From contig JBEKYR010000009.1 in assembly GCA_049510745.1 (NCBI GenBank), forward strand, positions 64,001 to 128,000: DNA of 64,000 bases, written 5' to 3'. This DNA is from Verrucomicrobiota bacterium. GTDB taxonomy: Bacteria > Verrucomicrobiota > Verrucomicrobiia > Limisphaerales > Palsa-1400. Positions 1 to 64,000 of the stretch are shown here, piece by piece (positions within the stretch are counted from its first letter, which is position 1; every line of letters starts with the position of its first letter). A program made the translations under genes and the position numbers. The notes under the pieces are model-generated. The model was not told the DNA's origin. It did no database searches and saw nothing but the letters and a program-made list of their open reading frames with translations.

Positions 1-1
1 T

Positions 2-1522
2 TATTTCTCGATCCAAGTGGGCCTGCGGGGGCTGACCCGCGTGCGGCAGGAAGTGTTCGCGCGCCTGCAACGGCTCTCGCTGCGTTTTCACCAGGGGGCC
101 AACGCGGGCGATTTGATTTACCGCGCTTCGTGGGACACCTACGCCTTCCAGACTTTGTTTCAGCAAGGGTTGATGACCTTCGTCACCGCGCTGCTTTCGC
201 TCCTGCTCATGGTCTGCATCATGGCGCGGCTCAATGGGCCGCTGACGCTGGTGGCGCTGGCGCTGGCGCCGCTGCTGGTCATGGGCATCCGTGTCTTTGG
301 CCGGGCCATGCGCGAACGGACGGCCCTGGCCCAACAAGCCGACAGCCGCGTGACCTCGCTGGTCCAGCAAAGCATCGCCGCGCTGCCGCTGACGCAAAGT
401 TACACGCGCGAAGAGTACGAGGCGGGGCGCTTCCAGGCGCAAGCGGTCGAGGCGCAGGCGCGGCGGCTTTCCCAGCACGGCAGCGAGCTGGCTTATGGGT
501 TTGTCGTTGCCGCGATTTTTGGATTGGGCGCGGCGCTGACGGCGTGGCTCGGGGCCAGGCAGGTGCTGGCGGGGGCGCTGAGCATCGGGCAACTGTTGGT
601 CTTCCTCTCCTACCTGCTCCAGCTTTACGAACCGCTCAACCAATTGTCCTTCGTCGGCGCGACCGTCGCCGGGGCGACGGCCGGGGCGCGGCGCGTTTTT
701 GAGATTCTCGACACGCCGGAGAGCGTCCCGGATGGGACGCGGACGCTGAGTTTGGAACCCCGACTGGTTTCGGGGCAGGAATCCAATCCTCCTTCGCCAG
801 CGCCGCGGAGGATAGGGATTCAAAGTCTCGCGTTCCGGGGGGTGTCGTTCGCTTATGAGCCGGGACGCGAGGTATTGCGCGAGGTCACCTTCTCGCTGCA
901 AAGCGGGGAGGCGGCGGCGGTGATCGGGCCGAGCGGGGCGGGCAAGAGCACCCTGCTCCATTTGTTGCCCCGGTTCTTCGATCCGACGCGCGGGGGCATC
1001 GAGTTGGACGGGGTTGATTTGCGGGAATTCCGCCTGCAAGACCTCCGCCGCCAGATGGCGCTGGTCTCGCAGGAACCGATCATTCTGCCCGCCACCGTGG
1101 CCGAAAACATCGCCTACGGCAAACCCGGCGCGGCGGCGGAGGAGATTGCGGCGGCGGCGCGGGCGGCGAACGCGGCGGCCTTCATCGAGAAACTTCCGCA
1201 ACAATTCCAGACCCGCATTGGCGAAGGCGCCGCGCGGTTGAGCGCGGGCGAACGGCAGCGGATCAACCTGGCGCGCGCTTTTTTGAAGGACGCGCCCATC
1301 CTGCTGCTGGACGAACCGACCAGCGCGCTGGACGCGGAGAGCGAGAGGCTGATCGCCGAGAGCCTGCGGGAGTTGTTGCGCGGGCGCATCGCCCTGATCG
1401 TGGCGCACCGCCTGGCCACCATTGCCGGCTTGCCCCGCGCGCTGGCGCTGAAGGAGGGACGGCTGACCGAGATGCGCACGACCGAGAGGGCGCATCCCGG
1501 TTCTTGGCAACCCTCTGGTTAA
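2..1522 (+). CDS. ABC transporter fused permease/ATP-binding protein (5'-truncated by window edge)
   Basis: TM segments followed by Walker A GPSGAGKST, signature LSAGERQR, Walker B ILLLDEPT; frame open to the window start. Confidence 0.9.
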   Translation, partial: YFSIQVGLRGLTRVRQEVFARLQRLSLRFHQGANAGDLIYRASWDTYAFQTLFQQGLMTFVTALLSLLLMVCIMARLNGPLTLVALALAPLLVMGIRVFGRAMRERTALAQQADSRVTSLVQQSIAALPLTQSYTREEYEAGRFQAQAVEAQARRLSQHGSELAYGFVVAAIFGLGAALTAWLGARQVLAGALSIGQLLVFLSYLLQLYEPLNQLSFVGATVAGATAGARRVFEILDTPESVPDGTRTLSLEPRLVSGQESNPPSPAPRRIGIQSLAFRGVSFAYEPGREVLREVTFSLQSGEAAAVIGPSGAGKSTLLHLLPRFFDPTRGGIELDGVDLREFRLQDLRRQMALVSQEPIILPATVAENIAYGKPGAAAEEIAAAARAANAAAFIEKLPQQFQTRIGEGAARLSAGERQRINLARAFLKDAPILLLDEPTSALDAESERLIAESLRELLRGRIALIVAHRLATIAGLPRALALKEGRLTEMRTTERAHPGSWQPSG

Positions 1523-1640
1523 CAAGAGACAATGGCTCGCCCCACTCAGGCGCAAAAGAACGACCAATGTAACGCCTCAGTGACGCCGGGAAAAAGCGGA
1601 CCTTTAAAAAAATTTTCATTTTGCCGTCTGCACATTTTCC

Positions 1641-1670
1641 TTGACAAAGGGAGAGAATCGAGTCTAGCAT
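1641..1670 (+). promoter_or_regulatory. sigma70-like promoter, copy 1 of hairpin unit
   Basis: TTGACA (1641-1646), 18 nt, TAGCAT (1665-1670); similar sequence recurs at 13593-13621. Confidence 0.6.
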
Positions 1671-1702
1671 ACCCGCATTGCGGCTTTCAATGCGGGTATG
1701 CT
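1666..1702. repeat. perfect 15-bp inverted repeat with 7-nt loop, copy 1
   Basis: AGCATACCCGCATTG-CGGCTTT-CAATGCGGGTATGCT; 25-nt core identical to 13623-13647. Confidence 0.95.
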
Positions 1703-1887
1703 GCGATTTCGTCTTCGCCCCAATCTCTGGCGATGTTCTCGATCTGTTTGCCGAATGGTCACTCTTGTCCAGGAACGATTTCCGCCGGCGACGCCCGCCG
1801 TTGCCAAGGCTTCCGTCTTCGTTAAAACTCCGGCGGACAAGTTGGCGGACCAGCCGACGCGTGCGACCGACGCGGTCGCACTTCTGA
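1690..1887 (+). CDS. putative small protein, homologous to the segment at 13664-13741
   Basis: ATG inside the hairpin 3' arm; FAPISGDVLDLFAEWSLLSRNDFRR aligns ungapped to [25 protein letters not shown] (12/25 identical). Confidence 0.45.
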   Translation: MRVCCDFVFAPISGDVLDLFAEWSLLSRNDFRRRRPPLPRLPSSLKLRRTSWRTSRRVRPTRSHF

Positions 1888-2002
1888 AAAGTCACCAAGG
1901 AATCGAGTGTGCCGCGTGCCGTCTTTCCTAATGACGAAACTGACCGAGAGCCGGGCGCAGAGCGCGCTTGATTATTCGCGGCGAAGCGGACATGCTCCCG
2001 GA

Positions 2003-2257
2003 ATGGGCCTGCCAAATACGCCACTGACGTTGACTCCGGAGCAGCTCAAGGAGCTGAACCAGAAGCTTTCGCACATGCGCCACGAGATCAACAATCAACT
2101 CTCGCTTATTGTGGCCGCACTGGAATTGATCCGCTTCAAGCCGGATTTGCGGGACAGGATGCTGGACACGCTCAGCCAGCAGCCGCCCAAGATCATGGCG
2201 GAAGTGGCCAAGTTCTCCGCCGAATTCGAGCAGGCCCTGGGCATCACCCGGGAGTAG
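2003..2257 (+). CDS. small stand-alone HisKA-like (H-box) protein
   Basis: LSHMRHEINNQLSLIVAALELI resembles a kinase H-box; 84 aa, no ATPase domain; TTGATT-17-CATGCT 6 nt before ATG. Confidence 0.65.
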   Translation: MGLPNTPLTLTPEQLKELNQKLSHMRHEINNQLSLIVAALELIRFKPDLRDRMLDTLSQQPPKIMAEVAKFSAEFEQALGITRE

Positions 2258-2300
2258 GGCGGCCGCCTCGGAAAGGCCCGGCGCGGAGGGGGAAGGAACG

Positions 2301-2419
2301 CAATTTCCAATTTAAAATTTTCAATGACCAATTTTCAATGGCCTTCCAGACCTCGGGACTTGATTGGAGGATTATTGGGAATTGAAAATTTGTAATTGAC
2401 AATTTTAAATTTGCAATTG
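2301..2419. repeat. AT-rich imperfect inverted repeat built of ~7-nt units
   Basis: arm 2302-2339 vs reverse complement of 2381-2418 is 33/38 identical. Confidence 0.9.
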
Positions 2420-2487
2420 GCAACCCCGCCCCCGGCGGCGGGCATCTTGTGCTTTGTCTCCCGGAGCTTTGCTGGCACATTGGCGGG

Positions 2488-3063
2488 ATGGACCGAACCG
2501 ACGCGGAGTTGATTGCCGCCGTGAAAAACGGCGATGCCGCCAGCTTCGAGCCGCTGGTGCAGAAGTACCAGGGGCGGGTCTTTGCCACCGCCCGCCGCTA
2601 CGCCCGGCGCGAAAGCGAAGTTGAAGACATCGTGCAGGAGGTCTTTATCAAGGCCTTCCAGAAACTGGACGGTTTCCGGGGCGAGGCGCCGTTCGAGCAT
2701 TGGCTGATGCGCCTGGCGGTGCGGACGTGCTACGATTTTTTGCGCGGGCACCAACGCAACCGCGAGACGGTCTTCACCGAATTGACCGGGCCGGAAAACG
2801 ATTGGCTGGACCGCTTTGCCGTCGCGCCGGACCACGCCAGCGAGGAGGCGGAGGCGGCGCGGCAGTTGGTGGACAAGGTGTTGGAACGGCTCTCGCCGCC
2901 GGCGCGGCTGGTGATTACCTTGCTGGAGATCGAGGAGAGGCCGGTGAAGGAAATCGCCCGGATCACCGGCTGGTCGGTGACGCTGGTCAAGGTGCGGGCC
3001 TTTCGCGCGCGGGCGGAAATGCGAAGAATTCTGGCAAGGATCGCCAAAGACAAGTACCTGTAA
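2488..3063 (+). CDS. ECF RNA polymerase sigma factor
   Basis: region 2 EDIVQEVFIKAF...FEHWLMRLAVRTCYD; region 4 EIARITGWSVTLVKVRAFRAR. Confidence 0.93.
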   Translation: MDRTDAELIAAVKNGDAASFEPLVQKYQGRVFATARRYARRESEVEDIVQEVFIKAFQKLDGFRGEAPFEHWLMRLAVRTCYDFLRGHQRNRETVFTELTGPENDWLDRFAVAPDHASEEAEAARQLVDKVLERLSPPARLVITLLEIEERPVKEIARITGWSVTLVKVRAFRARAEMRRILARIAKDKYL

Positions 3064-3101
3064 CCCCAAGGCGGCCCCAGCCGTCTGAAAAAAGTGGTTG
3101 T

Positions 3102-3410
3102 ATGAATTTGAATGAGTTGCACGCCAAGTTGATCGCCGCCGCGCGGAAGAATCCCCCCGGCGGCCATGTCCCCTACGCGTTTGAGAAGCGGATCATGAGC
3201 CATCTGGCCGCGCGTCCCGCGCCCAACCTTTGGGCGCTGTGGGGCGGGCCGCTGTGGCGCGCCGCCCTCTCCTGCGTGGCCATCACCGTCTTGTGCGGTC
3301 TCTGGTCTTTTGCCGCGCACCGCGCCGCGGACGATGCCGGCAGTTTTTCGCAGGACTTTGACGCGGCGGTTTTCGCGCCCTTGAATGAGCACCTCGAGGA
3401 GGCGTGGTGA
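3102..3410 (+). CDS. putative single-TM anti-sigma factor
   Basis: directly after ECF gene; VPYAFEKRIM motif and one hydrophobic segment. Confidence 0.65.
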   Translation: MNLNELHAKLIAAARKNPPGGHVPYAFEKRIMSHLAARPAPNLWALWGGPLWRAALSCVAITVLCGLWSFAAHRAADDAGSFSQDFDAAVFAPLNEHLEEAW

Positions 3411-3880
3411 GCCCTTGGAAGGTCATCCTGGCGACCATGGTGATCTTCGCCTGTGGCATCCTCACCGGCGCGCTGGTGATGAAAGCCGACCGGCCGCCAG
3501 CCATCGTCCCCCCTGCTCCGCAGCCGTTGGCGGCCAGCCTCAGGAACCCCGCGCCACCCTGGTGGCAATTGCAAAGGCTGGAGTTTTTCAAAAGGATGGA
3601 GAAGCAGTTGGACCTGGCGCCGGAGCAGCGGGAACAAATTGACCTGATCCTCAAGGAGAGCCAGGAGCGGACCAAGCCGTTGTGGGACCAGATCGCTCCG
3701 CAAATGACCGGGGAATTAAAGCGCGTCCGCCAGGAAGTCAACAAGGTGCTCACGCCCGAGCAGCGAAAGAAGATGAATGAATTGACGCGCCGCGGCCGCA
3801 AGTCCGACGCCGGCCCGCTCACCAACAGCCCCTCTTGGCGTCCGCCGCAAGCGCCCGAAGCCGAGGCCGGCCCGCGCTAG
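3404..3880 (+). CDS. periplasmic Spy/CpxP-like protein
   Basis: N-terminal TM; LDLAPEQREQ and VLTPEQRKK LTxxQ-like motifs; third gene of ECF trio. Confidence 0.7.
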   Translation: MVSPWKVILATMVIFACGILTGALVMKADRPPAIVPPAPQPLAASLRNPAPPWWQLQRLEFFKRMEKQLDLAPEQREQIDLILKESQERTKPLWDQIAPQMTGELKRVRQEVNKVLTPEQRKKMNELTRRGRKSDAGPLTNSPSWRPPQAPEAEAGPR

Positions 3881-3930
3881 TTCGAGAATTTCATTTTAAA
3901 AAAAGCTGTCTGGCGCTAATCTCCCGCCAG

Positions 3931-4836
3931 ATGCAAGCCCTGTTGGAAACGCCCTGGGCTGAAGAGGGTTCTTTGAGGCGCCGCGAACGGAAGGCTTTCC
4001 GCGCCGCAGCGCGGGCGTTTAGTTTGATCGAGTTGATGGTGGTGATTGTCATCATCGCGATCATGGCGGCGTTGCTGTTGCCCGTGCTGTCCAAGGCCAG
4101 GCAGCAGTCCGCTGCCGCCGGCTGCCTGGGCAACCAAAAACAATTGGTCACCGCCTTGCGCATGTACACGGAGGACAATGGCGATCGCATCGTGCAGATG
4201 GCCGATTACACGACGGGGCGCGAGATCTACCCGGCCGGCGGCTTTTGGGGGGGGCCGCAGCCACTCCCAAGCACCTGGACCAACGCCAGTTGCGCCTTGG
4301 CGGCGGTGCAGAGGGGCTTGACGGGCAGCAACGCCCTTTATTTCTATTGCAACAATCTGGGTTCGTATCATTGCCCGGGAGACATGCGAGACACGCGCGT
4401 TCCCTCCACCAACAGCCCCAACGGATGGGCTTACGACAGCTATGCGCGGACGCAGAACCTCGGAGGAGAACCGTATCGGAATTACTGGGGCGCCAAGGCC
4501 ACTTACACCAAAATGTCGGCCATCCAGCAACCCAGCGCGACCTTCTCCATGATGGAAGGGGCCGATTGGCGCGGCTACAACGTGGGCACCTGGGTGGTCG
4601 TTTGGTCCGGAGACGGTTTCCAGTGGAAGGACCCGCCCGCCACGTCCCACAACAAAGTCAGCTCCGTGGGTTTCGCCGACGGCCACGGAGTATTGCACAA
4701 GTGGACCGACCCCGCCGTCGCCGCCGCCGGCCAAGGGGCAGCCCAGGGGTTTTCCAAAACCAACTGGACAGGGGCGACCAACGGCCCGGATTACTTTTTC
4801 GTCTATAACGGGTATCTGTTTCCGGGTCATCGTTAG
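3931..4836 (+). CDS. prepilin-type N-terminal cleavage/methylation protein with H-X9-DG domain (DUF1559-like)
   Basis: AFSLIELMVVIVIIAIMAALLLPVLSKAR; YHCPGD; HNKVSSVGFADGH. Confidence 0.9.
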   Translation: MQALLETPWAEEGSLRRRERKAFRAAARAFSLIELMVVIVIIAIMAALLLPVLSKARQQSAAAGCLGNQKQLVTALRMYTEDNGDRIVQMADYTTGREIYPAGGFWGGPQPLPSTWTNASCALAAVQRGLTGSNALYFYCNNLGSYHCPGDMRDTRVPSTNSPNGWAYDSYARTQNLGGEPYRNYWGAKATYTKMSAIQQPSATFSMMEGADWRGYNVGTWVVVWSGDGFQWKDPPATSHNKVSSVGFADGHGVLHKWTDPAVAAAGQGAAQGFSKTNWTGATNGPDYFFVYNGYLFPGHR

Positions 4837-4904
4837 GCGGGCCATAAGACTCCGCCCTGGATTTCCAATCAGGCCGCCTGCGATGAGCCGGGGCGGCGGG
4901 CGAA

Positions 4905-4922
4905 TTGTCACGAAATTGTCAC
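4905..4922 (+). promoter_or_regulatory. Pho box-like direct repeat
   Basis: TTGTCAC-GAAA-TTGTCAC, 11-bp period, upstream of pstS. Confidence 0.8.
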
Positions 4923-4998
4923 ACGAAATTCCTTCCGTTGCCATGCGGAACCGCTATGAAGGTCACTGTCCGTGAATGTTTTTCCACAGACCCATAAC

Positions 4999-6021
4999 AT
5001 GAGAAGCGTCCAATTCCTGACAAAACTTGCGGTCCTGGCGGCGATGGCGGTGGGGGGCGCGGGAGAGGTTTCCGCGCAATTGCTCATCAACGGCGCGGGC
5101 GCCACCTTTCCCTATCCCATCTATTCCAAGTGGTTTTACGAATACAGCAAGGTCGATCCGACCGTTCACTTCAATTACCAATCCATCGGCTCGGGCGGCG
5201 GACAGAGACAGATTCTGGAAGGGACGGTCGATTTTGGCGCGTCCGACGGCCCGATGAGCGACGAAAACCTGGCCAAGGCGCGGTCCAAAATCCTGCACAT
5301 CCCGACGGTGGCGGGGGCCGATGTGGTCACATATAATTTGCCGGGCAACCCCCGGCTCAACCTGGACGGCCCGGCCATCGCCGGCATCTTCCTGGGGAAG
5401 ATCACCAAGTGGAACGATCCGCGCCTGGCCGCGCAGAATCCCGGGGTGACTCTGCCCGATTCGGACATTGAAGTGGTGCATCGTTCCGACGGGAGCGGGA
5501 CGACTTACATTTTCGCCGATTACCTCAGCAGCGTCAGCCCGGAGTGGGAAACGAAGGTCGGGCGCGGCACGTCGGTCAATTGGCCGACGGGCCTTGGGGC
5601 CAAGGGCAACGAGGGAGTCACCGGGCAGGTCAAACAGATGCCGCTCTCCATCGGCTACGTGGAGCTGGTGTATGCCATTCAAAACAAGCTGCCCTACGCC
5701 AGCGTCAAGAATGCGGCGGGAAATTACATCGGGCCTTCCATCGACTCGGTCTCGGCGGCGCTGGCCGCGGCGAAGATTCCGGCCGATTTCCGCTTTTCCA
5801 TGGTCAATCCCTCCGGCGAGAGGGCCTACCCGATCGCCGGGGCGACCTGGCTTTTGGTGTACCAGCAGCAGCACGACCCGCAGAAAGGCAGGAAAATGGT
5901 CGAGTTTCTCAAGTGGGCGATGAAAGAGGGAGAGCGGATGGCGCCTCCGCTCAATTACGCCCCGCTGCCCGCCAGCCTGGTGGAGCGGGTGCTGGCGGAA
6001 ATTGGCGAAATCAAATACTGA
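4999..6021 (+). CDS. pstS: phosphate ABC transporter substrate-binding protein
   Basis: GAGATFPYPIY, YQSIGSGGG, HRSDGSGTT motifs. Confidence 0.96.
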   Translation: MRSVQFLTKLAVLAAMAVGGAGEVSAQLLINGAGATFPYPIYSKWFYEYSKVDPTVHFNYQSIGSGGGQRQILEGTVDFGASDGPMSDENLAKARSKILHIPTVAGADVVTYNLPGNPRLNLDGPAIAGIFLGKITKWNDPRLAAQNPGVTLPDSDIEVVHRSDGSGTTYIFADYLSSVSPEWETKVGRGTSVNWPTGLGAKGNEGVTGQVKQMPLSIGYVELVYAIQNKLPYASVKNAAGNYIGPSIDSVSAALAAAKIPADFRFSMVNPSGERAYPIAGATWLLVYQQQHDPQKGRKMVEFLKWAMKEGERMAPPLNYAPLPASLVERVLAEIGEIKY

Positions 6022-6095
6022 TTTCGATTGCCTGGATTGCAGGAGGCGCCCGGCCCGGGCGGGCAGGACGCCGCAACTTGTTTTATGCTTTGTCT

Positions 6096-7067
6096 ATGAA
6101 CGCCGCCGCCGCGCGCCAAACCAGTTCCGGGCGGAGAATTCTCCTCTCTCCTCCCTCCAAAACCGGCGACGCTGCCTTCAAGCTCCTGACCTGGTCGATG
6201 GCGATGGTCGTGTTTGCGCTGATTGTCATCCTCGGCGTGGAGTTGTGTTACGGAGCGCGCCTGTCGCTCAAGCTTTCCGGCTGGCGCTTCCTGGTGCGAT
6301 CGGGTTGGGACCCGGTGACCAACGACTTCGGCGCCCTGCCGTGCATCGCCGGCACCTTCGTGTCCTCGCTGCTGGGATTGGCCCTCGCGCTGCCCTTGAG
6401 CCTGGCCGCGGCAATCTACTTGACGGAACTGGCGCCGGGCTGGCTGCGGCAGCCGGTCATCTCTTTGGTTGAAATGCTGGCGGCCATTCCCAGCGTCATC
6501 CTGGGCCTTTGGGGAATGTACGTGATGGTTCCCTGGCTGCGCGACGGGCTGTATCCCGTCTTGAAAAAGCTCTTCGGCTTCCTGCCGTGCTTTCAGGGGC
6601 CGATTGGCGGGGGGTTTTGCGTTCTTTCCGCCGCCATCATTCTCGCCATTATGATCGTGCCCATCATCACCTCCATCTCGCGCGAGGTCTTTCGCGCCGT
6701 CCCGGACACGCAGCGGGAGGCCGCCTTTGCCCTGGGGGCAACGCGCTGGGAGGTGACGCGCCTGGCCGTGCTGAACGGTTCGACCCGCGGCATCTTCGGG
6801 GCCGCCATGCTCGGACTGGGACGGGCTTTGGGCGAAACGATGGCCGTGACCATGGTCATCGGAAACCGGCACGGATTTTCCCCCTCGCTCTTCGCTCCAG
6901 GCTCCACTCTGGCCAGCGCCATCGCCAACGAATTTGCCGAGGCCACGACCGACCTGTTTTCGAGCGCCTTGTTTGAATTCGGCCTGGTGCTGCTGCTGGT
7001 GACGATTGTCACCAACATCCTGGCCCGCCTGTTATTGCGGGCGGTGGGCGGCCCCCAACACGCTTAA
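6096..7067 (+). CDS. pstC: phosphate ABC transporter permease
   Basis: EMLAAIPSVILGLWG, REAAFALGATRWE, GRALGETMAVTMVIG. Confidence 0.95.
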   Translation: MNAAAARQTSSGRRILLSPPSKTGDAAFKLLTWSMAMVVFALIVILGVELCYGARLSLKLSGWRFLVRSGWDPVTNDFGALPCIAGTFVSSLLGLALALPLSLAAAIYLTELAPGWLRQPVISLVEMLAAIPSVILGLWGMYVMVPWLRDGLYPVLKKLFGFLPCFQGPIGGGFCVLSAAIILAIMIVPIITSISREVFRAVPDTQREAAFALGATRWEVTRLAVLNGSTRGIFGAAMLGLGRALGETMAVTMVIGNRHGFSPSLFAPGSTLASAIANEFAEATTDLFSSALFEFGLVLLLVTIVTNILARLLLRAVGGPQHA

Positions 7068-7073
7068 CCCCCC

Positions 7074-7928
7074 ATGAACCCTCTCTATCATCGGTGGAGG
7101 AAAGCGAAGAGTTCGATGGTCTCGGCGCTTTGTTTTGCGTGCGCGCTGATGGTGATCCTGCCGCTGGCGCTGGTGCTCTTTCACCTGGTGCGCATGGGGG
7201 CCAGTTCGGTCGATTGGGCGTTTCTGACGCAGCTCCCAAAACCGGCCGGCGAAGCGGGCGGCGGCATGGCCAACGCCATCGTCGGCAGTTTGATTCTCAT
7301 CGGTCTGGCTGCGCTGATCGGTGTTCCCATCGGTGTCCTGGGGGGCGTCTATCTCTCCGAATACGCCTCGGACCGCTTGAGCTGGAGCGTCCGATTCGCC
7401 GCGGATATTTTGAACGGCACCCCGTCGATTGTCTGGGGGATGGTCGTTTATGCGCTGGTGGTCATGCCGATGAAGGGAGCGTCGGCTTACGCCGGCGGGC
7501 TGGCGCTGGGATTCATCATGATCCCGCTGGTCATCCGCACGACGGAAGAGATGCTCAATTTGGTGCCCAATACTTACCGCGAAGCCGCCCTGGCCCTGGG
7601 CATCCCCAAGTGGAAAAGCGTGGTGTTCATCGTCCTCAAGACCGCCGGCAAAGGCATCATCACCGGCGTGCTGCTGGCCTGCTCGCGCGTCGCCGGCGAG
7701 ACCGCGCCGCTGCTCTTCACCGCTTCGGGCAACCAATTCTGGAGCCGCAATCTTTCCGAACCGACCGCCTCGTTGCCCCGGCAGATTTACGACTACTCCA
7801 TCGGCCCTTACGACGACTGGCACCGGCAGGCCTGGGCCGGCGCTTTGATTTTGATTCTGGTCGCCCTTGCCATTAACGTTGGGGTGCGGATACTGACGCG
7901 GGGAAGCAGTCCGAGGCTGGTCAAATGA
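7074..7928 (+). CDS. pstA: phosphate ABC transporter permease
   Basis: [31 protein letters not shown]. Confidence 0.95.
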
Positions 7929-7938
7929 GCCAGATGCC

Positions 7939-8781
7939 ATGACAAATGAGAGCCAATTTTCTGTGAAAGCCGAGCCACCACCGCCGGCTCTTGGCCCGCC
8001 CCCAAAGCGCGCCCCGGCCCCGCCCGGCGTCACCTTTGACGTGCAGGGTTTGAAGGTTTGGTTCGCCGCCCACCAGGTGCTCTTTGACGTTTCCCTCCAG
8101 ATTCCGCCCAAGGCCGTCACGGCGATCATCGGCCCCAGCGGCTGCGGCAAATCCACCTTCCTCCGCAGCTTGAATCGCATGCACGACCTGGCGCCGGGCG
8201 CCCGCGTCGAAGGGCGGATCACGTTGTTCGGCGAAGACCTTTACGCCCGGCAAGTCGATCCCACGCTGGTCCGCCGGCGCGTCGGCATGGTCTTCCAAAA
8301 ATCCAATCCCTTTCCGACCATGTCCATTGCCGACAACGTCATTGTCGGCCTCAAGCTCAACGGCGTCCGGCAGAAATCGCTTTTGCGGGAGCGGCTGGAA
8401 CAGACCTTGCGCATGGCGGCGCTGTGGGACGAAGTCAAAGACCGCCTGCACGCCCACGCCTTGAGCCTCTCCGGCGGACAGCAGCAACGGTTGTGCATCG
8501 CCCGCGCCCTGGCCATCGAACCGGAAGTGTTGCTGATGGATGAACCGGCCTCCGCCCTTGACCCGCTGGCCACCGCCAAGATCGAGGAACTCATCCTCGA
8601 ATTGCGCAAGCAGTTTACCATCGTCATCGTCACCCACAACATGCAACAGGCCTCGCGCGTCTCCGATTTCACCGCCTTTTTTTACCTGGGCAGGCTCGTC
8701 GAGGTCGATCAGACCAAGAAACTCTTCACCAACCCGAAGGACAAACAAACGGAGGATTACGTCACTGGCCGGTTTGGCTGA
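7939..8781 (+). CDS. pstB: phosphate ABC transporter ATP-binding protein
   Basis: [24 protein letters not shown]-terminal [10 protein letters not shown]. Confidence 0.97.
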
Positions 8782-8800
8782 AAGAGCGTAAGGTTGTGGT

Positions 8801-9460
8801 ATGCAAAAGTATTTTGACGACGAACTGGCCGCGTTCAAGGAGAAGCTCCTCACGATGGGCAGCTACGCCGAGAGCGCCGTCAGCCAGGCCGTCCAGGCCC
8901 TGACCGACCGCAACGACAAGCTGGCCCGCCAGGTGCAGGAAAACGACGACATCATGGACCAGTTCGAAATGGAAATCGACGACATGGCCATCAGCCTCCT
9001 GTCCAAGGCGCCGCTGGCCTCGGATCTGCGCCTGATCACCGTCGCCATGAAGATTTCGCAAAACCTGGAACGGGTCGGCGACGAGGCGACCACCATCTCC
9101 CGGCGCGCCATCGAATTGAACCAGGAACCGCAGCTCAAAGCCTACATCGACATCCCGCGCATGGCCGCCATGGCCCTGGGCCTGCTCAAGGAATCCCTCG
9201 ACGCCTTTGTCAACAAACAGGCTGAAAAGGCGCGCGCGGTCGTCCCGCGGGACAAAGAGGTCGATGGCTTGAACCGGCAGTTCTACCGCGAATTGTCCGG
9301 CTACATGGTCGAAAATCCCGCCACCATCGGCCGCTGCCTGAATTTGATGACCATTTCCAAGAGCCTGGAGCGCGTCGCCGACCACGCCGCCAACATCGCG
9401 GAGGAAGTGGTCTATTTGTGCGAAGCCCGCGATATCCGCCACGAGGCCCACAAGTTATGA
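8801..9460 (+). CDS. phoU: phosphate signalling protein PhoU
   Basis: PLASDLR, LERVGD, LERVADHAANIAEEV. Confidence 0.95.
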   Translation: MQKYFDDELAAFKEKLLTMGSYAESAVSQAVQALTDRNDKLARQVQENDDIMDQFEMEIDDMAISLLSKAPLASDLRLITVAMKISQNLERVGDEATTISRRAIELNQEPQLKAYIDIPRMAAMALGLLKESLDAFVNKQAEKARAVVPRDKEVDGLNRQFYRELSGYMVENPATIGRCLNLMTISKSLERVADHAANIAEEVVYLCEARDIRHEAHKL

Positions 9461-9969
9461 ACCTCTTCTTCCTGCGACACGGCAAGGCCTTCCCGCGCGG
9501 CCCGAAGTGGCGGCCGGACAGCAAGCGGCCGCTGACGCGCGAGGGCGAGGAAAAGATGAAGGAGGCGGCCCGCGGCATGGCGGCGCTGGAGGTGTCCTTC
9601 GACTTGATCCTGGCCAGCCCCTACGCGCGCGCGCTGCGCACGGCGGAGATCGTGGCGGAGGTCTATGGCGCCAAAAAGCTTTTTGAAACCAGCCGCCTGG
9701 TCCCGGAAGCCCGCCCGCAAGATATTATTGACGAAATCAACGGGAATTTCGCCGCCTTCGATCAGATCGTGCTGGTCGGCCACGAGCCGTTCCTGAGCGG
9801 CCTGATCTCGACGCTCCTTTCGGGCGGCGGGGCCGTGTCCATCGACCTGAAAAAAGGCGCCTTGTGCAAGCTGTCGATTGAAAAACTGGTCTTCGGAAAA
9901 TGCGCCCGTCTGGACTGGTTGCTGACCGCGTCCCAGTTGGCCCGCGCGGGCAAATCGGGCGGGGACTGA
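9457..9969 (+). CDS. sixA: phosphohistidine phosphatase
   Basis: LRHGKA, RPLT, SPYARA, LVGHEP; ATGA overlap with phoU. Confidence 0.88.
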   Translation: MNLFFLRHGKAFPRGPKWRPDSKRPLTREGEEKMKEAARGMAALEVSFDLILASPYARALRTAEIVAEVYGAKKLFETSRLVPEARPQDIIDEINGNFAAFDQIVLVGHEPFLSGLISTLLSGGGAVSIDLKKGALCKLSIEKLVFGKCARLDWLLTASQLARAGKSGGD

Positions 9970-9977
9970 AACACCTC

Positions 9978-11078
9978 TCAACGGGTTTTCAAATTCGCCC
10001 GCAAAGCTTCATGCCGGCGCGCCAACGGCATCTTGGACAAATCCCGCGCCGCCCCGTAAAATTTCTCCATGTCTCCCCCCTGGGCGCGCAAGAGGGCCTC
10101 GAAGGCCGGCGCCAGATCGTGGTAAGCCGAGATGGTGTTGAGCTTGGCGTTGTTGATCGGTTCGGCGAACCAGGCGTCGTAACCGGACTGGCTCACGCCC
10201 CAGCGCCCTTTGAGCTTCGCATAATTGGCGCGCAGTTCCCGGATGATTTCCGCCTTGCGTTGGAGCTTCACCGCGTCGGGCGCGCGCGGGTCCGCATAGA
10301 CGGCCTGCAATTCCTGGCGCGCCGCCATGACCAATTCCACAAAGTCGTTCTCGTGCCCGGCGCTTCTGCGATACTCCTCATACGCCTTGGTGTTTTGCGA
10401 CGACTCAAACCAGCGGCGCACCCCCGCCGCGGCCACGGTCATGGCGAAGGCTTCGTTGAAATCGGTGTCCCCGGCGACAAACAGGCGCTGGTGGCCGAGT
10501 TCGTGAAAAATCAGGTCGGCCAGGTCCGCCTCGGAGTCAAAAATGAACGTGTTCAGAAGCGGATCGTGGAACCATCCCAGCGTCGAGTAGGCTTCGACGC
10601 CGCCGACATACACGTCCCAGCCCTTCTGTTCCCATCCGCGGGCGTAGCGGCGGGCGGCCTCCTCGCTGAAGTAGCCGCGATAGCTGGCGGAGCCGGCCAC
10701 CGGGAACCACCAGGTCTTCGGCTCCAGCGACAGGGGCGGCGCGACGTTGACATTCCAAACGACGTAAGGACGGTGGAGATCGGCGTATTTGAGATAGTTC
10801 TCGTCGGCTGGCAGCTTCAGTTCCCGCGCGGCGAACTCGCGGAGTTTCAACACTTGTTCGAGTTGCGCCTTCAGCCCGGGAGCCGTGGCGGGATCGGCGA
10901 TGAGTTGGCGGACGGGCGTTTGCCGCGCCAGGATTTCGTATTGACCGGCAATGGCCTGCTTGTAGAAACTGATCGCCTGGCAGCCCGAAAGCGCCACCAG
11001 CATCAGCAGGCAGACGGCGGCCAGGACCAGCGACCGCGCGCGAACACGCTTGAGCTTTAATGACGAATGACTAAGCAC
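9978..11078 (-). CDS. putative zinc aminopeptidase lipoprotein (start uncertain)
   Basis: lipobox LSGC, AYSTLGWFHDP, FHELGH, FNEAFA. Confidence 0.85.
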   Translation of the reverse strand: MLSHSSLKLKRVRARSLVLAAVCLLMLVALSGCQAISFYKQAIAGQYEILARQTPVRQLIADPATAPGLKAQLEQVLKLREFAARELKLPADENYLKYADLHRPYVVWNVNVAPPLSLEPKTWWFPVAGSASYRGYFSEEAARRYARGWEQKGWDVYVGGVEAYSTLGWFHDPLLNTFIFDSEADLADLIFHELGHQRLFVAGDTDFNEAFAMTVAAAGVRRWFESSQNTKAYEEYRRSAGHENDFVELVMAARQELQAVYADPRAPDAVKLQRKAEIIRELRANYAKLKGRWGVSQSGYDAWFAEPINNAKLNTISAYHDLAPAFEALLRAQGGDMEKFYGAARDLSKMPLARRHEALRANLKTR

Positions 11079-11116
11079 GAATGACGAAAGAATGTCTAAA
11101 TGACGAATGACGAAAT
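11059..11116. repeat. AATGACG heptamer array, left arm
   Basis: aatgacg aatgact aagcacg aatgacg aaag aatgtct a aatgacg aatgacg aaat. Confidence 0.95.
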
Positions 11117-11151
11117 TTCTGAGTTCGGATGGTTGTGTTCGTTGGACGTCT

Positions 11152-11547
11152 TCATGGCTTTCGGAGGATGGCGGCGAAGATCAGGTGCAGTTCCTTCGCT
11201 TCGCGCCATAATGTCTTGGCTTCCTCTCTGGTGTTTGGATTGGCGGCGACGGCCATTCTCAGCCAGTATTTTGTTTCGCGCGCTTCCTTTTTGCACGTGC
11301 CGATTTTGAGGCGGAATTCCTTCCTGGAAACGGCGTCGTCGGCTTCGCAGTAATTGGCTCCAACGCTCGTCCCAGAACGCACGATTTGTGAAACGATCGG
11401 ACTTGTCACGGCGTTTGCCGGCAGTTTTTTTGCAAACGCGATGATGGCCTCGCCAAAACACGCCGTCCGTTCTTCGAGGTCATACTTCGGTTTCGCCGGC
11501 GTCGTAACGCCGTTTAGGATTTCGTCATTCGTCATTCTTTTCGTCAT
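11152..11547 (-). CDS. four helix bundle protein (23S rRNA IVP-like family)
   Basis: YDLEERT, QIVRSGTSVGANYCEA, SRKEF, KEARETKYWL. Confidence 0.93.
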   Translation of the reverse strand: MTKRMTNDEILNGVTTPAKPKYDLEERTACFGEAIIAFAKKLPANAVTSPIVSQIVRSGTSVGANYCEADDAVSRKEFRLKIGTCKKEARETKYWLRMAVAANPNTREEAKTLWREAKELHLIFAAILRKP

Positions 11548-11569
11548 TAGGATTTAGACATTAGACATT
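11519..11569. repeat. CGTCATT heptamer array, right arm (inverted relative to 11059-11116)
   Basis: 11519-11536 is the exact reverse complement of 11099-11116 (18 bp). Confidence 0.95.
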
Positions 11570-11608
11570 CTCCCTCCTAATAGTCTTGCGCACTCGGCCC
11601 CGCCCCCG

Positions 11609-13417
11609 TCATCCTCTCCGCATCTCCCTGGCCCAGGTGTCCCGCAGTGTGATGGTGCGATTGAAAACCGGCTTTTGCGGCGCGGCGTCGGGATCAAGCG
11701 CGAAGTAGGCCAGGCGCTCGAACTGATAGCGCTGCTCCGGCTTCGCGTCCCGCAAGGACGGCTCGCACTTGGCGGTGAGAATCTCCAGGGAATTCCCGTT
11801 CAGATGCCGCTTGAAGTCCCCGGCCGCATCCGGCTCGGCCACGTTGAACAGGCGGTCATACAATCTGATCTCGGCGTCGATGGCGTGCGCGGCGCTGACC
11901 CAGTGAATGGTCCCCTTGATCTTGCGCCCCGCCGTCGCGCCGCCCGTTTTGCTCTCCAGGTCCGCCGTGCAGCGCAATTCGATGACGTTGCCGGCGGCGT
12001 CCTTGACCACTTCATCGCACTTGATGATGTAGGCGTATTTGAGCCGCACCTCGCCGCCGGGGCGGAGGCGGAAATACTTCGGCGGCGGAGTCTCCATGAA
12101 ATCGTCCCGCTCGATGTAGAGCGCGCGCCCGAAGGGAATGCGGCGGGCGCCCGCCGCCGGGTCTTCGGGATTGTTGAGAGCTTCGAGTTCCTCGGTTTTG
12201 TCTTCGGGATAGTTGGTGAGCACGACTTTGACCGGGCGCAGCACCGCCAGGCGCCGCCAGGCCCGCTTGTTCAAATCGTCGCGCACCGCGTGGTCCAGCA
12301 CCGCCATGTCGGTCACGCCGTTGTATTTGGTGATGCCGATGTGGTAGGCGAACTGGCGCAGGGCCTCGGGGGTGACGCCGCGCCGGCGCAGGCCGCAAAT
12401 CGTCGGCATGCGCGGGTCGTCCCAGCCGCTCACCACCTTGTCGTTGACCAGTTGGAGCAGCTTGCGCTTGCTCATGACGGTGTAGCCCAGGCTGAGGCGG
12501 GCAAATTCGTATTGATGGGGCAGCGGACGCGGCAAGCCGAGGTTCTCCAAAATCCAATCGTAGAGCGGCCGATGGACCTCGAATTCGAGCGTGCAGATGC
12601 TGTGGGTGATGCCCTCCAAGTAATCGCTCAGGCAATGCGCGAAATCGTACATCGGATAAATGCGCCATTTGCCGCCGGTGTGATGGTGCTCGGCGTGGCG
12701 GATGCGATAGAGCACCGGATCGCGCATCCAGACGTTGGGCGAGCTCATGTCGATCTTCGCCCGCAAGGTGCGCGCGCCGTCGGGAAATTCGCCCGCCTTC
12801 ATCCGTTGGAAAAGATCGAGCGATTCCCCGGCGCTGCGATTGCGCCACGGACTCTCCTTCCCGGCGCGGTCCGGCGCGCCCCGAAACGAGTCGGTGTCTT
12901 CCGGGGAAAGATCGCAGACATAGGCCTTGCCTTGTTTAATCAAGGCGAGGGCGTATTGGTAGATTTCATCGAAATAGTCCGAGGCGTAAAACGGCTCCAA
13001 CTTCGCGCCGCCGCTTTGGCCCACCACCGGCGGCAGGTAAAAATCCTTCCGGCCGTTGCAATCGATCGCTTTTGGAGTGGCGCCCGCCGGCTTCATCCCC
13101 AGGCAATCCTCCGCCCAGCCGCCGATGAGCCAGTTGACATCCGCAATGATGGAATCGACGTACTCGACGTCCTCCTTGGTCGGATTGGTGTCGTCCATGC
13201 GCAGGTTGCAGACGCCGCCGAATTCGCGGGCAATGCCGAAGTTCAGGCAAATCGACTTGGCATGGCCGATGTGCAAATAGCCGTTTGGCTCCGGCGGAAA
13301 GCGCGTCTGGATTCTCGGATAGCGGCCTTCCGCAACGTGCGCCGCCACGATGTCGCGGATGAAATCGGACGGCGCGGGAGCGGCCGCGGGATTGGGGTCT
13401 GCGGTTGGAGTCGTCAT
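11609..13417 (-). CDS. glnS: glutamine--tRNA ligase
   Basis: [40 protein letters not shown]. Confidence 0.97.
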
Positions 13418-13592
13418 TGAACAATGCTCATCGTCCAAACGAGAGTACCCGCCCGCCAGGCCCGTGGCAAGCCCAAGGCTCAAGCCGCGGTGTGGCGGCG
13501 CGCATCTCAGTTTTTGGCAGGGATCGGACAGGGTCGCAGGAGGTCCAAAAACCGAGATACGCCCGTCGGCCCGCCCGGATTCCAGATTTTTC

Positions 13593-13621
13593 TCGACAGA
13601 GGGGAAATTTGAAGTTAGACT
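13593..13621 (+). promoter_or_regulatory. sigma70-like promoter, copy 2 of hairpin unit
   Basis: TCGACA (13593-13598), 17 nt, TAGACT (13616-13621). Confidence 0.55.
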
Positions 13622-13653
13622 CCCCGCATTGCGGCTTTCAATGCGGGGAGTCT
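13617..13653. repeat. perfect 15-bp inverted repeat with 7-nt loop, copy 2
   Basis: AGACTCCCCGCATTG-CGGCTTT-CAATGCGGGGAGTCT. Confidence 0.95.
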
Positions 13654-13741
13654 CAACTCTGAATTCGCCAAAATCCATGACGATGCCCTCGCTTTGTTCA
13701 TCAAATGGTGCCTGTCGCCGCAGCCTGATTTCTGCCGGTGA
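13628..13741 (+). other. putative small peptide frame, frameshifted sORF or sRNA homologous to 1714-1791
   Basis: frame open from ATT at 13628 to TGA at 13741; hairpin ATG (13641) is out of frame; 52/78 nt identity to copy 1. Confidence 0.4.
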
Positions 13742-13895
13742 GATGCCGGCGGAAGGGACGGATCCCGCCTGCGCGCTGCGGCGGCGTCCCGGCTTGGGGA
13801 TTGTCCAAAAACTGAGATGCGCCCGGTGTGGCGGAAGCCGCGGAAGAGAGTTGATGGGCCACTGTGCTCAAGCGCGGAAAACGCCGGGGGGCGTC

Positions 13896-16481
13896 TCACG
13901 GGCCGGACGTTTTGTAAAACCGAAAGCGATAGCCGCCGGCATCTGCGTCCAGGTATTGAAAGGACCCGTTGGCGTCGGAGGCCGGGGTCGCAATCGGCGC
14001 CCAGTTCACCAGGTTGGTCGAGGCCAATAGTTGGTAGGTTTGATTGGGCAGGCCGCCGGTGAAACTCAACGACATTCCCGTCGGGCCGAAGGCGACCGCC
14101 CCGATGGTTTCGGGCGGCGCCGAGAACAGCTTGAAAACGGCCCCGCAATTCATGTTGCCGCCGAAATTCGCCGCCCCAAAAAACGAGCCGTCGGGCGCCA
14201 AGGCAAGGCCGCCGGCGGGATTCCGGCAGTCCTGGCTGGAGAAGACATGCAAGACTGTGAAAGCGCCGCCGTTGAGGTCCAATCTGAAAAGAATTCCATC
14301 CCCGTTCAGCCCCCCGGACGAACACGTTCCGTACAATGAACCGTTGCCGCCTTGAACCAGTTGCGCCTGCGGACTGCTGCCGTCGAAACCGTTGGTGAAA
14401 TTGTACAATACCTTGTAGCCGGCTCCGTTGGTGCCGATGCCAAACACGGTCCCGCTGTAATTTGAGCCACCGCCGGTGTCCGTGCCGTAAAGCATGCCAT
14501 CCTGGCCCTGCAACAGTCCGGCTTGGGGGTAGGCGCCGTCATTGGTGGAGCCGTCGAAGTCATACACGACTTGATAGCCGGCGCCGTTGGTCGCCAGGCT
14601 GAAAATGGTCCCGTCGCCATTGGTCCCGCCGTATTGGGTCGTGCCATAGAGGGTGCCATAGCGGTCTTGCAGCAGCGGCGCGGCGGGTTCAGCGCCGTCC
14701 GGAGAACCGGCAAAGTTGTATAACAATGTATAACCGCCGCCGCTGGTGTTAAGCTTGAACACCGTGCCGCTGTAGTTGCTCCCTCCCTGGTCGGTGGTCC
14801 CGTAGAGAGCGCCATCCGCCCCCTGGATCAAGTTGGCCAGCGGCGCGGCGCCGTCGCCGGGTCCGTTCGTGAACTCATATAAGACAGTGTAGCTGCTGCC
14901 ATCGGCGCCGAGTTTGAAAACGACGCCATTCCCGGTGGTCCCTCCAGAGGCGGTGGTGCCGTAGAGAAACCCATCGGCTCCTTTGAGCAAGGCCGCTTGG
15001 GGTTGGTAACCGTCGCCATTCCCGTTGGTGAAACTGTGCAGGAATTGATAGCCGGAACCGTCCAGGTTCATGGCAAAGGCCATTCCGGCTCCAGCCGCCC
15101 CGCCGCTCGAAGTCGTGCCATAAACAACCTTCCCATATATGCTCACCGGCCCTTCCGGATCGGTGCCATCACCGCCCGCCGGAGTGACGAAATTGTGCAG
15201 GACACTGAAGGAACTGCCATCGTCGGCCACCTGGAAAGCCGTGCCAAATCCCGCGCTCCCGCCGCTGGCGGCCACCCCGTAGAAAACATCGCCGGGACCC
15301 GGGATGATGGCCGCGTCAGGCACGCTGCCGTCGCCGCCGTCAAAATTGTGGAGCACGGTGACGCTGCCGCCCGTCGTGGGAAGCTTGAAGAGCGTGCCGA
15401 AACCGCCGGACCCGCCCCCGGAAGCAGCCCCATAGAGATAGCCGTCGGGGCCGAAATGAAGGCCGCCCACCGGCGCGTCACCCGTGCTGGCGGAGGTCGG
15501 GAACGCATAAAGGACCTGGTAACCGCCTCCATTGGTGTTGATCTTATAGATCGTGCCGTTGCCGATGTAGCTGAAAATGCCGGAGCTGGGGTTGCCGCCG
15601 TGCTTGCACGTGCCGTAAAGGTATCCGTCGCTGCCTTGGACCAGGCGCCCTTGCGCCCATCCTCCATCTCCATAATTGCCCAAAAAGCCGTACAAGTTCT
15701 CAAAAAACGAGCCGTCCCGAGCCAGCTTGAAAATACTTCCGTTGCTATAGTAGCCGCCTTCCGTAATCGTCGTTCCATACAGGTAACCGTCAGCCCCTTC
15801 CACCATCCCGCACTCCGGTTCCGCGCCGCTTGCCACCCCGAAATTGTACAAAACGTCGAATCCGCTCCCGTCCTTGTTCACTTTGAAAACCGTCCCGCCC
15901 CAGACATTTGTTTTCCCGCCATAAGAGGTCGTGCCGTAAAGAACTCCGTCCTCCCGGCCTTCCAGCAATCCGCCTTCCGGTCCCGTGCCGTCGTCGAAGG
16001 CGAAGCTATGCACCAGGTGAAAACCCGTCCCGTCGGCGCTCATCCCATATATGACGCCGGAGCCGTTCGTGCCGCCGCTTCCGGTCGTCCCGTAAAGCAG
16101 GCCGTCGCTGGCTTGCAGCAACTCCGCCGCCGGACCGCTGCCGTCGTTTGTTCCGCCGGCAAACGAGTGCAGGACCTGGTAGCCGGTGCCATTCGTATTG
16201 ATTCTAAAAACCACCCCTTGCGCGTTGCTTCCGCCGGACGCCGTCACGCCGTAGAGCGCGCCGTCGCTGCCCAGAATCATCTGCGCCTGCGGACTCGCCC
16301 CGGTGGACAGCGCGGGAAATCCAAACGATTTGACGATTTGAAAGTTGGTCTGCGCCTGCCCGGCCCCCCAAAAGCCAGTCCAGCAGATGATCCAGGCCAC
16401 TCTCCGCAGGAACGGGAAGCGGCTGTAAAAGTTCCCTGCGGTTTGTGCGGTTTGTGCGGTTTGTTTCCTTAAAGCACTCAT
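13896..16481 (-). CDS. secreted Gloeo/Verruco (GloVer-type) tandem-repeat protein
   Basis: about 14 repeats of P...L....DG.LYGTT..GG..G.G.VF; signal peptide; C-terminal ASTNLVNW...RFY domain. Confidence 0.9.
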   Translation of the reverse strand: MSALRKQTAQTAQTAGNFYSRFPFLRRVAWIICWTGFWGAGQAQTNFQIVKSFGFPALSTGASPQAQMILGSDGALYGVTASGGSNAQGVVFRINTNGTGYQVLHSFAGGTNDGSGPAAELLQASDGLLYGTTGSGGTNGSGVIYGMSADGTGFHLVHSFAFDDGTGPEGGLLEGREDGVLYGTTSYGGKTNVWGGTVFKVNKDGSGFDVLYNFGVASGAEPECGMVEGADGYLYGTTITEGGYYSNGSIFKLARDGSFFENLYGFLGNYGDGGWAQGRLVQGSDGYLYGTCKHGGNPSSGIFSYIGNGTIYKINTNGGGYQVLYAFPTSASTGDAPVGGLHFGPDGYLYGAASGGGSGGFGTLFKLPTTGGSVTVLHNFDGGDGSVPDAAIIPGPGDVFYGVAASGGSAGFGTAFQVADDGSSFSVLHNFVTPAGGDGTDPEGPVSIYGKVVYGTTSSGGAAGAGMAFAMNLDGSGYQFLHSFTNGNGDGYQPQAALLKGADGFLYGTTASGGTTGNGVVFKLGADGSSYTVLYEFTNGPGDGAAPLANLIQGADGALYGTTDQGGSNYSGTVFKLNTSGGGYTLLYNFAGSPDGAEPAAPLLQDRYGTLYGTTQYGGTNGDGTIFSLATNGAGYQVVYDFDGSTNDGAYPQAGLLQGQDGMLYGTDTGGGSNYSGTVFGIGTNGAGYKVLYNFTNGFDGSSPQAQLVQGGNGSLYGTCSSGGLNGDGILFRLDLNGGAFTVLHVFSSQDCRNPAGGLALAPDGSFFGAANFGGNMNCGAVFKLFSAPPETIGAVAFGPTGMSLSFTGGLPNQTYQLLASTNLVNWAPIATPASDANGSFQYLDADAGGYRFRFYKTSGP

Positions 16482-16692
16482 ACAGTAACAGAGTTCACTG
16501 ACGGTCGAAATGATGGGACGAACATGGGCGCCGGTCAAGCCAAATTAACGGGAAAACCTCAACAACGGATCAAGTGGTCGTTTGGCCTCGTTTCCGGGGG
16601 GTTTTGCAATTACCTCACGTGGGACAAAGTTTCGTCAGCTGCTTTATGTGGGAATAACACCTCTGAAGCGGCAGCCGCTTTTGAGCGAACCC

Positions 16693-17853
16693 TTAGTGCG
16701 GCCCATACTTGCCGAGCAGCCACCGATCGGCAGCCGCTTCGCCGAAGCTCTTGCAACGGTCGCTGTAACTGATCCAATCCTGATCCGTCATCGTTTGCTG
16801 CAAGAGGTCAACCTGGGGAACGCCTTCTTTGAGGGCCGCTTTTTGTTGAGCCAGTTGGTTGATTTGATCCTGGACGGTTTGTCCGCTGCCATAAGGGCTG
16901 TTTGGATTCATGGCGCCGAGAGCATCGAGTTCGACGTTTAGGCCCGCGAGCTGGGTGATCAAAGGCTCGTCGGCGGTTGATCCTGTCGCGTAATTCTGCC
17001 CCAAGTTCGCGGCGATCTGCAAGGCCGCCTGCGCCGAGGCTTCGTCGCCCGCCTGGCGATAGGAATTGGCCAGGTCAATCATGTCATGGCCCAATTCTCT
17101 CAGGCTCCCGGGCGCCGGCTGTAGCGTGGTGTTGTACATGGCCAGCGCTTCGGCCTCGGCCACCGGGCAGGCCGCCGAGAGGACTTCTTCCAATGCCTGG
17201 ATGCGATCCGTCCTGTAATCCTGGAACTGCGGTTTGTCGGACGCGGCGACGATCTCCCGCACGGCTTGATCGGTCTGCCCTGCTTTGAAGTAATCCAGCG
17301 CCGAGAGGTAATTCGCCAGCGCGTTTTCCGGGGCTGACTCTTTGAAGGCGTCCAGCCACTGGCGCCGCTCCTCGGGTGAAGCGTCCTTTTTGGAAGCGGC
17401 GTCGAGATCCACTTGCGGGTCGTGAGGATACTTCTGCATCGCTTCCTCCCGCAGCGCCGGATCCCCGGTGGCGCTGCATGCGGCCAGGAGGCTGGTGGCG
17501 CTTCGCCGATTCGCTTTGAGGTAGGATTCGACCTGCTCGGGAGTCAACTTCAAATCTTTGCCTTTGAGCCGGGCATACAGATTGGTGGATGGCAGACCTT
17601 CCGTGGACGATGCATTCGGTTGATCGGTGAGGCGCATTGGCGGCGCGGGCAGACGCGGAGCGCGCGTGCTCTTCGCCCGGGCCGCACGATTTGAAAGACT
17701 CTCGTTGTCGGCTTGGAGTTGCGCGATTTGCCGCCGGAGAGACTGGTTTTCCTCGCGCAGCTTGGTTTGTGTTTGATGTTCAATCACCAGAGTTGCCGCC
17801 GCGCCGGCAACGACCAGGGTGGCGAGGCCGAGTTTGAGGTGGGTTCCGGCCAT
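16693..17853 (-). CDS. membrane-anchored coiled-coil protein resembling C-terminal extension of verrucomicrobial ECF sigma factors
   Basis: KLGLATLVVAGAAATLVIEHQ followed by LREENQSLRRQIAQLQADNESLSN; no sigma domain. Confidence 0.6.
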   Translation of the reverse strand: MAGTHLKLGLATLVVAGAAATLVIEHQTQTKLREENQSLRRQIAQLQADNESLSNRAARAKSTRAPRLPAPPMRLTDQPNASSTEGLPSTNLYARLKGKDLKLTPEQVESYLKANRRSATSLLAACSATGDPALREEAMQKYPHDPQVDLDAASKKDASPEERRQWLDAFKESAPENALANYLSALDYFKAGQTDQAVREIVAASDKPQFQDYRTDRIQALEEVLSAACPVAEAEALAMYNTTLQPAPGSLRELGHDMIDLANSYRQAGDEASAQAALQIAANLGQNYATGSTADEPLITQLAGLNVELDALGAMNPNSPYGSGQTVQDQINQLAQQKAALKEGVPQVDLLQQTMTDQDWISYSDRCKSFGEAAADRWLLGKYGPH

Positions 17854-17858
17854 CCCTT

Positions 17859-18947
17859 TTACAACTGCTTCATCGCCGCATCCAGCGCGGCGTAAAGCTG
17901 GTTCATCGTCGCCTCGGTTTCGTCGCCCATGTTGGAGATGCGGAAGGTCGTGCCCTTGATCTTGCCATAACCGCCGTCAATCAAAAATCCCTGCTCCTTG
18001 ACCAGCTTCTGCAACTTCGGCACGTCGGCCACGCGGCCGCCCGGCTTGGCGCCATTGTTGATGCAGGTCAGCGTGACGGATTCGAAGCCGCTCTCGGGGA
18101 AGAGCGTGAACCCGTGTCTGGCCGCCCAGCCGCGGGTCATCTCCGCCAGCTTCTTGTGCCGGGCAAAGCGGGCCTCCAGGCCCTCGGCAAAGATGTCCTC
18201 CAGCTTCGAGGCCAGGGCATAGACGTGGCCGATGCTCGGCGTGCTCGGCGTCATGCTCTGCTCGGCGTTCTTCTGGAATTCAACCAGGTCAAAATAATAA
18301 CCGCGGTCCGAGGTCGCGCCCGCTTTGGCCAGCGCCGCCGGCGAACAGACAAAGACCGCCAGGCCCGGCGGCAGCGCGAAGGCCTTCTGCGTCCCGGCCA
18401 GCAACACGTCCACCCCCAACGCGTCGAATTCCAGCTTCACCGCCGACATCGAGCTGACCGCATCGACAATGAACATCACGTCGGGAAATTTCTTCTTGAG
18501 CGCGGCAATTTCGTAAATGGGGCTCATCACGCCCGTCGAGGTCTCATTATGGATGACAGTCAGGGCGTCGAATTGGCCGCTGGCCAGCCTGGCCTCGACC
18601 TGTTCGGGCCGGATGGGCGACCCCCACGGCACCTGCAAGGCTTCCGCCTCCTTGCCGCAGCGTTTGGAGACGTCGAACCATTTGTCCGAGAAGGCGCCGC
18701 ACATGCAATTGAGCACCCGTTTGCGGACCAGATTGCGCACCGCCCCCTCCATCACGCCCCAGGCGGAGGAGGTGCTCAGATAGACCAACTGTTTGGTGTA
18801 AAGCAATTGCTGCAACTGCGGTTGGATTTTGGCGTAGAGGTCCTTGAACCCCTGGCCGCGATGGCCGATCATCGGCGAGCCAAACGCCTGGAACGTTTTG
18901 GCGCTGACTTCCACCGGCCCCGGAATGTGCAATTTGACATGCTTCAT
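17859..18947 (-). CDS. class V aminotransferase (alanine-glyoxylate/serine-pyruvate family)
   Basis: IPGPV, HNETSTG, VDAVSS, GTQKAFALPPG. Confidence 0.93.
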   Translation of the reverse strand: MKHVKLHIPGPVEVSAKTFQAFGSPMIGHRGQGFKDLYAKIQPQLQQLLYTKQLVYLSTSSAWGVMEGAVRNLVRKRVLNCMCGAFSDKWFDVSKRCGKEAEALQVPWGSPIRPEQVEARLASGQFDALTVIHNETSTGVMSPIYEIAALKKKFPDVMFIVDAVSSMSAVKLEFDALGVDVLLAGTQKAFALPPGLAVFVCSPAALAKAGATSDRGYYFDLVEFQKNAEQSMTPSTPSIGHVYALASKLEDIFAEGLEARFARHKKLAEMTRGWAARHGFTLFPESGFESVTLTCINNGAKPGGRVADVPKLQKLVKEQGFLIDGGYGKIKGTTFRISNMGDETEATMNQLYAALDAAMKQL

Positions 18948-19067
18948 AAAAAAGTGTGCGGACGTCGCTCAACCTGCTTTATGAAACTTTTCACAAGCGG
19001 GGCTGGCTGGCAAGAGAAGTTTTCCGCAATCAGGCTCTGTCACAGATATCCGAATATCCTCGAGTCA

Positions 19068-19394
19068 TCAGGCGCGACGCGCCAAAAGCCGGCTGCGGAC
19101 GCCGTCAGGATCGAACCGGCGCTCGTTTTCGGCGGCGGTGGCTTTCCGTTGCTCTGCGCGCTGGTTGAGGTAAGCGGTCACTTCCACCTGATGATGGAGC
19201 AAATATCCAATCACCGAATAGACATCCGCCAGCACCAGACTGGGATATTGCTGGACGATTTCCTCGGCTGTCGCGCCCTCACGAAACGCCTCCGCCACCG
19301 TGTCCAAAGTCACGCGGGTGCCTCCCACGCGAATCACGCCGTCGCTTTCAACCGAAAGCGGAACGCGCTCTGCCTGTTCCAAAGTCAAGCTCAC
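19068..19394 (-). CDS. DUF433 domain protein
   Basis: IRVGGTRVTLDTV...GATAEEIVQQYPSL.LADVY. Confidence 0.88.
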   Translation of the reverse strand: MSLTLEQAERVPLSVESDGVIRVGGTRVTLDTVAEAFREGATAEEIVQQYPSLVLADVYSVIGYLLHHQVEVTAYLNQRAEQRKATAAENERRFDPDGVRSRLLARRA

Positions 19395-19492
19395 GATGCC
19401 ATCAATCTACCCCGCAAGGCGCCAAATGCCAAGGCCGAAGGTGGAGAAGGAAGAAGCTTGCCAGATGGAACGCTCAATGTTATTTTTTATGC

Positions 19493-19714
19493 ATGACCAC
19501 CATGGTCGAAGCCATTTACGAAAATGGAGTGTTGAAGCTCCTCCGCCCGTTGCCTTTGAAGGAAAAGACTCAGGTCGTCATCATGATTCAGTCCAAAGGC
19601 GAACTTGGCGAGGCGAACGAACGAGAGGCGTGGCTGCGGTTATCCGAGGAGACTTTGACGAAAGCTTGGAGCAACCCGGCAGACGATGTCTTTAATGAGC
19701 TTCTCCATAGCTGA
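19493..19714 (+). CDS. putative antitoxin (DUF104/AF2212-like N-terminus)
   Basis: VEAIYENGVLKLLRPLPL; acidic tail AWSNPADDVF; overlaps toxin gene. Confidence 0.8.
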   Translation: MTTMVEAIYENGVLKLLRPLPLKEKTQVVIMIQSKGELGEANEREAWLRLSEETLTKAWSNPADDVFNELLHS

Positions 19715-20012
19715 GGTCATTCTTCTGCCGATTCCGTTCACTGATTTGACCAGCCGCAAGGTGCGGCCGGCCGTCGTCGTCGGCCACAGCAGTTTTGCGG
19801 GCGACCTTTTCGTGGTTCCGATTTCCTCGCAGTTACAGAATGTGGATTTGGCTCTGTTGGATTGGCGCGCAGCCGGACTGAATGTTCCTTGCGGACTTAA
19901 GCCTCAACTCGCAACCATCGAAACCAGGTTGGTGGTTAAAGCCATTGGGGTTCTCTCTCCCCGCGACCAGGTCGCATGCAAGAATCGGCTCCGGGCTTGG
20001 CTTGAATTGTAA
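19695..20012 (+). CDS. PemK/MazF family toxin
   Basis: PFTDLTSRKVRPAVVV, VPISSQ. Confidence 0.88.
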   Translation: MSFSIAEVILLPIPFTDLTSRKVRPAVVVGHSSFAGDLFVVPISSQLQNVDLALLDWRAAGLNVPCGLKPQLATIETRLVVKAIGVLSPRDQVACKNRLRAWLEL

Positions 20013-20024
20013 TCCGTTACATTC

Positions 20025-21140
20025 ATGAATGCGTGTCCTCGGAATGAAATGTTCGCCCGCCTTCCCCGGATGATGCCGGCCGCAAGCAAGCCATTTTTAT
20101 TGCCGGTTGCTCTGGGATTGTTAAGTCTGGCAACGGTCAGGCTGTCCGCCGCCCAACCGGGTTTGCTGAGGGCCGAGTTTGTTTTCGACTCCGCGCCCTT
20201 TCCACAATGTCACGCCTCCACCATCGTCGAAACCAAAGGCGGTTTGGCCGCCGCGTGGTTTGGCGGCAGCCACGAAAAAAGCCCGGACGTGGGTATCTGG
20301 CTCTCCAGGCACATCGACGGCAAATGGACCGCGCCGGTGGAAGTCGCCAACGGAGCGCAAACTCCTGCCAAACGTTATCCTTGTTGGAATCCGGTTCTTT
20401 TTCAGCCTCGCACCGGCCCGTTGCTGCTCTTTTACAAGGTTGGGCCCGACCCCAAAGGCTGGTGGGGCATGCTCATGACCAGCTCCGATTACGGCAAAAG
20501 TTGGTCCATTCCAAGCCGCCTGCCGGAGAACATCATTGGGCCTGTGAAGAATAAGCCCGTGCAACTGGCCAACGGCGATATTCTCTGCGGCTCGAGCACC
20601 GAGGAAGCGGGTTGGCAGGTTCGTTTCGAGCGGACGAGCGACCTTGGCAAAACCTGGGAGAGAACCGGGCCAATCAACCAGCCCAATGAAATCGGGGCCA
20701 TCCAACCCAGCCTTCTCTTTCACCCAGCCAATCGCTTGCAGGCCCTTGGACGCACCCGGCAGGGAAAAATCTTCGAAACCTGGTCGGAAGACAATGGCAA
20801 GACCTGGGGCAAACTGACTTTAACCGCGCTCCCCAATCCCGACTCCGGCATCGACGCCGTCACGCTTCGGGATGGCCGTCAACTCCTGGTCTATAATCAC
20901 ACCGCCAATGGCCGCAGTCCGCTCAACATCGCTCTCTCGGCCGACGGCAAGCATTGGCAGGCCGCGTTGACCTTGGAGGACGAGCCGGGCAAGGAATTCT
21001 CCTACCCGGCGGTCATTCAAACGAGGGACGGCCTGGTGCATATTGTTTATACCTGGAATCGGAAGCGCATCAAACACGTCGTCGTCGAACCGGGCAAGCT
21101 GGCGTTGAGGCCGATGGAAAATGGAAATTGGCCCCGGTGA
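20025..21140 (+). CDS. BNR/Asp-box sialidase-family protein (start may be about 20070)
   Basis: CHASTIVE, SSDYGKSW, TSDLGKTW, SEDNGKTW, SYPAVIQ. Confidence 0.88.
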   Translation: MNACPRNEMFARLPRMMPAASKPFLLPVALGLLSLATVRLSAAQPGLLRAEFVFDSAPFPQCHASTIVETKGGLAAAWFGGSHEKSPDVGIWLSRHIDGKWTAPVEVANGAQTPAKRYPCWNPVLFQPRTGPLLLFYKVGPDPKGWWGMLMTSSDYGKSWSIPSRLPENIIGPVKNKPVQLANGDILCGSSTEEAGWQVRFERTSDLGKTWERTGPINQPNEIGAIQPSLLFHPANRLQALGRTRQGKIFETWSEDNGKTWGKLTLTALPNPDSGIDAVTLRDGRQLLVYNHTANGRSPLNIALSADGKHWQAALTLEDEPGKEFSYPAVIQTRDGLVHIVYTWNRKRIKHVVVEPGKLALRPMENGNWPR

Positions 21141-21202
21141 GCACAACCAGGTTCTGTGGTTTAACGGCTTGACCGTTATGTGAAACATGTTATCCTGAAG
21201 GC

Positions 21203-21475
21203 ATGAAAACGATCAGCATTCGGGATTTGCGCCAGAAATGGCCGGAGGCCGAATCGCGGCTGCAAGTGGAAAAGGAAATCATCATCACCCGCGACACCAA
21301 ACCGGTGGCCAAGCTGGTGCGTTACGTGGAACCGGAGAAAGCGCGCCGGCGCTTCGATCCGGCGGCCCATGCCAAATGGCAGAAGAAATGGAACGGCGGA
21401 AGAATTGTCCGGTTAGTGGACAAATACTTGCCGGCCGCCCGCGAAGACCGCCCGCTCATCCGTAAAGGCCGATGA
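21203..21475 (+). CDS. Phd/YefM-like antitoxin
   Basis: MKTISIRDL...IIITRDTKPVAKL; TTGACC-16-TATCCT 6 nt before ATG. Confidence 0.82.
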   Translation: MKTISIRDLRQKWPEAESRLQVEKEIIITRDTKPVAKLVRYVEPEKARRRFDPAAHAKWQKKWNGGRIVRLVDKYLPAAREDRPLIRKGR

Positions 21476-21900
21476 TTTATCTCGATAGCAGTTCCCTGTT
21501 GAAGTTGTTCCATGACGAGCCTGAAAGCGCCGGCGTCCGCCACGCCGTGGCGGCGGAATCCGAGGTGATTGTGTCGGCGCTGGCCCGACTGGAATCACGC
21601 ATCCAGCTCAAGTCCGCCTGGCTGGGAGGCGACTACGGGAAAGCCCGTTACCTGGCCTTTGTGAAGAGACTCGATGAGCTTGCGGAAACCGCCCCGTTCC
21701 GTTTTGTGGATTTGGCGGGAAGCGTTTTTTCGACGGCCCTCCGTCAGGATTGGGGAGCCGGATCGCTTCATGTGCGGCTGCTGGACCGCCTGCATCTGGC
21801 GGCCATGGAGGAACTGGGGGCGCGCCGGTTGATGACCAACGACGCGCATCAGGCGGCGGCGGCAAAAGCCCTGGGATGGGAAGTGCTTGTGCCTGGGTGA
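21472..21900 (+). CDS. VapC/PIN toxin
   Basis: IYLDSSSLLK, LDRLHLAA, TNDAHQAAAA; ATGA overlap with antitoxin. Confidence 0.88.
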   Translation: MIYLDSSSLLKLFHDEPESAGVRHAVAAESEVIVSALARLESRIQLKSAWLGGDYGKARYLAFVKRLDELAETAPFRFVDLAGSVFSTALRQDWGAGSLHVRLLDRLHLAAMEELGARRLMTNDAHQAAAAKALGWEVLVPG

Positions 21901-22000
21901 TTAGCGGAATCACAAACACCGCCGCAGCGCGATCAAGGTTGAATTTGAGCTGTTTCATGGTTGCGACCGGGCCGGAGGTCGTTTAAGCTCAATTTTGCTT

Positions 22001-23371
22001 ATGACGCTCACTGAGAAGATTTTAGCTCGCGCCGCGGGCAAGAGCCGGGTCGCGGCGGGCGATAATGTCTGGGTCAAGGCCGACCTCCTGATGACCCATG
22101 ATGTCTGCGGGCCGGGCACCATCGGCGTCTTTAAACGCGAGTTCGGCCCCGCCGCCAAAGTCTGGGACCGCACCCGCGTGGTCATCATCCCGGACCATTA
22201 CATTTTTACGGCCGACTCCAAGTCCAATCGCAACGTCGATCTCCTGCGCGACTTCGTGCGGGAGCAGAATATCACTTATTTCTACGACGTGATTGACGAT
22301 CCCAATGGCACATGGAAGTTCGATCCCGGCAAAGGGCCGTTGCAGCGCCAATACGGCTCGCACTACGCCGGCGTCTGCCACACCGCCCTGCCGCAGAAGG
22401 GCCACACCCGGCCCGGCGAAATCCTTTTCGGGACCGATTCCCATACCTGCATGGCAGGCGCCTTCAACGAGTTCGCCACCGGCATCGGCAACACCGACGC
22501 CGGCTTCGTCATGGGCACCGGCAAATTGCTCCTGAAAGTTCCCGAATCCATGCATTTCCGCCTCGAAGGCAAATTGCAGCGGGGCGTCATGGCGAAGGAC
22601 ATCATTTTGCATTGCATCGGCGAAATTGGCTTCGACGGCGCCACTTATCGCGCCATGCAGTTTGACGGCGAAGGCGTCAAGCATTTGTCCATGGACGACC
22701 GGATGACCATCGCCAACATGGCGATCGAGGCCGGCGGCAAAAACGGGATTTTTGAATTTGACGAACAGACCAGGACGGCGGTGGACTATCGCTGCAAGCT
22801 CAACGGCACCCGGGCCGCTTACGAACCGGTCGAGCGGGACGCCGGCGAGAAATTCGTCTATGAACTGGTGGTCGATCTCTCCAAACTGGAGCCGACCGTC
22901 GCCTGCCATCCCGATCCGGGCCGGCGCAAATTGGCCAGGGAAATGACTTCCCTCAAGCTGGACCGCGCCTATGTCGGCTCCTGCACCGGCGGCAAGACGA
23001 GTGACTTCCTGGAAGCCGCCCGCGTCTTGCGCGGACGCAAAGTGGTCATCGACACCTTTGGTGTCCCGGCCACGCCGGAAATCGTGCATGACTTGCAGAC
23101 CGCCCGCTGGGGCGACAAGTCGGTCTGGCAAATCCTGGTGGACGCAGGGGTGCAAATGACGGAAAACGCCGGTTGCGCCGCCTGCCTGGGTGGGCCGGTC
23201 GATACCTTCGGGCGAATGAACGCCCCGCTCAAGTGCATCAGCGCCACCAACCGCAATTTCCCCGGCCGCATGGGCCACCGGGAGTCACAGGTGTTTCTGG
23301 CCTCGCCCGCCACGGTGGCGGCCAGCGCGTTGACCGGACACATCACCGACCCTCGCGAGTATTTGAGCTGA
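22001..23371 (+). CDS. leuC: 3-isopropylmalate dehydratase large subunit
   Basis: HDVCGPG, TDSHTC, GSCTGG, CAACLG, TNRNFPGRMG. Confidence 0.9.
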   Translation: MTLTEKILARAAGKSRVAAGDNVWVKADLLMTHDVCGPGTIGVFKREFGPAAKVWDRTRVVIIPDHYIFTADSKSNRNVDLLRDFVREQNITYFYDVIDDPNGTWKFDPGKGPLQRQYGSHYAGVCHTALPQKGHTRPGEILFGTDSHTCMAGAFNEFATGIGNTDAGFVMGTGKLLLKVPESMHFRLEGKLQRGVMAKDIILHCIGEIGFDGATYRAMQFDGEGVKHLSMDDRMTIANMAIEAGGKNGIFEFDEQTRTAVDYRCKLNGTRAAYEPVERDAGEKFVYELVVDLSKLEPTVACHPDPGRRKLAREMTSLKLDRAYVGSCTGGKTSDFLEAARVLRGRKVVIDTFGVPATPEIVHDLQTARWGDKSVWQILVDAGVQMTENAGCAACLGGPVDTFGRMNAPLKCISATNRNFPGRMGHRESQVFLASPATVAASALTGHITDPREYLS

Positions 23372-23389
23372 TTTTTCGGGATTGTCATT

Positions 23390-25297
23390 GTGCAACAGGC
23401 GACTTTGGAGGCGCCTCCTCTGGGCGGCGCGCGCGAGCGGATTGACGCATGGTGTGAACGCGCCATTCTCGCCCTGGTGCTCTTTATCCTTGTCTGGAGC
23501 CCCCTGGCCCTCGGTTCCACCCGTCCCCTGGAATTCCTGGTGATTCAAGGCCTGACGGTTGTGGCGGTGGCGCTCTGGGCGGTGCGGCTCTGGACTCAGC
23601 ACCCCTTCCGGCTGCTATGGCCGCCGATGTGCTGGGCGGTGCTGGCCTTTGTCCTCTACGCCTTGGCCCGTTGTCCCTTGGTGCCGGTGGAATATGTCGG
23701 TCGGCAGCAGTTGACGCATGTCCTGGTTTACGCCGCGTGGTTTGTCGTTGTTCTCAACAACCTGACCCGCCGGGAATCGGCGATGATCGTGAGCCTGACA
23801 CTGATCGCCGTCGGGACGGCGCTTTCCTTCTTCGCCATGTTTCAATTTGCCACGCACTCCCCGAACATTTGGGGAGAACCCCGGCCGGAACAGTATCTCC
23901 CGCGGGGCAGCGGGACTTTTATCAACCCCAACAGCCTGGCCGGCTATCTGGGAATGCTCGTGCCGCTGGCGCTGGCCTATACGGTCATGAGCCGGCTCTC
24001 GGCCACGATCAAGGTCTTGCTGGCTTACAGCGCCGTCGCCATGCTGGTGGGCATCGTCCTCACCGTCTCGCGCGGCGGCTTGGTCGCGGCAAGCGTCGCG
24101 CTGGTGCTCTTTTGCCTGGTTCTGGTCGTGCAGCGGGATTTTTGGCTGCCGGCGATTGTCACCGGCTGTTTGTTGTTGGCGGCGGGTTTTTGCTTCACCA
24201 ACCAGGTCAGTTCCGTGCAGCGACGCTTCGCCCAGGCGTTCCGCAATGATACGGTCGAGGATGATCGGATGTTCTATTGGATGGGCGCCCGGCAATTGTT
24301 CGCCGGCAATAGGCTCTGGGGAGTGGGACCGGGCCACTTCGATGTCGAGTTCCCCAAGGTGCGCCCCACTTCCATTCAAAACCGTCCCGAGTACGCGCAC
24401 AATGATTACCTCAATACGCTCTGCGAATGGGGCGTGGCGGGCATGGCCATTATTGCGGCGGCTTGCGCTTTGCTTTTCTTCGGCGCCTTCAAAGTCTGGC
24501 GCGCCGTGCGCAAAGACCATCATGACCTCGCCTCCAGGCCCAGCGACAGGGCCGCTTTTGTCGTGGGCGCTTCCGCCGGCCTGATCGGCGTCATGCTCCA
24601 TTGCGCGGTGGAGTTCAACATGCAGATCCCCGCCACCGCCATCACGGCCGTCGCGCTCATGGCCCTGCTCACGGCCCAATGGCGCTTTGCCACCGAACAC
24701 TTCTGGCGCAATCCCGGCCGCGTCGGAAAAATCCTCTTGACCGCCCTGGCCGCGGCCGCGGCGGGTTCTCTCGCTCTGAAGGGCCTCCAACGCGGCATCG
24801 AAGCCTGGTGGCTCTGGCGGGCGGATACCGAGACGGCCTCCTGGGAGCAAGTCCTGGCCGACCTGAAGAAGGCGCACCAGGCCGATCCCACCAACGCCGA
24901 AACGGACATTGCGCTGGGCGAGAACTGCCGCCTGCTCAGTCTGGAGGCCAATCCGGGCTATGAAGACAAGGCCAGGGAAGCCATCCAGTGGTTCGACAAA
25001 GCCATGCAGTTGAACCCCTTCGACGCCCTGGCCCCATTGCGCCGCGGCATGTGCCTGGACTGGATTGGACAATCGCAGCAAGCCAGCCCGTTTTTCGATC
25101 TGGCGGCGCGGCGCGACCCCAACGACTCTTACATCGCCACCGAAGTGGGACGCCATTACGTTGCCCTGCGAGAGTACACGATGGCGTCATGGTGGTTCCA
25201 ACGGTCCCTGAACCTCTCCTGGACCCTGTTCGCCTACGAAGAATGGCAACTGGTGGAGAGCCGGATGGGGAACCCCCTTGATAATGCGCCAAAATAG
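23390..25297 (+). CDS. O-antigen ligase family protein with C-terminal TPRs
   Basis: multi-TM; NPNSLAG, TVSRGG, AHNDYL; TPR-like tail. Confidence 0.88.
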   Translation: MQQATLEAPPLGGARERIDAWCERAILALVLFILVWSPLALGSTRPLEFLVIQGLTVVAVALWAVRLWTQHPFRLLWPPMCWAVLAFVLYALARCPLVPVEYVGRQQLTHVLVYAAWFVVVLNNLTRRESAMIVSLTLIAVGTALSFFAMFQFATHSPNIWGEPRPEQYLPRGSGTFINPNSLAGYLGMLVPLALAYTVMSRLSATIKVLLAYSAVAMLVGIVLTVSRGGLVAASVALVLFCLVLVVQRDFWLPAIVTGCLLLAAGFCFTNQVSSVQRRFAQAFRNDTVEDDRMFYWMGARQLFAGNRLWGVGPGHFDVEFPKVRPTSIQNRPEYAHNDYLNTLCEWGVAGMAIIAAACALLFFGAFKVWRAVRKDHHDLASRPSDRAAFVVGASAGLIGVMLHCAVEFNMQIPATAITAVALMALLTAQWRFATEHFWRNPGRVGKILLTALAAAAAGSLALKGLQRGIEAWWLWRADTETASWEQVLADLKKAHQADPTNAETDIALGENCRLLSLEANPGYEDKAREAIQWFDKAMQLNPFDALAPLRRGMCLDWIGQSQQASPFFDLAARRDPNDSYIATEVGRHYVALREYTMASWWFQRSLNLSWTLFAYEEWQLVESRMGNPLDNAPK

Positions 25298-25412
25298 GGG
25301 ATCGGACCACGATCAAGCGAAAATCATTTTGCCGCATCCGATACTTGCATTCTGCCCCAAGGCACTCCATGCTGGGGCCGGAAAACAATTTATTGGTCGT
25401 TCTGCAGGTTAG

Positions 25413-27104
25413 ATGAACACATCGCCAGAATCTGAATTGGACCTCGAAAAGCTCTTTCTCCCGGCTTGGGCGCAAGACTCCTCCAAGGTCAACCGCTATG
25501 CCAACTTCGCGGGGGACGACCGGCGCGAACGCTCCTTCGACGACCGCAGAGGCGCCCGCCCGCCCCGCCGCGACAGGCCCGCAGGCCCGAGACCCAGAGG
25601 CCCCCGCCCCGAGGGCGCCGCCCAGGGAAGACGCCGCCCCGAAGCGGCCGGCCCGGCCGAACAGGCTCCCAGGCGCGAACCGCCGCCTCCGCCCCCCGAT
25701 ATCGCCGTCGTTCTCCTTCCGGACGACAAGGGCGTGGAATCGCTCGCCCGCCAGATTCGCGTGACGGGCCGCGCCTATCCTCTATTTGACATCGCCCAAT
25801 TGATTTTGCAGAGACCGGAGCGCCAGCAGGTCCGCTTCGAGGTCAAGAAGAACGCGGAGGGCAAGCCCCTCCAGCCCCTCTTCCTTTGCGCCCTGGACGA
25901 CACCCTCTGGCTCTCCGAGGACGAGGCCGTGGCTCATATCCTGGCCCGCCATTTCGACACCTTCTACCAGGCCGAACGGACGGCGACCGAGCCGCCGCGG
26001 GGAACCTACACCTTCGTCGCCCAATGCGGCCTCAGCGGGGCGATCCTGGGTCCCCCCAACTACCACGATTACCAGAATCAATTGCGCAAACTCCACGCCG
26101 AACGATTCTCCCGCATGCCTTTCGAGGCCTTCAAGGCCCGCGTCAAGATCGTCAAGGACGAGGCCGTCGTCAAAAAATGGATCGAAGATCACAGCTTCAA
26201 GACCGAATACAACTGCCTCAACGTGCCCGAACCGCGCCGCCTGGCCAACCGCGAGGAGTTGGAACGCCATTTCCGCGAAGTCCACCTCCCCAACGTCGTC
26301 AAATCGGTCGATTCCCACACCCTCAGCGGCGCCGCCGCCCGCCAACTCCGCTCGCCCGGTTTGCAGCGCGCCTTGCGCCTCGTCTCCGAGGACCAGCGCC
26401 GCTTCCCCTTGCAGGTCGCCACCGTTTTGAGCCAGCAATTCGCCTCCTACGGTTTGCAGTTCTTCAAGGTCAACCGCACCGTCACCCATGTCTCGGTCGC
26501 CCGGCCCCGCTTTTTGGACCTCGACGCCACCCCGGCTTCCGAAGGTGTCAAGCGCATTGTTCAATTCATCAACGCCCACCCCAAATGCACCCGCCGCATG
26601 TTGCTCGACACCCTGGCCCCTTCACCCGCCCCCGCCGCCGCGCCACCTGCCCCGGCCGGCGCCCCGGCCGGCGCTCCGGCTGACGCCCCAACTCCGCCGC
26701 CCGCCCCCGAAGCCGCGCCGGAACAAACCGCGCTGGCCAGCGATTTGCATTGGCTCGTTCACGAAGGTCACGTCATCGAGTTTGCCAACGGCACCCTGGA
26801 AACCGCCAAACGGCCCGTTCCCAGGCCGCCCAAGCCGGACAAGAAACCCGAAGCAGCCCCCGCCACGGACGCCGCTCCCGCCAGCGCCGAAGCGCCCGCG
26901 GAAACTCCGGCGGCCAGCGCCCTTGAAACCGCTCCGCCCGCTCCGCCCGCAACCGCCGCAGAAGCCGCTCCCGTCGGCGCCGAAGCTCCCGCGGAAGCTC
27001 CGGCGGCCAGCGCCCTTGAAAGCGCGCCGCCCGCTCCGCCCGCAACCGCCGCCGACTCCCCCGCGCCGCCGGCGCCCGGCCCCGCCCCGGAAACCGGCGC
27101 CTGA
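25413..27104 (+). CDS. hypothetical protein with Arg/Pro-rich N-terminus and Pro/Ala-rich tail
   Basis: long ORF with GC3 bias; ~75-nt direct repeat at about 26885-26960 and 26978-27052. Confidence 0.8.
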   Translation: MNTSPESELDLEKLFLPAWAQDSSKVNRYANFAGDDRRERSFDDRRGARPPRRDRPAGPRPRGPRPEGAAQGRRRPEAAGPAEQAPRREPPPPPPDIAVVLLPDDKGVESLARQIRVTGRAYPLFDIAQLILQRPERQQVRFEVKKNAEGKPLQPLFLCALDDTLWLSEDEAVAHILARHFDTFYQAERTATEPPRGTYTFVAQCGLSGAILGPPNYHDYQNQLRKLHAERFSRMPFEAFKARVKIVKDEAVVKKWIEDHSFKTEYNCLNVPEPRRLANREELERHFREVHLPNVVKSVDSHTLSGAAARQLRSPGLQRALRLVSEDQRRFPLQVATVLSQQFASYGLQFFKVNRTVTHVSVARPRFLDLDATPASEGVKRIVQFINAHPKCTRRMLLDTLAPSPAPAAAPPAPAGAPAGAPADAPTPPPAPEAAPEQTALASDLHWLVHEGHVIEFANGTLETAKRPVPRPPKPDKKPEAAPATDAAPASAEAPAETPAASALETAPPAPPATAAEAAPVGAEAPAEAPAASALESAPPAPPATAADSPAPPAPGPAPETGA

Positions 27105-27152
27105 CCCTGTCAAACAGCTTGCCCAAACCGGGCAGCCAGACGATCTTACACC

Positions 27153-28385
27153 ATGCCTTTTACTAAATTCGGCCTCTCTCCGGCGACTCTGCAAGGAGTC
27201 AAGGCGATGGGCTTCATCGAACCCACCCCCGTCCAACTGCGGGCCATTCCCTTGATCATGGCCGGCCACGATGTCATCGGCAGCGCCCAAACCGGCACCG
27301 GCAAGACCGCCGCCTTCGCCCTCCCCATCCTCTCCCTGCTCGGCGAGCACGAGCCAAAGACCCGCTGCCTGGTCCTGGAGCCAACCCGCGAATTGGCCGC
27401 CCAGGTCGAAACCGCCATCCACGATTTCGCCCGCTTCACCCGCCTCCGCACCGCCGTCGTTTACGGCGGCGTCGGTTACGGCAAGCAACTCGACGCCCTC
27501 CGCGCCGGCGCCGACGTCATTATCGCCACGCCCGGCCGTCTGCTCGACCACATGGAACGCGGCGCCTGCCGCCTCGATTCCGTCAAATACCTCGTCCTTG
27601 ATGAAGCCGACCGGATGCTCGACATGGGGTTCCTGCCCGATGTCAAGCGCATTGTCCAGAAATGTCCCCGCGAACGCCACACCTCCCTTTTCTCCGCCAC
27701 CATTCCCCCGGAGATCGAGACCTTGATCCAGTGGGCCATGAAAAATCCGCAGACGGTGGAAATCGGCGCCCGCCGCACCCCCGCCGAAACGGTCGAGCAC
27801 GTCATCTACCCCGTTGCCGAGACGCAGAAGCAGGCCCTGCTCCTCGAATTGCTCGAACGCGTCCAATACGAATCGGTCATCGTTTTTTGCCGCACCAAAC
27901 ATCGCGCCGACCAGATCGCCCACCTCCTCAAGAAAAACAACCACGCCGTCGCCGTCCTCCATTCCAACCGCACCCAGCGCGAACGCGAGGACGCCCTGCG
28001 CGGCTTCCGCCAGGGACACTACGAAGCCCTGGTCGCCACCGACATTGCCTCCCGCGGCCTGGACATCGCCGATGTCAGCCACGTTGTCAACTACGACGTG
28101 CCCCAGCATCCGGAAGATTACATCCATCGCATTGGCCGCACCGGCCGGGCCGAGCACTCGGGAGACGCCTTCACCCTGATGGTCGCGGCCGACGCCCCGC
28201 ACGTTTATGCCATCGAGCGGTTCATAGGCAAAAAGATCGTCCGCCTCAAACTCGACAAGTTTGATTATCAGTACACCGCGCTCTTTGAAGAGGAGAAGCC
28301 GGGACAGAAAGGCTCTTTTCCCGGCAAAGTCCGTGGCGCCCGCATCCGTGGCGGCTATTTCTTCGGCCCGGCCCGAAGGCGCTAA
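27153..28385 (+). CDS. DEAD-box RNA helicase (RhlE-like)
   Basis: AQTGTGKT, PTRELA, DEAD, SAT, HRIGRTGR. Confidence 0.95.
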   Translation: MPFTKFGLSPATLQGVKAMGFIEPTPVQLRAIPLIMAGHDVIGSAQTGTGKTAAFALPILSLLGEHEPKTRCLVLEPTRELAAQVETAIHDFARFTRLRTAVVYGGVGYGKQLDALRAGADVIIATPGRLLDHMERGACRLDSVKYLVLDEADRMLDMGFLPDVKRIVQKCPRERHTSLFSATIPPEIETLIQWAMKNPQTVEIGARRTPAETVEHVIYPVAETQKQALLLELLERVQYESVIVFCRTKHRADQIAHLLKKNNHAVAVLHSNRTQREREDALRGFRQGHYEALVATDIASRGLDIADVSHVVNYDVPQHPEDYIHRIGRTGRAEHSGDAFTLMVAADAPHVYAIERFIGKKIVRLKLDKFDYQYTALFEEEKPGQKGSFPGKVRGARIRGGYFFGPARRR

Positions 28386-28527
28386 CCGCAATTCCCGGTT
28401 TTCTTCTAAGTAACTCATTCTGAAGATGCTGGTCAGCAACAACTTGCAAAACTTAGAAAAATGCGCTTTTGGCGGCGGAAATGGTCACAGTTACCTTCCT
28501 CCGCCCGCCACTTGTGGTTGATTTGCT

Positions 28528-28557
28528 TAATCGTAATCGCAATCGTAATCGTAATCT
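28528..28557. repeat. TAATCG hexamer tandem x5
   Basis: taatcg taatcg caatcg taatcg taatct. Confidence 0.9.
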
Positions 28558-28890
28558 AGCCTGCTCGAAATCTGTCTTCGATCGGCGGACCCCACATTCG
28601 GTAGGGACGCGGTGCCCCGCCGCTGACCTCTCCCCCGCCAGCGGAACCCCTTCGACAATGAAATTAGGAGCGCGACCGTTTTATCGCGCCGACTCGTCGC
28701 GCCAAAGCAAAGCGACGGCGGAACCCGAGCGCGCATCATAAGCGTCAGAGCGCATAATGCTTATGCAACTCTCATGGCAAAACCCAGAGGTGCCAGAGAG
28801 GACGCTTGTTTTTAATCCCTGCCTTGTGGCAGCGCTACTCGGTGAGCCGTCACTTTTTTGCCAAATCCGTGAGATGGCTGTGAATTTGGT

Positions 28891-30510
28891 TTACACGGCA
28901 TGGGTACCATAGGTTGGCTCAATTGGGAAATCACGTTCTCCCATCTTCCATGCGCAAAACGCAAGAGACAAAAGAAAAAGCGATTTGAAGACAAACAACG
29001 GCCAAACGAAAAAGAAACATGCCAACCCGATGACGGCGAAACAAATGGCAGAGACTCCGCCCCTCCCTCGTACGCGAGCCAGTCGAACTCCAAAAATTGT
29101 CTTGTCCCCACTGATCTTAAATAGCTTCAAGGCCCTCTTCACACTGAGATATGCAACCAAATCGATAAAGACCACTCCCGCAAATGCGATTTCAGTCTTC
29201 CACCACATGTTCCGGTCGATGCCGACATCATCCAGATAATACCGCCATGCGCAAAGCCCCAAGCAAAGAGCACACAACCAGATTCTGCGCTTGGCCCACA
29301 ACCTCCTCTTGGGTTCAAGTTCGAGAGCCGCTTTAGCTGTGCGTAGCCAATACGCATGATACGTTCGGGCTTCTTTGGCGGGGTCCAGAGATTGCTGTTC
29401 AACAGCCAAAAGCCAAGTCATGGTCGCAACATATTGCTCAAAGCGCCTCGATTGTGGATGCTCTTGATCGCCGATGACGATGACCGAGCTATCCTTCCCA
29501 AAGAGAATAAAGCAGGCGTTCAGAACGGATTCCGGCATGTTCAAGGCGGTCAGCCTGCAAATCACCTCTTTGACTGCAGCGTAGGCCGTTTCTCTCTCCT
29601 TGACGCCGGTCTCCCCCGGCTTCCGCCAAGAGAACATCAAAATAATCCTATTCGGGGGAAGCGTCTTAAACGCTTGTTCGATCTCCCAAAGAAAGTTTTC
29701 AGCTACCGATGATACATTAAATACGGCGAATTGGGATCGCACAAGTCGCAAGGAGACTTCCGCCTGCCACTTCTCATTGGATACGTATACCCGGGCCGCA
29801 CCAAGCTCGGGCAACTCTTCATCCGGTCGTCCGATGGCAACGCAAGGCCCAAGGGTCCTCATACCGTTCACCATGGCCATCTCATACGTCAAGAAACCCG
29901 GGCGCGTTCGTTCCACGGGTAGCTCCAATCCATCATTGATGAAACGTCTCAAGTAAAGGACTTGCGGACGGGGATCGGTCGAGACCGCCATGTCGGCGCT
30001 AGGGGCGGAGAGTTGCTTCCATTCCCGGAGAAATCCATTGCCCCAACGAAAACATTTTGGAAGGACTATCGTATAGATTATTCCCAACAACATTGCCGAG
30101 CGCATGAAGTCGGGAAAATCCTCTGGTGCCTTTTCAATAAAGTAAAAAGGCAGTAGCACTAGAACACTCAAAGCAACTATCCACGCGGCTAACCAACTAA
30201 GGTAGGCTCGCCAAAACTGGGCACGTCGCTCCTCTTGAACAACGAGTGAAAGACCCGTTGCTAGAACCAGAAGCCGTCGCAGAGCGGAGAACGTCTTTAT
30301 GTTGGTGATTAATGCCGGGAAAGGTTGTCGCCATAACCAGAAAGCGAGAGCGCCAATGCAGATTCCGACGACCCACCGATTCGCTTCGGCGATCCACGGA
30401 TAGCGCGAGAATTGGGCTGCAGCACCAAGCAGGGCTCCAGCCAAAGCTGCAATCCAGAATGCTTTTATAGCGTTCAATCGATAGCGAAAATCAACATCAT
30501 CCAAAATCCA
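28891..30510 (-). CDS. multi-TM membrane protein with central TIR-like alpha/beta domain (5' end uncertain)
   Basis: VLYLRRF..DG, AIGRPDEELPELGAARVY...WQ, FLWEI; visibly lower GC than flanks. Confidence 0.65.
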   Translation of the reverse strand, partial: WILDDVDFRYRLNAIKAFWIAALAGALLGAAAQFSRYPWIAEANRWVVGICIGALAFWLWRQPFPALITNIKTFSALRRLLVLATGLSLVVQEERRAQFWRAYLSWLAAWIVALSVLVLLPFYFIEKAPEDFPDFMRSAMLLGIIYTIVLPKCFRWGNGFLREWKQLSAPSADMAVSTDPRPQVLYLRRFINDGLELPVERTRPGFLTYEMAMVNGMRTLGPCVAIGRPDEELPELGAARVYVSNEKWQAEVSLRLVRSQFAVFNVSSVAENFLWEIEQAFKTLPPNRIILMFSWRKPGETGVKERETAYAAVKEVICRLTALNMPESVLNACFILFGKDSSVIVIGDQEHPQSRRFEQYVATMTWLLAVEQQSLDPAKEARTYHAYWLRTAKAALELEPKRRLWAKRRIWLCALCLGLCAWRYYLDDVGIDRNMWWKTEIAFAGVVFIDLVAYLSVKRALKLFKISGDKTIFGVRLARVRGRGGVSAICFAVIGLACFFFVWPLFVFKSLFLLSLAFCAWKMGERDFPIEPTYGTHAV

Positions 30511-31364
30511 ATGACAGATGCCCGTCCTTTGGGACCGCCGACGCCGTTGACGGCAGTGTCTTCGGAGGCCTGCCGGTCTTCCTTGGTGCCCTGGCTGTAG
30601 AAGCTCCACGCATAGACGCGACGCGCGCGGAACCAGCCCTCGCGCTGGAGGCGCTGAAGCCAGTGTTGGACGAGCATGGTCTTGCCCACGCCGCCCCAAG
30701 CGACGAGGGAAACGATGGCGGTATGCGGTTGGGCATAGGCGAGGTCGAGAAGGGCAAGTTCCTGTTCGCGACCGATGAGTTCTTCCTCGCGCAGGCCGGT
30801 GCTGCGGGTGAGCGGGAATTTGTCGAGGAAGGTTTTGGCTTCGCCAAGTGCGGATTCCGGTGTGCGGAGTGCGGAATACTCTGCAAGGGCGGCATCGCCG
30901 AGTTCTACCGCAATTTCGGTCCCAAGCTGTCGGAGAACATGGTCGCGATTTGTTGGGGACAGCGACACGAGCGGAACCGGTGTGGCTTGTTCACGCGGCT
31001 TGATTTGCAGCGAAGCCAGCCAGGGATTTGCTTCCCAAGCGCATTTCTCGCACAGAATCGGCGCCAAAATCAGGCCCTCCTCTTTGTGACGGCGCTGCAA
31101 TTCCGGCAGTTCATGCTGGAGAACGAATGGGGATTTCAGAAATTCATCGGTCAACAGCAGCACAGCGAGGCGGGCACTGCTCATCGCTTGGTTGATCCGG
31201 GCGTGCCAGTCGTCGCCGAGCTTCGTTTCGTCATCATGCCAAACGTCGAGCAGGTGATGTTTTTCGAAGACAGAGAGTTGCGCGAGGAGGCGGTCCTTCC
31301 AAGCCAAGCCATTTCCTCGATGGCTGTAGCTGATGAAGATGTTGGATGGCTTTGGCTGACTCAT
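30474..31364 (-). pseudogene. TIR domain plus truncated STAND-type ATPase
   Basis: IFISYSH, FLKSPFVLQHEL, LIGREQEL, GGVGKT, WSFYSQG; sequence loses similarity before any Walker B at about 30555. Confidence 0.8.
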
Positions 31365-31387
31365 AATCTAAGGCCACAGCCCGAAGA

Positions 31388-31558
31388 CTACTTGGCTGGC
31401 CAAGAATTGTCGAGCGCAATGGGTGGTTGGTTTTGCCATTCGGGGAAGCGGTCGAGGTCGGGCAGTTTGGAGCGGCCGTTGGTCGCGGCGACGAGGACGG
31501 TGAGAAATTCAGCGCGGTGTTCGCCGAGTTGGGGTTTCAAGAACTCGATGAAGTAAGC
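31388..31558 (-). pseudogene. possible C-terminal remnant of a gene cut by the IS fragment
   Basis: start-less open frame YFIEFLKPQLGEHRAEFL...LPDLDRFPEWQNQPPIALDNSWPAK* with host-like GC3. Confidence 0.35.
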
Positions 31559-31699
31559 GATATCCCTGACAAGAATCTGGCGGGTCTCCCCTGTACTTTG
31601 TTAGCGTGAAACGCCGGTTGGCTTAGAATGCTAACGCACTCTTTGCCATCAGTTTCTCTGGTTTCACTGACAGTTATCAGAGGGCACGACTTGGAGGAC

Positions 31700-32000
31700 T
31701 CGGCCCCCCAACCTCCCTGCCGGCCTTCCAACCAGTCGTTGGGTGTCACGTATCCGAGAGCGCTGTGCAAGCGCACCAGGTTGTGGTGGTTCACGAACTC
31801 CTGTACCACCCGCCGCGCGTCGGCCAACGTCAGCAGAGTCTTAGGCCCGATGACCTGCTCCTTGAGCGTGCGATGAAAACGCTCCAGTTTGCGTTGGATT
31901 GTTGGATTGGGGATAATGGGGACTGGTGAGCACGTGGCTGGTTTGCCACAAGCGCAGGAACTCTTTGAAGTCCTTGGCCACGAACTGCGGGCCGTTGATG
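31700..32000 (-). mobile_element. degenerate IS3/IS481-type DDE transposase fragment
   Basis: NGPQFVAKDFKEFLRLWQTSHVLTSPHYP, frameshift, then KLERFHRTLK...RLHSALGYVTP. Confidence 0.85.
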
Positions 32001-32029
32001 CCCCAAGCCTAGTGCAAAGCCCGCCGTCA

Positions 32030-32134
32030 AAGGCCGTCAACGAACACGGCGGCTTTGGAAAATGGACTTCGGAAATATGCTTTAATCCGTCCGACCTGCC
32101 GACCGTGATTCACAATGCGGCAGCGCCCGTCTGA
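32030..32134 (+). pseudogene. C-terminal remnant resembling a type III restriction (Res) subunit
   Basis: KAVNEHGGFGKWTSEICFNPSDL resembles the AVNxxGGFGxW tail, recalled from memory. Confidence 0.5.
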
Positions 32135-32286
32135 CGAGAACGGGAGTCCTCAGATTCAAGTAATCGTGGCTCTTAGGGCCAACTCCCCCCCCTTCTGCGT
32201 CAATCCGCGTATTGCACACCGAAAGCTTTCGGGGCTGCGGGCAAACAACACATAAGCTCTTGTCTCTGTGATCCTTCCGCAACTTT

Positions 32287-32830
32287 CATCCGTGTCATCC
32301 GTGCCATCCGTGGTCGCATTTCCTTTGGTTGCGCCTCCCCGCGCTGCGCTCTCCCCGTCCTCCATAGCTTCAGCGAAGGAAGATGCGGCTAAATCCTCTT
32401 CTCCTGAAAAAGTTCTTGCCAACATCCATAATCATGTGGTATAACATCCATCGATGAAATGCTCATCACATCGGGCAAGACAGGCTTTCGCCCCCGGCGC
32501 TCCGCCGGCGCTCCATTTATTGGTCCTTCTGCGCCCTTCCAAGTTTCAGCCTTTAGCCCTCAGCCTTGTCCCTTCCCTTTGCCCTGTGTCCAATCAAGCC
32601 GGGTTAAGGTAATTTAAGCCAATTTAAGGTAAATCAACCCCCCTCCCCCCCCTCTTGAAATATGAACTCATTCAGCCTTTCACCCCTCAGCCCCACGCGC
32701 CAGCCCACGCGCCAGCGTCAGCCCGACAATTTGTTCACTTGTCAGCCCAACAATTTGCTTACTTGTCAGCCTTCTTTCTTGCGTTGCGGCCCAATTCGAC
32801 TGAATTCGACCCAATTCGACCAAAATCAAT
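32287..32830. repeat. cluster of short tandem repeats and REP-like palindromes
   Basis: CATCCGTGN x3 (32287-32313); 10-mer arrays 32594-32640 and 32791-32830; 24-mer x2 (32717-32764). Confidence 0.85.
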
Positions 32831-33063
32831 ATCGCTCCGCCACGCGATTTGCTGCTTTGAATTGCTGCTTTGAATTGTATTGCCTTCTCCGCCGCCGATG
32901 GCAAAATGAGGCAAATTGGTCTGGATGCTGTTGAAATTCCCGCACCAATCATTTATGCACTGGCAAGGATCGGCGATAAAAAAGTATGGCGGCTGGCAGC
33001 CCGTCCTTGCGCAGCGCGGCCCGACAACGCCGGTCTGAAAATTAACTCAAAATCTCAAACGCC

Positions 33064-34455
33064 ATGATCAGAATGCAACAAAAACCACGATGTCTCCTCG
33101 CCACGGCGCTCCTTGGCTGCCTGGCGATTCATTCCACCCTCCTCTCAGTGGCAGCCCCGTCCACTCCGAGCACCCGCAAATCACCCGACTGGCTCCGCAG
33201 CGCGGTCGTGTATGAAATCTTTCCACGAAACTTCTCCAGGGAAGGGGATCTCAACGCGATTACCGCCCGGTTGGATGAATTGAAGGACCTCGGTGTGGAC
33301 GTTCTCTGGCTCATGCCGATCCATCCGCTCGGCGAAAAAATGAAGAAAGGCTCCTGCGGAAGTCCTTTCGCCGTGCGCGACTTTTACGCCATCAACCCCG
33401 ACTACGGCACCACCAACGACTTCAAGCGGCTGATCGATCAAGCCCACAAGCGCGGCATGAAGCTCATCATGAATATTGTGGCCGCTCAGACCGCTTGGGA
33501 CAGCGTGCTCATGGATCATCCGGATTTTTACAAGAAGGATACCAATGGCGCCATCATCCCCCCCCTTCCGGCCTGGACGGATGTGGCCGGGTTGAATTAT
33601 GCCAACCCGGACGTGCGCCGCTACATGACTGAAATGATGAAATACTGGCTCAGGGACTTCGGCGTGGACGGGTTTCGTTGCGACGTCGCTCCCACCGTGC
33701 CGGTTGAGTTTTGGGAAGCAGCCCGCGATGAACTCGAGAAGCTCAATCCCAACGTCGTCATTCTCGCCGACGCCGGCGCCAAGCCGGAACTGCTTGCCAA
33801 AGCCTTCGACGTGGATTCCTCCTGGGGCTTCTTTTACACGCTGGACTTGGTTATGAGCGGCACTGTGCCCTTCTCCTATCTGAAAGAATCGTGGGAACGC
33901 ACCTCTCAGCAGTTCCCAAAGGGCGCCTTGCACCTGCGCATCTCGGACGACCACGAGCAAATTCGGGCGGTGGCCCGTCACGGCATGGAGGGCGCGCTGG
34001 CCGCGCAGGTGTTGATGCTGACGCTCGACGGCGTGCCGCTCTTTTACAACGGCATGGAAGTGGGTGATGCCACCGAATCCGCCGACCCGGCTTTGTTTGA
34101 AAAAATGCCGGTGTTTTGGAATCCCGGCGGACGCCCTCCTCTGCGCAACATTTACCGGGATTTGATCAAACTTCGCAAGCAATACGCCGCCTTGTATGGC
34201 GGGGATGTGGTCTGGCTCCAAAACTCGGCGGCGGGGGAAGTCGCCAGCTTCCTGAGAAAGGATGAGAAGGATGAGTTCCTTGTCCTGATCAATCTTTCAA
34301 GCCAGCGCGCGACCGGCTCGGTGGAACTGTCAAATGCGGAGGGCTTTGAACCGGTGAAAATCAGCGGCCGGAGCGTCCCGGTTGACCCCCTCGCTTCCGG
34401 CTTCAGCCTCAACGGCTACGAGTGGTTCATTTTTCATCGAACCATTCGCAAATAA
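33064..34455 (+). CDS. secreted GH13 alpha-amylase family glycosidase
   Basis: LGVDVLWLMPI, VDGFRCDVA, SDDHE, GVPLFYNG. Confidence 0.9.
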   Translation: MIRMQQKPRCLLATALLGCLAIHSTLLSVAAPSTPSTRKSPDWLRSAVVYEIFPRNFSREGDLNAITARLDELKDLGVDVLWLMPIHPLGEKMKKGSCGSPFAVRDFYAINPDYGTTNDFKRLIDQAHKRGMKLIMNIVAAQTAWDSVLMDHPDFYKKDTNGAIIPPLPAWTDVAGLNYANPDVRRYMTEMMKYWLRDFGVDGFRCDVAPTVPVEFWEAARDELEKLNPNVVILADAGAKPELLAKAFDVDSSWGFFYTLDLVMSGTVPFSYLKESWERTSQQFPKGALHLRISDDHEQIRAVARHGMEGALAAQVLMLTLDGVPLFYNGMEVGDATESADPALFEKMPVFWNPGGRPPLRNIYRDLIKLRKQYAALYGGDVVWLQNSAAGEVASFLRKDEKDEFLVLINLSSQRATGSVELSNAEGFEPVKISGRSVPVDPLASGFSLNGYEWFIFHRTIRK

Positions 34456-34629
34456 TGATCCGCGGAGTGTTTCCGACCCTTGCCAGCCGTTCACCCCGGC
34501 CGGACGGCAGCTCGCCAGTGTGCGAAACGCACCTTTCAACCGGCCGGCCTGAAAAATCCGCCTTGTCTTTGGCCGGCGCTTGCGGGATGTTACCCAGGCT
34601 CTCCGAAACAGGGCCGGCGATTGTTGAAA

Positions 34630-35070
34630 ATGGATATGCCCCAAGCTTTGGTGTCATTTCTGAAACGCTGGATGATTACCACGGCGGCCGTCGTGCTGGC
34701 CGCCAGTATTGTCCCGGGCATTACGTACACACCGGGGGGCCTGATCCTGGCGACGCTCCTGCTCGGTTTGCTCAACGCCTTCGTCCGCCCGGTCATGCTG
34801 CTCCTGTCGCTCCCCCTGCTCATTTTCACTCTGGGACTCTTCATCCTGGTCATCAACGCCCTCCTGCTTTACTGGGTCGGCCACATTCTCAGGAATTTTC
34901 AGGTCGAATCTTTTGGGGCGGCGTTTTGGGGGTCGCTCATTATCAGCATCGTTTCGATGATGCTCAACGCCCTGACCAAGGGCGGCGGAGGGCCGCGCGT
35001 CGAATTTCGCCGCGGCAATCCCCCGCGCCCGCCGTCCGGCGACGGCGGCGGCCCGGTCATTGATGTTTGA
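34630..35070 (+). CDS. phage holin family (YvlD-like) membrane protein
   Basis: LLNAFVRPV...LPLLIFTLGLFILVINA...F.AAFWGS. Confidence 0.88.
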   Translation: MDMPQALVSFLKRWMITTAAVVLAASIVPGITYTPGGLILATLLLGLLNAFVRPVMLLLSLPLLIFTLGLFILVINALLLYWVGHILRNFQVESFGAAFWGSLIISIVSMMLNALTKGGGGPRVEFRRGNPPRPPSGDGGGPVIDV

Positions 35071-35074
35071 CCGG

Positions 35075-35692
35075 TCACGGCCCGGCCAATTGCCAGGCCA
35101 GGCGCAAGACGGGAACGCCTTGTTTGAGGAACCCCCGCTCGAAATCGGTCAACACCCCGGCCAACTCTTCCGGCGTCGGGATTTCCGCGAAGAACGGGCA
35201 CGCGCCAAAGACCGCTTTCATCCGCGAAAAATAGTCCGCGTTGTCCGTCCGCAAATAAACCGCGCCGCCGTCGGCCAGCGCCTCCCTGGCCAGGGTGGGA
35301 AAACGCTCGTTGATCAGGCGGTGCTTGTGGTGTTTGCGCTTGGGCCACGGGTCCGGGAAGTAAATGTGCAGGGCTTGGGCTGATTTCGGCGGCAGCAGGC
35401 GCTCCAGGAAATAAGACGCCTCGATCCGCACCGCCCTCAGGTTGGCCAGGCCCAGCCGCTGGCCCTTCCGCTCCAGTTTCCGCAGCCGCCCCAGCAACCG
35501 CTCGACGCCGATGAAATCGCGCCCGGAATGGAGCGCGGCGTAGTGCGCCAGAAACGAGCCGTCGCCGCTGCCCAATTCGATTTCCAACGGCTGCCGGCGG
35601 GGAAAAAGCTGCGCCAAGTCCAGCCGCTCGACAATCGAAGCCAGCGGATGGATGAGGCGGGCGGCGGCGGCCTGGCTGGTTTCAGGGTTCAA
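35075..35692 (-). CDS. trmB: tRNA (guanine-N7)-methyltransferase
   Basis: EIELGSGDG, YFPDPWPKRKHHKHRL, TDFE. Confidence 0.93.
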   Translation of the reverse strand: MNPETSQAAAARLIHPLASIVERLDLAQLFPRRQPLEIELGSGDGSFLAHYAALHSGRDFIGVERLLGRLRKLERKGQRLGLANLRAVRIEASYFLERLLPPKSAQALHIYFPDPWPKRKHHKHRLINERFPTLAREALADGGAVYLRTDNADYFSRMKAVFGACPFFAEIPTPEELAGVLTDFERGFLKQGVPVLRLAWQLAGP

Positions 35693-36428
35693 TCAGGCGC
35701 AACTGGAAGTTCTTCACTCCCGCCGCGGTGGTGTAGGTGGCGACGCCGAGCGGTTCGCAAAGATAGATGGAACCGGGCCGCAGCGAAACTTTGCGTCCGA
35801 TTATGGAAACGTCGATGATCTTCCTCTCGTCCAGCCAGGCCTCGATCCTGGCGGGAGTCACGCGCAGGAGGACGTGATACCAATGGCCCGTGTCGAAAGA
35901 CAGGCTCTTGGTCGTTTCGTTTTCCGATGCGTCCTGGTCGTCCAGGCTGGAGAGTCCGACCAGGCCGCCGCCCCACCCGCCGAGGATGAGGCTGCACGAG
36001 GAATCCCCCACGGGAAAGGTCAGCCCGCAAAAAAAGTCGCTGCCGTCCAGCTTGATCGAGTCAAGAACGATTTCGTAATCGGTTTTGGGCAGCGTCCCGT
36101 TGGTCCAGGTGATGCCGCTCAATTCGGCGCCCATGCCGATCTTAATGTAGCCGGACTCAACCGTCACCTCGCCATGCCCGGCGAAATCGGTCACGGCCCA
36201 ATGGGTCAAAGTTTTCCCATCGAACAGGGACGTCCACTGTGTCGTCCAGTGATTGGCGCGCGGCGCGAAGGCGATGGCCACGGGCGGGGGCGCCGACGGC
36301 GCCGGTTTGGGTGGCGGGACCGCTGGTTTATGGCTGGCGCAACCGGCCAGCAGCAAAAGCGCAAGCCCCAAGCCGCGCCGGGCAAGCCGTTTTCTGCCGT
36401 CCGCCGAATGACTTGGTCCGCGTGTCAT
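35682..36428 (-). CDS. DUF1080 family lipoprotein
   Basis: lipobox LAGC; WTSLFDGKTL; GSDFFCGLTFP. Confidence 0.85.
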   Translation of the reverse strand: MTRGPSHSADGRKRLARRGLGLALLLLAGCASHKPAVPPPKPAPSAPPPVAIAFAPRANHWTTQWTSLFDGKTLTHWAVTDFAGHGEVTVESGYIKIGMGAELSGITWTNGTLPKTDYEIVLDSIKLDGSDFFCGLTFPVGDSSCSLILGGWGGGLVGLSSLDDQDASENETTKSLSFDTGHWYHVLLRVTPARIEAWLDERKIIDVSIIGRKVSLRPGSIYLCEPLGVATYTTAAGVKNFQLRLIEP

Positions 36429-36489
36429 GAATAGCGAGACTAAACTCAGCGGCGGCCCGTTCAAAGCTCAAAGTCCGAAATGCGCCCCT

Positions 36490-39400
36490 TTACGGAGAGG
36501 CCACGCGGTAGTAGCCCTGCAAGGAGGCGACGCCGTTGGTCACGACGCGGACCGAGCCGTCGCCGGTGAAGGATTGCAAGGGGGTCCACATGGCGTTAGT
36601 CAGGGCGTTGTTGTACTCGACAGTGTAGGTTTGGTTGCTGACGGTTTGAAACGAGAAAGTGAAATTGCCGCCGAGGAGCAGCGGGTTGGCGAGAGTGGGC
36701 GCCCACGGGCCGTTGCAGCAAACGTTGCTTCCGCCGTCGTTGACCGCGATGGTGTCCACCCACCAGCCGACCGAGCCATAGGCATTGCCGATGTCCGTGG
36801 CGCAGCGCCATTTCAACTGGATGTTTTGCCCGGCCGCCGCGGCGGGAAGGCTGGCCACCGTCGTGATGAAGCCGCCGGAATCGCCGCTCCACGCCGCCCG
36901 TCCGGCCAGGGGATTGCCGGTGTCCGAGGCGATGGTCTGAGCATAACCGTTGGTCAGAAAAACGCCGCCGGCCGCCAGGAGATCGCTGAAGGCGTTCGTG
37001 CCGATTTGAATTTCCAGCACGCCGCCGTCGAACGCTTCCGCCATGTCATAGGGATTGATTTCGAGATTGATGCTGTGGCGGAAAACCACTTGCGCGGCCG
37101 CCGTGGCAATGGGAATGGAAGGCGAGAGCAACTCGGCGATGCCGGCGTTGGTGACGGCCGTCGCAAAGGCCGAGTTGGGTGGGGAATCGGCGCTGTTGTT
37201 CGTCGTCACCCAGGGGATTTGGCCGCCTGTCACCGCCGTGGTCCAACCGGACGGCAGCGCCGGCGGGGTGACAGCATCAAAATTCTGTGTCAAATCTATT
37301 AAAGGAACGAATTGCCCCAGGGGAAAGGTGAAGTTCACCGAACCGAGGCTGGCAGGGCCGTCCTGCAACTGGAGCGTGGCCGTGAGCGTCCCCCCGCACT
37401 CGCCGCCGGCGGTGAAGGAGAACGCCGCCTCCACGGGAGCGCCGCCCGCCGGCAGCACGCCGCACGCCACCGGGCCGCCGGGAGAGAGGACGCCGCCGCC
37501 GGACAGGAGAGTGGCGGCCAAATTAGTCGTATTGACTGTGCCCAGGTTTTGGAGCGCGAAGCGGACCGTCACGGTTTCGCCGGGATCGATCAGGCCGTTG
37601 GCGGGCAGGCAATTTTCCGCGGCGACGACGGCGCCGGCGGGAACAATGACGGGCGGGCCGGCGCCGGCCGCGTTGTCGATTACCAGGGCAAAGTCCTGCG
37701 CCAGACCGTTGCTGCCGTTGGGCACGCCGATGGAATTGAGGCTGGTGGCGGCGACGGTGACGGTGAAGTTCCCCGCCGCGCCCGGCGGGAGGAAAACGCT
37801 TTCGACGTTGTTGGCCGGATCGGGCGCGCCGCCCGCGGCCGACCAGGCGTTGCTGAACACGTTTCCCAAATAGGTCTGGCCCCCGATGCTCACTGTCAAG
37901 TCGAGGTCGTTGTTGTAAGCCGCGCCAATCGTGCTGCCGGGGGCGTCGGTCCAGGCGACGGTGACGCGGAAGGGAAGGTTGGTGTCGGCGACCGAGCCGG
38001 AGAAGGCGCGCGTCTGGCCGCTTTCGGTGAAGGTATCGACGCCCAGTTGGTCGCGGACGATGCGCGGCACGCCGTCAAAGGCGGCGCCCAGGTCCAATTC
38101 GCCCATGCCCTGGGCGTCCGACCAAAGCGTGTCGTTTGCGGTGACGCCAGTCAGGTAGCGCGCGCTATTCATCAGCCAGGCCTTGGTCATGGCCGGCGAC
38201 GGCGGGAGGAACGACTGATTGAGGAAGTACTGCCGGAGCAGGGCGCAGCCGCCCGCCACGCACGCGGTGGAATGGCTCGTCCCCGAAGAGGCCGTGTAGA
38301 ATTGCTGGCCGGGCGGGTAGTAAGTGCTTCCAACCCCGCCGCACACGCTGTCGCCGTTGTAACAGGAATCGGCCGTGCCGAAAGACCCCGGATCGCCGGC
38401 CTGAACGACGCCGCCGCTGACGTGGGTCGAAGGAGCGACCAGGTCCGGCTTGTGGCGGCCATCGGCGCAGGGGCCGCGCGAGGAAATGTCAAGAATTTCG
38501 TTGGCGCTGCCCGCCTGATTGTCGCCGATGTTGCATTCGTCGTAGCCGCCGAAGGGTTGCACGTTGTCGGCGCCGCCGACGGCGATGACATTCTTGGCTG
38601 TGGCCGGCTCGTCGGGGGTTTGCGCGCCCGGCCCCGAATTTCCCGCCGCGAAGACGATGACCATTTCCTGGTTGCCGGTCGCCGGATAAGGGGAGCCGGC
38701 GGGCTGGGCGTCGCGGACCAGCGCGTCGAATTCCTGCGAAGCGATGCCATAATCGCCATTGGCATTGCCGTAGCCCCAACTGTTGTTGCTGACGCGAGCG
38801 CCATCCTGGTAGGCCTGGTCCTGCAATTGGCTGAAGCTCAGGTTGCCAGTCGGATAATCCGGGTCAAAAATGACGGACGACCCCAACTGCACAAAAGGGC
38901 AGACTCCCAAGCCGTAGTGATACCCCGCGTTGTCCGCAAACGGATAGCCCGAGGCGTTGTCATACCCGCCGATGATATGCGCGTTGAGCGTGCCGTGGCC
39001 GTCGCACCCCTTCAACGTGCTGCCCGCATTGGGCGTCCCTTCCAGGCGCGAGTAAACGACCCGGCTGGCCGCGTTCGTTTCGCCCTCGCTGTAAAGACCA
39101 AAATGGTTCGGCGTGGTCGTGCCATCGTCAATCCCGCTGTCGGTCACGTCCACGACAAAGGCCGAGGCGGTGAATTGTTCCTGGGTGAAGCCTTTGCCGG
39201 CGAGCCAGGCGAGGTAGCCGGGGCCGCTGGGCACATTCCCGGAGAGATTTCCCGCAACGATCTGATCCTGCCGTTCGCAAAGTTTTTTCGGCGCAAGGAA
39301 AGGCCGAATCGAAATCACATCGGGCCGGGCGGCGAGAGCCTTCACGTCGGCCGGTTTCAAACGCGCGATCACATTGAGATACTGCAAGACGCGGCGCTGC

Positions 39401-39993
39401 TGAATCGGCGGTTCGAGCAACTTCAACGTCGCCGCGTTGGCCGTGGCGTCCGCCACAAGCTGGATGGCGTAGGGAGCCGCTTCCGCCGGGCGCGCGGCGA
39501 AGTTGCTCTTATAGTCGTCCAGGAAAGGGCCGTCCCACTGGATGGGCGCGACGGCGGCGGAAAGCGATTGGACTTGGGCGATGGCCCGGGCGTCGCCATA
39601 GACAAGATAGGCGTTGTGCGGAATGTAACTGACGATTTGCAGGCGCGCGTCGAGCAGGGCCTGGCGCCAGGCGGGCTGCACCGGCCCCGCGAAATGCACC
39701 AGGCGCAGGCGTTTGCCGGGGAACGAGCCGGCGGCCCGGCCGAGCGACTGGACTTGCGGCTGGGAAGTGTCGAGGCGCCCGGCATTGAGGAGGATGGAAT
39801 TGTAAATGTCCCGCACCACAAGGCCGTTGGTTCGCGGTGTTTCAAAGAGTTGATAGCCCCCGTAGTCCGCAATCAATCGTCCGCCCTGCGCCGCGAGGGC
39901 GCGCGCCACAGCGGGATCGTTGACCTGGACTTTGTGAGCCAGAGCCGGCAAAGCCAGCAGAGCCAGAGCCAGGGAGAGGCGCGCTCGCTTCAT
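36490..39993 (-). CDS. secreted S8 subtilisin-like serine peptidase
   Basis: triad VTDSGID, DGHGT, SGTSHS; FAAGN; signal peptide; C-terminal W..L...YYRV domain. Confidence 0.92.
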   Translation of the reverse strand: MKRARLSLALALLALPALAHKVQVNDPAVARALAAQGGRLIADYGGYQLFETPRTNGLVVRDIYNSILLNAGRLDTSQPQVQSLGRAAGSFPGKRLRLVHFAGPVQPAWRQALLDARLQIVSYIPHNAYLVYGDARAIAQVQSLSAAVAPIQWDGPFLDDYKSNFAARPAEAAPYAIQLVADATANAATLKLLEPPIQQRRVLQYLNVIARLKPADVKALAARPDVISIRPFLAPKKLCERQDQIVAGNLSGNVPSGPGYLAWLAGKGFTQEQFTASAFVVDVTDSGIDDGTTTPNHFGLYSEGETNAASRVVYSRLEGTPNAGSTLKGCDGHGTLNAHIIGGYDNASGYPFADNAGYHYGLGVCPFVQLGSSVIFDPDYPTGNLSFSQLQDQAYQDGARVSNNSWGYGNANGDYGIASQEFDALVRDAQPAGSPYPATGNQEMVIVFAAGNSGPGAQTPDEPATAKNVIAVGGADNVQPFGGYDECNIGDNQAGSANEILDISSRGPCADGRHKPDLVAPSTHVSGGVVQAGDPGSFGTADSCYNGDSVCGGVGSTYYPPGQQFYTASSGTSHSTACVAGGCALLRQYFLNQSFLPPSPAMTKAWLMNSARYLTGVTANDTLWSDAQGMGELDLGAAFDGVPRIVRDQLGVDTFTESGQTRAFSGSVADTNLPFRVTVAWTDAPGSTIGAAYNNDLDLTVSIGGQTYLGNVFSNAWSAAGGAPDPANNVESVFLPPGAAGNFTVTVAATSLNSIGVPNGSNGLAQDFALVIDNAAGAGPPVIVPAGAVVAAENCLPANGLIDPGETVTVRFALQNLGTVNTTNLAATLLSGGGVLSPGGPVACGVLPAGGAPVEAAFSFTAGGECGGTLTATLQLQDGPASLGSVNFTFPLGQFVPLIDLTQNFDAVTPPALPSGWTTAVTGGQIPWVTTNNSADSPPNSAFATAVTNAGIAELLSPSIPIATAAAQVVFRHSINLEINPYDMAEAFDGGVLEIQIGTNAFSDLLAAGGVFLTNGYAQTIASDTGNPLAGRAAWSGDSGGFITTVASLPAAAAGQNIQLKWRCATDIGNAYGSVGWWVDTIAVNDGGSNVCCNGPWAPTLANPLLLGGNFTFSFQTVSNQTYTVEYNNALTNAMWTPLQSFTGDGSVRVVTNGVASLQGYYRVASP

Positions 39994-42545
39994 GCGAACA
40001 AATCCATCTGCGGCGGCGGGCCGAGCTTTTTCAATTTTTCCGCTTCGGCGTGGCGGGGATGACGGCGCACCTTGCCTTCGGGCGTCAATTCGGATTCTTC
40101 CAGATTGGCCAGGATTTCCTTGGCGCGGTCGATGACGCCCTTGGGGACGCCGGCCAGGCGGGCGACCTGGATGCCGTAACTCTTGTCGGTCGCGCCCGCC
40201 GTGATTTTGCGCAGGAAGACGATCTGGTCGTTCCATTCGCGGACGGCGACGTTGAAGTTTTGCACCCGCGGGAGGCGGGCGGCCAGTTCGGTCAACTCGT
40301 GATAGTGGGTGGCGAAGAGGGTTTTGGCGCCGACGGCATTGTGCAAATGCTCGACAACGGACCAGGCCAGGCTCAACCCGTCGAAGGTGCTGGTGCCGCG
40401 CCCAATTTCGTCAAGAATAACAAGGCCGCGGGCGGTGGCGTTGTTGAGGATGTCGGCCGTTTCGCTCATTTCCACCATGAAGGTGGATTGGCCGCGGGCC
40501 AGGTCGTCGCTCGCGCCGATGCGGGTGAAAATCCGGTCGATCAACCCGATCCGCGCCGCCGTGGCCGGCACGAAGCAACCGGCGTGGGCCAGCAAAACAA
40601 TGAGCGCGACCTGCCGGATGTAGGTGCTTTTGCCCGCCATGTTCGGGCCGGTAATGAGCATCATTTGCTGCCGGGCGTGATCCAGAAAGGCGTCGTTGGG
40701 GACAAACCGTTCCCCGGCCAGGGTTTGCTCGAGCACCGGATGGCGTCCGTCGCGAATGTCGATCGTGCCGTCCGCCGCGATTTCCGGCTGGCAATAATTG
40801 TAGAGGCGCGCCGTCTCGGCGAACGCGGCCAGCACGTCCAGCGGCGCCAGCGCCGCGGCGCTTTGCTGCAAACGCGGCAACTGCTCCAGCACCTGTTCGC
40901 GCACCCGCTGGAACAACTCGTACTCCAGCCGCACGCTCCGCTCCTCCGCCCCGAGGATTTTCGCCTCCTTCTCCTTCAACTCCGGCGTGATGAACCGTTC
41001 GCCCCCGGCGATGGTCTGCTTGCGCACGTAATGGGCGGGGACCCTGTCGAGATTGGACTTCGTCACCTCGATGTAATAGCCGAAAACGGAATTGAACCGC
41101 ACTTTCAACGACGCGATGCCGGTGCGGGCGATCTCGTCGCGTTGCAGTTGGGCGATCCAATCTTTCCCGTCGCGCGTGGCGTGCCGCAATTCGTCCAGGC
41201 TGGGATCGAACCCGTCGCGAATCAGCCCGCCTTCCTTGACCGCCAGCGGCGGCTCCTCGACGATGGCGCGGGCGATCAATTCGACCAGGTCCGGGGCTTC
41301 GGCCAGTTGTCCGGCCAATTCGTCGATCAAATCGGGGCGGCGCGGCGCCTCCTCCTGGAGAGTGGGCAACTGCGGCGGGGACCCCGGCGGTTGCAGGCGG
41401 GCGAGAAGCTGCTTGAGGGCGGGAATTTTTTCCAAACCCCGCCGCAGCGCCAGCAGGTCGCGCCCATTGCCCGAACCGGCAGTCAGCCGGCCCAGGGTGC
41501 GTTCCAGGTCGCGCACCTCGGCCAGTTCGCGCCGGAACTCGTCCAGCAGCGCGGTGTTGTCCAGCCAGAGCCGGACGGCGTCGAGCCGGCGCAAAATGGG
41601 CGCGGCGGTGGCCAGGGGCTGGCTGAGCCAGTCGCGCAAGCGGCGCGCGCCCATGGGAGTGACGGTGCGGTTGAGCGCGCCGTAAAGGCAGGCCTGGCGC
41701 GGCGCGTCGGCGGGGCGCGGTTCGAGGATTTCGAGATTCCGCAGCGAGGTGGAATCCAGCGTCATGAAATCGGTGCATTGATGGAAGGAAAGGCGGGTCA
41801 GGGCCGAAACATCGCGCCGCAAATGTTGCGTCAAGTAATGAATCACCGCCCCCGTCGCGCCCACGGCCGCCGGGCGGTCCTTCAGCCCGAAACCGTCGAG
41901 CGAGGCGACCTTGAAATGCTCGCGCACGGTGAACTGGGCGGTTTCGGGCGCAAAGACCCAGTCCTCGTACGGGTTCAACACGGCGGAATGGCCGCGGGCG
42001 ATGGCGGCGAGATTTTCGGCGGCGGCGGGAAAAATGATTTCCGCCGGGCGCAGCCGTTCCAATTCGGCGCGCAAGGCGGGTTCGCCTTCGACCTGGGTGG
42101 CGGTGAAATCGCCGGTGGTCAGGTCCGCGGCGGCCAGCCCGAAGACTTTGCCGCAGGCGCAGAGGGCGGCCAGGAAATTATTCCGTTCCGGGGCCAGGAG
42201 CCGCTCGTCGAAGTGCGCGCCCGGGCTGAGAATCTGGGTGACCTCGCGCTTGACCAATTGGCCGGGCCGCGCCTCCTCCAACTGGTCGCAAATGGCGACC
42301 TTGCGGCCCGCCTTCAGCAGCCGGGCGATGTAGCCGGGGGCGGCGTGAAAAGGGATGCCGCACATGGGAACGTCGCCGCGCCGGGTCAGGGCGACATTGA
42401 GCAAGGGCGCGCCGACCTTGGCGTCGTCGAAAAACATTTCATAAAAATCCCCCAGGCGGAACAGCAAGAGGGCTTCCCGCGGCAGTTCGCCCTTGATGCG
42501 GCGATACTGCGCCATCATCGGCGTCAACTGTGTATCCTGGCCCAA
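39990..42545 (-). CDS. mutS: DNA mismatch repair protein MutS
   Basis: GDFYEMF, GPNMAGKST, DEIGRGTST, C-terminal QMDLF clamp motif. Confidence 0.97.
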   Translation of the reverse strand: MGQDTQLTPMMAQYRRIKGELPREALLLFRLGDFYEMFFDDAKVGAPLLNVALTRRGDVPMCGIPFHAAPGYIARLLKAGRKVAICDQLEEARPGQLVKREVTQILSPGAHFDERLLAPERNNFLAALCACGKVFGLAAADLTTGDFTATQVEGEPALRAELERLRPAEIIFPAAAENLAAIARGHSAVLNPYEDWVFAPETAQFTVREHFKVASLDGFGLKDRPAAVGATGAVIHYLTQHLRRDVSALTRLSFHQCTDFMTLDSTSLRNLEILEPRPADAPRQACLYGALNRTVTPMGARRLRDWLSQPLATAAPILRRLDAVRLWLDNTALLDEFRRELAEVRDLERTLGRLTAGSGNGRDLLALRRGLEKIPALKQLLARLQPPGSPPQLPTLQEEAPRRPDLIDELAGQLAEAPDLVELIARAIVEEPPLAVKEGGLIRDGFDPSLDELRHATRDGKDWIAQLQRDEIARTGIASLKVRFNSVFGYYIEVTKSNLDRVPAHYVRKQTIAGGERFITPELKEKEAKILGAEERSVRLEYELFQRVREQVLEQLPRLQQSAAALAPLDVLAAFAETARLYNYCQPEIAADGTIDIRDGRHPVLEQTLAGERFVPNDAFLDHARQQMMLITGPNMAGKSTYIRQVALIVLLAHAGCFVPATAARIGLIDRIFTRIGASDDLARGQSTFMVEMSETADILNNATARGLVILDEIGRGTSTFDGLSLAWSVVEHLHNAVGAKTLFATHYHELTELAARLPRVQNFNVAVREWNDQIVFLRKITAGATDKSYGIQVARLAGVPKGVIDRAKEILANLEESELTPEGKVRRHPRHAEAEKLKKLGPPPQMDLFA

Positions 42546-42702
42546 GCGCGCCCAGTCTAAATATGCCCGGCGCGAGTGTCGAAAGAAAAGGGCGCGCGAT
42601 TGAGGCGGTCGGTCAATCCCTCGGCAGGGTCTTTTCCTAATCGAATCGAATCCGACCGGGAGACCGGCCGTTGGCGCCCAAAATCGGTCAGCACTGGTAC
42701 CG

Positions 42703-43455
42703 CTAACGGGGCGCTTGCAGTTCGTAATTGATGATTGACAGGGCGTAAACCGCCGCCGTTTCGCTGCGCAGGACCAGCGGGCCGAGTGTCATGGGCAACG
42801 CGCCGGCGTTTTTGATCGCGTCCATCTCCAAGGGCGCAAAATCGCCCTCCGGACCAATCCAAACGCAGACGCTGGCCGGGCGGCTTTGCCGCGCGCGCTC
42901 GAAAGCCGCGAAGTATTCGCGGGCGTGCCGGCGGTCTTCCTCCAGCGAACCGACCAGGGCCAAATCGAATCGTTCGCCGCGGGCCAGCCAGGCCGGCAAC
43001 GTGACCGGCGCTTCGACCCGCGGCAGCCAGCGCTGGCCGCATTGTTTGATGGCTTCCACGGCGGTCTGCTGCCATTTCTCCCGCTTGTGTTCCGCCGCCT
43101 CGCCTTCCAAGCGGGTGGCGACCCGCTCGGACAGCAGCGGCACCACACGCCACACTCCCAGTTCGGTCGCCTTTTGCACGATGGCGTCGAAAATATGGCC
43201 CTTGGGGATGGCTTGCACCAGGGTGATGCGGCACGCCGGGGCGGGTTCGCGAACAAAATTTTCCACCTCGAGAGAAATTTTTTTCCGTTCGACGGCGCCA
43301 ACCCGGCAGATGAATTCGCCGCCGACGCCGTCCAGCACCGTCACGCGTTCACCGGGTCTGAGCCGCAAGACATCCGCCGCGTGATGCGCTTCGCCGCCGG
43401 TCAAGGCCAGGCGGTCGGACTGGCATTGTTCCGGCGGCAGATGGAAACGGCGCAT
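42703..43455 (-). CDS. rsmE: 16S rRNA m3U1498 methyltransferase
   Basis: KATELGV, IGPEGDF, LGPLVLRSETA. Confidence 0.95.
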   Translation of the reverse strand: MRRFHLPPEQCQSDRLALTGGEAHHAADVLRLRPGERVTVLDGVGGEFICRVGAVERKKISLEVENFVREPAPACRITLVQAIPKGHIFDAIVQKATELGVWRVVPLLSERVATRLEGEAAEHKREKWQQTAVEAIKQCGQRWLPRVEAPVTLPAWLARGERFDLALVGSLEEDRRHAREYFAAFERARQSRPASVCVWIGPEGDFAPLEMDAIKNAGALPMTLGPLVLRSETAAVYALSIINYELQAPR

Positions 43456-43463
43456 GAGGCGAG

Positions 43464-44582
43464 TCAACTAAACAGGCTTTTGGCCCTTTCGATGAAACTC
43501 TGGCGCATGGGGTGGACGGTCTCGTCGCAGAGTTTGGCAAACTCATCCAGCTTGGCGCGCTGGGCGGCGTTCAAATGGGCCGGCACCTCGATCTGCACCC
43601 GCGCCAGCAAATCCCCCGTGCCGTAGCCCTGGACATTCCTGATGCCTTTGCCTTTGAGCCGAAAGACGGTGCCGGGCTGGGTGCCGGGTGGCACCTTGAT
43701 GTCCGCGCTGTCCCTCAAGGTCGGCACCGAGATGACCGCGCCCAAAGCCGCCTGGGCAAAACTGATCGGCACCTCGCACAGCAAATCGTCGCCCTCGCGC
43801 TGGAAAATTTCATGACGCTTGACATGCAATACGACGTATAAATCGCCGGGCGGACCCCCGCGAACGCCCGCCTCCCCGTTTCCTGTCGAGCGCAGGCGCG
43901 AGCCGCCATCGACCCCGGCGGGGACCTTGATTTTGATTTTCGACGCCCGCTCGCGGCGTCCGGCTCCGCCGCAAGCCCGGCACGGTCTATCGACCACCCG
44001 CCCGCGTCCTTCGCAACGCGGGCAGGTCTGGGCAATGCTGAAGATGCCGCGCGAACTGATGACCTGGCCGCGTCCGCCGCAGGTGGAACAGACTTTGGTG
44101 ATGGCGCCCGGCTCGGCCCCGCTGCCCCGGCAAGAGTCGCACTCGCCCAGTTTCGTCAGTGCGATTTCCTTTTCGCAGCCTTGCGCCGCTTCCAGGAACG
44201 TCAATTCCATGTCGTAGCGCAAGTCGTCCCCGCGCTCGGCGCCGCCCGGCCGCCGTTCCCCGCCGCCAAAGAGGTCGTCGAAGATGCTCGAATTGCCAAA
44301 GACTTCCCGGAAGATGTCCGCCGGATCGTGGAACCCGCCGCGGGCGCGGGCGCGCGAGTCAAAGGCGGCATGACCGTATTGATCGTAAGCGGCGCGGGTT
44401 TGGGGATCGCTTAGAATTTCGTAGGCGTGGCCCAACTCCTTGAATTTTTCCTCCGCCACCTTGTCGTTGGGGTTGCGGTCGGGATGATACTTGAGCGCCA
44501 GTTTGCGATAGGCCTTCTTGATCTCCTCCACGTCCGCGCCGCGGTCCACCCCCAGGACTTCGTAACAATCTCGTTTTGACAT
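43464..44582 (-). CDS. dnaJ: chaperone DnaJ
   Basis: HPD motif; four CxxCxGxG repeats. Confidence 0.97.
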
Positions 44583-44588
44583 ACGCGG

Positions 44589-45155
44589 TTAAGCGGCCGG
44601 CTTTTTGGCCACGATCACCCCCGCCGGACGGAGCAGCCGGTGGCGGAAACGGTATCCCTTGCGCACCTGCCGCACCACCTGCCCCTCGGGCGCCTCCCCG
44701 GTTTCGACTTGCGAGACCGCCTCATGCACGTTGGGATCAAACCGCTTGCCCGCCGCTTCGATTTCCTCCAGGCCCGCTTCGGCCAGGGCGGATTTGAGCT
44801 GCTGCGAAATCAGGGCAATGCCGGCCTGCAACGAGGCGGCCGCCGGCGGCTCCGTGGCGGCGGCGGCCAGGGCCATTTCAAAGGCGTCCAGCACCGGGAG
44901 CAGTTTAACCAGCAAATTCTCATTGGCGAAAGCGATCCCCTCCTGCCGCTCGCGCGCGGCGCGCTTTTTGTAATTCTCCAAATCGGCCGTCTGGCGCAAC
45001 AGCCGGTCCCAATACTCATCGGCCTTCGCCGCCCGTTCCCTGAGTTGCTCGATCTGCCCCGGCGTCGGCGTCACCAGCGCCGGCAATTGTTCCGCGGCCG
45101 CCGCCGCTCCGGCCTCGCCGGCGTCTTTTTCCTTCTTCTTTTCTTTATGATCCAT
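44589..45155 (-). CDS. grpE: nucleotide exchange factor GrpE
   Basis: ADLENYKKR, FDPNVHEAV, GY....RLLRPA. Confidence 0.95.
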   Translation of the reverse strand: MDHKEKKKEKDAGEAGAAAAAEQLPALVTPTPGQIEQLRERAAKADEYWDRLLRQTADLENYKKRAARERQEGIAFANENLLVKLLPVLDAFEMALAAAATEPPAAASLQAGIALISQQLKSALAEAGLEEIEAAGKRFDPNVHEAVSQVETGEAPEGQVVRQVRKGYRFRHRLLRPAGVIVAKKPAA

Positions 45156-45196
45156 CCTAGAGCAATAAAGCATCTCCGCCTTCGTTTCAACCCTCC

Positions 45197-45979
45197 TTAC
45201 AGCGAGAAGGTGGGACAGGGCACATCCTGGAAGGTGGAAAAAATGCCCACGTGCGCTCCGCCGGCCCGCTCCAGGCGGCTCGCCACGACTTGCCGGGCCA
45301 GTTCCGGGTTGTTGCAATCCCGGCTCAGGTGCCCCAGATAAAGCTGCCGCAAGCCGGGCGAAAGGATTTGCTCGGCCACGTCGGCCGCCCCGTCATTGGA
45401 GAGGTGCCCGTGGCGGCTCAAAATCCGCTGCTTGAGACTCCACGGACGCCGGGGGTCATCCTTCAACATTTTCAAATCGTGGTTAGCCTCCAGCAAAACC
45501 ACGTTGGCGATCCGGAGCCGTTCCACCACCAGCTTGGTCACATGCCCAAGATCGGTCAGAAATCCGATGTTGCCCGCCGCTGTCCGCACCAGAAAACCGA
45601 CCGGATCGCAGGCGTCGTGCGGCACCGGAAAAGTGTCCACGGTCACGTCGCCGATGGCAAAAGAGCCGCCGGTGCAGAAGAGGCGGGCGTCGATCCGGAT
45701 TTGCAACTGCGCTTCGATGGCTTCCCTGGTCAGCCGGTTGCAATAGACGGGCAGCTCCAGCTTCGCGGCCAATCCGACCAACCCGGAGACATGGTCGGAG
45801 TGTTCGTGCGTGATGAGGATGCCCTGGAGGGTTTCCGGCGCCCGCCCGATCGTGGCCAGACGCTGCCGGATTTGCCGCCCGGTAAAACCGGCATCAATCA
45901 AAAGGCGGGTTTCGCCCGTCTCCAAATACGCGCAATTGCCCCCCGACCCGCTCCCCAGAATGGTTAAATGCACTGGCAC
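45197..45979 (-). CDS. MBL-fold metallo-hydrolase (YycJ/WalJ-like)
   Basis: GSGSGGN, THEHSDH, GHLSN, HLSRDCN. Confidence 0.9.
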   Translation of the reverse strand: MPVHLTILGSGSGGNCAYLETGETRLLIDAGFTGRQIRQRLATIGRAPETLQGILITHEHSDHVSGLVGLAAKLELPVYCNRLTREAIEAQLQIRIDARLFCTGGSFAIGDVTVDTFPVPHDACDPVGFLVRTAAGNIGFLTDLGHVTKLVVERLRIANVVLLEANHDLKMLKDDPRRPWSLKQRILSRHGHLSNDGAADVAEQILSPGLRQLYLGHLSRDCNNPELARQVVASRLERAGGAHVGIFSTFQDVPCPTFSL

Positions 45980-46076
45980 GGCTCGACCTTAAGAGCGCGG
46001 TTTGCGGCCAGCAATCTTTTTCTGAAAATTCCACTTCGCGCTTGAGAAAAGTGGATTTCGCGCTAAAATGCCGCCG

Positions 46077-47582
46077 ATGTCACAGGGCTTGCATTTATCG
46101 CAAAAGATGTCGCTCTCGCAGGTGCTGGCGCCGCAATTGCAGCAGTCGCTGGCCCTGCTCCAAGCGCCCACTCTGGAGTTGAAGGCTCTGGTCGAACAGG
46201 AATTGCAGCAGAATCCTATTCTTGAGGAAGTCCCCGCCGCCGAAGTCGAACTCAACGAGCGCGTCAAGGAGGACGGCGTCCGTGACAGCGCCGCCGACGC
46301 CGCCGACCTGGCCGAACCGCCGCCGGACGTGAAGTTCGATCCCGCGACCGAGAAACCGAGCAACGCCCCGGTGGACGATTTCCAGGCCGAGTTCGAGCGC
46401 CTGACCCAGGTGGACCAGGAATGGCGCGATCATTTCGCCCAAACCAACCTCCCCGTCCGCCAAAGCCAGGAAGCCGAGGAACGCCGCCAGTTCATGTTCG
46501 ATTCCCTCGTCGCCGGCACTTCCCTGCAAGAGAGCCTCCTGGAACAAATGCGCTTCTCCGACCTCACCCCGGAGCAGAAGTCCATCGCCGAGATGATCAT
46601 CGGCAACATCGACGACGTCGGCTACCTCAAGGCCAGCGTCGATGAACTCTCCTTTGCCACCGGCACCCCAACCGACAAAATCATCGCCGTCCTCAAGGTC
46701 ATTCAAGGCTTTCATCCCCCGGGCGTCGCCGCCCGCGACCTGCGCGAATGCCTCCTGCTCCAATTGGAGCGCGCCGGACACGAAAAATCCCTCGAATACC
46801 GCATCATCCGCGATTTCATGGACGCCTTGGGCAAACGCAAGCTCCCCGAAATCGCCCGCGGCCTGGCCGTTTCCGTCGAACAAGTCCAGGCCGCCTTCGA
46901 GCGCATCAAGTGCCTGGAGTTCCATCCCGGCCGCGAGTACCTGCCCGACAACGACCGCTACATATTGCCCGAGGTCTTCGTCCAGAAGGTCGGCGACGAC
47001 TACGTCGTCACCACCAACAACGAACAAATTCCCCACCTGCGCATCAGCAACCAATACAAGGATTTGATGTCCCAGCCCGACGCCTCGGCCGAGGTGCGCG
47101 ATTACATCCGCGACAAGATTCGCGCCGGGAAATTCCTCATCAAGAGCTTGCAACAGCGGCAGCAGACCATTTTGAACATTGGCAACGAGATCGTCAAACG
47201 CCAGAAGGAGTTCATGCAGAAAGGCCGCGCCTTCCTCAAGCCCATGACCATGGTCCAGGTCGCCGAAGTGGTGGGCGTCCACGAAACCACCGTCAGCCGC
47301 GCCGTCTCCAACAAATATATCGACACCCCCCAGGGCCTCTTCGAGATGAAATACTTTTTCACCTCCGGCATACAAACCGACGCCGGCAGCGACGTATCCA
47401 ACACCAGCGTCAAGGACATGGTTTCGGAGATGTTCAAGGGCGAGAACCCGGCCAAGCCGCTATCCGACCAGGAAATCGTCAAAATGCTCAAGGAAAAAGG
47501 GATCGTCATCGCCCGCCGCACCGTGGCCAAGTATCGCGCCGAGTTGAACATCCTCCCCTCGAACCTGCGCAAGGTCTATTGA
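46077..47582 (+). CDS. rpoN: RNA polymerase sigma-54 factor
   Basis: Gln/Leu-rich N-terminus, HETTVSRA, RpoN box ARRTVAKYR. Confidence 0.97.
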   Translation: MSQGLHLSQKMSLSQVLAPQLQQSLALLQAPTLELKALVEQELQQNPILEEVPAAEVELNERVKEDGVRDSAADAADLAEPPPDVKFDPATEKPSNAPVDDFQAEFERLTQVDQEWRDHFAQTNLPVRQSQEAEERRQFMFDSLVAGTSLQESLLEQMRFSDLTPEQKSIAEMIIGNIDDVGYLKASVDELSFATGTPTDKIIAVLKVIQGFHPPGVAARDLRECLLLQLERAGHEKSLEYRIIRDFMDALGKRKLPEIARGLAVSVEQVQAAFERIKCLEFHPGREYLPDNDRYILPEVFVQKVGDDYVVTTNNEQIPHLRISNQYKDLMSQPDASAEVRDYIRDKIRAGKFLIKSLQQRQQTILNIGNEIVKRQKEFMQKGRAFLKPMTMVQVAEVVGVHETTVSRAVSNKYIDTPQGLFEMKYFFTSGIQTDAGSDVSNTSVKDMVSEMFKGENPAKPLSDQEIVKMLKEKGIVIARRTVAKYRAELNILPSNLRKVY

Positions 47583-47649
47583 GCAAAACGCTTTCCGGCT
47601 TCGGCCATTGTGTTTTATCGTGCGATGCGAGACCCGAGTAAATCCCGTT

Positions 47650-47949
47650 TTCCGGGCTTGACCCTTTAGGAACCCCTTTACGCCGTCAAATCAATTGTTG
47701 AATGTATGAAGTTGACCCCAATGCTCGCCCCAATGCTCGTGAAGGAGACAGGCCATCAGCACCCACACCTGCAAACCGCCATCAATAACTACGGCGGCTT
47801 GCTTTTGGCGATGGGCAAAAGCCCGGTGGAGGTCCAGGCGCAACTCAACGCCATCGGAAAACCCTTCGGTATTCAGTTCGGCTCAAACGCTTGAATCATT
47901 GCCGTTGACAACCACCAATTTGACTTCTTGAAAGGGGTCAAGCCCGGAA
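47650..47949. repeat. 15-bp perfect inverted repeats enclosing a gene fragment
   Basis: TTCCGGGCTTGACCC (47650-47664) and GGGTCAAGCCCGGAA (47935-47949). Confidence 0.8.
47706..47894 (+). pseudogene. C-terminal fragment resembling the tail of TPR proteins
   Basis: TGHQHPHLQTAINNYGGLLLAMG resembles a terminal GxxHP TPR unit. Confidence 0.55.
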
Positions 47950-48181
47950 TTCGGAACGGCATTCATAATTGCGACATGGCGGCTCGGTCGTCCGCCCGCC
48001 CTATCTGCCTTTCAATCTCGCCAGACCAGGATCAGCGGCTGGTTTAACCCGCCGGATCGTCTGCAATATACGAAACCGGCTTCTTTTTTTTGCACTGCCA
48101 TCCTGGAAAGTTTTGTTTTCCTGACAAGATTTTTTTGCCGCAAAAGAACACAGCGCGGCCAGCCGCAACCAAAAAAGGACG

Positions 48182-48277
48182 GACAGCATTAACAGGATTA
48201 ACAGGATTAACAGGATTAAGAATGGATTCAGAAAAAAGAATTCCCCCCTTCATCCTGTCCATCCTGTTCATCCTGTC
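48182..48277. repeat. inverted 9-mer arrays
   Basis: ACAGGATTA x3 plus one variant (48183-48218) facing CATCCTGTY x3 (48251-48277). Confidence 0.92.
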
Positions 48278-48990
48278 AAAACTCTTTTTCCGCGATCTTC
48301 TGATGGATTGCAGTCCAAAGGGCCGCCTTCTTGAGCTTTCGTGTTCCTTGTGCCCTTTTGTGGCAATCACTCCCGGTCCAAAAATTATTAACAAAAACAC
48401 TTGCAATCGCTCAAAACTGTGTCATATTTCCAGCCGTGCGGACACGCGCTGTTTGACATAACGCGGAGTCGCCGGGGAGTCGCCTGCCCGTCCGCCGCGG
48501 GACCAGACTCCGCGCGGCCTTAACCGGCCGCAGGCGCCCCAGCCAGTCAGGAACCTGCGTCACCCGCAGGCCAACGCGCCTTTGCGCGGCTATCCCGAAA
48601 GGGTTTGCCGCGTTGAGAGGATTTTTGCCGCAAACAAACATAAAGCGCACATAGTCAGTAATTTATATTCTTTTCTTTGTGATCTTTGTGTTCTCTGCGG
48701 TTAAATCCTCTTCGGTTTCGCTTGAAGCCAAAACGGAGCAAGACGGACTAAAACGGAGCAAAACGGAGTACTTTTTTATTTTGGGTGCGTCAAGTTTGTG
48801 GCGGGAGATTTCATGACAGATCCGCTGCCGCCTGGCGCGGACTTGGCGTGGGTCAGTGCGATTGTTCACCAGAATTCCCGGATTTAGGCGTTTCATTGTA
48901 AAGTGGGGTTGCATGACCGAAAGACCGTTTTGGAACGAACGGCTGGAGTTTGCGGCTCGCGCTGGGATGGTTCTCCATTAGAATCGTGGG

Positions 48991-50811
48991 ATGGCGCGCT
49001 ATTCACGCAATGACCAGGCGGGTATCGAGCTGCCGAAGGCGGAGCTGAGTCGGGAGAATCTCAAGCAGGCGTTGGAGCTGTTCCGGTATCTGCGTCCTTA
49101 CCGGGTCCGGTTCAGCGCCGCCTTGGCATCCTTGTTTGCCTCCAGCCTGTTGAGTCTGTCGTTCCCTTACCTGGCGGGGAGCATCATCGACGCTGCCCTG
49201 CATCACGCCCAAGGCGGCGCCAGCATGGCCGGCGCGGATCGAACGGCGCTCCTGCTGATGGGCATCCTGGCGCTGCAAGCCGGCTTCTCCTTCTTCCAGT
49301 CCCTCTCGTTTGCCACCGCCGGCCAACGCAGCCTGGTCGATTTGCGCCGCGATACCTACGCGAGATTGATTTCGCTGCCCATGACGTTTTTCGCCCAACG
49401 CCGCGTGGGCGAGCTGGCCAGCCGTCTTTCCAGCGACCTGATTCAGATTGAAGACACCTTGATCGCCATCCTGCCCCAGTTTCTTCGCCAAACCACCATC
49501 CTGATCGGCGGCATCGCCCTGATCGCCGTCACTTCGCTGCAATTGACAGGCATCATGCTCGCCAGCCTTCCGGTAATAATCGTGGCGGCTGTGGTTTTCG
49601 GCCGCAAGACGCGCAAGATTTCCCGCGAAGCGCAGGATCGCCTGGCCGATACGGCCACGATCGTCGAGGAAACCCTGCAAGGCATCTTGAATGTGAAGGC
49701 CTTTTCCAACGAAGGTTACGAACTCAATCGCTACCACGATGGACTGGGATCATTTCTGGCCACCACCTTGCGCGGCGCCCGGCTGCGCGCGGCGTTCGTC
49801 GCCTTCATCGTCTTCGCCTTGTTCGGTTTCATCGTGCTGGTGCTCTGGTCGGGGGCGCGGCTTCTGCAACAGGGTGAAATCTCCTTCGGCCAACTCACCC
49901 GTTTCGGTCTCTACACGGCCTTTGTGGCTGGAGCGATGGGCCAATTTGCCGAGTTATACAGCCAGATCCAAAAGGCCATCGGAGCCACCCAGCGAGTTCG
50001 GGAACTCCTCCGGGAAACGGGTGAAGTGGAGGTTCACTTGGGTCCCGCGCCGCCCTCCACCTTGCCGCGGCTGCGAGGCGATATCGTGTTTGAGAACGTC
50101 CATTTCAGCTACCCTTCGCGACAAGGGGTCGAAGTTCTTCACGCGATCAACCTCGCCGCAAGTTCCGGACAAAGGATCGCGCTCGTCGGCCCGAGCGGCG
50201 CCGGCAAATCCACCCTCATCTCGCTGTTGCTTCGTCTCTATGACCCGTCGAGCGGGCGCGTATTGATCGACGGTCGGGACGCGCGCGACTACCGGCTCGC
50301 CGAACTGCGCGGCCAAATGTCCATGGTGCCGCAGGAGGTGTTGCTCTTCGGCGGAAGCATCGCGGAAAACATCGCCTACGGAAAGCCGGGCGCCAGCGCG
50401 GAAGAAATCGAACAAGCCGCCCGGCAGGCCAACGCGCACGAGTTCATCCAGGCCTTTCCCGAACGTTACGCCACGCTGGTGGGCGACCGCGGCATCAAAC
50501 TCTCAGGCGGCCAGCGTCAACGCGTCGCCATTGCGCGCGCCATCCTGAAGAATCCAGCCGTCCTCATTCTGGATGAAGCCACCAGTTCCCTGGATTCGGA
50601 GAGCGAACGGCTGATTCAGGAAGCGCTGGAAACTCTGATGCGCGGGCGCACTTCGTTTATCATCGCTCACCGGCTCGCCACCGTGCGGCATGTGGATCGA
50701 ATCATCGTCATCGACGGCGGACGTGTCGTGGAATCCGGCACACACGAGGAACTGCAAGCCGTTGCGGACGGCACTTACCGACGCCTCGCCGCCCTGCAAT
50801 TCCGCCAGTGA
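48991..50811 (+). CDS. ABC exporter, fused permease/ATPase (MsbA-like)
   Basis: six TM; GPSGAGKST, LSGGQRQR, ILDEATS. Confidence 0.93.
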   Translation: MARYSRNDQAGIELPKAELSRENLKQALELFRYLRPYRVRFSAALASLFASSLLSLSFPYLAGSIIDAALHHAQGGASMAGADRTALLLMGILALQAGFSFFQSLSFATAGQRSLVDLRRDTYARLISLPMTFFAQRRVGELASRLSSDLIQIEDTLIAILPQFLRQTTILIGGIALIAVTSLQLTGIMLASLPVIIVAAVVFGRKTRKISREAQDRLADTATIVEETLQGILNVKAFSNEGYELNRYHDGLGSFLATTLRGARLRAAFVAFIVFALFGFIVLVLWSGARLLQQGEISFGQLTRFGLYTAFVAGAMGQFAELYSQIQKAIGATQRVRELLRETGEVEVHLGPAPPSTLPRLRGDIVFENVHFSYPSRQGVEVLHAINLAASSGQRIALVGPSGAGKSTLISLLLRLYDPSSGRVLIDGRDARDYRLAELRGQMSMVPQEVLLFGGSIAENIAYGKPGASAEEIEQAARQANAHEFIQAFPERYATLVGDRGIKLSGGQRQRVAIARAILKNPAVLILDEATSSLDSESERLIQEALETLMRGRTSFIIAHRLATVRHVDRIIVIDGGRVVESGTHEELQAVADGTYRRLAALQFRQ

Positions 50812-50879
50812 GGTTGAAAAGATGCCGGATTTGACTTCCGTTTTCCGGGGCTTTGCCGTAAAAACGGGATTGAGCAGTT

Positions 50880-52118
50880 ATGGCGGGCAACCCAAACATA
50901 CCCGGCGGAACTCCGCCGGAACAACGCCCGGCGCGCGCTGGTGAAGCGAAGGCCGCCGCCACTATCGCCGAACCTCCCCTCCCCTCCAGCAAACCGCTGC
51001 AAATCTTTTTGCTCGTCGCTTTTGTCATCACCGGCGCGGCCTATGTGGTGGATCAATGGAATGAGTACCGAATCAGCCAGATGCAGGCCAGGCACCCGAG
51101 CAAACTCAGGCGCCTGGTGCAAGGTCAAAACGCCTTTCTGGCACACGTTCAAACCGGCGACAACGCCTTTGCCAAAAAACAGCTCGACCAGGCGGTCTCC
51201 GAATATCGCCTCGCCTTGCAGGGTCAGAACCAGGCCGAGGGCCACCAGAAACTCGGCCAAGCCTTGCTCCAACAGGGCAACCCCGAGGCGGCTTTCGCGC
51301 AGTTCAAGGAAGCCCTCCGCCTTAATCCGCGCCTGACCGAGGTCTATTGCGTCTGGGGGCAGGCGCTGATCCCCCAGGGAAAGACCGACGAAGCCGTGCG
51401 CCTTTACCTGGACGCCCTCCAGCACAATCCCGATTCCGGCGTGCTCCATTACAATCTCGCCGTCGCCTTGCAGGACAAGCAACGGAACGTCGAGGCCGCC
51501 CGTCGCGTGGCCGTCGCGTCGGGCAGAAGCGAGGAAGCCAATGCGGACGCCGGCGAGGCCCGCCGCCTGGCAACGGAAGCCCTGCAACATTATTCCAAGG
51601 CCAGCCGCATGGGGATGAATTCGCCGGCCTTTTGGTGCGGCTTCGGGGAGCTGCTCAATCAACAAGGCAAATTTGCCGACGCGGAGACCTCTCTCACCCG
51701 CGCCGTCGCGGCGGACTCCTCCCTGGCCCGCGCGCATACCGAACTGGCCCTGGCCCAACGGCGCCAGGGCAAATTTGCCGACGCCATCGCCCATTACGAA
51801 AAAGCGCTCACGCTGACCCCTGACGACCCCGCCATCCTCGATAACCTGGCGCTGATCTACGCCACCGCAACCAACTCCGAAGTCTTCAGCCCAAAAATGG
51901 CCGTGCAACTGGCGACCCGCGCCTGCGACGCCACCACCAGCCAAAACGCCCGCTTCATGGACACTTTGGCCCGCAGTTACGCGGCCGACGGCGATTTCTT
52001 GCAGGCCATTTCATGGGAAGACAAGGCCCTCCACCGCGCCTGGCAGTTGGGCGATCATGACTTGGAACGCGAGTTGCAGACCCGCTACAACCTCTTCCTC
52101 ATGCACAAGACGGAATAG
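50880..52118 (+). CDS. membrane-anchored TPR protein
   Basis: one TM, multiple TPRs, AVQLATRAC...DTLARSYAADG tail. Confidence 0.88.
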   Translation: MAGNPNIPGGTPPEQRPARAGEAKAAATIAEPPLPSSKPLQIFLLVAFVITGAAYVVDQWNEYRISQMQARHPSKLRRLVQGQNAFLAHVQTGDNAFAKKQLDQAVSEYRLALQGQNQAEGHQKLGQALLQQGNPEAAFAQFKEALRLNPRLTEVYCVWGQALIPQGKTDEAVRLYLDALQHNPDSGVLHYNLAVALQDKQRNVEAARRVAVASGRSEEANADAGEARRLATEALQHYSKASRMGMNSPAFWCGFGELLNQQGKFADAETSLTRAVAADSSLARAHTELALAQRRQGKFADAIAHYEKALTLTPDDPAILDNLALIYATATNSEVFSPKMAVQLATRACDATTSQNARFMDTLARSYAADGDFLQAISWEDKALHRAWQLGDHDLERELQTRYNLFLMHKTE

Positions 52119-52149
52119 CCGCGGCCCCGCCGGAAATCACCCCGCAACC

Positions 52150-52386
52150 TCACAGCCGGCTATGGCTGCCATCGCAGAAGGGTTTGTTATTGGAATGCTT
52201 GCAGCCGCACCAGGCAACGGTCTTGGCCGTGGCGATTTCCGCTTTGATGGGAGAGAATCCGGTGCCTTTATGTGATCCGTCGCAAAAGGGCTGCGACGCC
52301 GACTTTCCGCAGGCGCACCACCAATACGTGCCCGGTTCGGTCTTTTGCACAATGGGAGTTTTCTGGTAAATGACTGGATCGCTCAT
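52150..52386 (-). CDS. CDGSH iron-sulfur domain protein
   Basis: two CDGSH motifs. Confidence 0.93.
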   Translation of the reverse strand: MSDPVIYQKTPIVQKTEPGTYWWCACGKSASQPFCDGSHKGTGFSPIKAEIATAKTVAWCGCKHSNNKPFCDGSHSRL

Positions 52387-52440
52387 GTCATCTCTTATAG
52401 CCGCAGCCGGCGGAGGCGGCAAACGAAAACTCGCCGCCGG

Positions 52441-53670
52441 TCATTTCCGGCGGGTCCCATGCACTTGCGCCGCCACCCTTAACCGCAGGCCGTTCAGGCG
52501 AATGAAGCCGGTGGCGTCGTCTTGGTTATAGGCCCGGGTCGGGTCGGCCTCCATCGTGGCGATGTGCGGGTTGTAGAGGCTGACGGGCGATTTGCGGCCG
52601 GCGTTGATGATGTTGCCTTTGTAGAGCTTGATCCGCACGGTGCCGGTGACGTTCTTCTGGCTCTCCTGCACCAGCGCCTGCAAGGCGTAACGCTCCGGTG
52701 AAAACCAATAGCCGTAATAGACCAATTCCCCATACTTGGGAATGAGCGAGTCGCGCAAGTGCATCACCTCGCGGTCCATCGTGATGCTTTCCATCTGGCG
52801 GTGCGCGAAGTGCAAAATGGCGCCGCCCGGCGTCTCGTAAACGCCGCGCGACTTCATCCCCACGTAACGGTTCTCCACCAGGTCCACCCGGCCCACTCCG
52901 TGTTTGCCCCCCAGTTTGTTCAACGTTTTCATCACGCCCAACGGCGTCAGTTTCCTGCCGTTGACCGCCACGGCATTGCCTTGCTCGAAATCCAGCGTGA
53001 CATATTCCGGCCGGCCGGGGGCGTCTTCGGGCGAAACGCTCAGTTTGTACATGCCCTTGTGTTCCGGGGCCGAGGCATCCAGCCACGGGTCCTCCAAAAT
53101 GCCCGCCTCGAACGAAATGTGGAGAAGGTTGCGGTCCATTGAATACGGCTTTTTGGCCGTGGCCTGAACGGGGATGCCTTTTTCCTCGCAGTAGCGGATC
53201 ATCTCCGCCCGTCCGGGAAATTGCGCGCGAAAGGCCGCGTCCCGCCAGGGGGCGATGACCCGCAATTCCGGCGCCAGCGCCGCCGCCGTCAACTCGAACC
53301 GCACCTGGTCGTTGCCCTTGCCCGTCGCGCCGTGGGCGATGGCGTCGGCCTTTTCCCGGCGCGCGATTTCGATCATGCGCTTGGCGATGAGGGGGCGGGC
53401 GATGCTGGTGCCCAGAAAATACTGGTTCTCATAAACGGCCCCCGCCTGCATCATGGGAAAAATGAAATCGCGCGCGAACTCCTCCTGGAGATCGTCGATA
53501 TAAACTTTTGCCGCCCCGGTTTTGAGCGCCTTTTTTTCCAGGCCCTTGAGTTCCTCCTCCTGGCCGATGTCGGCGCAGAAGGCGATCATTTGGGCGTCGT
53601 ATTTTTCCTTGATCCAGGAAAGGAGGACCGACGTGTCCAATCCCCCCGAGTAAGCGAGCACAATTTTCAT
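52441..53670 (-). CDS. argG: argininosuccinate synthase
   Basis: [34 protein letters not shown]. Confidence 0.97.
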
Positions 53671-53734
53671 CAAGCGCCATTAAACCGCTCTTGGGGGCGG
53701 GAATAAAGTCGAAAGTTTTTTGGTCCCGGGGGTG

Positions 53735-54475
53735 TCAGCGCCCTTCGACCTGCAGGAGTTTGGTGCGCTTTTTCAGGAATCGCAAGGTGGCGAAAACAAC
53801 GAAACTTCCCAGGAACACGGCAAACCAGGCGGGGTCAAGCTTCAAACGTTTCTCCGCCACGGAATCGCCCAGCAAATCCAGGAGAAAAAAGACGGCCACA
53901 ATCAGGAAGAAGGCGTTGTATTCCCGTTCCAGGACTGTGCGCCAACAAAACGGGAGCGGGGACGGTTTCCATCCCGTGAACCTGGGAATGAAGGCGGGAG
54001 TGGCCGCGGCCCATTGCTCGAAACGCGGTCCGAACTGCTCGCGCAAGAAAGCCTCCTCCGCCATCATGATGCGCTCGTAATAGAGGGCGTACACGCAGCT
54101 CACCAGGAGCACCAGCCACCAGACGTGGAAGAACAGGGTGAAGCCAAGCATGATGAGGTAATTGCCCAGGTAAAGAGGATGGCGGACGATGGAATACATG
54201 CCGGTGGTGGACAGGCTGTAAGCGACCTGCTGGCGCGTATTGCGCCCGGAGGTGCCGGCCGGCGCCCGGCCCACGGTGATGATGCGCACGGCCAGGCCGG
54301 CCAACGACACCAGCAGGCAGACGATCTGCCACCATTCATTGATCTGGTGGCTTCCGCAGAGGTAGTGGTAAGTGATCAGGCTGGCGGCGAAAAGAGGCAG
54401 GCAGAGGAGAGGAAGAAAACTGCGGTGGCGAAAGAGCCACGAACCGGACTTTTCAAGCTCGTTGCGTAATGACAT
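53735..54475 (-). CDS. ICMT-family membrane methyltransferase (LmtA-like)
   Basis: GTSGRNT, GMYSIVRHPLYLGN, EEAFL, TPAFIP. Confidence 0.85.
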   Translation of the reverse strand: MSLRNELEKSGSWLFRHRSFLPLLCLPLFAASLITYHYLCGSHQINEWWQIVCLLVSLAGLAVRIITVGRAPAGTSGRNTRQQVAYSLSTTGMYSIVRHPLYLGNYLIMLGFTLFFHVWWLVLLVSCVYALYYERIMMAEEAFLREQFGPRFEQWAAATPAFIPRFTGWKPSPLPFCWRTVLEREYNAFFLIVAVFFLLDLLGDSVAEKRLKLDPAWFAVFLGSFVVFATLRFLKKRTKLLQVEGR

Positions 54476-54546
54476 GAATTTGACTCACTCTGCCCGACGT
54501 TGGAGCCTGGGCGCGGCGGAGTCGAGGAAAAAGGCGCGGCGCCGGG

Positions 54547-55557
54547 TCATGCGGCGACGGGGGTTTTCAGGTCGGCAAAGACGATGATGCCGGCGCCGGT
54601 TTGGAGGACGCTGAGGACTTTGACGCTGACTTGCTGGCCAATCATAGTTTGGGCGTTGTTGATGACCACCATCGTGCCGTCGTTGAGATAGGCAACGCCC
54701 TGGCCCCGGTCCTTGCCTTCGCGCACCACGCGCAAAGTGAACACTTCGCCGGGCAGGATGACCGGCTTCAAGGCGTTGGCCAGTTCGTTGAGGTTGACGC
54801 ACGGGACGGATTGCAGCTCGGCCACTTTGGCCAGGTTGTAGTCGTTGGTGTAGAGCTTGGCCCCCAGGGCGCGGGCCAGGCGGACCAGTTTGGCATCCAC
54901 TTCCGGTTCCTCCGGAAAATCGGCTTCGTGGATTTTCACTTCGTTGCGTTTGTTGTGCCGCAGGCGGGTGAGCATCTCCAGGCCGCGACGTCCGCGGGCG
55001 CGGATCACGGGGTCGTTGGAATCGGCGATCTTCTGCAATTCGTGCAGGACGAATTGCGGGACGACCAGCGTGCCCTCGATGAAATTGGCTTCGAGCAGGT
55101 CGGCGATGCGTCCGTCAATAATAACGCTGGTATCGAGCAGAAGGAGGTTTTCCGGCTTGGACTGGGAGGCAAAGCGGACGTAGGGGATGACGAGGGAGAA
55201 ATCCTCCTTGTTGCTGCGCATGGCCAGCACCATGCCCAGGTAGCCGAAACTCAGGAACAAGGCCAGCCGGATGACCCGGCGCTGGGGTTCGTCGCTGTCG
55301 GCAAAGAGGCCGGAGCGGTCAATCAGGCTGGCGACCACGGTGCCCAGGAAGAGGCCGAAAGTGACGGCGGAAAAGGCCCGCAGGGAAAAGCCCTTGAGCA
55401 TCTCATCCAGGGCGACACACAAGGCGCCCATGCCAAAGCCGATGACGCAGCCGCGAAAGCCGCTGGTGATCCAGTCCGGCTGCACCTGGCTGACCTCGTA
55501 GCCGGCGACGACGCACAGCGTCAAGAACAGAACTCGGATGGACCAGAGGGATCGCAT
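54547..55557 (-). CDS. PIN/TRAM domain membrane protein (YacL-like)
   Basis: four TM; LDTSVIIDGRI, TNDYNL, GVAYLNDGTMVV. Confidence 0.92.
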   Translation of the reverse strand: MRSLWSIRVLFLTLCVVAGYEVSQVQPDWITSGFRGCVIGFGMGALCVALDEMLKGFSLRAFSAVTFGLFLGTVVASLIDRSGLFADSDEPQRRVIRLALFLSFGYLGMVLAMRSNKEDFSLVIPYVRFASQSKPENLLLLDTSVIIDGRIADLLEANFIEGTLVVPQFVLHELQKIADSNDPVIRARGRRGLEMLTRLRHNKRNEVKIHEADFPEEPEVDAKLVRLARALGAKLYTNDYNLAKVAELQSVPCVNLNELANALKPVILPGEVFTLRVVREGKDRGQGVAYLNDGTMVVINNAQTMIGQQVSVKVLSVLQTGAGIIVFADLKTPVAA

Positions 55558-55582
55558 GGGGAAGGGTTGGAGGCCGGCGGTT

Positions 55583-56575
55583 TCAGCGGGCCGGCGCCGG
55601 GCTCCTTTCGGTCGGTTTTGGCGTCCATAACATCCGCCAGAGGCCGCGCTGGTTGAGATTGCTGCCAAAGGCGCTGAAGGCCGTGGCCGTGGCGCTGGCG
55701 TTGCTCAGAAGCGAGGTCAATTGGGCTTTCATCTCTTGATCTTTTAACAGGCCGCCGGCCAGTCCCTGGCCGGCTTGCAAACCGGAAGCAAGCTGCTTGA
55801 AGGAAGCCGAGGTGTCACGCAGATTCTTCACCGCGTCGGACACGTCGCCGCGGTTGGTCAGGATGACCTGGTCCAGTTCGTCGGCCATGAGGTTGAGCTT
55901 TTCGGAAAGGACGCGGAGATTGGTGACGGCTTGGGCGACGGGGGGGGAGTTGGAATGGATCAAATCCTCCACCTCTTGCGCGACCTTGACGGCAATTTCC
56001 GTAACGGATTGGAAATTGCTCAAGGAGAGGGCGAAATTGGTCAGGGTCTGGTCGGAGAGGAGGGTGCGGTTGACGTTGGTAATGGCGAGATCGACGTCTT
56101 TCATCGTTTGCCTGGCTTGATCCAGGAGGCCGGCGGTCGAGCGCACCGCTTCCTGCATGTTGAAGGGCGCCTCGCCCATGACGATGTCGCCCTCCCGCAG
56201 AATGTCGGCGGCGGGCGCGGCCGTTGGCGGCGGGGGGGACACTTCGATGTATTGGTCGCCCAGGAAGCCAAGGGCGTCGATGTGGAAGACGGCGTTTTTG
56301 CGGATTTTGTATTTGGAGAGGAGGCGCACGGTGACCTGAACGGACTTGCCTTCGGGACCCAATTCCACGGCGGAGACCTTGCCGATGGGCACGCCGGCCA
56401 TCATGACATCGGCGGCCGGCTTGAGGCCGGCGGTGGTCGGCATGGTGACGCGCAGGTGGTAAGTGGAACTGAACAGGGTGATGCCGCGGCTGAAGTTGAG
56501 GATGAGCAAGGCAACCAGAGCCAGGCCAACGGCGACGAACACGCCAACTTTGTATTCAATATGTGAATCGTTCAT
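55583..56575 (-). CDS. mlaD: MCE/MlaD family protein
   Basis: KVGVFV TM, GVPIGKV, GFLGDQYIE, helical tail. Confidence 0.85.
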   Translation of the reverse strand: MNDSHIEYKVGVFVAVGLALVALLILNFSRGITLFSSTYHLRVTMPTTAGLKPAADVMMAGVPIGKVSAVELGPEGKSVQVTVRLLSKYKIRKNAVFHIDALGFLGDQYIEVSPPPPTAAPAADILREGDIVMGEAPFNMQEAVRSTAGLLDQARQTMKDVDLAITNVNRTLLSDQTLTNFALSLSNFQSVTEIAVKVAQEVEDLIHSNSPPVAQAVTNLRVLSEKLNLMADELDQVILTNRGDVSDAVKNLRDTSASFKQLASGLQAGQGLAGGLLKDQEMKAQLTSLLSNASATATAFSAFGSNLNQRGLWRMLWTPKPTERSPAPAR

Positions 56576-57324
56576 AGGACAAAAGGTTCCCGCGGGTCGT
56601 AAATCCCGTTGACAAACCGGTAAATCACCGGGTCGGTCGATTTGAAAAGATCGTCGGGCGATTGATCGGCATAAATGCGGCCCTGATGCAGCAGCAGGAT
56701 GCGGCGGCCGATGCGCCGGGCGCTGCGCATGTCGTGGGTGACGGCGATGGAGGTGACTTTGAATGTCTCCACCACGCGCATGATCAATTGGTCGATGGCG
56801 TCGGCGGCGATCGGGTCCAAGCCGGTGGTCGGCTCGTCATAGAGGAGAATCTCCGGGCGGTAAATGATGGCGCGGGCCAGGCCGACCCGTTTGCGCATGC
56901 CGCCGGAGAGTTCGCCCGGCCATTTTTTTTCGGTGCCGGCCAGCCCGACCAAATCGAGGACCTCGGCCACGCGCCCGGAGATTTCCGAGGGGGAATGGTT
57001 CCGTTCGCGGTTGAGAATGAAGGCGATGTTCTGCTCGACGGTCAAGGAGTCGAAGAGGGCGGCGCCCTGGAAAAGCATGCCGAACTTGCGGCGGACCTGG
57101 AGCAACTGCCGCTCGTCCAGGCCGGCGATGCTGCGGCCCTCGATGGACACGTCCCCCGCGTCGGGCCTGAGCAGGCCGATGAGGTGCTTGAGCAGGATGC
57201 TTTTGCCGCCGCCGCTGGCGCCGATGATGGCCAGGGCCTCGCCTTTGCGGACGGAGAAGCTCACGCCCTGAAGCACGCGCAACGGGCCAAAGCTCTTTTT
57301 CAAATCGCGCACCTCGATCATCAT
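56572..57324 (-). CDS. mlaF: MlaF-type ABC ATPase
   Basis: FQGAALFDSL, LSGGMRKRVGLARA, YDEPTTGLDP. Confidence 0.9.
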   Translation of the reverse strand: MMIEVRDLKKSFGPLRVLQGVSFSVRKGEALAIIGASGGGKSILLKHLIGLLRPDAGDVSIEGRSIAGLDERQLLQVRRKFGMLFQGAALFDSLTVEQNIAFILNRERNHSPSEISGRVAEVLDLVGLAGTEKKWPGELSGGMRKRVGLARAIIYRPEILLYDEPTTGLDPIAADAIDQLIMRVVETFKVTSIAVTHDMRSARRIGRRILLLHQGRIYADQSPDDLFKSTDPVIYRFVNGIYDPREPFVL

Positions 57325-58097
57325 GCGGCCAGCAAATGGTTGAGCAGCATTGTCAAAAAGAAATTAGTGACGAGAATGGAGATCGACGAATAGACCACCG
57401 CCTCCGTCGTGGCGCGGCCCACCCCTTCGGCGCCCTGGGAGCAGTTCAACCCCTTGGAGCAGGCGACGACGGCGATGATGGCGCCGAAAACGAACGTTTT
57501 GATCATGCCGGTCATTATGTCCGCCATGTCCGTGTGGTGGAGCATGTTGTACCAGAGGCCGGCGGAATTGATGCCGAAGAGGAACACGCCGACGATGTAG
57601 GCGGCCAGGATGCCCACGCAAACCGAACCGGCCGAGAGCAAGGGCATGACACCCATCATGGCCAGGAAACGCGGCACGACGAGATAATCGACCGGGTGCG
57701 CGGCCAGGGTGCGGAGGGCGTCAATTTGCTCGGTCACGCGCATCGTGCCCAGTTCCGCGGCGATGGCCGCGCCGACGCGCCCGGCGACCATCAGGCCGGT
57801 CAGCACGGGGCCCAGCTCGCTGCCCATGCCGACGCTGACGACGGCGAGGCTGGCGGTGTCCATCTTGACCTTGTGGAACTGGATATAGGCCTGGAGGCAG
57901 AGGACCATGCCGGTAAAGGCGCCGGTGATGGCGACGACGGACTGGGATTTGACGCCGATGAAATACATTTCGTCCAGAACGTCGTGCCAGACGGGCTTGA
58001 CCTTGCAGAGGGAGGAGAAGATGTCGCGGCAAAGAATCGCGCCGCGCCCGAGGCCGCAGACCCATTCGCGGACAAATTGTCTGGCCAAACTTGTCAT
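57321..58097 (-). CDS. mlaE: MlaE-type ABC permease
   Basis: ELGPVLTG, AELGTMRVTEQIDAL, GAEGVGRATT. Confidence 0.92.
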   Translation of the reverse strand: MTSLARQFVREWVCGLGRGAILCRDIFSSLCKVKPVWHDVLDEMYFIGVKSQSVVAITGAFTGMVLCLQAYIQFHKVKMDTASLAVVSVGMGSELGPVLTGLMVAGRVGAAIAAELGTMRVTEQIDALRTLAAHPVDYLVVPRFLAMMGVMPLLSAGSVCVGILAAYIVGVFLFGINSAGLWYNMLHHTDMADIMTGMIKTFVFGAIIAVVACSKGLNCSQGAEGVGRATTEAVVYSSISILVTNFFLTMLLNHLLAA

Positions 58098-58181
58098 AAC
58101 ACGGGGACCACAGTAAGCCCTGCCCGGTGAATTTACCAGCGTCGGATTGAGCCGCCGGCGGGAGGGCGCCGGCCAGAGATT

Positions 58182-60689
58182 CTAACTGGAGAGAGCCTTG
58201 GGGGCGGCGGAGACGTTTTGTTTGAACACCAGTTTGCCCTCCTCGACCGTGACCGACACCGGCTCGTTGGGGTGAAGATTGCCTTTGAGAATCTCCTCGG
58301 CCAACGGGTCTTCCAAAAAGCGCTCGACCGACCGGCGCATGGGGCGGGCGCCGTAAGTGGGGTCGTACCCTTTGTCAACCAGAAAATCCTTGGCCGTCTG
58401 GTCCAGCAGCAACTCCAGTTGCCTGGCTTTGAGACGCCCGATCACCTTCGAGATTTCCAGGTCCAGAATCTCCAGCAAATCGGCCTTGGTCAGCGACCGG
58501 AAGACGATGGCGTCGTCCAGCCGGTTGAGGAATTCCGGGCGAAACACCTTCTTGGCTTCGTCCATGATTTTCTCCTTCATCTTGTCGTAGCTGTGCTCGT
58601 CGCTGATGGGGGAGAAACCGAGGGTCGATTGCTTGCGGATGATGTCGGCCCCGACGTTGGAAGTCAGCAGGATGATGGTATTGCGGAAGTTGATGACGCG
58701 GCCGACGTTGTCCGTCAGTTTGCCTTCCTCCAAAATCTGCAAGAGCATGTTCATGACGTCGGGATGGGCCTTTTCAATCTCGTCGAACAGCACGACCGAG
58801 TAAGGGCGGCGGCGGACTTGCTCGGTCAATTGGCCGCCCTCTTCGTAGCCGACGTATCCGGGCGGGGAGCCGACCATGCGGGAGGCGTTGTGGCGCTCCA
58901 TGTATTCGCTCATGTCCAACTGGATCAGCGCCTTGGAGTCGCCAAAGAGCGTCTCGGCCAGCGATTTGGCCAGCAGCGTCTTGCCCACGCCCGTCGGGCC
59001 GAGCAAGGCGAAGGTGCCGATGGGACGGCGCGGGTCTTTCAAATCGGCGCGGGAGCGGCGCAGGGCCTTGCACAAGGCGCCGACGGCTTCCTTTTGGCCG
59101 ATGATCATGCGGGACATCTCCTCCTCCAGCGCCAGCAGGCGTTGGGCTTCGCCTTCCTCCATGCGCTTGAGCGGGATGCCGGTCCATTTGGCGACGACCT
59201 GCAAAATATCTTCCTCGTCCACCGTGACGCGTTTTTCTTCGCGGCTGGCGCGCCAGGCGGCCAGGACGGCGTCCAACTTTTCCTTGGCTTGCTTTTCCTT
59301 GTCGCGCATGGAGGCGGCGCCTTCGAAGTCCTGGTCTTTGATCGCCCGCTCCTTCTGGCCCTTGATCTTTTCGATCTCGGCCTCCAGCACCTTGACTTCG
59401 GGCGGGCGGGTCATGGTGCCGATGCGGGCGCGCGAGCCGGCTTCATCCATCACGTCAATGGCTTTGTCGGGCAAATAACGGTCGGTGATATAACGGTCGG
59501 ACATGCGCACGGCCGAGACGATGGCCTGGTCGGTGATTTCGGCCTTGTGATGCTCCTCGTATTTGGGGCGGAGGCCCTTGAGGATGAGGACGGCCTCATC
59601 GACGGAGGGGGCCTCGACTTTGACGGTCTGGAAGCGGCGTTCGAGGGCGGCGTCTTTCTCGATGTACTTGCGGTATTCGTTGAGGGTGGTGGCGCCGATG
59701 CACTGCATCTCGCCGCGGCTCAAGGCGGGCTTGATGATATTGGAGGCGTCCATGGTGCCCTCGGCCGAGCCGGCGCCGACAATGGTGTGCAATTCGTCAA
59801 TAAAAAGAATGATGTTTTTCGCCCGGCGGATTTCGTCCATGACGGCTTTGATGCGTTCCTCAAATTGGCCGCGGTACTTGGTGCCGGCGACCATCAAGGC
59901 CAGGTCCAGGGTGATGACGCGCTTGTCGCGCAGCAGTTCGGGAACGTTGCCGCGGGCGATCTCCTGGGCCAATCCTTCGGCAATGGCGGTTTTTCCGACG
60001 CCGGCCTCGCCCAGCAGCACGGGGTTGTTCTTGGTGCGGCGGCAGAGAATCTGGATGACACGCTCGATTTCACTTTGGCGGCCAATGACCGGGTCCATTT
60101 CGCCTTTGCGGGCGATTTCCGTCAGGTCCCGTCCGAAGGCCTTGAGGGCGGGAGTTTTGACTTCGCCCTTTTTCTCCGGGGCCTTTTCCGGGCCGGGATC
60201 GGAGGGAGCGCCGCCCGGGCCTTCTTCAGCGGTGAAATGCGGGTCCAATTCCTTCAAGATTTCCTGGCGCGTCTGTTCGATATCGACATCGAGGTTCTTG
60301 AGGACCCGGGCGGCGACGCCGTCGCCTTCGCGCAACAGGCCCAGAAGGATGTGTTCGGTGCCGACGTAGGTGTGATTGAGGTTCTTGGCCTCTTTGGCGG
60401 CGAGCGCCAGGACTTTCTTGACGCGGGGCGTGTAGGGAAGGCTGCCGATCATTTTTGAATCGGGGCCGGTGCCGACCTGCTTTTCGACTTCGAGACGGAC
60501 GGTGTCGAGGTCCAAGCCGAGTTTTTGCAGGACGTTGACGGCGACGCCCTGGCCCAATTTGATCAGGCCGAGGAGGAGGTGCTCGGTGCCGACGAAATTG
60601 TGATTAAACCGGTCCGCCTCCTTGCGCGCCAGCGCCAGAACCTGCTGGGCGCGGGGCGTAAAGTTGTTCATGGCTGATTCTTCACTCAT
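58182..60689 (-). CDS. clpC: ATP-dependent Clp protease ATPase subunit
   Basis: two Clp-N repeats, two AAA+ modules, UVR M-domain, LGF loop. Confidence 0.96.
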
Positions 60690-60707
60690 GGCTACAGCTT
60701 GCGTCCG

Positions 60708-61817
60708 TTAATTGCGTTTGTCCAGTGCCGGGCCGCTGTTTCCGCCCGTTTTTGGATTGGGCCGGCCCACCTGGCGCAAGCGCTCGCGCAACATGTCGGC
60801 GCGAAGGAGGTCGCGTTCCTCGGCCGGGAGTTTTTCGGTAAACTGTCTTTGCAAATGGGCCGGCTGGGTGATGACAAACAATTCATCGATCAACGCCCGG
60901 TCGGCGCCGGCGAACTCGCCCAAATCAACCCCCAGGCGCATCATGGAAAGCAGGTTCATGGTTTCCTTCGAGGTGATGCTGTGGGCGTTGGCCAGGATGC
61001 CATAGGCGCGGCCGGTTTGATTGTAAACGAACTTCGGCTTCTTTTCCAGGAGGGTGGCGCGGGCGTTTTCCTCGTGTTCGATTATCTGGAGGAGGACTTT
61101 GTTTAATCGTTCCACGATGTCCGTCTCGACTTCGCCGAGGGTCATCTGGTTGGAGACCTGGAAAACATTGCCGAGGGCTTCGGTGCCCTCGCCGTAAAGA
61201 CCGCGCACGGCCAGCCCCAGTTTGTTGACGGAGGCGATGATCTGGTTGATCTGCTCGGCCAGGACCAGGCCGGGCAGGTGGAGCATGGCGCTGACGCGGA
61301 TGCCGGTGCCCAGATTGGTCGGGCAGGCGGTCAAGTAGCCCAACTCCGGGCCAAAGGCGTAATCGAGTTTGCGTTCCAATTCGGTATCGACCTGGTCGAT
61401 GGCCATCCAGGCCTGGCGCAGTTGGAGGCCGGGGCGGAGGGCCTGCATGCGCAAATGGTCCTCCTCGTTGATCATGACGCAGAGGGATTCCTCCTTGTTG
61501 AGAATCACGCCGCTGCCGGCGCTCTTGGCCATGTGTTCGCGGCTGATCAGATGCCGCTCGACCAGGATTTGTTTGTCCAAAGGCCCCAGGTTGTCCATCG
61601 TTTCGGAAAAAGCTCCGCTTAACTGCGGCAAACTTTCCACCGCCGGACGGATGATCTCCAAGGCGCGCACCCGTTCGGGCTTCTTGGCCCATCCGGGAAA
61701 AGCCAAGCCCCGCAAATTACGCGCCAGCCGGACGCGGCTGGACATGACAATGCGGTCATGGGGGCCGGAGCGCCGGGCCGTCTCGGCGGGAGGACTGAGA
61801 AATTCGTGAATGGTCAT
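60708..61817 (-). CDS. mcsB: protein arginine kinase
   Basis: SSRVRLARN, NEEDHLR, YLTACPTNLGTG. Confidence 0.95.
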   Translation of the reverse strand: MTIHEFLSPPAETARRSGPHDRIVMSSRVRLARNLRGLAFPGWAKKPERVRALEIIRPAVESLPQLSGAFSETMDNLGPLDKQILVERHLISREHMAKSAGSGVILNKEESLCVMINEEDHLRMQALRPGLQLRQAWMAIDQVDTELERKLDYAFGPELGYLTACPTNLGTGIRVSAMLHLPGLVLAEQINQIIASVNKLGLAVRGLYGEGTEALGNVFQVSNQMTLGEVETDIVERLNKVLLQIIEHEENARATLLEKKPKFVYNQTGRAYGILANAHSITSKETMNLLSMMRLGVDLGEFAGADRALIDELFVITQPAHLQRQFTEKLPAEERDLLRADMLRERLRQVGRPNPKTGGNSGPALDKRN

Positions 61818-61825
61818 GGCGTCGA

Positions 61826-62332
61826 TCAGGGGGCAAGGTGTTCGATTTGGTCCTTGGCGATTTTGATTTCATCGCGCAGGCTGGCCGCCTGTTCGAAGTC
61901 CTCGGCGGTGACGGCCTTCTCCAGTTTCTTCTGCAGATGTTTCAGGCGCTCGTTCAAATCGCGGGATTGGCGCAGGGCCGTGGGCACCTTGCCGACGTGT
62001 TTGGTGCCCTTGTGCATGGTTTTGAGCAGGCTTTCCAGGCTCTCGGCAAAAGTCACGTAGCATTGCGAGCAGCCCAGGCGGCCGGCCTTCTTGAAATCGG
62101 CCCCCGTAAAGCCGCAGTTGGGACACTTAATGTCCTCGCTGCCCGCGGACTGGGCAATCTCCTGGGAAGCCCCCAGGCCGAGCAACAGATCGGCCAGCGA
62201 AAAGCCGGCCGGATCGTTGACGCCTTTTTTCTTGGCGCACTCCTCGCACAAGTCCACCTTTTGCATTTTGTCCTCGACAATCTGCGTCAGGTGAACCTTC
62301 GCCGGGTTCTGCTTGCAAATCATGCACAACAT
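61826..62332 (-). CDS. mcsA: McsA (CxxC plus UVR domain)
   Basis: four CxxC motifs, GRLGC, EDFEQAASLRDEI. Confidence 0.93.
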   Translation of the reverse strand: MLCMICKQNPAKVHLTQIVEDKMQKVDLCEECAKKKGVNDPAGFSLADLLLGLGASQEIAQSAGSEDIKCPNCGFTGADFKKAGRLGCSQCYVTFAESLESLLKTMHKGTKHVGKVPTALRQSRDLNERLKHLQKKLEKAVTAEDFEQAASLRDEIKIAKDQIEHLAP

Positions 62333-62405
62333 ATAAAATCAATTTACCACACCACCGCGAAAATGAGAATGAAATTCGGCTCTCATTCCATTTGATCCGC
62401 CGCCC

Positions 62406-63272
62406 TTATATCGGCTCGCCGGATGCCTGGGTTAACTCCCGGTATTCGGCCACCAGCTTGCGCGTCACCGCTCCGGGCTTGCCGCTGCCGATGACGCGGC
62501 CGTCAATCTTGACCACCGGGATGATTTCCGCGCCGGTCCCCGTCAAAAAGCACTCGTCGGCGTTGAAAAGGTCGTGCCGGGTCAGGTTCGGTTCTCCCAC
62601 CTGCAACCCGTCCGCCTGGGCCAACGCCAGGACCACGCCGCGGGTGATGCCGTAGAGCGCGCCGGCCGAGAGCGGCGGCGTCAACAGGTGGCCGGCCTTG
62701 ACGATGAAGAGGTTGTCCCCGGTGCATTCGGCGACAAACCCCTCGGCGTTGAGCATGATCGCCTCCTCGCAACCGCCGTTGAGCGCCTCGATTTTGGCCA
62801 GGATGTTGTTGAGGTAATTGAGCGATTTGATGGCCGGGTTCAAGGCGCTGTGCAGGTTGCGCGTCGTCGCCACCGTGATGATGTCCAGCCCCCGTTCGTA
62901 CAACTGCGGGGGATAAAGCTGGATTTTGTCGGCGATAATAATGACCGAGGGCCGCCGGCATTTGAAGGGGTTCAGTCCCAGCGTGCCGGCGCCGCGGGTG
63001 ACGACCAGCCGGATATAGCCGTCGCGCAGCTTGTTTTTGCGGCAGGTCTGGACGACGGCCCGGGTCAAATCGGCCGGCGACATCGGGATTTTCAGGAGGA
63101 TGGACTTGGCGGAACAAAACAGGCGCTCGATATGTTCCGCCAGCTTGAAGACCCGGCCATGGTAGGCCCGGATGCCTTCAAACACGCCGTCGCCATAAAG
63201 CAGGCCGTGGTCGAAGACCGAAACCTTGGCCTTGGTCTCGTCATAGTACTTGCCGTCGATATAGATTTTCAT
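62406..63272 (-). CDS. ilvE: branched-chain amino acid aminotransferase
   Basis: YGDGVFEGIRAY, IKSLNYLNN, GITR, TGTGAE. Confidence 0.95.
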   Translation of the reverse strand: MKIYIDGKYYDETKAKVSVFDHGLLYGDGVFEGIRAYHGRVFKLAEHIERLFCSAKSILLKIPMSPADLTRAVVQTCRKNKLRDGYIRLVVTRGAGTLGLNPFKCRRPSVIIIADKIQLYPPQLYERGLDIITVATTRNLHSALNPAIKSLNYLNNILAKIEALNGGCEEAIMLNAEGFVAECTGDNLFIVKAGHLLTPPLSAGALYGITRGVVLALAQADGLQVGEPNLTRHDLFNADECFLTGTGAEIIPVVKIDGRVIGSGKPGAVTRKLVAEYRELTQASGEPI

Positions 63273-63390
63273 CGCTGTAATCCGACGGAACCTACGGTTT
63301 CAGGGGCCAAGGGGCAAGGATGAAGTCAGAAGGAAGAAGGAGGAAGTTCCGGGCTTGACCAGCCTTGACTGGGCTTGACCAAAGGAGATC

Positions 63391-63440
63391 TCTGAAAGGC
63401 CATTGAAAATTGGGAATTGAAAATCGAAAATTGGCGATTG
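63391..63440. repeat. half copy of the 2301-2419 heptamer element
   Basis: 42/50 identical to the reverse complement of 2301-2350. Confidence 0.85.
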
Positions 63441-63470
63441 AAGAGTTCTTGACTGGGGGAGGGGCGACGG

Positions 63471-63944
63471 TCACGGCAGGCTCCTTTCGTGGAGAAAGCA
63501 GATCAGGCTTTCCCGCGAGATTTCATACGATCTGCGGCCGACGTCGGCCAGGACCCGCCAGCGGATGAGGTTGTAGATGTGGTCGTAATCACACTGCATC
63601 ATCCAGGCGACTTCCGCCGGCTCATAGGCGGGCTTGTCGGCGGGAAAGGTGGCGTCGAGAAACTCCGGCAGTCCGGGGAAGGGCGGAGCGCCGGAGCGGA
63701 AACCCAGGACGGAGGCGGTGGACAAACGGACGCAGGCGCGGCGGACGCCGGGGCGGGCGATGTTGAAGGCGAAGGGCAGGCTGCCGTCCTGGATGCGGGC
63801 GGCGATGCGCTGCTCGCTGCAGTTGAGCAGGGAAGCGGCGACCCAGACGGAAACGAAGGGCCGTTTGATCCTGACCTGGGCGCGGCCCGCCAGCCAGGGG
63901 CGCCTGTCCCGTTCCACCAACCGATCACTGGCGAGCAGTGTCAT
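63471..63944 (-). CDS. hypothetical protein with two excisionase-like HTH motifs
   Basis: VSVWVAASLLNCSEQRIAARIQDGSL and YEPAEVAWMMQCDYDHIYNLI...ISRESL. Confidence 0.6.
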   Translation of the reverse strand: MTLLASDRLVERDRRPWLAGRAQVRIKRPFVSVWVAASLLNCSEQRIAARIQDGSLPFAFNIARPGVRRACVRLSTASVLGFRSGAPPFPGLPEFLDATFPADKPAYEPAEVAWMMQCDYDHIYNLIRWRVLADVGRRSYEISRESLICFLHERSLP

Positions 63945-64000
63945 CCCTCTATGTACTCCCACATACATGTGTCCTTTGCAAGATTTATTTTGCACTTTCC

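Follow-up and report, generated by a model that had tools for sequence, protein, structure and literature searches.

A promoter-palindrome cassette common to unrelated MITE families in Verrucomicrobiota

Why should two separate loci of one bacterial genome carry the same promoter, each with its -10 box running into a perfect palindrome? The question arose from a stretch of 64,000 nucleotides of a Verrucomicrobiota bacterium (contig JBEKYR010000009.1, positions 64,001 to 128,000), which is referred to here as the window. An initial annotation, made from the letters alone, had described two intergenic loci with a sigma-70-like promoter, a 37-nt hairpin and a 78-nt segment that read as a peptide. 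The described anatomy holds. Both hairpins are perfect, with 15-bp stems and the loop CGGCTTT; their inner 25 nt are identical and 3 positions of the outer 6 bp differ. The promoter boxes extend over 1641-1670 in copy 1 and 13593-13621 in copy 2, and the 78-nt segments align without gaps at 52/78 identity and translate as had been written. Because the hairpins, folded as DNA, give z-scores of about -5 (-4.6 to -5.7), and because this cassette accounts for 27 of all 55 perfect hairpins with 13 bp or more in the 5.6 Mb genome, they lie far beyond chance. The features are collected in Table 1.

Table 1. Features of the two cassette copies in the window, and related MITEs elsewhere
Feature	Position	Strand	Remark
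Left end of UPF0236-type MITE (carrier B family)	1488..1568	+	overlaps last codons of upstream ABC-transporter gene
Left terminal inverted repeat of IS66-type MITE (carrier A)	1569..1594	+	same end on full-length L231 and L233
T-rich tract and -35 box TTGACA, copy 1	1635..1646	+	-35 hexamer unvaried in 14/14 carrier-A copies
-10 box TAGCAT (TAnnnT), copy 1	1665..1670	+	18 nt after -35; +1 predicted at 1677
Perfect palindrome, copy 1	1666..1702	.	15-bp arms; 7-nt loop at 1681-1687
"Peptide" segment, copy 1: non-coding left end of third MITE family	1714..1791	+	
Another, unrelated dispersed repeat adjoining copy 1	1795..1850	+	12 matches to a 30-nt piece, <=6 mismatches
9-bp target-site duplication, left copy	13489..13497	+	identical to 13825-13833
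Complete 327-bp UPF0236-type MITE (carrier B), carrier of copy 2	13498..13824	+	autonomous partner L232
T-rich tract and -35 box TCGACA, copy 2	13587..13598	+	both unvaried in 14/14 carrier-B copies
-10 box TAGACT, copy 2	13616..13621	+	17 nt after -35
Perfect palindrome, copy 2	13617..13653	.	15-bp arms, 4 bp more past a one-base bulge
Third-family MITE end ("peptide" segment) nested in carrier B	13664..13741	+	
9-bp target-site duplication, right copy	13825..13833	+	
123-bp MITEs with IS66-type ends (G000, this genome)	C4:41310-41432, C16:1630-1752, C18:46822-46944, C55:23940-24062		

The two loci do share their parts, as had been claimed, but they are neither plain intergenic DNA nor the only two: both are parts of MITEs, and they are 2 of 30 copies in this genome. 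Copy 2 has both terminal ends of its carrier: the terminal inverted repeats lie at 13498-13520 and 13802-13824, and inside the element a further end occupies 13543-13565. Copy 1 has left ends only, in the order B-type end (1488), A-type end (1569), cassette and two other repeats. It is a nested, truncated composite, since its carrier-A end lacks a matching right end; a sibling of its left carrier-B end, on contig C44, retains the right end. The palindrome of copy 1 is a shortened form of the 20-22-bp family stem.

Several other observations were made in the window. The carrier-B end at 1488-1522 provides the final 11 codons and the stop of the upstream ABC-transporter gene. After copy 1, a small gene at 1907-2257 has no Pfam match and precedes an ECF sigma factor gene; its middle resembles by eye a histidine-kinase dimerisation helix with its His. 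An imperfect, AT-rich inverted repeat at 2295-2424 belongs to a family common in this genome, and a small gene at 11152-11547 resembles four-helix-bundle proteins.

The 30 copies were found by a profile search of the genome (E <1e-10); 25 sites match the core pattern. Types A and B have 14 copies each; of the remaining two, one is a chimera, which joins the left arm of carrier A to the right arm of carrier B, and the other is cut by a contig end. Nearly all lie inside MITEs of two unrelated families, IS66-type and UPF0236-type, where we take UPF0236 to stand for ISKra4/ISLre2. Type A carriers are elements of 167-200 bp with inverted ends; among 14 paired elements the cassette is present in 10 and a 7-8-bp duplication in 13. 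Type B carriers measure 320-355 bp, are flanked by 9-bp duplications, and end like a 1.5-kb element encoding a UPF0236 protein. The autonomous partners of carrier A are full-length IS66-family elements (L231 and L233, in two relatives) that encode DUF6788 and an IS66 transposase, and the partner of carrier B is a UPF0236 element (L232) which occurs in relatives with the same ends and a 9-bp duplication. With terminal inverted repeats, target-site duplications and autonomous elements sharing their ends, the carriers are ordinary MITEs. A guess from the end sequence that carrier A is IS4 was dropped, as its full-length partners are IS66.

The cassette itself is absent from the autonomous partners L231-L233 and from L358-L360, and it has no ends or target duplication of its own; its flanks differ between subfamilies. 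No intact autonomous partner element was found in this genome, and no autonomous source of the cassette in the genomes and loci searched here. Carriers that are free of the cassette hold other palindromes inside. In the 123-bp MITEs of Table 1, which have 8-bp duplications, a pair of GTAG-type REP-like hairpins replaces it. The autonomous element L231 has a short palindrome of its own at about 295-385, just before the start of the DUF6788 gene, and this is probably an autoregulatory operator.

The initial annotation had put forward, as a possibility, a promoter gated by its structure, with a small amphipathic peptide or an sRNA as its product, possibly type I toxin-like. This was suggested by the identity of the 78-nt segments and by their shared-looking translation in the two window copies. 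In a larger alignment of 21 copies, from which one spurious row was left out, in-frame stops occur in 13 of the 21 and in 9 of the 15 hairpin-bearing ones, and variation is equal over the codon positions (41/41/40); there is no coding signal. The segment is the left end of a third MITE family. Of its 29 profile matches 14 lie away from any hairpin, and among the IS66-type copies it accompanies the two nested ones but none of the other 12. An ATG occurs in the right arm of 134 of 137 distinct variants; a mini-ORF starting there was considered and rejected, since no conserved frame opens at that position. No conserved short toxin ORF with start signals, as in type I toxin-antitoxin systems, was found. 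A conserved sRNA fares no better: nothing 3' of the stem is common to the carriers, and the predicted transcripts fold at z +0.6 and +1.2, which is not more stable than shuffled sequences. Beside 107 distinct cassette loci no ORF recurs except translations of the repeats themselves. The peptide is thus refuted, and a promoter for a peptide or sRNA is as a whole highly improbable.

Nor does any gene recur beside the cassette: 219 neighbouring frames (134 of 175 and 85 of 97 candidates) belong to unrelated families. The neighbours of single copies include an IS110 gene at a distance of about 690 bp, integrase genes located at the 3' ends of genes, and a UPF0236-like transposase gene (family assigned by eye) on the far side of the promoter.

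The distribution of the cassette was examined in samples that include partly incomplete genomes. Exact patterns detected it in 6 of the 30 other family genomes, whereas 293 genomes from other families of the order gave no match. The covariance model gave matches in 21 of the 30 family genomes (E <=0.05), and among 150 genomes of the order a broader model brought in 3 more, all from other families, of which two have several copies. Outside the order, 149 genomes gave one weak match, and no corresponding hairpin was found there. Metagenomes contributed 77 loci, and public records with the full hairpin are mostly titled Verrucomicrobiota. Viral contigs gave no match to a 23-nt pattern and four to a 19-nt pattern, all of them core-only.

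Copy number ranges from 0 to about 30 per genome, and some copies persist at one site between species. Relatives have further carriers, with ends starting CAGGG and 9-10-bp duplications, another type with 9-bp duplications and, in G008, a 320-bp family with ends at CTAG-like sites (read by eye). One internal cassette is thereby common to at least five end types. A strict test for ends plus duplication was passed by only 17 of the 137 variants, and many copies are therefore decayed or lie outside any recognisable carrier.

Such a distribution could also be produced by a self-mobile, REP-like hairpin that is moved by an HUH (Y1) enzyme encoded elsewhere, that gains single-stranded DNA from its promoter and that prefers MITEs as targets. 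The unrelated flanks of the subfamilies, the uneven copy number and the A/B chimera would agree with this, as would tandem arrays in G016 that start in or next to the core. A conserved head and foot with a loop of free length would suit a hairpin-reading protein, and Y1 genes are common in these genomes. However, the cassette has no GTAG or CGTC tag and its foot is A/T-rich in the 137 variants. None of 30 Y1 loci of five relatives (loci were available for 30 of 34 matches) has the cassette within about 1.5 kb, none was seen beside the 7 Y1 genes of G000 among the matches listed, and no empty-site pair with the cassette alone inserted was found. We regard independent mobility as distinctly unlikely. 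Long Y1 genes of G000 (about 300-330 aa, at C6:131326, C8:660 and C10:27500) are accompanied by inverted ends of the TIRYT kind, not by REPs.

The G016 arrays (L002 and L012) consist of 102-bp and 111-bp units, with junctions in or next to the left hairpin head, which leaves the full stem and the promoter to the first unit alone. Arms parted by a long insert, a form we considered, were seen only as such arrays. A near-perfect multi-kilobase inverted duplication at L268/L288 (G017:C5, about 197000-202000) has its centre in a broken transposase gene; it could be a real foldback or else a fold-back artefact of the assembly.

Across the family the cassette has a fixed order: a T-rich tract, TTGACA or TCGACA, 16-18 nt, TAnnnT and the palindrome. 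The palindrome pairs over 20-22 bp (15 in most copies here) and has an A/T-rich foot, a variable middle and a CATTG head, whose invariance is overstated because the searches were seeded on it. The loop is 7-10 nt long with many sequences; an invariant loop was an artefact of exact-match searches and disappeared when the covariance model was used. Of the 14 carrier-B copies in this genome, 8 have a decayed loop.

At stem positions 2-15 of the 137 variants, 1,899 of 1,918 cells are Watson-Crick pairs (99%), with 4 G·T, 6 A·C and 9 others, and there is no excess of G·U over A·C. Most RNA helices do show an excess of wobble pairs. The loop is oriented one way in 97 variants and the other way in 35, and it flips relative to homologous flanks in at least three lineages. 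The lack of a wobble excess and the two loop orientations argue for a structure at the level of DNA rather than RNA, which the initial annotation had named among its options.

Covariation between the arms is very strong. In one set 14 of 20 pairs change on both sides (199 cells against 58 in shuffles) and in a second set 18 of 20 (328 against 102), although pairing was in part a criterion for choosing these sets. With the 25-nt core as the only query, however, all 69 distinct metagenome contexts proved to pair over 11-22 bp, and pairing is also present in the matches to a pattern that left arms and loop free. Seven same-site or sister pairs have 17 two-sided and 3 one-sided changes, or 11 and 3 when the least certain sister pair is omitted. 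A one-sided intermediate is seen in G008 (L457), and the middle of the arms diverges at a neutral rate. An apparent likeness of the outer stem to a XerD arm is accounted for by the complement of the -10 box.

The covariation is real; the proposal that pairing itself is selected is weakened by the 17:3 ratio and the neutral arm middle, because polymerase template switching, which homogenises the arms of inverted repeats and inverts their spacer, yields such changes without selection (PMC5941160, PMC8604942). The covariation is therefore probably due to template switching and not a proof of selected pairing. As far as sequence comparison goes, it shows a DNA process acting on the palindrome and not by itself selection on pairing.

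Conservation of the promoter is a separate matter. A -35-like box is present in 130 of the 137 variants, a count which is partly circular as the box was used to set the orientation; the same does not apply to the TAnnnT found 16-18 nt further on in 97 of these 130 (shuffles: mean 10.6, maximum 20). The -10 box occurs in two registers, lying within the left arm in one and straddling the foot of that arm in the other, so that the overlap of the left arm with the -10 box of a conserved promoter is borne out across the family. In the MITE families of this genome, 0 of 12 sites of the -35 box segregate against 32 of 59 neighbouring sites (p 3e-4). Divergence in the G008 family (14 copies) is 0% for the -10 box and the head, 6% for the -35 box, 30% for the spacer, 28% for the arm middle and 22% for the backbone, and the spacer is 16 nt long in 14 of 14 despite its divergence. 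To avoid model bias, G008 copies were also collected by backbone only. Among the best 30 of 55 such matches there are 27 left ends; by hand count 26 of them have TAAAAT, and the -10 box of the 27th is broken by a foreign insertion.

These figures bear on the simplest alternative, a neutral passenger: an old promoter fragment that was spread by MITEs and whose arms are kept perfect by template switching alone. The neutral drift of the arm middle fits, and template switching is reported to conserve perfect inverted repeats in bacteria (PMC5941160). Against it, the -35 box, the spacer length and TAnnnT are fixed while their neighbours drift, and template switching cannot hold these. For that reason the boxes are read as selected, and a neutral passenger is improbable. 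Judged by the pattern of substitutions, the promoter boxes are under purifying selection inside selfish families which have no gene to express.

The same promoter consensus occurs at 108 other sites of the genome, 83 of them in co-directional or divergent spacers and 1 in a convergent spacer, so that elsewhere in the genome it marks spacers of the promoter type, and the cassette supplies about one fifth (26/134) of the near-consensus sigma-70 sites. An apparent co-orientation with downstream genes (23/29, 44/62) was discarded as an artefact of divergent spacers, in which either orientation scores. An enrichment in divergent spacers (12 divergent and 0 convergent of 28 in this genome) was also discarded; it is close to the baseline for long spacers and to carriers free of the cassette, and the excess is reversed in the diverged copy set. 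Within co-directional spacers the promoter and gene directions agree in 11:5 (this genome), 13:11 and, by hand count, 12:13 cases, and there is no clear bias.

The lack of bias counts against an insulator acting at the RNA level, in which read-through RNA would fold the full stem as a pause, terminator or RNase III site and the internal promoter would restart transcription, making insertions less polar. In favour of such a role, the predicted start lies inside the left arm, so that only transcripts from outside can form the full stem; these fold at z -3.0 to -3.8, compared with +0.6 to +1.2 for the predicted transcripts from the cassette's own promoter. IS200 has a terminator at its left end that shields it from transcription entering from outside, and its ribosome site is concealed by a second hairpin (PMC4513863). 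The persistence of some copies at one site across species would also agree. In addition to the orientation data, however, the stem lacks the G·U excess, no U-tract terminator is called on it in the two window copies, and no conserved ORF follows the right-arm ATG. The insulator is on balance unlikely.

A further alternative is that MITEs have captured a promoter together with a repressor operator, in which a dimer reads two CATTG half-sites in duplex DNA, and thus carry a regulated outward promoter; template switching would have lengthened the palindrome and would keep it. The conserved core spans about -5 to +20 relative to the predicted start, a classic operator position, and the half-sites are far more conserved than the arm middle. 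An XRE-family gene of this genome and its close homologues in four relatives have the same 6-bp half-site in an upstream palindrome, with a 3-nt gap. In the cassette, by contrast, the half-sites are 7 to 10 nt apart (12 in G160, of another family), and such variation changes their helical phase. The neighbouring genes form no regulon, the XRE subfamily is distributed unlike the cassette, and the covariance model does not score the XRE loci. An operator is rather unlikely. The XRE-family gene (L239, G000:C12:149224-149560) is apparently leaderless, with its conserved palindrome directly before the start codon and a further half-site upstream, an arrangement kept in the close homologues of the four relatives.

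The reading we prefer is that the cassette is a non-coding unit of about 75 bp, carried as cargo by unrelated MITEs, whose palindrome would be opened by RNA polymerase into a cruciform that favours transposition of the carrier. We assign it a probability of roughly 40%. In this sequence of events the promoter would fire and the bubble, at about -11 to +3, would fall on the left arm in both registers. The left arm would be melted as the polymerase opens the promoter, and early scrunching through the loop may nucleate the hairpin, whereupon the palindrome would extrude as a hairpin or cruciform. Extrusion would hide the -10 box and shut the promoter off once it had fired. Where the structure is extruded, template switching would copy or erase arm mutations and flip the loop. 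The cruciform may benefit a short carrier as a flexible hinge or by local unwinding, aiding any DDE transposase, for example by helping two ends only 170-330 bp apart to meet in the transposase complex. Such a benefit would explain both selection inside selfish families and capture by unrelated transposase families. In its most general form, the cassette would be a transposase-independent mobility enhancer, a self-opening unit that MITEs recapture, in which extrusion by the polymerase raises transposition while the arms rewrite themselves and the loop flips; in this form the proposal is doubtful.

Several findings weigh against the cruciform. The hairpin is off-centre and keeps no fixed distance to the ends (about 110/55 bp in carrier A and 135/190 in carrier B). 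A GC-rich core and a loop of 7-10 nt make spontaneous extrusion slow. A passive hinge leaves the near-invariant CATTG head and the A/T-rich foot unexplained, a purely selfish role does not need persistence at one site between species, and for many copies no pair of ends that would enclose them can be recognised.

The interior of a MITE is commonly regarded as decayed filler, and here an internal cassette is common to several end types. If the preferred reading is true, host transcription and DNA topology would be linked to MITE amplification. Even if it is not, the more than 130 variants form a natural series for measuring bacterial template switching. They also carry a warning, as perfect covariation in a perfect palindrome is no proof of structured RNA.

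The initial annotation had recognised no known family, and the comparison with Rfam agrees: there were no matches at the gathering score in the window, and at a loose E-value a piece of the window and seven further loci gave only sub-threshold matches to miRNA or sRNA hairpins. A literature search returned no description of the cassette; ISfinder, subscription papers and supplementary repeat lists lay outside its scope and may bear on novelty. The GAAT/AAAT foot and the internal TCAA are reminiscent of the ends of IS608; the geometry of the cassette differs, and no paired ends or TnpA partner were seen in the loci examined. IS10 and IS50 have a comparable hairpin for fold-back protection, which is full only in transcripts from outside.

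The left-end hairpins of IS200 likewise form in full only in outside transcripts and adjoin the element's own promoter (PMC4513863). Unlike in IS200, no transposase gene, ribosome site or terminator tail follows the cassette, and the wobble signature of RNA is missing. REP, REPIN and TIR repeats of RAYT and TIRYT, of which REP and TIR repeats are known from Verrucomicrobia, share with it the extragenic palindromes, the patchy copy number, the tandem arrays and the complementary stem variants (PMC3733652). The cassette differs in lacking a GTAG/CGTC tag, in a much longer stem (most REP stems are given as 6-9 bp in PMC3733652) and in its built-in promoter, and it flanks no Y1 gene among the loci tested. 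Inverted repeats maintained by template switching have the same arm homogenisation and spacer inversion (PMC5941160, PMC8604942); they explain the covariation, but leave the conserved promoter and its recurrent capture by MITEs unexplained.

Repeats that combine a promoter with stems are already known in the Correia elements, REP2 and IR-A (PMC3184786). REP2 of Neisseria and IR-A of Borrelia are dispersed intergenic repeats with a promoter and internal inverted repeats; they are described as having a ribosome site and an ATG and as lying immediately upstream of the genes they drive (PMC3184786), whereas the cassette has no conserved ORF and no orientation bias towards its neighbours. The Correia elements of Neisseria are non-autonomous, like the elements in which both window copies lie, with terminal inverted repeats, target duplications, promoter sequences and stems (PMC3184786). 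In comparison with Correia elements as described there, the promoter of the cassette is internal cargo and not part of the carrier end, the cassette occurs in carriers that belong to unrelated transposase families although the autonomous partners of these lack it, and its -10 box is embedded in a long perfect palindrome whose arms vary in the middle. With its conserved -35 and -10 boxes at 16-18 nt the cassette has a predicted sigma-70 promoter, and as judged from its sequence it lacks defining features of REPs, type I systems and operators and matches no Rfam family. It is a real promoter-palindrome cassette, common to unrelated MITEs and apparently undescribed.
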